Notes: generated by a model not told the origin, from the sequence alone. Counted from the first letter of the stretch, positions 1-24,456 are shown. The stretch: DNA of 24,456 nt from Frankiaceae bacterium (GCA_030840615.1 JAVEEE010000136.1:1-24456), one strand, 5' to 3'. Numbers and translations: made by a program.

Positions 1-2
1 TC

Positions 3-440
3 TACGGCGCGGTGCCCCTGCTGGAGCCGGACGATCTCCCCGGTGCCGGTGACGCGGACGTCTCCGATGCGGACCTCGTCGAGCTGCAGCAGAAGTTCCT
101 GGCCGACGGGTGGGGCGAGCGGCGTCCGGTCGCCGTCGAGCAGCCCTTCGAGCTGGTCGTCGGCGGCCGCCTCGTGCGTGGCCGCATCGACGCGATCTAT
201 CCCGGAGCTGACGCGGGCCGATTCGACGTCATCGACTACAAGACCGGTGCGGAGCCTCGGGACTTCGCCGCGGCCTCCCTGCAGCTATCGGTTTACCGGC
301 TCGCCTGGGCCGACCTGCAGGGCGTCGACCCGGACCAGGTCGACGCGGGGTTCCTCTATGTCCGCACCGGAACGCTCAAGCGGCCGGACCGGCTGCTGTC
401 CCGTGACGAGCTGGCGACGTTGTTCAGCGGGGGCAGCTGA
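3..440 (+). CDS. adnB: 3' end (partial) of AdnB-type ATP-dependent helicase-nuclease, PD-(D/E)XK nuclease domain
   Basis: Frame is open from the window edge. It shows RecB-like nuclease motifs E(Q)PF, GRIDA, VIDYKTG and LQLSVY, has no Fe-S cysteines, and lies upstream of nudC/uvrD2/whiB7 as adnB does in mycobacteria. Confidence 0.8.
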   Translation, partial: YGAVPLLEPDDLPGAGDADVSDADLVELQQKFLADGWGERRPVAVEQPFELVVGGRLVRGRIDAIYPGADAGRFDVIDYKTGAEPRDFAAASLQLSVYRLAWADLQGVDPDQVDAGFLYVRTGTLKRPDRLLSRDELATLFSGGS

Positions 441-441
441 C

Positions 442-945
442 ATGCTCGAGACGACCGAGGACATCAGCGACCTGCAGACACTGCTGGACGCATCGCTGGC
501 CCGCTCCGGCCCACACCTGACGAGCATCATCCATCCCGAAACCCGGACGCCGACGGCCGCGGCTGTCGTGCGCGCGCTGACCGGCATGAAGGTGCTCGTC
601 GTCGCGACCGTCGACGATGCCGGTCGGCCGCGCACGAGTGCCGTCGACGGGCACTTCCTGCGTGGTCGCTGGGTGTTCACCACCTCCGGCGACGCGGTGA
701 AAGTGCGCGACCTGCGAGCGCGGCCCGCGATCTCCGCGTCCCACGTCGACGAGGAGCGGTTCGCGTTGTTCACCCACGGCGAGGCCGAGTTCCTCACGCC
801 GTCACATCCGGACTGGCACTGGGTGGAGGACCACCTCACCGCCCACTACGACGCGTCGCCGACGACCTGGGGGCCGGACATCGCCTACGTGCGCATCCAG
901 CCGCGCTGGTCGGTGGCTTACGCCGTCGACGTCGATGCCATCTGA
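442..945 (+). CDS. Pyridoxamine 5'-phosphate oxidase-like (FMN/F420 split-barrel) protein
   Basis: ATG lies 1 nt after the adnB stop; 167 aa. Motifs VVATVDDAGRPRTSAV and FTTSGDAVKVRDLRARPAIS are typical of PPOX-like proteins. Confidence 0.8.
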   Translation: MLETTEDISDLQTLLDASLARSGPHLTSIIHPETRTPTAAAVVRALTGMKVLVVATVDDAGRPRTSAVDGHFLRGRWVFTTSGDAVKVRDLRARPAISASHVDEERFALFTHGEAEFLTPSHPDWHWVEDHLTAHYDASPTTWGPDIAYVRIQPRWSVAYAVDVDAI

Positions 946-953
946 CGTCGACG

Positions 954-1817
954 TCACATGTTGGAACCGTCCGGCGGCACCGCGGGCGGCAGATCGGCGG
1001 CCGCGCCCGACCCCGCACCGACAGTCGGGTGGTCCAGGTCGAGCGTGTAGGCCGTCATGGACAGCGAGCCGTAGGCGTAGCCGTCGATGAGAACGTCGGT
1101 GCGCCCGCCGCCGGAGCCGGCAAGGCCAGCGAGGTAGAGCAACGGCAGGAAGTGGTCGGGCGTCGGCACTGCATGACGGAAGTCCGGATGCGCATCGAGC
1201 TCGGCTGCTCTGATCGGGTCGTCGAGCATCGTGACCTTCGCGTCCTCGTCGAACCGTTGCGCCCAGTCGAAGCCCGAATCGGCGAGGCGTCGATCGACGC
1301 CCCCGAGGTTGTGCACGACGTTTCCGCTGCCCACGATGAGCACTCCGCGCTCACGGAGCGGCGCAAGCCGCGCGCCGAGGTCGAGGTGGTAGTCGAAGCT
1401 CTTGTCCGCGTTGATGCTGAGCTGTACGACGGGGATGTCGGCGTCGGGGAACGCGTGCAGGAGGACCGACCAGGTGCCGTGGTCGATGCCCCACGAGTCG
1501 ATGTCCGCCCCGACCCAGGTCGGGTGGACCGCGTCGCTGACCTCGGCGGCGAGCTCGGGCAGCCCCGGAGCGGGGTACTGCACGTCGAACAGGGGCTGCG
1601 GAAAGCCATAGAAGTCGTGAATCGTCCGCGGGCGTGACATGGCGGTGACAGCAGTGGCGTTGATGTACCAGTGCGCCGATACGACGAGGATCGCCCGCGG
1701 CCTGCCGACCGATGCGCCGAAGGCGCGCCAGGCCTGGGTGTAGCGGTTGGTCTCCAGGGCGTTCATCGGATTGCCGTGGCCCAGGAACGCAGCGGGCATC
1801 TTGGTCGCGCTGTCCAT
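954..1817 (-). CDS. ygiD: 4,5-DOPA extradiol dioxygenase (LigB/YgiD family)
   Basis: Motifs FLGHGNPM, SAHW, HDFYGFP, DHGTW and PTPDHFLPL. The start at 1817 is supported by a TACGGT -10 hexamer 6 nt upstream. Confidence 0.9.
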   Translation of the reverse strand: MDSATKMPAAFLGHGNPMNALETNRYTQAWRAFGASVGRPRAILVVSAHWYINATAVTAMSRPRTIHDFYGFPQPLFDVQYPAPGLPELAAEVSDAVHPTWVGADIDSWGIDHGTWSVLLHAFPDADIPVVQLSINADKSFDYHLDLGARLAPLRERGVLIVGSGNVVHNLGGVDRRLADSGFDWAQRFDEDAKVTMLDDPIRAAELDAHPDFRHAVPTPDHFLPLLYLAGLAGSGGGRTDVLIDGYAYGSLSMTAYTLDLDHPTVGAGSGAAADLPPAVPPDGSNM

Positions 1818-1854
1818 CGCTCGACCGTAGTGCCGGCCGGTTAGGGTCGGCCAC

Positions 1855-2715
1855 ATGCCCGATATGGCGTCTCCTGCGCTCGCGCGTGGGACCGTCGACC
1901 GGGCGGCCGAGCGCCGTCGGGACGAGGCGTTCCTCGACGAGGCATGGCGATCGGGCCGGGTGCTCGTCCTCGAGGCCGACGGTCGGGTGCTGGTCGGCGA
2001 CGACGGCGGGCTGTTGCTGGTCGAGTCGGCGGACCAGGAGGGTGAGCGATTCTTCCTGGGCCTCGACCGTGACGGCACCCCGCTGTGGGCCGTTGTGGGG
2101 GAGCTACCTCGAAAGCTGGGCGCCCGCCCGGTGACGCTCCGCGATGTCGGCGCGCACCTGTCGGACCGCGACGCCGGCCTCTACGTCACCGCGATCGCTC
2201 TCGCCAACTGGCACGCGACGCACCGCCGGTGCCCGCGCTGCGGGGAGCCCACCATGGTCGCCGACGGAGGCTGGGTGCGCCGATGCCTCGTGGACGGCAC
2301 CGACCACTTCCCGCGTACGGACCCCGCGGTCATCGTTCTCGTGCACGACGGCGCCGACCGTTGCCTGCTCGGCCGCCAACCCAGCTGGCCGCGGGGTCGC
2401 TACTCGACATTGGCCGGCTTCGTCGAGCCGGGGGAGTCACTGGAGCAGGCGGTCGCCCGTGAGATCCGCGAGGAGAGCGGCGTCGACGTCGACGACATCG
2501 TCTATCGGGGCAGCCAGCCCTGGCCGTTCCCGGCGTCGTTGATGCTCGGTTTCGAGGCACGCGCCGTCGGCGGTGACGCCAAGGTTTCCGACGACGAGCT
2601 CGAGGACGTGCGCTGGTTCTCGCGTGAGGACCTGCGTCGCGGCGAGCCGATGCTGCCGCCGCCGGCGTCGATCGCGCACTGGCTCATCGTCAACTGGCTG
2701 TCCCGCGAGTCGTGA
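1855..2715 (+). CDS. nudC: NAD(+)/NADH diphosphatase NudC
   Basis: Nudix box GFVEPGESLEQAVAREIREESG, NudC signature SQPWPFPASLMLGF, CPRCG zinc knuckle and FPRTDPAVI. Confidence 0.96.
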   Translation: MPDMASPALARGTVDRAAERRRDEAFLDEAWRSGRVLVLEADGRVLVGDDGGLLLVESADQEGERFFLGLDRDGTPLWAVVGELPRKLGARPVTLRDVGAHLSDRDAGLYVTAIALANWHATHRRCPRCGEPTMVADGGWVRRCLVDGTDHFPRTDPAVIVLVHDGADRCLLGRQPSWPRGRYSTLAGFVEPGESLEQAVAREIREESGVDVDDIVYRGSQPWPFPASLMLGFEARAVGGDAKVSDDELEDVRWFSREDLRRGEPMLPPPASIAHWLIVNWLSRES

Positions 2716-3962
2716 CAAGCCACCCGGAGCGCCTCGATGCGTCGCACCGACGGCTGCTCTGGCTGCTCGCTGTCGCGTGCTTCTCCGAGGGGTACGACTT
2801 CGCCCTGTTGACGGTCGCGCTGCCGCAGGTGCGTCACACATTCCATCTCACCCACACCAAGGCCGACCTGTGGATCGCCCTGCTCTACCTCGGCGCGCTG
2901 CCCGCACTCGTGTGGGGCCGCCGAGCCGACCGCAACGGGCGCCGCGGAGTGCTGCTCATCGCGATCGTCGGTTACACCCTCGCCGCCGCCGTCACCGCCG
3001 CAGCACCCTCCATTGGTTTCTACGTCGCGTGCCAGTTCGTCGCGCGCTGTTTCATCGCGACCCAGGTCGCGATCGCCTGGACGATGGCGGCTGAGGATCT
3101 CCCGGCCGAACGCCGGGGTGTCGGCTTCGGGATCCTCGCGTTGTCGAGCGCCATGGGCACCGGGTTCTGCGCGATCGTGCAGGCGGTCGTCATCAGCCCG
3201 CTTGACGCATCGTGGCGATGGCTCTACGTGCTGGCGCTCCCGTTCCTCGTCGTCGTCGTCTTCCTGCGACGTGCGCTTCCGGAGAGCGCGCGATATCTCG
3301 CCGTCGAGCGGTCGGACCACGAGCCGCAGCCGGGCCGGCTGTTGACCCAGCCGCCGTTCGTCCGCCCGTTGGTCCTCATCTGCCTGACCATCCTGCTCAT
3401 CAACCTCACGACCGAGGCGACCATCTTCTCGATCGACTTTCTGGAGAACCGTCGCCATCTGTCGACGTCGTCGGCCAACCTGCTCCTCGTCGCCGCGGGC
3501 GCTCTTGCGTTGCCGGTGTTGACGTTGGCAGGACGGCTGAGTGACCGGATCGGCCGTCGCCGCGTCTGCATGGCCGGGCTGGTCGTGCAAGCAGGTGGAC
3601 TGCTGCTGTTCTTCATCGTCGCGCGTGGCGCATTCGCGCTCGGCGCGACGTTGGTGCTCGTCTACATCGGGTTGTTCGCCGCCTGGACCACCGGCAGTGC
3701 GATTGCCGTCGAGCTGTTCCCCACGTCGTTGCGCGCGGCCGCGAGCTCGGCGGCGGCCATCGCGAAGCTGCTGGGTCAGTCGGCGAGCTTCGCGCTGGGG
3801 GCTGGCCTACTCGCCGTCACCCACCGACCGGACGTGACGGTGGCCTTCCTCGTCATCGGCCCGTTGGCCGGCGTGGTGCTCATCGCCACCGTCGTGCCGG
3901 AGACGAGCCGCCGGGAGCTGACCGACGTCGTCGAGCTCAAGCCAGTTGCTGCTGACCGGTGA
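2712..3962 (+). CDS. MFS transporter
   Basis: About 12 hydrophobic segments. Motif A appears twice (WGRRADRNGRR, AGRLSDRIGRR), plus EGYD in TM1 and ELFPTSLRA. GTGA overlap with the nudC stop. Confidence 0.92.
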   Translation: MTSHPERLDASHRRLLWLLAVACFSEGYDFALLTVALPQVRHTFHLTHTKADLWIALLYLGALPALVWGRRADRNGRRGVLLIAIVGYTLAAAVTAAAPSIGFYVACQFVARCFIATQVAIAWTMAAEDLPAERRGVGFGILALSSAMGTGFCAIVQAVVISPLDASWRWLYVLALPFLVVVVFLRRALPESARYLAVERSDHEPQPGRLLTQPPFVRPLVLICLTILLINLTTEATIFSIDFLENRRHLSTSSANLLLVAAGALALPVLTLAGRLSDRIGRRRVCMAGLVVQAGGLLLFFIVARGAFALGATLVLVYIGLFAAWTTGSAIAVELFPTSLRAAASSAAAIAKLLGQSASFALGAGLLAVTHRPDVTVAFLVIGPLAGVVLIATVVPETSRRELTDVVELKPVAADR

Positions 3963-4176
3963 TCGTGCTGCCGGCGAGCCCGTCGACCAGCGTGTGGACG
4001 AGTCGAGCTACGTCGGAGGCAGCGACTTGCGCGGTGGCGACGCAGGCGTCGTCCCGCCAGATGCTCACCACGGCCGCGTCGATCTCCGGGTGCCAGGTGA
4101 CCCGCAGTGCTCGGCCGGCGGAGCGCTGATCCGGGAAGACTGCTCCGTTGACGGGGAGGGGCGCGATGCCAGCCAT
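3937..4176 (-). CDS. Small conserved actinobacterial hypothetical protein (79 aa)
   Basis: VFPDQRSAGRALRVTWHPEIDAAVVSIWRDDACVAT resembles a recurrent actinobacterial hypothetical family (from recall, not searched). CACCAT hexamer lies 6 nt before the ATG. Confidence 0.65.
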   Translation of the reverse strand: MAGIAPLPVNGAVFPDQRSAGRALRVTWHPEIDAAVVSIWRDDACVATAQVAASDVARLVHTLVDGLAGSTITGQQQLA

Positions 4177-4224
4177 GCCCGCATGGTGCCTCCGTACGCC
4201 GCCGCCGTAAAGAGCCCGATCGGG

Positions 4225-5007
4225 TCAGAGGCCGTGTCTCGCCTCGTCGGTCAACGTGGGGCCACCCGCGAACACCTGGGCGATCGCCATCCACTCGGTC
4301 GCGAGTGGGCCGGTGACCGCAAGCCCGGTGTCCCCGACCAGCCGGCGCTGACTGACGACCAGGCAGAAGTCCTCGGCATCGCCGGTCACCCGGTCGGCCG
4401 CGTCCGGGTCACCCCAGGACCAGGTCTCACGTTCCGGCCCGAGCAGCTCGACCCGTACCTCGCCCGCAGGGACGTCGAGGCCGCGCACGACGTAGGAGAA
4501 GCCGCGGGTCCGAACACCGAGATGACAGATGTGCCGCAGCCGTGCGGTTGGTTCGCGCCGGCGCCCCAGTGCGTCGGCGACGTCCTGGCCGTGCGCCCAG
4601 TACTCCATCATCCGGGCCGTACCGAACGACGCGGGCGACATCGGCGGTCCGTACCACGGCACCTTCGTCGCGGGGTCGGCTGCGCCGAGCGCCGCGACCA
4701 GGTCCGCGCGCGTCTGCCGCCAGACATCGGGAAGCGTCGACCCGAGGTCGCGGCCTGCTTGCGTCGTGCGCGCCATCCAGCTTTCCGGGTCGGCGAAGAT
4801 CTGCTCCAGGCCGGCGGTGAAAGCCTCCGGATCGACCAGCGCAGTGGTCGCTTCGCGATCGAAGAACCACAGGTGCGCGATGGTGTCGCCGATGCTCCAG
4901 CCGGCCGCCGGCGTGGGTCGGTCGAGCTCTGCCGCACCGACGAGTGCATCGAGATCGTCGTGCTCCGCGCGTAAGTCAGCGATCAGCACCTGCATGTCCG
5001 GCGGCAC
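4225..5007 (-). CDS. TIGR03084-like metal-binding protein (MDMPI N-terminal / DinB superfamily)
   Basis: Motifs TPAAGWSIGDTIAHL, VPWYGPPMS, ARMMEYWAHGQD and LRHICHLGVRTRGFSY. TACGGT lies 6 nt before the GTG. Confidence 0.88.
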   Translation of the reverse strand: MPPDMQVLIADLRAEHDDLDALVGAAELDRPTPAAGWSIGDTIAHLWFFDREATTALVDPEAFTAGLEQIFADPESWMARTTQAGRDLGSTLPDVWRQTRADLVAALGAADPATKVPWYGPPMSPASFGTARMMEYWAHGQDVADALGRRREPTARLRHICHLGVRTRGFSYVVRGLDVPAGEVRVELLGPERETWSWGDPDAADRVTGDAEDFCLVVSQRRLVGDTGLAVTGPLATEWMAIAQVFAGGPTLTDEARHGL

Positions 5008-5028
5008 GCCGCGACCGTAGCAGCGGCG

Positions 5029-5886
5029 TCAGCGCCGTCCCGCCAGCTCCGGGGGCAGCGGCACCGACGGGTCGCTGGCCGAGGCGATCACCATGCGAGC
5101 GAGGTCGTGCACCTTCTTGCCCCGGGAGCGCGCGGCTTTGCGCAACCGCTCGAACGCCGCCCGCGCGGCGAGGTGCTGGCGCTCCGCGAGGACACCGATG
5201 GCCTGCTCGACGACGACCCGGGCGGCGAGCGCGTGCTCGAGCTGCGCGACCGCCATCTGCAGTCGGTCGACCTCGGTGAGCTCTTCTTCGGGACGCGGCG
5301 GCCGGACCGGACCGCCGAGATCATCGGCGAGAAGGTCGGCGAGCACCATCGCGCTGGTCAGGTCCTGGGCGCCGTCATGACCTACCCGCCAGCCGCCGGG
5401 CGTGCGGCGGACGACGACGCGACCGGACACATCGCCGACCTGCGCCTCGATGACGCCGGCCAGCGTGGTGAGGATGCGCAGCGTGTCGCCCGGCACGGGC
5501 ACGCGGCCGCGATCGACGCCGCACAACGTCCCGACCACCCGACCGTCACCTGAGTGGATCGGTACGCCGACGTAGGACGTGATGCCGAAGCTGGTCCGGG
5601 CGGGTGCGTCCGCGTAGGCGGGGTCGTTCGCAGCATCGGACGTCGACGGGGGAGCACCCGCGAGAAGGCGATGGCAGAAGGAGTCGGTGCGGGGCAACGT
5701 CAGCCCCTCGGCGACACCGGGTAGATCACCGAGCACGCGCTCGAACGCGAACTCTTGGTCGGTGAGACCGCCGACGAACACGACCTCCATGCCGAGCATG
5801 TCGGCGGCTGTCGTCATGGCAGCGCCGACGGCTGGATGGTGAAGGTCGGCGCCGATCACCCCATCATGGTGACCGATGGCGGTCAC
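5029..5886 (-). CDS. GAF and ANTAR domain-containing protein
   Basis: GAF motifs SYVGVPI and GTLCGVD. C-terminal ANTAR segment LEHALAARVVVEQAIGVLAERQHLAARAAFERLRKAARSRGKKVHDLARMVI. Start codon is uncertain. Confidence 0.85.
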   Translation of the reverse strand: MTAIGHHDGVIGADLHHPAVGAAMTTAADMLGMEVVFVGGLTDQEFAFERVLGDLPGVAEGLTLPRTDSFCHRLLAGAPPSTSDAANDPAYADAPARTSFGITSYVGVPIHSGDGRVVGTLCGVDRGRVPVPGDTLRILTTLAGVIEAQVGDVSGRVVVRRTPGGWRVGHDGAQDLTSAMVLADLLADDLGGPVRPPRPEEELTEVDRLQMAVAQLEHALAARVVVEQAIGVLAERQHLAARAAFERLRKAARSRGKKVHDLARMVIASASDPSVPLPPELAGRR

Positions 5887-5937
5887 TTCGGGGTCAGGAT
5901 GGTCAAAAGTGCAGGGCGCCGGCTGGAAAACCGCAGG

Positions 5938-6213
5938 TCAGGCGGCTCGTATAGCTGAGAGCAGGGCCGGCAGCGGCGGGTTGGTCAACGTCGTACCGTC
6001 GGGCAGCACGATCGTCGGAACCGTCGCGTTGCCACGGTTGATCGTCATGACCAGGTCGGCCGCAGCCTCGTCCCGATCGATGTCGACCTCGTCGAAGTCG
6101 ATGCCTTCGCGCTCCAGAGCGCGTTTCAGCCGCACGCAGTAGCCGCACCAGGGCGTGCTGTACATCGTCAGGCGACCCCGGCTCAGGGGGGACTCGCGCG
6201 GTTCGATCGGCAT
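5938..6213 (-). CDS. mrx1: Mycoredoxin (glutaredoxin-like)
   Basis: MYSTPWCGYC active site and NRGNATVPT cis-Pro motif; divergent from uvrD2 as in mycobacteria. The start at 6213 is supported by the ECF promoter spacing. Confidence 0.92.
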   Translation of the reverse strand: MPIEPRESPLSRGRLTMYSTPWCGYCVRLKRALEREGIDFDEVDIDRDEAAADLVMTINRGNATVPTIVLPDGTTLTNPPLPALLSAIRAA

Positions 6214-6220
6214 GCGCCAG

Positions 6221-6248
6221 TCAACCGCCTTTCCTGCCAGGATGTTCC
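6221..6248 (-). promoter_or_regulatory. SigH/SigR-type ECF promoter for mrx1 (GGAAC-N18-GTT), probably leaderless
   Basis: Minus strand reads GGAAC atcctggcaggaaaggcg GTTGA ctggcgc ATG: 18-nt spacer, with the ATG 7 nt after GTTGA. Confidence 0.75.
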
Positions 6249-6249
6249 G

Positions 6250-8223
6250 ATGCCGTCCGACCCTCTCACCGACCTCGACCCGGAGCAGCGGCAGGCGGCT
6301 GAAGCGTTGCGCGGACCGGTCTGCATCCTCGCCGGCGCGGGCACCGGCAAGACCCGCGCCATCACACACCGGACCGCGCACTTGGTGCACACCGGCACGG
6401 CGGACCCCGACCAGGTGCTCGCCGTGACGTTCACCACCCGAGCGGCCGGGGAGATGCGGTCGCGGTTGCGAGCTCTCGGCGTCGGCGGCGTACAGGCGCG
6501 CACGTTTCACTCCGCTGCGCTGCGCCAGCTGCAGTACTTCTGGCCACGCATCGCCGGCGGCGGCCGGCCGTCGATCATCGAGAGCAAGCTGCCGTCGATC
6601 CGTGCAGCGGCGACCCGGGTGCGACTGGGGCTCGACCCGGCCGGCCAGCGTGACGTCGCCGCAGAGATCGAGTGGGCGAAGGCCGCGCTCGTCACACCGG
6701 ATGCTTACGTCGCTGCTGCGGCATCAGCGGGCCGTCAGCCGCCGTACGACTTCACCTCCGTGCAGAAGCTGTTCGCAGGATACGAGGAAGTCAACAGCGA
6801 GCGAGGGCAGCTCGACTTCGAAGACCTGCTGCTGCTGACTGCGGCAGCTATCGAGGAACACGCCGACATCGCCAGGGAGGTGCGCGACCGCTACCGGCAC
6901 TTCGTCGTCGACGAGTACCAGGACGTCAACCCGTTGCAGCAGCGGCTGCTCGAGGCGTGGCTCGGCGACCGCGACGACGTGTGTGTCGTCGGGGACCCCA
7001 ACCAGACCATCTACTCCTTCACCGGTGCGTCGCCGTCGTACCTGCTCGACTTCGCGAAGCGATTTCCCGGCACGACGGTCGTCCGGCTGGTGCGCGACTA
7101 TCGCTCCACCAACCAGATCGTCGCGCTCGCCAACCAGCTGTTGCGGGACTCGCGGCTGCGGGCCCAGGCCGGCGACGGACCGGATGTCGTCTTCGCGGGC
7201 TACGACGACGAGCCGGCCGAAGCAGCGGGCGTGATCACGCGAGTGAAGGCTCTCGTCGCCCAAGGGGTCCCGCTGCGCGAGATGGCTGTGCTGTTCCGGG
7301 TCAACGCGCAGTCAGCGGTCTATGAGGCGGCACTCGCGGACGCCGCGCTGCCCTACGTCGTTCGCGGCGGCGCGCGATTCTTCGACCGTCCCGAGGTGCG
7401 GCAAGCCATGACGGTGCTTCGAGTGTCGGCCCAGGCCGAGGCCGAGTCTTTCGCCGGAGTTGCGCTGCCCGCGGCCGTGGAGAAGATCCTGGAGGCGGTG
7501 GGCCTGACGGCGGCGCCGCCGTCCGGCCGCGGTGCTGCCCGGGAGAAGTGGGACGCGTTGCGGGCGATCGTCGGGCTGGCGGAGGAGGTTGCCGCTGCTG
7601 GACCGTCGGCCGACCTCGAGATGTTCGTGGCCGAGCTGGCCAGTCGCGCGGAGGCGCAGCACGCGCCGGTCGTCGAGGGCGTGACGCTCGCGTCGCTGCA
7701 TGCCGCCAAAGGCCTCGAGTGGGATGCGGTGTTCCTTGTCGGTCTCGTGGACGGGACGGTGCCGATCACCCACGCGACGACGCCGGCCCAGGTGGAGGAG
7801 GAGCGTCGGCTGCTCTACGTGGGCATCACCAGGGCTCGCCGCCATCTGTCCCTGACCTGGTCCGCCGCGCGTGCTGCCGGCGGGCGACGCAGTCGCAAGC
7901 CCAGCCGGTTTCTCGACGGGGTCCGTCCGCCGGATGCTCGAGGCGCTGCCACGTCCGGCTCCAAGCGCGAAGCGGTCGCCGTTTCGGCGGAGGATGCCGC
8001 GCTGTTCGAGGGGTTGCGCGAATGGCGTCGCGGCGTCGCCGCGGCGACGGCGATGCCGCCCTACATCGTGTTCAGTGACCGCACGCTGGCGGCGATCGCC
8101 ACCGCCCGGCCCCGCACGCGTGCCGAGCTTGCGGCCATCTCCGGCGTCGGTCCCAAGAAGCTCGATGACTACGCCGAGGACGTGCTGGGAGTCGTTCGCT
8201 CCGAGGACGTCGCGAGCAGCTAG
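6250..8223 (+). CDS. uvrD2: UvrD2-type superfamily 1 DNA helicase with C-terminal HRDC domain
   Basis: Walker A AGAGTGKT, Walker B VDEYQD, VGDPNQTIYSF, SLHAAKGLEW, EEERRLLYVGITRAR, and an HRDC domain (LREWRR...PPYIVFSDRTL...ISGVGPKKL). Confidence 0.95.
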   Translation: MPSDPLTDLDPEQRQAAEALRGPVCILAGAGTGKTRAITHRTAHLVHTGTADPDQVLAVTFTTRAAGEMRSRLRALGVGGVQARTFHSAALRQLQYFWPRIAGGGRPSIIESKLPSIRAAATRVRLGLDPAGQRDVAAEIEWAKAALVTPDAYVAAAASAGRQPPYDFTSVQKLFAGYEEVNSERGQLDFEDLLLLTAAAIEEHADIAREVRDRYRHFVVDEYQDVNPLQQRLLEAWLGDRDDVCVVGDPNQTIYSFTGASPSYLLDFAKRFPGTTVVRLVRDYRSTNQIVALANQLLRDSRLRAQAGDGPDVVFAGYDDEPAEAAGVITRVKALVAQGVPLREMAVLFRVNAQSAVYEAALADAALPYVVRGGARFFDRPEVRQAMTVLRVSAQAEAESFAGVALPAAVEKILEAVGLTAAPPSGRGAAREKWDALRAIVGLAEEVAAAGPSADLEMFVAELASRAEAQHAPVVEGVTLASLHAAKGLEWDAVFLVGLVDGTVPITHATTPAQVEEERRLLYVGITRARRHLSLTWSAARAAGGRRSRKPSRFLDGVRPPDARGAATSGSKREAVAVSAEDAALFEGLREWRRGVAAATAMPPYIVFSDRTLAAIATARPRTRAELAAISGVGPKKLDDYAEDVLGVVRSEDVASS

Positions 8224-9080
8224 CCGCGGGCCGCCGAGAATGTGTCGCAGTCGTCGGGGTTGCCGGCGGCTGCGCCCCTGCGGAACCACGACATGCGCTC
8301 GGCTGAGCTTCCGTGCGTCCACGTCTCGGGGTTGACCCGCTGCCCTGCCTGCCGTTGCAACCGGTCATCGCCCACTGCCTTCGCTGCGTCGAGCGCTTCG
8401 TTGAAGTCGCTCGCGTCGAGCTGCGCCGACGTCTCGTGCGCCCACACGCCGGCAAAGCAGTCGGCCTGCAGCTCCAGAGACCGGGACAGGGTGTTGGCCT
8501 GGCCCGGACGGCGTTGCGCGTCCCGTGAGACACGGTCGGAGGTGCCGAGCAGGTCCTGCACGTGGTGGCCGAACTCGTGCGCCACCACGTATGCCTGGGC
8601 GAAGTCGCCCGGAGCACCGAAGCGGCTCCTCAGCTCCTGGAAGAAGCCCAGGTCCAGGTAGACCTTGCCGTCCGCTGGACAGTAGAACGGGCCGGTCGCC
8701 ACCGACGCCTCACCACACCCGCTCGACGTCGAGTCGGTGAACAGGACGAGCTTCGTCGTCCGGTATTGCTGGTTCCCGTCCGCGAAGATGGTCGCCCACG
8801 TCTCCTGCACGTCGTTGACGACGGCAGCCACGAAGCAGGCGTTGTTCGTGTCCGCCTCCTTCGGGCAGCTGAGCGGTTGCGCGTCCTGCGTCGCACTCGA
8901 GGGGGCCTGCAGCTGCCGCAGGGCGTCAGCCGCGCCACTGCCGCCACCGCCCGCCAGGGCGTAGATGACGACGATGACCAGCCCGACGATGCCGACCCCG
9001 CCACCACCGACGGCCACGCCCCGGCGGGACCCCCTCCGGTCTTCGACCTGTGCTGTGTTCACCCGTCCGCGCAACCGCAT
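8220..9080 (-). CDS. Neutral zinc metallopeptidase (YpfJ/KPN_02809 family)
   Basis: N-terminal VEDRRG followed by a TM helix, GPFYCPADGKVYLD, HEFGH zinc motif, ELQADCFAG and THGSSAER. Confidence 0.93.
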   Translation of the reverse strand: MRLRGRVNTAQVEDRRGSRRGVAVGGGGVGIVGLVIVVIYALAGGGGSGAADALRQLQAPSSATQDAQPLSCPKEADTNNACFVAAVVNDVQETWATIFADGNQQYRTTKLVLFTDSTSSGCGEASVATGPFYCPADGKVYLDLGFFQELRSRFGAPGDFAQAYVVAHEFGHHVQDLLGTSDRVSRDAQRRPGQANTLSRSLELQADCFAGVWAHETSAQLDASDFNEALDAAKAVGDDRLQRQAGQRVNPETWTHGSSAERMSWFRRGAAAGNPDDCDTFSAARG

Positions 9081-9125
9081 GGACCGGCTCTACCCGAAGA
9101 CTTTGATGCAACCTGACGACGCGCC

Positions 9126-9167
9126 GAAAATAAATACGTTGCCCGCACGGAGAGGCCGCGCTATCGT
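9126..9167 (+). promoter_or_regulatory. WhiB7-type autoregulated promoter: A-tract + -35 TTGCCC + 17 nt + -10 TATCGT
   Basis: GAAAATAAATA at 9126-9136 directly precedes TTGCCC (9139-9144). TATCGT lies at 9162-9167 after an exact 17-nt spacer. This fits the known AT-hook binding arrangement. Confidence 0.85.
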
Positions 9168-9204
9168 CGCCGGGAACGTTGTCCAGCGTGTGAGGAGGTG
9201 CCCG

Positions 9205-9384
9205 GTGCTTAACAACACTGAGGCCGTCACGCGCTTTCGCATGCCCGCGTTCGACGCCACGCGCACGCCCGCCGTCGGGTCTCTCCTGATGGCGCACATG
9301 GCTGCTGTGTCGGCGTACACGCCGTCCATCGACGCGCGCAATGACGCCCAGGGTGGCGCTGATGCCTGGAGACCACCGGTCTGA
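9205..9384 (+). CDS. whiB7/wblC leader peptide (uORF, 59 aa, ends in WRPPV)
   Basis: GAGGAGG at 9192-9198 precedes GTG 9205. The ORF ends 20 nt before the attenuator hairpin. Its position matches known whiB7 leader uORFs. Confidence 0.8.
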   Translation: MLNNTEAVTRFRMPAFDATRTPAVGSLLMAHMAAVSAYTPSIDARNDAQGGADAWRPPV

Positions 9385-9404
9385 CACGACGACCGGCGAA
9401 CTCC

Positions 9405-9443
9405 AGGCCGCGGCACCCGAAAGGGTCCGCGGCCTTTCTGTTT
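9405..9443 (+). terminator. Intrinsic terminator (attenuator) in the whiB7 leader
   Basis: Stem AGGCCGCGG(c)ACCC-GAAA-GGGT CCGCGGCCT (13 bp, one bulge, GNRA loop), followed by TTCTGTTT. Confidence 0.88.
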
Positions 9444-9508
9444 CCCGGAAACCGACAACCCGACTCCGGTCCGCCGGAGGAGGCGAGCCCCACAAGGAGG
9501 TGGAGCCG

Positions 9509-9781
9509 ATGTCCCTCACCGCCGTGGTCGACGCAGTTCTGGAGCAGGCGCTGCCCTGCCACCTGGTCGACCCCGACCTGTTCTTCGCCGAGGCCCCGGC
9601 CGACGTCGAGCGCGCGAAGGCGCTTTGCGTCGACTGCCCGGTTCGCACCACCTGTCTCGCCGGCGCCCTTTCGCGTCGCGAGCCGTGGGGCGTCTGGGGT
9701 GGGCAGCTGGTGATGCAGGGCGTCGTCGTGCCGCGCAAGCGGCCCCGCGGCCGCCCGCGCAAGAACGAGGTCGCCGCATGA
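9509..9781 (+). CDS. whiB7: WhiB7/WblC Fe-S transcription factor (intrinsic antibiotic resistance regulator)
   Basis: Four Cys (C...CVDC-x5-C), WGVWGG turn, C-terminal AT-hook KRPRGRPRK, and an AAGGAGG RBS; lies downstream of uvrD2. Confidence 0.93.
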   Translation: MSLTAVVDAVLEQALPCHLVDPDLFFAEAPADVERAKALCVDCPVRTTCLAGALSRREPWGVWGGQLVMQGVVVPRKRPRGRPRKNEVAA

Positions 9782-10026
9782 TCGCGGCCCCTTTCACCGG
9801 GGTCGCACCTTCCACTGCCAACGATCGTCCGTCAGGAGAACTCGTCATGTATCTGCTCAACGAAACGCTCGCACTCGAGCGAATGACCGACCGGCGCCAG
9901 CGCGCCGTCGCCGAGGAGAGGCTGCGGCAAGTGACCGACGCGCGGCGGCTCGCAACCGCTCGCCGGCTCCAACGCCGGGCCAACTCGGCATCCCGCCGGG
10001 CTCGCGCTCTGATCCTGAGCGTGTGA
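9778..10026 (+). CDS. Small Arg/Ala-rich helical protein co-transcribed with whiB7 (alternative start 9847)
   Basis: ATGA overlap with the whiB7 stop. A second RBS, AGGAG, precedes ATG 9847 (MYLLNETLALERM). A strong hairpin follows the ORF. Confidence 0.7.
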   Translation: MIAAPFTGVAPSTANDRPSGELVMYLLNETLALERMTDRRQRAVAEERLRQVTDARRLATARRLQRRANSASRRARALILSV

Positions 10027-10032
10027 CCGGCA

Positions 10033-10074
10033 CGAAAGGCCCCGCGGAGACAACCTGCTCCGCGGGGCCTTTCG
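10033..10074 (+). terminator. Perfect 17-bp hairpin terminator closing the whiB7 operon
   Basis: CGAAAGGCCCCGCGGAG (10033-10049) and CTCCGCGGGGCCTTTCG (10058-10074) with an 8-nt loop. Confidence 0.85.
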
Positions 10075-10118
10075 CTGTGCGGGCTAGTGGGAGGGAGATC
10101 GCTCGTTAGTGTTCGGTC

Positions 10119-11561
10119 ATGACGACCGTGTCGCCGGTGGAGCTCCGCTCGCGCGCGGTCGACGTGCTGTGCGACCCCGCACTTGCCGAGGTAGTCGACC
10201 TCGTCGCGTGGCAAGAAGGCGACGCAGTGCTCGTCGCCAACGCCGACGGTTCCGCCCGGCTGACCGCTGCCGGGACCGAGGTGCTGGCCGGGCGCGACCC
10301 GGTCGCGGACCAAGATCCATTGGCGTTCTCGTCGTTGGCGGAAGAGCTGGCCGACCGCTCGCCGCCGAACGCCCGCAACTCCTATCCCGATGCTCATGCG
10401 CGGCTGGCTTCGCTGTTCGCCGCGGATGCCGCCCCCGACCTGGCCGTCGTGCACACCGGCCGGCATTACTGGCCCGACCAGGGCGGCCACGACGGCGAGC
10501 ACGGGTCGTTGTCGGTCGTGCAGTCGCGCGCCCCGCTGCTGCTCTCCGGTGCCGGCGTCACGGAGCGCGGCGTCCTCCAGGCATCGGCACGGGTCGTCGA
10601 CATCGGCCCGACGCTCGCCTGGCTGGCAGGAGTGCCGCTGTCCGCGCTCGGCGGGCTCGACGGGCGGGTTCTCGTCGATGTCCTCGTGCCGGACAGCCGG
10701 CACGTCGTCGGGCTGTTGTGGGACGGCTGCAACTCCAACTCGCTCTACGCCTTGGCCCGGGCCGGCGAGCTGCCCAACGTGGCGCGGCTGCTGGCGCGGG
10801 GATGTGCGTTCAGCGGCGGCGCGATCGCGGAGTTCCCCAGCGTCACACTCGTCAACCACACGTCGGCGCTGACCGGGGTAGGGCCTGGCCGGCACGGCAT
10901 CGTCAACAACGCCTACTTCGACCGTGGTGCCGCCGCCCAGCGGTTGACCAACGACGCGCGGACCTGGCACCGGTGGGCCGAGTGGCTCGCGCCCGGCGTA
11001 CAGACTGTGTTCGAACGTGTCGACGCACCGACCGCATGTGTGAACGAGCCGGCGGACAGCGGTGCGGACTACTCGACGTTCGACCTCGTGCGCGGCGGCG
11101 GGTCGAGAGACGGTGCCGCGTCGATGGACGACATGCTGCCCGACCCGCGGAAGGACCCGCACGCGACACGGGACTACGTCGAAGCGCGCAAGGACTACGC
11201 GTGGTCGTCGTCGGTCGACGCGATCGGGCTCGAGCAGATGCTCTCGCTGTGGCCGTCGGCCCGCGAGGCGCCGCGGCTGACGTGGTGGAACACGCTGCTC
11301 ACCGACACCGGTCATCACGCCGGCGGGCCGCACTCGGCGATCGCGCACGCCGCTATGCGGGATGCCGACAACCGGTTGGGCGTGTTCCTTGATCACGCCG
11401 AGCGCATCGGTGCGCTCGACGAGATGACGATCGTGTTGACGAGTGATCATGGGTCAGAAGGCGCGGACCCGACCTGCGTCGGCGACTGGGACGAGCCGCT
11501 GCGTGACGCAGGCATCACGTTCCGCGACGAGGCCTACGGCTTCCTCTACCTGAACTGTTGA
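10119..11561 (+). CDS. Alkaline phosphatase superfamily nucleotide pyrophosphatase/phosphodiesterase, apparently circularly permuted
   Basis: Motifs LWDG, FPSVTLVNH, TDTGHH, TSDHG and GEHGSL are all present but in permuted order. TAGTGT lies 6 nt before the ATG. Confidence 0.88.
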   Translation: MTTVSPVELRSRAVDVLCDPALAEVVDLVAWQEGDAVLVANADGSARLTAAGTEVLAGRDPVADQDPLAFSSLAEELADRSPPNARNSYPDAHARLASLFAADAAPDLAVVHTGRHYWPDQGGHDGEHGSLSVVQSRAPLLLSGAGVTERGVLQASARVVDIGPTLAWLAGVPLSALGGLDGRVLVDVLVPDSRHVVGLLWDGCNSNSLYALARAGELPNVARLLARGCAFSGGAIAEFPSVTLVNHTSALTGVGPGRHGIVNNAYFDRGAAAQRLTNDARTWHRWAEWLAPGVQTVFERVDAPTACVNEPADSGADYSTFDLVRGGGSRDGAASMDDMLPDPRKDPHATRDYVEARKDYAWSSSVDAIGLEQMLSLWPSAREAPRLTWWNTLLTDTGHHAGGPHSAIAHAAMRDADNRLGVFLDHAERIGALDEMTIVLTSDHGSEGADPTCVGDWDEPLRDAGITFRDEAYGFLYLNC

Positions 11562-11646
11562 GTGCGGGGCCCCCACGACCCGGTTGAACTCGATGGGTTG
11601 AGGAACCTTCCTTGCGCCCGAGGGCGCGGGTCGGCAGGTTTGCCGC

Positions 11647-12471
11647 ATGCGCTCCCAGCAGCTGGTCATCCGGCTTCAGGCTGTCGTCACGGCTGCGGTG
11701 CTCTGCGCCGGCGTCGTCGCCACCGTCACCCACGACAACAGCACCCGGGGCGTACCCGTCGCCGGCGGGCAGGTGCTGCGACTCGTCCAGCGGGCTCCGC
11801 TGCAGATCGACCAAGCCGCGTCGGTTCGGATGGACATGAGCCTGCACATCTCCGGCGACGGCGTTGACGGGAGCGTGCACGTCGAGGCCGAGTTCGACCC
11901 GCAGAGCAAGGTGGGCGAGGGCAGCGCAGATGCGGCCGGCCACACGCTTCGCTACATGCAGTCCGCAGACACGCTGTACGCGCCCATCGCCGAGGGCCAG
12001 ACGCTGATCTACTCGGGCAAGCACTACGTGGGTCTGACGATCAGCGGCGGCCAGTCCGACCAGCTCACCGGCTCGGACGGTCTGGGATATCTCCAGCTGC
12101 TCGCCGGCGCCGGCGGCCAAGTGCTCCGCTACGAGACGTCGACGATCGACGGCGTCCATGTGACGCGGTACCACGTGAACGTCGACGTGGCAGCGGCACT
12201 CGCGCGTACGCCGGAACAGCTGCGGAGCACGTATGCAGACCAGCTGTCCACGCTCGGCCTCACGACAATTCCCTTGGACGTCTGGCTTGATGACCAGGGC
12301 TCGCCGCGACAACTGAAGCTGAGTCTCACGGCGCAGGGGACGACGGCCGAGATCCTCATCCATCTGACCCCGTCCGACAAGCCGGTCCACGTCGAGCTGC
12401 CGTCCGCCGACGACGTCTACATGGCGAGCAGCGCCCAGGAGTTCGCCGCCATCGCCTACGGCGTCAACTAA
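11647..12471 (+). CDS. Membrane-anchored/secreted protein, LppX/LprAFG-like beta-sheet fold (tentative)
   Basis: N-terminal hydrophobic helix. Patterns ETSTIDGVHVTRYHVNVD and IPLDVWLDDQGSPRQL resemble LolA/LppX-like actinobacterial proteins. Confidence 0.6.
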   Translation: MRSQQLVIRLQAVVTAAVLCAGVVATVTHDNSTRGVPVAGGQVLRLVQRAPLQIDQAASVRMDMSLHISGDGVDGSVHVEAEFDPQSKVGEGSADAAGHTLRYMQSADTLYAPIAEGQTLIYSGKHYVGLTISGGQSDQLTGSDGLGYLQLLAGAGGQVLRYETSTIDGVHVTRYHVNVDVAAALARTPEQLRSTYADQLSTLGLTTIPLDVWLDDQGSPRQLKLSLTAQGTTAEILIHLTPSDKPVHVELPSADDVYMASSAQEFAAIAYGVN

Positions 12472-12709
12472 ACCGCCTCAGCCGGCTTGGCGGCCCAACA
12501 CCCGCCGCTGACGTGGAACGCGGCGTTCAGCCGGACTTGTTCTGCTGTTCTTGATCGTCGCCGAGACTCGCCACATCCAATTCTGTCGAGCCGGTGCTTT
12601 CCTCCGCCACCTGTGCAAGGGTGAGGCCGCTGGCGTGCCGGGACCGGTCCGGACCTCGTGCTTACTTGGCCGCTGTCTTACGACCGAGCGCGAACGACGA
12701 CGAGGACGC

Positions 12710-13048
12710 ATGATTTTTCCACCCAATCCGCTCGACGGTTCTGCGACGTATCGCCGTCGCGCCCGACGCTTCGTCGCCTTCGCCTTCCTTGTCGCGGTTT
12801 GCTTCGCAGCGACGGGCGGCGTCGCCGCGCTGCCTGCCGCGCATGCAGCCCAGGCCCAGGTTCAGGACAAGTCCGGGGCGGGCGCTCCAGCCGGCGAAGA
12901 TCCGGCTGAACGCGACGCCGTCAACGGCAAGCTCGGCTATCACGAGAACCGCAACTATCCCTACGGCCTGATCGGCTTCCTGCTGGTGCTGACGCCCGTC
13001 GTTCTCATTGCTGCGCGGCGCTGGAAGTCTACGGAGGGAGACGCGTGA
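12710..13048 (+). CDS. Small secreted protein with C-terminal TM anchor (112 aa)
   Basis: GAGGA RBS. Basic n-region, hydrophobic core and AHA/AQA cleavage-like site, then YPYGLIGFLLVLTPVVLIA followed by RRWK. GTGA overlap with the next gene. Confidence 0.7.
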   Translation: MIFPPNPLDGSATYRRRARRFVAFAFLVAVCFAATGGVAALPAAHAAQAQVQDKSGAGAPAGEDPAERDAVNGKLGYHENRNYPYGLIGFLLVLTPVVLIAARRWKSTEGDA

Positions 13049-14208
13049 CGACACTCGCTCCCGAGGAGATCACCCTGCGCAGCGCTCTTCACCCCGCTGC
13101 AGCCACCCGCGCCATGGTCACGTCGGCGGATCGGCCGCGGCTCACCTGGCACCAGGACGTCCTCACCTGCCTGCTGTGCACCTGGCTGATGATGGGCCTC
13201 TTCATGGACGCCTGGGCGCACACCAACCAGACAACCCTCGACTCCATCGCGACGCCGTGGCATGGCCTGTTCTACGGCAGCTTCCTGGCTCTCGCGTCGT
13301 GGATCCTCTGGCACCTGCGCTGGCATCACGACGCTGGTCACCGCGGCCTCGCGGCCATCCCGGTCGGTTACGGCGGCGCGGTGCTCGGTCTCATGATCTT
13401 CAGCGTCGGGGCGATCGGTGACCAGGTCTGGCATCTCACCCTCGGCATCGAGCGCGATCTGAAGGCGTTTCTCAGCCCGACGCACCTGCTGCTGATCATC
13501 GGCATGTTGCTGATGGTCAGCGCTCCACTGCGGTCGCAGTGGTCGCGTCCCGGCCCGATGGCCCCGACGTTCCGGCAGTTCCTGCCGGCGATCTGGTCGC
13601 TGACGTTGACGATGATGCTCACCGGCATCGCCTACAACTACGCCTACATCTACCCGAGCGGTCTGGTGACGATCGGCCAGAAGGGGTTCGTGCAGGGCTT
13701 CCCCGGTCAGACGTCGATCCCGCTGCTCAATGTCTTCTCGGCCAGGTTCGAGGTGCAGGGCCTGCTGATGATGCACATGACGACGTTCATCCTTGTGCTG
13801 CCCATCCTCGTCGCGTTGCGGCGATGGCGTCGACTGCCCTTCGGCAGCATCACGCTGCTCGTCACCACGGTGACCGGCGCGGTGCTGGAGATCTTCCAGT
13901 ACTCCTTCGGCTGGACCCTGCTGGCGGCCGTCATCGGCGGACTCGCCATGGACCTGTTGGCCCGGGCGTTGAAGCCCAACACCTCATCCGTCTGGGCATT
14001 CCGGACGTTCGCCCTGCTGGCGCCGATGGTGCTGTGGATCCCCTACTTCGTCGTCATCGCGATCGCCTATCACGTGGGATGGCCGCTCGAGCTGAGCACG
14101 GGAAGCACGGTGCTGACCGGCTTCGCGACGTTGGCGATGAGCTTCCTGGTCGCGCCGTCGCCGATCCCGCCCTACACCGACAGCGCAGTCAGCGAGGCCA
14201 CGGCATGA
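13045..14208 (+). CDS. Polytopic membrane protein with two D-x3-H...P-x-H putative metal-binding motifs
   Basis: 387 aa with roughly 9-10 hydrophobic segments; motifs DAWAH...TPWH and DQVWH...SPTH. Confidence 0.8.
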   Translation: MTTLAPEEITLRSALHPAAATRAMVTSADRPRLTWHQDVLTCLLCTWLMMGLFMDAWAHTNQTTLDSIATPWHGLFYGSFLALASWILWHLRWHHDAGHRGLAAIPVGYGGAVLGLMIFSVGAIGDQVWHLTLGIERDLKAFLSPTHLLLIIGMLLMVSAPLRSQWSRPGPMAPTFRQFLPAIWSLTLTMMLTGIAYNYAYIYPSGLVTIGQKGFVQGFPGQTSIPLLNVFSARFEVQGLLMMHMTTFILVLPILVALRRWRRLPFGSITLLVTTVTGAVLEIFQYSFGWTLLAAVIGGLAMDLLARALKPNTSSVWAFRTFALLAPMVLWIPYFVVIAIAYHVGWPLELSTGSTVLTGFATLAMSFLVAPSPIPPYTDSAVSEATA

Positions 14209-14381
14209 ACATCGGCTGGCAGGGCCTGGCGATCTTCGCGGTCGCGCTGCTGCTCGTGTTCGGTTTCACGCGATGGGGCGAGATCGTTCGCTCGTTGCAC
14301 CGTGCCCAGAAGGAGTTCCGCGGCCACGCCCGCACGGCGGCCCCCGCACGCGAGCATCCGGAGGACGTCGGTCATACCTGA
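14205..14381 (+). CDS. TatA/E-like twin-arginine translocase subunit (58 aa)
   Basis: IGWQGLAIFAVALLLVFG TM helix with the FG hinge, followed by an amphipathic helix ending in KEFR. ATGA overlap with the upstream gene. Confidence 0.65.
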   Translation: MNIGWQGLAIFAVALLLVFGFTRWGEIVRSLHRAQKEFRGHARTAAPAREHPEDVGHT

Positions 14382-14435
14382 TCCTCAGCTGACCCGATCG
14401 GAACCACAGATGTGCCGATGGAATGAAGGAGTGAC

Positions 14436-15854
14436 ATGACCGAAACCGTGACCGTGCCACCGGTCGAGCAACAGAGCATCTCGACCGATGCCGCTCGCCT
14501 GCTTGCTACGACGACCAAGTCCGTCCCGCAGAACGTCGGCAACAGTCCGCGATGGTTGCTGTCGCTGCTGCCGTGGATGGCGCTGGACGCAGGGACGTTC
14601 CGGGTCAACCGGCGCAAGGTCATCGCGCCGCCTCCGCGCCGGGTGCACGCCACGGTCTCGGGTGCGAGCGCGACCGTCGATCCGGCCCAGCTGAAGGCTG
14701 TTCCGATCTTCCGTGGCCTGCCCGACGACGCGCTTGCGGCGATCGCATCGCGGCTGACCGTCGAGCAGCACGCTGCGGGTGACACGGTTCAGCAGGAAGG
14801 TGCGCCGAGCCGCTTCGTCATCGTGGCAGACGGCAAGGTGGAGGCCGTCGGCAGCGACCCGCACGGCCTCGACATCCGACTGGCCCTGCTCGGTGCCGGC
14901 ACCTACATCGGTCAGGAGGCGTTGGTCCGCAGCGACACGCCATCGGCGGCCACCGTCCGTGCCTCGACGCCCACAACACTGCTCGTCCTCACTCGTGAGA
15001 GCTGGGACGCGATCGCGAGCAACGGGGTCGGCGTCGCCGACGCGATGGCCGAGATGGCGATGGTCACGGACATGGCCAACCAGTTCGGTGAGCGTGAGAT
15101 CGAATTGCAGTCCGGACACGAGGGCGAGGTGGAGATCCCCGACACCTTCGTCGACTACGAGGACGACCCGCGCGAGATCGGGCTCAACATCGTGCAGACG
15201 GTGCTCCGGGTGCACACCCGTGTCACCGACCTCTACAACTCCCCCCACGACCAGCTCAACCAGCAGCTTCGACTGACCGTCGAGGCGATGAAGGAACGCC
15301 AGGAGTGGGACCTCATCAACCACCCCGAGACCGGGTTGATCGGCCAGACGGCGCCGAGCATGCGGCTCAAGGCACGGCGCGGTGCGCCCACGCCGGACGA
15401 CATGGATGAGCTGCTGACTCTGGTCTGGAAGCAGCCCGCGTTCTTCCTCGCCCATCCTCGCGCCATCGCCGCGTTCGGTCGCGAATGCACGCGACGGGGT
15501 GTGCCACCGCCCACGGTGCAGATGTTCGGCTCACCGTTCCTGACCTGGCGCGGGGTGCCCCTCGTCCCGTCGGACAAGATCGGGTTGCGGGCCGGCTCCA
15601 ACAGTGGCGGGCGAACCAGCATCCTGCTGATGCGCGTTGGTGCGGAGCGCCAAGGGGTTGTCGGGCTGCATCAACCCGGGCTGCAGGACGAGATGCCCGG
15701 TAGCCCGAGCCTGTCGGTGCGGTTCATGGGCATCAACCAGACCGCCGTGTCGTCGTACCTGCTGACGCTGTACTCGTCCGTGGCTGTCATGACGGACGAC
15801 GCTCTCGGTGTCCTCGAGGACGTCGAGGTCGGTCGCTACCATGAGTACGAGTAA
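14436..15854 (+). CDS. Family 2B encapsulin shell protein with cNMP-binding-domain insertion
   Basis: Family 2 (SrpI/MMP-I) motifs LATTTKSVPQ, SPRWLLSLLPW, RVNRR, SGHEGE, VLRVHTRVTDLYNSPHDQ, GAPTPDDMDELL, WRGVPLVPSDK and VEVGRYHEY. An inserted CBD runs from AVPIFRGL to LLVLTRESW. AAGGAG RBS. Confidence 0.95.
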   Translation: MTETVTVPPVEQQSISTDAARLLATTTKSVPQNVGNSPRWLLSLLPWMALDAGTFRVNRRKVIAPPPRRVHATVSGASATVDPAQLKAVPIFRGLPDDALAAIASRLTVEQHAAGDTVQQEGAPSRFVIVADGKVEAVGSDPHGLDIRLALLGAGTYIGQEALVRSDTPSAATVRASTPTTLLVLTRESWDAIASNGVGVADAMAEMAMVTDMANQFGEREIELQSGHEGEVEIPDTFVDYEDDPREIGLNIVQTVLRVHTRVTDLYNSPHDQLNQQLRLTVEAMKERQEWDLINHPETGLIGQTAPSMRLKARRGAPTPDDMDELLTLVWKQPAFFLAHPRAIAAFGRECTRRGVPPPTVQMFGSPFLTWRGVPLVPSDKIGLRAGSNSGGRTSILLMRVGAERQGVVGLHQPGLQDEMPGSPSLSVRFMGINQTAVSSYLLTLYSSVAVMTDDALGVLEDVEVGRYHEYE

Positions 15855-17727
15855 CGGCAACGGCGCCCACGACGGCTCGAGCAATGCCGCCAGCAACGGC
15901 CACGGCCCGGTCGGGCCGCTGGGTGCACCGTCCGCGGAGTGGCTGGCTCAGCTGGCCAACTCGATGTTCCGGCTGCCGCCGTCCGGTGTCGCCGATGCCG
16001 GAACGTCGCCGGCCGTGGCCTCGGCGCCGACGAGTGACCCGCACGCCGCTGTGACGACGACTCCTGTCATCACGGCGCCGGCGCCGCCGGTGCCGACAGG
16101 AGCGCCGCACAGTCCGGTAGCACCGCCCGGCATGCCGGTGTCGGCCGAGCCGTTGACCGACCCGACGGCCGCGTATTACTTCCTCGGCAGCGCGACCAGC
16201 GGCTCGCCGTTGGGCGCGGTTGCGGAGGGTATGCCCGTGCCGGCGGACGCTGCGTCGACGGCGTCGAGCGACCCCTATGCCGCCCTGACGACAGCTCCTG
16301 CGACCACGGCGCCGAAGCCGCCGGTGCCGACAGTCGTGCCGCACAGTCCGGCGGCACCGCCCGGCATGCCGGTGTCGGCCGAGCCGTTCACCGACCCGAC
16401 GGCCGCGTACTACTTCCTGACCGGCCCGGCCGACGGGTCGGCGTCAGGCATGCCGGCGGCACCGGCGCAGCCGCCGGGTCCGGCGTGGCTATCTCCGGGG
16501 GTCGCGGGCGACCCGAGTGTCACGGCCGCCCGCGCGGACTTCCCCGCGCTGCACCAGCAGGTGCACGGCAAGCCGCTGATCTGGTTCGACAACGCGGCGA
16601 CGACGCAGAAGCCACGCGCTGTGATGGACGCCCTGACGCACTTCTACGAGCACGACAACTCCAACGTGCACCGAGGCGCGCACACGCTCGCCGCTCGGGC
16701 GACCGATGCCTATGAAGGCGCGCGCGCAAGCGTTGCCCGGCTGCTCGGCGCGAGCAGCCCCGAGGACATCGTGTTCGTCCGGGGCACGACCGAGGGCATC
16801 AACCTGGTGGCGCAGAGCCTCGGCCGGCAAACCGTCGGCCAGGACGACGAGATCGTGGTGACCACGCTCGAGCACCACGCGAACATCGTGCCCTGGCAGA
16901 TGCTCGCGAAGGAGAAGGGCGCCAAGCTTCGCGTCGTCGAGGTCGACGACAGCGGCCAGGTCCTGCTCGACCACTACGCGAGCCTGCTCAACCCGCGCAC
17001 CCGGATCGTCGCCCTGAGTCACGTGTCCAACGCGCTTGGCACTGTCTTGCCGGTCGAGCAGATGATCGCGATGGCCCACAAGTTGGGCGTGCCGGTCGTG
17101 GTCGACGGCGCGCAGTCCGTTGCGCACATGCCGGTCGACGTCAACGCACTCGACGCCGACTTCTACGTCTTCTCCGGGCACAAGATCTTCGGCCCGACCG
17201 GCATCGGGGCCGTCTACGGTCGGCGTGACTTGTTGGAGAGCATGCCTCCGTGGCAGGGCGGCGGCAGCATGATCCGCGACGTCACGTTCGACGCGACCGT
17301 CTACAACGACCCGCCCTACAAGTTCGAGGCCGGGACGCCGTCGATCGCCGACGCCGTCGGTCTGCGCGCCGCGGTGGACTACGTCATGAGCCTGGGCATG
17401 CCGCGCATCTTCGCGCACGAGCAGGCACTCACGCAGACGTTGATGCAGACGCTCGGATCGATCCCGGGCGTGCGCCTCATCGGGACAGCCGCGGACAAGG
17501 TTGGCGTGGCGTCGTTCGTCATCGACGGCATACCGACCGAGCGGATCGGCACGATGCTCGACCAGCAGGGCATCGCCGTACGCTCCGGCCATCACTGCGC
17601 GCAGCCGGCGCTACGTCGTTTCGGGCTCGAGAGCACGGTTCGCCCGTCGCTCGCTTTCTACAACACCGACGCCGAGATCGAGACCCTGGGTCGCGCGGTG
17701 CGCGACATCACCCGCAGCGTGCACTGA
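15841..17727 (+). CDS. sufS: Encapsulin cargo cysteine desulfurase (SufS group II) with about 240-aa Pro/Ala-rich N-terminal cargo-loading extension
   Basis: Motifs WFDNAATTQKP, SNVHRG, FSGHKIFGPTGIG (PLP Lys) and RSGHHCAQP (catalytic Cys), plus N-terminal LAQLANSMF. 14-nt overlap with the encapsulin gene. Confidence 0.95.
   Translation: MSTSNGNGAHDGSSNAASNGHGPVGPLGAPSAEWLAQLANSMFRLPPSGVADAGTSPAVASAPTSDPHAAVTTTPVITAPAPPVPTGAPHSPVAPPGMPVSAEPLTDPTAAYYFLGSATSGSPLGAVAEGMPVPADAASTASSDPYAALTTAPATTAPKPPVPTVVPHSPAAPPGMPVSAEPFTDPTAAYYFLTGPADGSASGMPAAPAQPPGPAWLSPGVAGDPSVTAARADFPALHQQVHGKPLIWFDNAATTQKPRAVMDALTHFYEHDNSNVHRGAHTLAARATDAYEGARASVARLLGASSPEDIVFVRGTTEGINLVAQSLGRQTVGQDDEIVVTTLEHHANIVPWQMLAKEKGAKLRVVEVDDSGQVLLDHYASLLNPRTRIVALSHVSNALGTVLPVEQMIAMAHKLGVPVVVDGAQSVAHMPVDVNALDADFYVFSGHKIFGPTGIGAVYGRRDLLESMPPWQGGGSMIRDVTFDATVYNDPPYKFEAGTPSIADAVGLRAAVDYVMSLGMPRIFAHEQALTQTLMQTLGSIPGVRLIGTAADKVGVASFVIDGIPTERIGTMLDQQGIAVRSGHHCAQPALRRFGLESTVRPSLAFYNTDAEIETLGRAVRDITRSVH
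16033..16419 (+). repeat. Intragenic direct repeat, two 153-nt copies (16033-16185 and 16267-16419), period 234 nt
   Basis: SDP...PPGMPVSAEP(L/F)TDPTAAYYFL is duplicated; 41 of 51 aa are identical by manual alignment. Confidence 0.95.
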
Positions 17728-17742
17728 CGAAGCCGGCGAGGG

Positions 17743-19158
17743 TCAGCGCCGGGCGGTGACCTTCTTGGCTGGGGCCTTCTTGCCCACCGTGACCTTCTTG
17801 GCGGGCGCCCTCTTGCGGGTGGGGGGTGCTTCGGTGACGTCGATCGTCGGGTGGGGGAGCTCCTCGCGGGCGGCTTCGCGGAACTGCTTGCGCGGGTTTT
17901 CCATGTCGCCGAGTGACACGACCTCTCGGCGGAACAGCAGGGCCACCGACCAGTCGATGACGACCTGCAGCTTGCGCGCGGTGGTCGGCATCCGGCTGAC
18001 GTGGTAGAGCCGGTGCATCAGCCACGCGGGCATTCCCTTGAGCTTGACGCCGTAGACCTTGGCCGCCCCTTTGTGTAGACCGAGGCTGGCCACCGATCCG
18101 GCGTAGGAGTGCTTGTAGGCCTTCGGCTCCTTGCCGCGCTGGACCGCGGCGATGTTCTTGGCGAGTCGCGCGGACTGGCGGACGGCGTGCTGCGCGCTGG
18201 GACTGCACGATGCTCCGGGAGTCGAGAGGTCGGGGACGTTGGCGATGTCGCCCGCGGCCCACACGCCCGGCAGGTCCTTGACGCGCATCATCTCGTCACA
18301 CATCACCCGCTTGCGTTCGTCGAGTGGCAGGTCGCTGCGCTCGACGACCGGGTTGGGTCGTACGCCGGCCGTCCACACGATCGTCCCGGCTTCGAACGCG
18401 TCACCGTCGTCGAGCTGCACAAGCCCCTTGGCGATCGAGACAACCCGTCGTCCGAGCCGGAGGTCGAACCCTCTGCGTTCCAGCTGCTTGCGGGTGTACT
18501 CGCCCATCTCGGGCCCGATTTCCGGGAGAATGTGGTCGTTCGCCTCGACCAGCACCCAGCGCATCAGCTCCGGCTTCAGCCGCGGGTAGTAGCGCAGCGC
18601 GTATCGCGCCATGTCCTCGAGCTCGGCGATGGTCTCCACGCCGGCGTAGCCGCCGCCGACGAATGCGAACGTCAGCGCCTTGCGCCGGACGTGCTCGTCC
18701 TCTGTCGTCGACGCCACGTCCAGCTGGCTGAGCACGTGGTCGCGCAGGTAGATCGCCTCCGGCAAGGACTTGAGGCCGATGGCGTGATCAGCCAGACCGG
18801 GCACCGGCAGCGTGCGCACGATCGATCCGGCCGCGACGACGAGGACGTCGTATCCGACCTTCCGAGCCGGCCCGGAGGTAGGCCGCAGGGTCACCTGTCG
18901 CGACGCGTGGTCGATGTGCGTCACACAGCCGGTGAGGATCTCGCAGCGGTGCAGCACCTTGTGCAGGGCGACGACGACGTGCCGCGGCTCGATGCTCCCG
19001 GCCGCGGCTTCCGGCAGGAACGGCTGGTAGGTCATCCGGGCATGCGGGTCGATCACCGTGATCGACACCTTGCCCCTGCGGGCCAGCTTCTGCAGCCGGT
19101 GCGCCGTGTAGAGCCCCACGTAGCCGCCACCGACGATGAGGATGCGGGGCGTCGACAT
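17743..19158 (-). CDS. ndh: Type II NADH dehydrogenase / NAD(P)-FAD oxidoreductase with basic C-terminal tail
   Basis: Motifs ILIVGGGYVG, YQPFLPE, YDVLVVAAGS, FVGGGYAGVE, VWTAGV, VWAAGD and AQHAVRQ. Confidence 0.92.
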   Translation of the reverse strand: MSTPRILIVGGGYVGLYTAHRLQKLARRGKVSITVIDPHARMTYQPFLPEAAAGSIEPRHVVVALHKVLHRCEILTGCVTHIDHASRQVTLRPTSGPARKVGYDVLVVAAGSIVRTLPVPGLADHAIGLKSLPEAIYLRDHVLSQLDVASTTEDEHVRRKALTFAFVGGGYAGVETIAELEDMARYALRYYPRLKPELMRWVLVEANDHILPEIGPEMGEYTRKQLERRGFDLRLGRRVVSIAKGLVQLDDGDAFEAGTIVWTAGVRPNPVVERSDLPLDERKRVMCDEMMRVKDLPGVWAAGDIANVPDLSTPGASCSPSAQHAVRQSARLAKNIAAVQRGKEPKAYKHSYAGSVASLGLHKGAAKVYGVKLKGMPAWLMHRLYHVSRMPTTARKLQVVIDWSVALLFRREVVSLGDMENPRKQFREAAREELPHPTIDVTEAPPTRKRAPAKKVTVGKKAPAKKVTARR

Positions 19159-19266
19159 CGCCGTCGCTACCCCCTTCGGTCAGGCCGCTGAACCGGATTC
19201 CACCGTAGTGGGCGGCTTGGCGCGCCGCAGCAGCTTCATCAAGTTGAAGAGCGACATGATGACGGC

Positions 19267-20340
19267 GTGAGCCTCCTGCCCGACCTGCCCTTCTGGGCGG
19301 AGTTACTCGTGTTCGCCGCCGCCGCGGTCACCATCTGGGTGGCCGGCATCTTCCTGTCGAACTACACCGATGTCCTCGCCGAACGGATCCATCTCGGCCA
19401 GGCGTTGGGCGGCCTGATCCTGCTGGCGGTGGCAACCAACCTGCCGGAGATCGCCATCACCTACACGGCGGCAGCGAGTGGCCACCTCGACATCGCCGTC
19501 AGCAACATTCTCGGCGGGATCGCTATCCAGACCGCGCTGCTTGCGGCGCTCGACGCATTCGGTGTGCGGCAACGACGCCCTCTCACCTATCAGGCCGCCA
19601 GTCTCACCCTCGTCATCGAAGGTGCGGTCGTGCTCGCGGTGCTGGTCGCTGTCGTGATGGGCACGCAGCTGCCCGACACGCTCATCAAGTTCCGGCTCAC
19701 CCCGGACGTCGTGCTCATCACGGTCATCTGGGTGACCGGGCTCGTGCTCGTCCAACGCGGTGGCGGTGCCCTGCCGTGGTCCAACTGTGGCGAGGCACCG
19801 GACAGCCAGCCGGAACCGCGCGGGCACTCCCGCACGAAGACGGCGGACAAAGCCGCGGACAAAGGTGTGAGCACCACGAAGGTGCTGGTCGTGTTCAGCG
19901 TTGCAGCGCTCGCGACACTGGTTGCCGGCGCGCTGGCGGAGGAGAGCGGCAGCGCGGCGGCCGACCACGTCGGGCTCTCCGGCGTCGTGTTCGGTGCCAC
20001 CGTGCTCGCCGCCGCAACCGCACTGCCCGAGCTGAGCACCGGCCTCACCGCGGTCCGGATGGGTGACTACAAGCTGGCCTTCGGCGACATCTTCGGCGGC
20101 AATGCGTTCCTTCCGGTGCTGTTCCTGCTCGCCGTGCTCGTCTCGGGCAAGCCGGTGCTGCCGCATGCGCACGCGACGGACATCTACCTGACCGGGCTCG
20201 CGGCACTGCTCACGGTCATCTACGTGGCCGGGCTGGTCTTCCGCCCCGCGAAGCAGCACTTCCGGCTCGGGGTGGACAGCATCACGGTAGTCGTTCTCTA
20301 CGTCCTCGGCATCGTCGGACTGGTCGCACTGCCCGCGTGA
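19267..20340 (+). CDS. Sodium:calcium antiporter (CaCA/YrbG family)
   Basis: Alpha repeats LAVATNLPE...SNILGG and AAATALPE...GDIFGGN; multiple TM helices. Confidence 0.9.
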
Positions 20341-20374
20341 CGACGGCACCGGCGCGCGCAGCAACCTAGACTCG

Positions 20375-20992
20375 ATGCTCGTGCCGCGTCGACGTCTCGT
20401 TCTCGCCTCTGCGTCTCCGGCGCGGTTGCGCCTGCTGCGCGACGCCGGATTCGACCCGGACGTGGTGGTCAGCGGTGTCGACGAGTCGGCCGTCCGGCAC
20501 GAGGACCCGTGGGAGCTTGTCCGCATGTTGGCCGAGCGCAAGGCTCGTGCGGTTGCCATCGACGTCACCGATGACGCGATCGTCGTGGGCTGCGACTCGC
20601 TGCTGCTCTTCGACGGCGCCGCGCTCGGCAAGCCGTCGTCACCACAGGACGCCACGAGTCGCTGGCAGCGCATGCGCGGTCGAACCGGTGCACTGATCAC
20701 CGGTCACTGCGTGGTCGACCCGGCAAACGGTCGGACGGCCGCCGACGTCGCCGACACCGTCGTGCGATTCGGGACGCCGAGCGATGCCGAGATCGCTGCC
20801 TACGTCGCAACGGGGGAGCCGCTTCGCGTCGCGGGAGCGTTCACGCTCGACGGCCGGTCGGCGCCGTTCATCGACGGCATCGACGGTGACCCGGGCAACG
20901 TCATCGGACTGTCACTTCCCCTGTTCCGACGGCTGCTCGCCGAGGTCGACGTCGGCATCACCGACCTGTGGGGGGCGGTGCCGGCATGCTGA
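20375..20992 (+). CDS. maf: Maf family nucleoside-triphosphate pyrophosphatase
   Basis: Motifs [38 protein letters not shown] and NVIGLSL. The start may be GTG 20381, since TAGACT is at 20367-20372. Confidence 0.95.
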
Positions 20993-22101
20993 AGATCGGT
21001 GCGATCGAGGTGGACCCCCCGGTCGTCCTCGCCCCGATGGCAGGGGTCACGAACCCGGCCTTCCGCCGGCTGTGCCGGTCGTATGGCCGCGGCCTCTACG
21101 TGAGCGAGATGATCTCGTCGCGCGCACTCGTCGAGGGCAATGCGAAGACCCGCGCCATGGTGCGCCGAGAGACCGACGCTCCGGTGCACAGCATTCAGCT
21201 CTCCGGAGTCGACCCGGTGGTTGTGGCCCGCGCCGTGCGCATCGTCGTCGAGGACTACGGCGCAGACCACATCGACATCAACATGGGCTGCCCCGTTCCG
21301 AAGGTCACCCGTCTGGGCGGCGGCGCGGCGCTACCCGTCCACCGCAGGCTGCTGCGCGACATCGTTCGCTCGGCAGTCCGCGCCGCCGGCGTCGTACCCG
21401 TCACGATCAAGATGCGTAAGGGCGTCGACGACGACACCTTGACCTACCTGGAGACCGGTGCGATCGCCGAGGGCGAGGGCGTGACCGCCGTCGCGCTGCA
21501 CGCCCGGACCGCGGAACAGCTCTACTCCGGCCGGGCGGACTGGGATGCCATCGCGAGGCTGAAGGAGCATGTGCAGACCATTCCCGTGCTCGGTAACGGT
21601 GACGTGTGGGCTGCGCCGGACGCCGTGCGGATGATGCGGGAGACCGGGTGTGACGGTGTCGTGGTCGGTCGAGGTTGCCTGGGCCGGCCCTGGCTGTTCG
21701 GCGACCTCGAGGCGGCCTACGCCGGAAGGCCGATCGCGCCGCCGCCCGCGTTGGGCGAGGTCGTCGAGGTCATGCGCCGGCACGTCCGTCTCCTCGTCGA
21801 GCTGCAGGGCTCGGAGCACTACGGCGTGAGCGACTTCCGCAAGCATGTGGGCTGGTATCTCACCGGCTACGCCGCCGGGCCGGAGCGCCGTCGCCGACTG
21901 GCTCAGTCGTCGTCGCTCGCGGAGCTCGACGACCTGTTGTATGACCTCGATCCCACGGTGACGTTGCCGGCAGACGCGCAGCATCTGCCGCGGGGACATC
22001 TGCACGGCCCGCGACCCGTGACGCTGCCGGAGGGCTGGCGCGAACAGGCCGACGACCCGACGCCTCCTGCTGGGGCGGACCTTCCCTCCTCGGGCGGCTG
22101 A
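20986..22101 (+). CDS. dusB: tRNA-dihydrouridine synthase DusB
   Basis: Motifs [38 protein letters not shown] and [13 protein letters not shown]. Confidence 0.95.
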
Positions 22102-22131
22102 GCCTCGCCCGCTAGCGATACGTTGCCCGGC

Positions 22132-22734
22132 ATGACGCCAGAGCCCTTACTGGACCGACCGAGAATCGAACCGCTGCCGGCGGATGACGCCGTCGCGCAA
22201 CGGCTCGCCGTCGGCGCCGATCGCAACGACGGTCGCCCACTCAACATCTTCCTGACACTCGCCCGCCACGAAGAGCTGTTCAACAGCTTCGGCCGGCTCG
22301 GATCGCTGCTGTTGTTCAAGGGGCGACTCCCGGCGCGGGAGCGGGAGCTCGTCATCCTGCGCGTCGGCTACGGGGCCCAGTCCGAGTACGAGTTCGGTCA
22401 GCACACAGTCATCGGCCGCGAAGCCGGAATCACCGACGAGGAGATCACGCGGCTGGCCGCCGCCGACCTCGACGGCTGGTCGCCTGACGACGCTGCCTTG
22501 CTGCGAATGGCGGACGAGCTCTGCCGGAACGACTTCGTGTCGGCAGAAACCTGGACCGACCTCACCCGCCGTTGGGACAACACCGAGCTGCTCGAGCTGC
22601 TCGTCCTCGCGGGTTACTACCGGCTCGTCTCCGGCATGTTGAACAGCGCGGGGGTGGCCCTCGAGCCGCGCACCCCAGGCTGGCCGGAGGGTGCAGCAGA
22701 CTTACGGCGCGCGCCGAGGGAGCCGGCGCGATGA
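22132..22734 (+). CDS. Carboxymuconolactone decarboxylase/AhpD-like family protein
   Basis: Motifs LNIFLTLARH, LPARERELVILRV, EYEFGQH and ELLVLAGYY. TACGTT lies 7 nt before ATG 22132. Confidence 0.88.
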   Translation: MTPEPLLDRPRIEPLPADDAVAQRLAVGADRNDGRPLNIFLTLARHEELFNSFGRLGSLLLFKGRLPARERELVILRVGYGAQSEYEFGQHTVIGREAGITDEEITRLAAADLDGWSPDDAALLRMADELCRNDFVSAETWTDLTRRWDNTELLELLVLAGYYRLVSGMLNSAGVALEPRTPGWPEGAADLRRAPREPAR

Positions 22735-23534
22735 CCGCCGACCCCGGACGGCCGGAGCACGGCCGGTTCGCCGGCCGTCGGGTGCTCGTCGTCGGCGGCG
22801 GGACCCGGCGCACCGACGATCCCGATGCTCCGGTCGGCAACGGCCGCGCGATCGCCGTGACGGTCGCCCGCCACGGCGGCACGGTCGCCGTCAACGACAT
22901 CGACGCCGATGCCGCGCAGGAGACAGCGCAGCTCGTGCTCGCAGCCGGCGGACGCGAGTCACCGGTCATCGTCGCCGACGTCGGCGACGAGGTCGCGTGT
23001 CAGGCCATGGTGGTCGAGGCGGCCGACCGGCTCGGGGGCCTCGACGGCCTGGTGCTCAACGTCGGCATCGGACTCGGCCGGGGGCTCATGGAGACGAGCG
23101 CACACGACTGGGATCGCGTCCTGGCGGTGAACCTGCGCTCGAACTTCCTCGGTCTGCAGGCCGCACTTCCGCTCATGGACGAGGGCTCCAGTGTCGTGCT
23201 CATCTCCTCGATCGCCGGGCTGCGCCCCGGCAGCAACGTGCCGGCGTACGACGCGTCCAAGGCGGCGCAGATCGGGCTGGCACGCCACGCCGCGCGCGAG
23301 GCGGCTGCCCGCGGGATCCGCATCAACACGGTCGTTCCCGGGCTGATCGACACGCCGCTGGGGCGTCTCGCGACGCAGGGGCGGCCGGGCCGCGCCGGCA
23401 CCCGGATCCCGTTGGGACGGCAGGGAACGGCATGGGAGGTCGCGGACGCCGTCACGTTCCTGCTCAGCGACGAGGCCCGCTACATCACCGGCCAGGTGCT
23501 GGCGGTGGACGGCGGGCTGTCGACGGTGGGCTGA
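22731..23534 (+). CDS. SDR family NAD(P)-dependent oxidoreductase
   Basis: GGG...GNGRA glycine motif, LDGLVLNVG, YDASK catalytic motif, IRINTVVPG and YITGQVLAVDGG. ATGA overlap with the CMD gene. Confidence 0.93.
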   Translation: MTADPGRPEHGRFAGRRVLVVGGGTRRTDDPDAPVGNGRAIAVTVARHGGTVAVNDIDADAAQETAQLVLAAGGRESPVIVADVGDEVACQAMVVEAADRLGGLDGLVLNVGIGLGRGLMETSAHDWDRVLAVNLRSNFLGLQAALPLMDEGSSVVLISSIAGLRPGSNVPAYDASKAAQIGLARHAAREAAARGIRINTVVPGLIDTPLGRLATQGRPGRAGTRIPLGRQGTAWEVADAVTFLLSDEARYITGQVLAVDGGLSTVG

Positions 23535-23554
23535 CGGCCGACTACGGTCCCGAC

Positions 23555-24169
23555 ATGACAACTGCACAGATCCAGGTCGTGCGAGCTACCCGAGCCGACG
23601 CCGACCGGTTGGGCAGTGCCCTGGCCGGCGCGTTCGTGGACGACCCGGTCTTCGGCTGGCTCATCCCGCTCGGTGTGGAGCGGCGGGACGAGCGACTGCG
23701 CACCTTCTTCACGAGCATGGCGCGGTCCTACCTGCGCCGCGACAAGCACGCCTACCTCGCCGGTGATGGGGTGGGCGCCGCCTTGTGGTCCGCTCCCGGA
23801 TCGTGGAACCTGCCCGCGACCGAGATCGCCCGCGAGGCGCGACCGTCGTTTCGGGCGTTCGGCGGCGGGATCATCCGTGCCCTGCGGGTGCAGCTGGAGG
23901 TGGAGGGCGGCCACCCGAAGGACCCGAAGCACTGGTACCTCGGCTACCTCGGCGTCGCACCCGGTCATCAGGGGCAGGGCATCGGAGCTGCGATGCTGCG
24001 CGAGGTCCTGGCGCAGGCCGACGAGGCCGGAACGCCGGCCTACCTCGAGTCGTCGAACGAACGCAACCTGCCGCTCTACGAGCGGCACGGGTTCGTGGTG
24101 ACCAAGGCCTACCAGGCGCTCGGCCGCGGGCCGACGATCTGGCGGATGTGGCGCGAACCGACGTCCTAG
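23555..24169 (+). CDS. GNAT family N-acetyltransferase
   Basis: Motif A LGVAPGHQGQGIG and AYLESSNERNLPLYERHGF. TACGGT lies 6 nt before the ATG. Confidence 0.92.
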   Translation: MTTAQIQVVRATRADADRLGSALAGAFVDDPVFGWLIPLGVERRDERLRTFFTSMARSYLRRDKHAYLAGDGVGAALWSAPGSWNLPATEIAREARPSFRAFGGGIIRALRVQLEVEGGHPKDPKHWYLGYLGVAPGHQGQGIGAAMLREVLAQADEAGTPAYLESSNERNLPLYERHGFVVTKAYQALGRGPTIWRMWREPTS

Positions 24170-24456
24170 CCGTTACGCCGGCGCAGCTGCCAGGCCAGCA
24201 CGTATTCGGCCATTGCACTCCCCGCCGCGACGCCCGCCGCCGCTACGCCGCGCGCCCGGGTGAGCCGGCCACCGCTGACGAGGGTCGCGACGACCGCACC
24301 GTCGACGGTGTCGGCAACGCCCTGCAGGACGAGCTGGCGCGACACGTCCCGTCCCGGCCGGGTCGCGGCGAGCGACGTCAGACCGAGCGCCACGTCACGC
24401 ACGCCGAAATAACGGAACAGGACGCGAAGCGCCCGGTCGTCCGGGGAGCCGCCGGG
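24166..24456 (-). CDS. Partial small membrane protein (DUF4267-like), 5' end outside the window
   Basis: Frame is open to the window edge: ...RVLFRYFGVRDVALG...VADTVDG, a pattern typical of RD..D motif membrane proteins. Confidence 0.55.
   Translation of the reverse strand, partial: PGGSPDDRALRVLFRYFGVRDVALGLTSLAATRPGRDVSRQLVLQGVADTVDGAVVATLVSGGRLTRARGVAAAGVAAGSAMAEYVLAWQLRRRNG

Follow-up and report, generated by a model that had tools for sequence, protein, structure and literature searches.

A Family 2B desulfurase encapsulin locus with candidate membrane partners in a Frankiaceae bacterium

Family 2B cysteine-desulfurase encapsulin operons, 199 of which were catalogued by Andreas and Giessen 2021, are enriched in the accessories serine O-acetyltransferase and rhodanese (PMC8346489); the encapsulin literature compared here holds no bench study of such a system. 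Two Family 2A systems, SrpI of Synechococcus elongatus (PMC8049743) and Enc-CD of Acinetobacter baumannii (PMC10836720), share the cargo enzyme type and the loading principle of the locus described below. The model of sulfur storage by desulfurase encapsulins used in this work comes from these 2A systems; the discussion of PMC10836720 leaves the remobilisation of shell-enclosed sulfur open. In Streptomyces griseus, the Family 2B shell Sg Enc has a 2-methylisoborneol synthase as its cargo, and its CBDs, which face outward from the shell, do not bind cAMP and were proposed to bind some other ligand (PMC11550324).

The locus studied here belongs to a 24,456-nucleotide stretch of DNA from a Frankiaceae bacterium, called the window in the following. 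Like the catalogued 2B operons, it encodes a CBD-containing shell and, after it, a SufS-type desulfurase whose N-terminal domain is disordered; in contrast to them, the soluble accessories are replaced by a polytopic, a small tail-anchored and a TatA-like protein. SrpI and Enc-CD differ from it in lacking the CBD insertion and in having soluble partners, while Sg Enc, though of the same shell family, carries a terpene cyclase and has no described membrane partners. Five co-oriented, coupled genes, each read in translation, occupy positions 12710-17727 of the + strand:

12710-13048, + strand: gene of the small bitopic protein (112 aa, from translation)
13045-14208, + strand: gene of the polytopic membrane protein (387 aa), with a GTGA overlap with the small gene
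14205-14381, + strand: TatA-like gene (58 aa), with an ATGA overlap with the membrane gene
14382-14435, + strand: spacer of 54 nt carrying a GAAGGAG ribosome-binding site
14436-15854, + strand: Family 2B encapsulin shell gene (472 aa)
15841-17727, + strand: desulfurase gene, with a 14-nt overlap with the shell gene
15841-16527, + strand: N-terminal extension of the desulfurase, a presumed cargo-loading domain (from translation)
16528-17727, + strand: catalytic domain of a SufS-type PLP cysteine desulfurase (TIGR01979, PF00266 and motifs)

The open reading frames and junctions of the original prediction (GTGA, ATGA, 54-nt gap, 14-nt overlap) were confirmed to the base, and translation, hydropathy and Pfam/NCBIfam models agreed with its five gene identities, namely a small anchored protein, a membrane protein, a TatA-like protein, a CBD-containing encapsulin and an extended SufS. 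The GAAGGAG site sits 6 nt upstream of the shell-gene ATG. The spacer itself is not conserved, the TatA-like and shell genes overlapping in locus L113 and lying 11 nt apart in L116. In these two loci, as in the window, translational coupling links all five genes or comes close to doing so. The spacer had been named as the place where an independent promoter or a transcript boundary might separate the two halves; a scan of 12300-18000 revealed neither a terminator-like nor a sigma-70-like site in or around it. Rfam gave no match in the window or the upstream region, and the locus was matched in soil DNA runs only, no RNA run containing it. As predicted, the usual rhodanese, serine O-acetyltransferase and acyltransferase partners are absent among the five genes and the flanking and main ORFs of the window scanned with Pfam and NCBIfam.

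By family models, the product of 14436-15854 is a Family 2B encapsulin shell, predicted to assemble and to enclose its cargo. It scored 565.7 bits against NF041163 (family 2B encapsulin, cut-off 400), displayed an HK97/SrpI-like domain (PF19307, 370.3 bits, residues 212-467, about nt 15069-15836) and a CBD-fold insertion (PF00027, 53.2 bits, residues 111-194, about nt 14766-15017), and was placed in the tree within the desulfurase-type 2B clade. The desulfurase reached 554.8 bits with the SufS model TIGR01979 over residues 230-625 (cut-off 475) and 490 bits with PF00266, starting at residue 247, and its translation contains the SGHK motif of the PLP lysine and the GHHCA motif of the catalytic cysteine. 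With the NCBIfam 2A-cargo model NF041166 it scored 750.9, under the cut-off of 800. A separate housekeeping SufS with 49% identity is encoded on contig C403.

In the translation, the SufS domain comes after about 229 residues rich in Pro and Ala. This extension is disordered, rich in Pro, Ala, Ser and Thr, and includes two copies of about 51 aa, each with a terminal TDPTAAYYFL; related desulfurases carry repeated ...PGYYF... modules, at least four of them in L225. Disordered N-terminal domains of such desulfurases have a published role in cargo loading (PMC8346489, PMC10836720). Tandem Repeats Finder misses the two-copy repeat, which the translation plainly shows.

The original prediction was to fall if homologues of the upstream genes never lay beside encapsulins. 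It stands in this respect, since 12 distinct loci of soil-bacterial DNA have the membrane protein adjoining a 2B shell, its desulfurase or both (the window, L113, L116, L114/115, L117, L118, L119, L222-224, L225, L035, L207 and L208). These loci show 42-73% identity to the window in the membrane protein and 50-80% in the shell, their flanking genes are unrelated, and four gene orders occur: colinear; convergent with the TatA-like gene after the desulfurase; convergent with the TatA-like gene before the shell; and shell-desulfurase-membrane with or without a methyltransferase. Chance adjacency is excluded because the linkage is conserved across loci. In the tree, the linked membrane proteins fall into three lineages, A1, A2 and B, the last of which adds a SAM methyltransferase resembling UbiE/ArsM types. 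The single membrane trio that the original prediction had assumed has to be modified: one lineage has only the membrane protein of the trio, placed after shell and desulfurase, and the sister clade A3 (L033, L034, L209) has small and membrane genes without a shell, the whole L034 genome containing no SrpI-like gene.

We read the cassette, with a probability of roughly 0.55, as a conserved, undescribed variant of the 2B desulfurase encapsulin system, with a membrane module that would act on a sulfur species handled by the shell or on a metal partner. A different reading, which we regard as rather unlikely, is that two independent functions were co-inherited, an autonomous envelope metalloprotein made of the small and membrane proteins and an autonomous sulfur store, their adjacency going back to one ancestor. 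The wider membrane family is indeed mostly stand-alone, and in 76 of the 80 best genome loci (of at least 586) no shell and no small protein is encoded within 10 kb; L035, among these 80, has shell and desulfurase. The link between shell and membrane protein holds only in certain branches. All linked shells form one 11-row subclade of desulfurase-type 2B shells (96/83 in the tree), and for this reason common descent accounts for part of the co-occurrence. Membrane genes are missing from L126 and L129/L130, which hold the closest relatives of these shells. Of 79 metagenome loci with 2B shells, 16 have a desulfurase match next to the shell; in about 13 of these the flanks are long enough for a judgement, and none has membrane genes. 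Clade A3 fits independence of the two halves as well, and a four-chain complex prediction of shell, membrane, small and TatA-like proteins lent no support to binding of the TatA-like protein to the others, its score of 0.00 being by the rule of the tool no evidence either way. Against mere co-inheritance speaks that the adjacency has been kept through four rearrangements, strand changes, full turnover of the flanks and the divergence of both proteins given above, that the five genes of the window, L113 and L116 are coupled as described, and that the TatA-like subfamily occurs only where both halves do. A search of 24 genomes of the same family turned up none of the cassette genes, and two same-genus and three same-family genomes searched contained no DNA orthologous to window positions 11552-20364.

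The polytopic membrane protein displays about 10-11 helices and matched no Pfam or NCBIfam model. Neither a profile search nor a fold search with the full-length model (top 50) found a relative in the PDB, the ESM Atlas returned unnamed clusters only, and none of these four resources yielded a relative of known function. Its two D-x3-H...(T/S)P-x-H motifs are predicted to lie where TM1-TM4 reach the outer side of the membrane. The residues D55/H59/H73 and D126/H130/H147, together with E136, are invariant in alignment A1 (25 sequences, down to 29% identity), in agreement with the two metal-type motifs of the original prediction, and suggest a membrane metal centre. An AF2 model of the protein (pLDDT 87.5, pTM 0.85) places the motif residues at helix ends. 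Since the D/H/H pairs and E136 are invariant and the confident model puts the motifs at helix ends, we infer that the two D-x3-H...H motifs probably form a metal site facing outward, most likely one for one or two metals at the outer face of the membrane. The cassette is a real and apparently unpublished variant of the Family 2B desulfurase encapsulin system; published censuses of gene neighbourhoods sorted the neighbours into Pfam families, which would explain why a partner lacking a Pfam model went unreported.

At the motif level only, the membrane protein resembles PmoC/AmoC, in which D-x2-W-H ... (T/S)P-x-H also stands at helix ends and a second similar site follows about 71-74 residues downstream, as it does in the membrane protein. 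DQVWH...SPTH and DAWAH...TPWH in the window compare with DG[AS]WH...TP[SA]H and NEWGH in AmoC, and the strict pattern is found once in about 4 million residues of the six-frame ORFs of this genome. The protein might be distantly related or analogous to subunit C of copper membrane monooxygenases and act as a copper enzyme that oxidises a small hydrophobic sulfur species coming from the shell (S8, polysulfide, sulfide or a methylated thiol), the substrate being pure conjecture; the methyltransferase of clade B would suit such a role, and so would the presence of two AmoC chains in the 25 best fold matches for a model of the N-terminal domain (pLDDT 91), which covers the first four to five helices. 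We consider this quite unlikely. PF04896 matched neither the membrane protein nor anything else in the genome, hhalign of alignment A1 against nine actinobacterial AmoC proteins gave a probability of 0.56%, and the Foldseek matches of the N-terminal model are not significant (9pxf_G, E 1.2; 9leg_C, E 2.9, with a TMq of 0.45 that is the highest TM-score among the matches listed). The full-length model had no AmoC in its top 50, the membrane protein is larger than PmoC/AmoC, and among the window ORFs scanned there is no AmoA/AmoB-type domain and no A or B subunit. Homology to PmoC/AmoC is, in view of the hhalign value and the non-significant fold matches, not claimed.

The small protein, which matched no Pfam or NCBIfam model, revealed hydropathy segments at residues 18-46 and 82-105. 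The hydrophobic segment at its N-terminus is signal-like and has an RRRARRF stretch; it precedes a short segment, predicted to lie outside, that ends in the conserved motif G-x-DPAE...NG-x-LGYHE-x-R-x-YPY, and a C-terminal TM anchor is followed by RRW. Its gene lies directly upstream of the membrane gene in all eight homologues of alignment A2, and in P0012/L114 both proteins are fused into one of 515 aa.

The TatA-like protein is similar to TatA/TatE in size and architecture: its N-terminal TM helix contains a polar Gln (W5-Q6), an FG hinge comes next, then an amphipathic helix, which here includes RSLH..Q.EFR, and its tail ends in PAREHPED. It scored 21.7 bits as a protein and 20.6 in the genome scan against PF02416 (cut-off 21). 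Unlike TatA/TatE, it stays under all NCBIfam TatA cut-offs (13-22 bits against 54-104) and is not adjacent to tatC, which is missing from the window; a canonical tatA-tatC pair is found on contig C96 and another TatC fragment on C104, so that the window gene is the third TatA-like gene of the genome. In alignment A3, TM helix, hinge and amphipathic helix are all present in the window, L113 and L116. The FG hinge is lost in the versions of L118, L119, L222 and L225, half of the subfamily being hingeless, and for these no Pfam match was recorded. The subfamily comprises about 30 clusters in 5.8 billion proteins and lies in this cassette wherever the context is readable, only beside shell and desulfurase genes; a separate search starting from the TatA-like protein again reached the cassette only. 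The accessible part of the supplement of PMC8049743 contains no match for TatA or PF02416.

Its architecture and the Pfam match at threshold, along with the TatC encoded in the genome, raise the idea of a dedicated Tat export unit, in which the TatA-like protein would be an extra pore subunit exporting and tail-anchoring the small twin-arginine protein and the link to the shell would be indirect. The small proteins of the window, L113, L116, L114 and L119 do have an RR ahead of their hydrophobic segment. However, those of L117, L118 and L222 lack it despite a TatA-like gene, L209 has it with no TatA-like gene, and the TatA-like gene follows the shell genes and not the small gene in its distribution; the low NCBIfam scores and the hingeless versions argue in the same direction. 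Such a unit seems very unlikely to us, and a Tat-export role is weakly supported at best. The small protein as a Tat substrate of the TatA-like protein was downgraded, the RR motif not following the TatA-like gene.

As a conserved 2B variant with a membrane module, the cassette could work as follows. A cytoplasmic shell with external CBD-fold domains would be loaded with the desulfurase via its disordered N-terminal domain, and the enzyme, by analogy with studied desulfurase encapsulins, would draw sulfur from cysteine and deposit it as protected elemental sulfur. The membrane module may stand in for the usual rhodanese or serine O-acetyltransferase. Its core would be the 10-11-helix protein with a candidate metal site at the outer ends of the first four helices, working, in the clade of the window, with a putative small tail-anchored subunit, the His/Glu/Tyr motif of which would lie just outside the membrane, and with the TatA-derived single-helix protein that is found only where shell genes are present. 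The complex would most likely act on, supply or dispose of a sulfur species or metal partner and in this way couple the sulfur store to the envelope. The mechanisms named in the original prediction, in which the shell is connected to an envelope metal site or export route, for example for Fe-S/Cu cofactor supply or metal-sulfide detoxification, are hypothetical. It is the first candidate link of desulfurase shells to the cell envelope, and three co-inherited membrane partner candidates make the questions of sulfur mobilisation and of the CBD ligand testable with a five-gene construct.

The CBD fold is able to bind peptides in other proteins. More speculatively, and with a low probability in our estimation, the membrane module might be a docking and hand-over station, where the external CBDs would be bound by the cytoplasmic tail of the TatA-like protein or by loops of the polytopic one. 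The sulfur-filled shell would in this way be kept at the membrane, and a PmoC-like metal centre on the outer face would receive the sulfur or oxidise it. If docking were true, this would be the first membrane-tethered encapsulin, and both the CBD ligand and a way of emptying the sulfur store would be named.

Apart from the cassette, the analysis brought to light a sizeable polytopic family with no domain model, annotation or similar solved structure. Neighbour clustering of the 80 best genome loci revealed no universal neighbour of the wider family, only synteny at the genus level, and an apparent 813-aa fusion in L085 turned out to be an artefact of an out-of-frame ORF. The protein collection yielded 72 homologues and the genomes at least 586 loci, and in reference genomes the family ranges over Actinomycetota, Chloroflexota, Deinococcota, Paenibacillus and others.

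The five genes of the cassette and their junctions lie, in sequence and translation, exactly where the original prediction had placed them.

12710-13048 (+): small protein, 112 aa, with a C-terminal transmembrane anchor; no match in Pfam and NCBIfam scans
13045-14208 (+): polytopic membrane protein, 387 aa; no match in the same scans
14205-14381 (+): TatA architecture; Pfam 21.7 bits, barely over the cut-off of 21, and far under every NCBIfam TatA model
14436-15854 (+): Family 2B encapsulin shell; NF041163 at 565.7 bits (cut-off 400), SrpI-like HK97 domain with CBD-fold insertion
15841-17727 (+): SufS-type cysteine desulfurase; PLP lysine and catalytic cysteine present

In the order listed, genes 1 and 2 overlap by GTGA and genes 2 and 3 by ATGA; a 54-nt spacer that contains the ribosome-binding site GAAGGAG separates genes 3 and 4, and genes 4 and 5 share 14 nt. 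About 229 Pro/Ala-rich residues (15841-16527) precede the catalytic domain of the desulfurase and include two copies of about 51 aa, both terminating in TDPTAAYYFL. This loading domain is modular: an 876-aa relative (L225:46-2676) has at least four ...GDPGYYF... modules, so that the copy number of the presumed shell-binding motif differs between lineages. Upstream of the small gene, GAACTGCTGAC and TACGTTGG are common to two related loci, L113 (1457-1617) and L116 (1540-1654); TACGTTGG fits an actinobacterial -10-like TANNNT about 45 nt ahead of the start codon, and window 12530-12712 has only a loose counterpart, TTACTTGG.

The proposed coupling of the membrane genes to encapsulin genes was borne out by a neighbourhood test from three independent starting points, which revealed the membrane gene beside a 2B shell gene and/or its desulfurase gene at 12 distinct loci in all, the window included, in four gene orders and with unrelated flanks. 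A search of 5.8 billion proteins returned 72 relatives of the membrane protein, none of them named, and the contigs of the closest ones were read for gene context.

Gene context of membrane-protein relatives (percentage, identity to the membrane protein of the window)
L113: 69%; five genes in the window's order; flanked by phenylacetate and AsnC-type genes
L116: 73%; five genes in the window's order; flanked by alcohol dehydrogenase
L114: 58%; one 515-residue fusion of small and membrane proteins, its gene convergent with the desulfurase and shell genes; TatA-like and shell genes divergent
L117: 53%; small-membrane pair convergent with the desulfurase and shell genes; weak TatA-like ORF ahead of shell
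L118, L119: 52-55%; small-membrane convergent with shell-desulfurase-TatA-like
L035 (Acidimicrobiaceae genome), L208, L207: about 42%; shell-desulfurase-membrane, followed in two of the three by a SAM methyltransferase; small and TatA-like genes absent

A profile search with the TatA-like protein yielded about 30 clusters of its subfamily, and the two new loci with usable contigs (L222-224 and L225) again show shell-desulfurase-TatA-like convergent with membrane-small. Searching with the shell uncovered 79 metagenome loci with 2B shells (43-63% identity), 16 of which have a desulfurase match beside the shell; membrane genes were found at none of the roughly 13 of these 16 with enough flank to judge. 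The linkage characterises certain lineages and does not hold for 2B desulfurase operons as a whole. On the 2.3-Mb contig of L117, the 2B shell gene (10725-12151) is called as two ORFs of 249 and 224 aa, pointing to a frameshift or an assembly error. The SAM-dependent methyltransferase (L207:2144-2935; L208:7011-7331) has its best matches, all sub-threshold, to DVU_1556, UbiE/MenG and ArsM-type models, a possible clue to methylation of sulfur or metalloid species.

In the shell tree, desulfurase-type 2B shells form one clade (support 100/100), and the linked shells fall inside an 11-row subclade (96/83), three lineages beside two unlinked ones. The membrane-protein tree, in which two very long rows of shell and desulfurase proteins act only as a meaningless outgroup, separates lineage A1 (window, L113, L116, L114, L117), lineage A2 (L118, L119) and lineage B (L035, L207, L208), with a clade A3 of 21 membrane proteins as sister to A2. 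In L033, L034 and L209, the three A3 members whose context could be read, the small gene is retained and no shell lies nearby; SrpI-like genes occur elsewhere in the L033 genome (G041), namely two shell genes (L204, L206) 7.6 kb apart on another contig (C11:225353-233757), and none was found in the L034 genome. Because both trees group the loci alike, the simplest history is long co-inheritance with some loss, rather than repeated capture. The linked loci are thus not twelve independent events; the adjacency has nonetheless outlasted several rearrangements.

A G+C content of about 70%, together with WhiB, a mycothiol-type isomerase domain and a UvrD helicase with HRDC domain, marks the window as actinobacterial. 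Its assembly is fragmented (523 contigs, 86% complete), and near-identical DNA was found in soil metagenome runs only. Searches of 24 genomes from this family, two of them from the same genus, found neither the membrane protein nor an encapsulin; CBD-domain matches to unrelated proteins were the sole hits. At the DNA level, the two same-genus genomes align to the window at 75-80% on either side of the cassette, as far as about 11551 on the left and from about 20365 onwards on the right. Positions 11552-20364 gave, in these two and three further same-family genomes (incomplete assemblies), paralogue-level matches only, which fall in the SufS domain, in the cation exchanger and in an NDH-2-like flavoprotein. 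Since these conserved flanks enclose a stretch for which no orthologous DNA was found in the genomes searched, and G+C falls to 0.655-0.68 across 12-16 kb, the cassette lies within about 8.8 kb of variable sequence. One unpublished sampled relative (G032) gave only a negative result and one flavoprotein match, and no claim depends on it. Besides the cassette, the segment contains genes for an SCO4651-family lipoprotein, a cation/Ca exchanger and an extra NDH-2-like flavoprotein (17743-19158 (-)); the latter shares only 59% identity with a second copy in the genome, on contig C445, and among NCBIfam models it comes closest to the 'N-terminal to SelD' oxidoreductase family, under cut-off. Maf and Dus genes near the cassette both in the window (20375-22101) and in L117 (4238-5940), whose membrane protein is 53% identical, hint that the cassette has long occupied this chromosomal position and did not arrive recently.

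In studied desulfurase encapsulins, elemental sulfur accumulates shielded from cellular reductants (PMC10836720), and the cytoplasmic half of the cassette should act alike: by analogy, the desulfurase, kept inside the shell via its disordered domain, would turn cysteine into alanine, with the sulfur stored in elemental form. In the sole 2B shell studied, the CBD-fold domains lie outside, do not bind cAMP and have no known ligand (PMC11550324). Usual desulfurase-encapsulin operons comprise sulfur-acceptor and cysteine-supply genes (PMC8346489), whereas here, where rhodanese and serine O-acetyltransferase were rightly predicted to be missing (none among the window ORFs scanned), the membrane half replaces them. 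Because of this replacement, we think that the membrane half, which most likely bears a putative metal centre at the outer face, may handle what enters or leaves the sulfur store, be it transport, oxidation, or delivery to or from a metal. Joint structure prediction of shell, membrane, small and TatA-like proteins gave no signal, which counts neither for nor against. As 199 Family 2B desulfurase operons have been catalogued (PMC8346489), shell and cargo are of known kinds, and the novelty centres on the new, unnamed membrane protein family attached to them. Within a limited library, we found no paper in which TatA-like or integral membrane proteins are linked with a desulfurase encapsulin; published neighbourhood analyses sorted neighbours by Pfam family and were therefore blind to a family without a model.

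Two other genes of this type lie elsewhere in the genome, one in an ordinary tatA-tatC pair and the other a TatA/B gene, making the cassette gene a third, very divergent copy. Its subfamily retains RSLH..Q.(E/D)(Y/F)R, and in lineage A2 the FG hinge is lost and the protein falls outside the Pfam model. The gene directly adjoins the shell or desulfurase gene in every case with readable context; neither clade A3, which lacks the shell, nor lineage B has it. Plain Tat export of the small protein fits poorly: a twin-arginine pair precedes its signal-like segment in five of eight sequences, yet does not track the TatA-like gene, being missing in three loci that have it and present in one that lacks it. 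The TatA-like protein rather resembles a subunit that derives from TatA and was recruited to the cassette system.

The membrane protein has two copies of a motif, D-x3-H followed 14-17 residues on by (T/S)P-x-H. Across 25 aligned relatives, with identities as low as 29%, the invariant residues are D55, W57, A58, H59, T70, P71, W72 and H73 in the first part and D126, W129, H130, E136, S144, P145 and H147 in the second. In a confident AlphaFold model (pLDDT 87.5, pTM 0.85) they sit where the first four long helices end, and the charge distribution suggests that loops 62-70 and 134-144 lie outside the cell. The small protein has a conserved His/Glu/Tyr motif directly ahead of its C-terminal anchor, which would place it on the same side as these loops, and several homologues carry two cysteines in the outside segment. 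Sequence-profile and fold searches found no similar solved structure for the membrane protein. Its wider family is represented in reference genomes from several phyla by at least 586 loci, with no universal neighbour found. One homologue, P0045 (L208:5017-7014), has a low-complexity, very basic, Ala/Pro/Arg-rich C-terminal tail of about 290 residues (about 375-665) without domain match. In Saccharothrix and Actinosynnema, a stand-alone family member lies directly 3' of a LuxR-type response regulator (L039, L041-L043, L045, L053, L072), in a block conserved across both genera.

The motif resembles that of AmoC, which in 11 actinobacterial genomes reads DG[AS]WH...TP[SA]H with a second site, NEWGH, 74 residues on; the strict pattern occurs just once in the six-frame ORFs of the window's genome. 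The PmoC/AmoC profile PF04896 did not match the membrane protein, hhalign against AmoC gave 0.56% probability, and two AmoC chains matched the fold without significance (E 1.2 and 2.9; highest TM-score 0.45). The likeness to PmoC/AmoC may thus serve as a lead about chemistry, not about family membership. AmoC-family genes (copper membrane monooxygenase subunit C) occur in 11 of 21 sampled genomes within one Actinomycetota family (f30; L210-L220).
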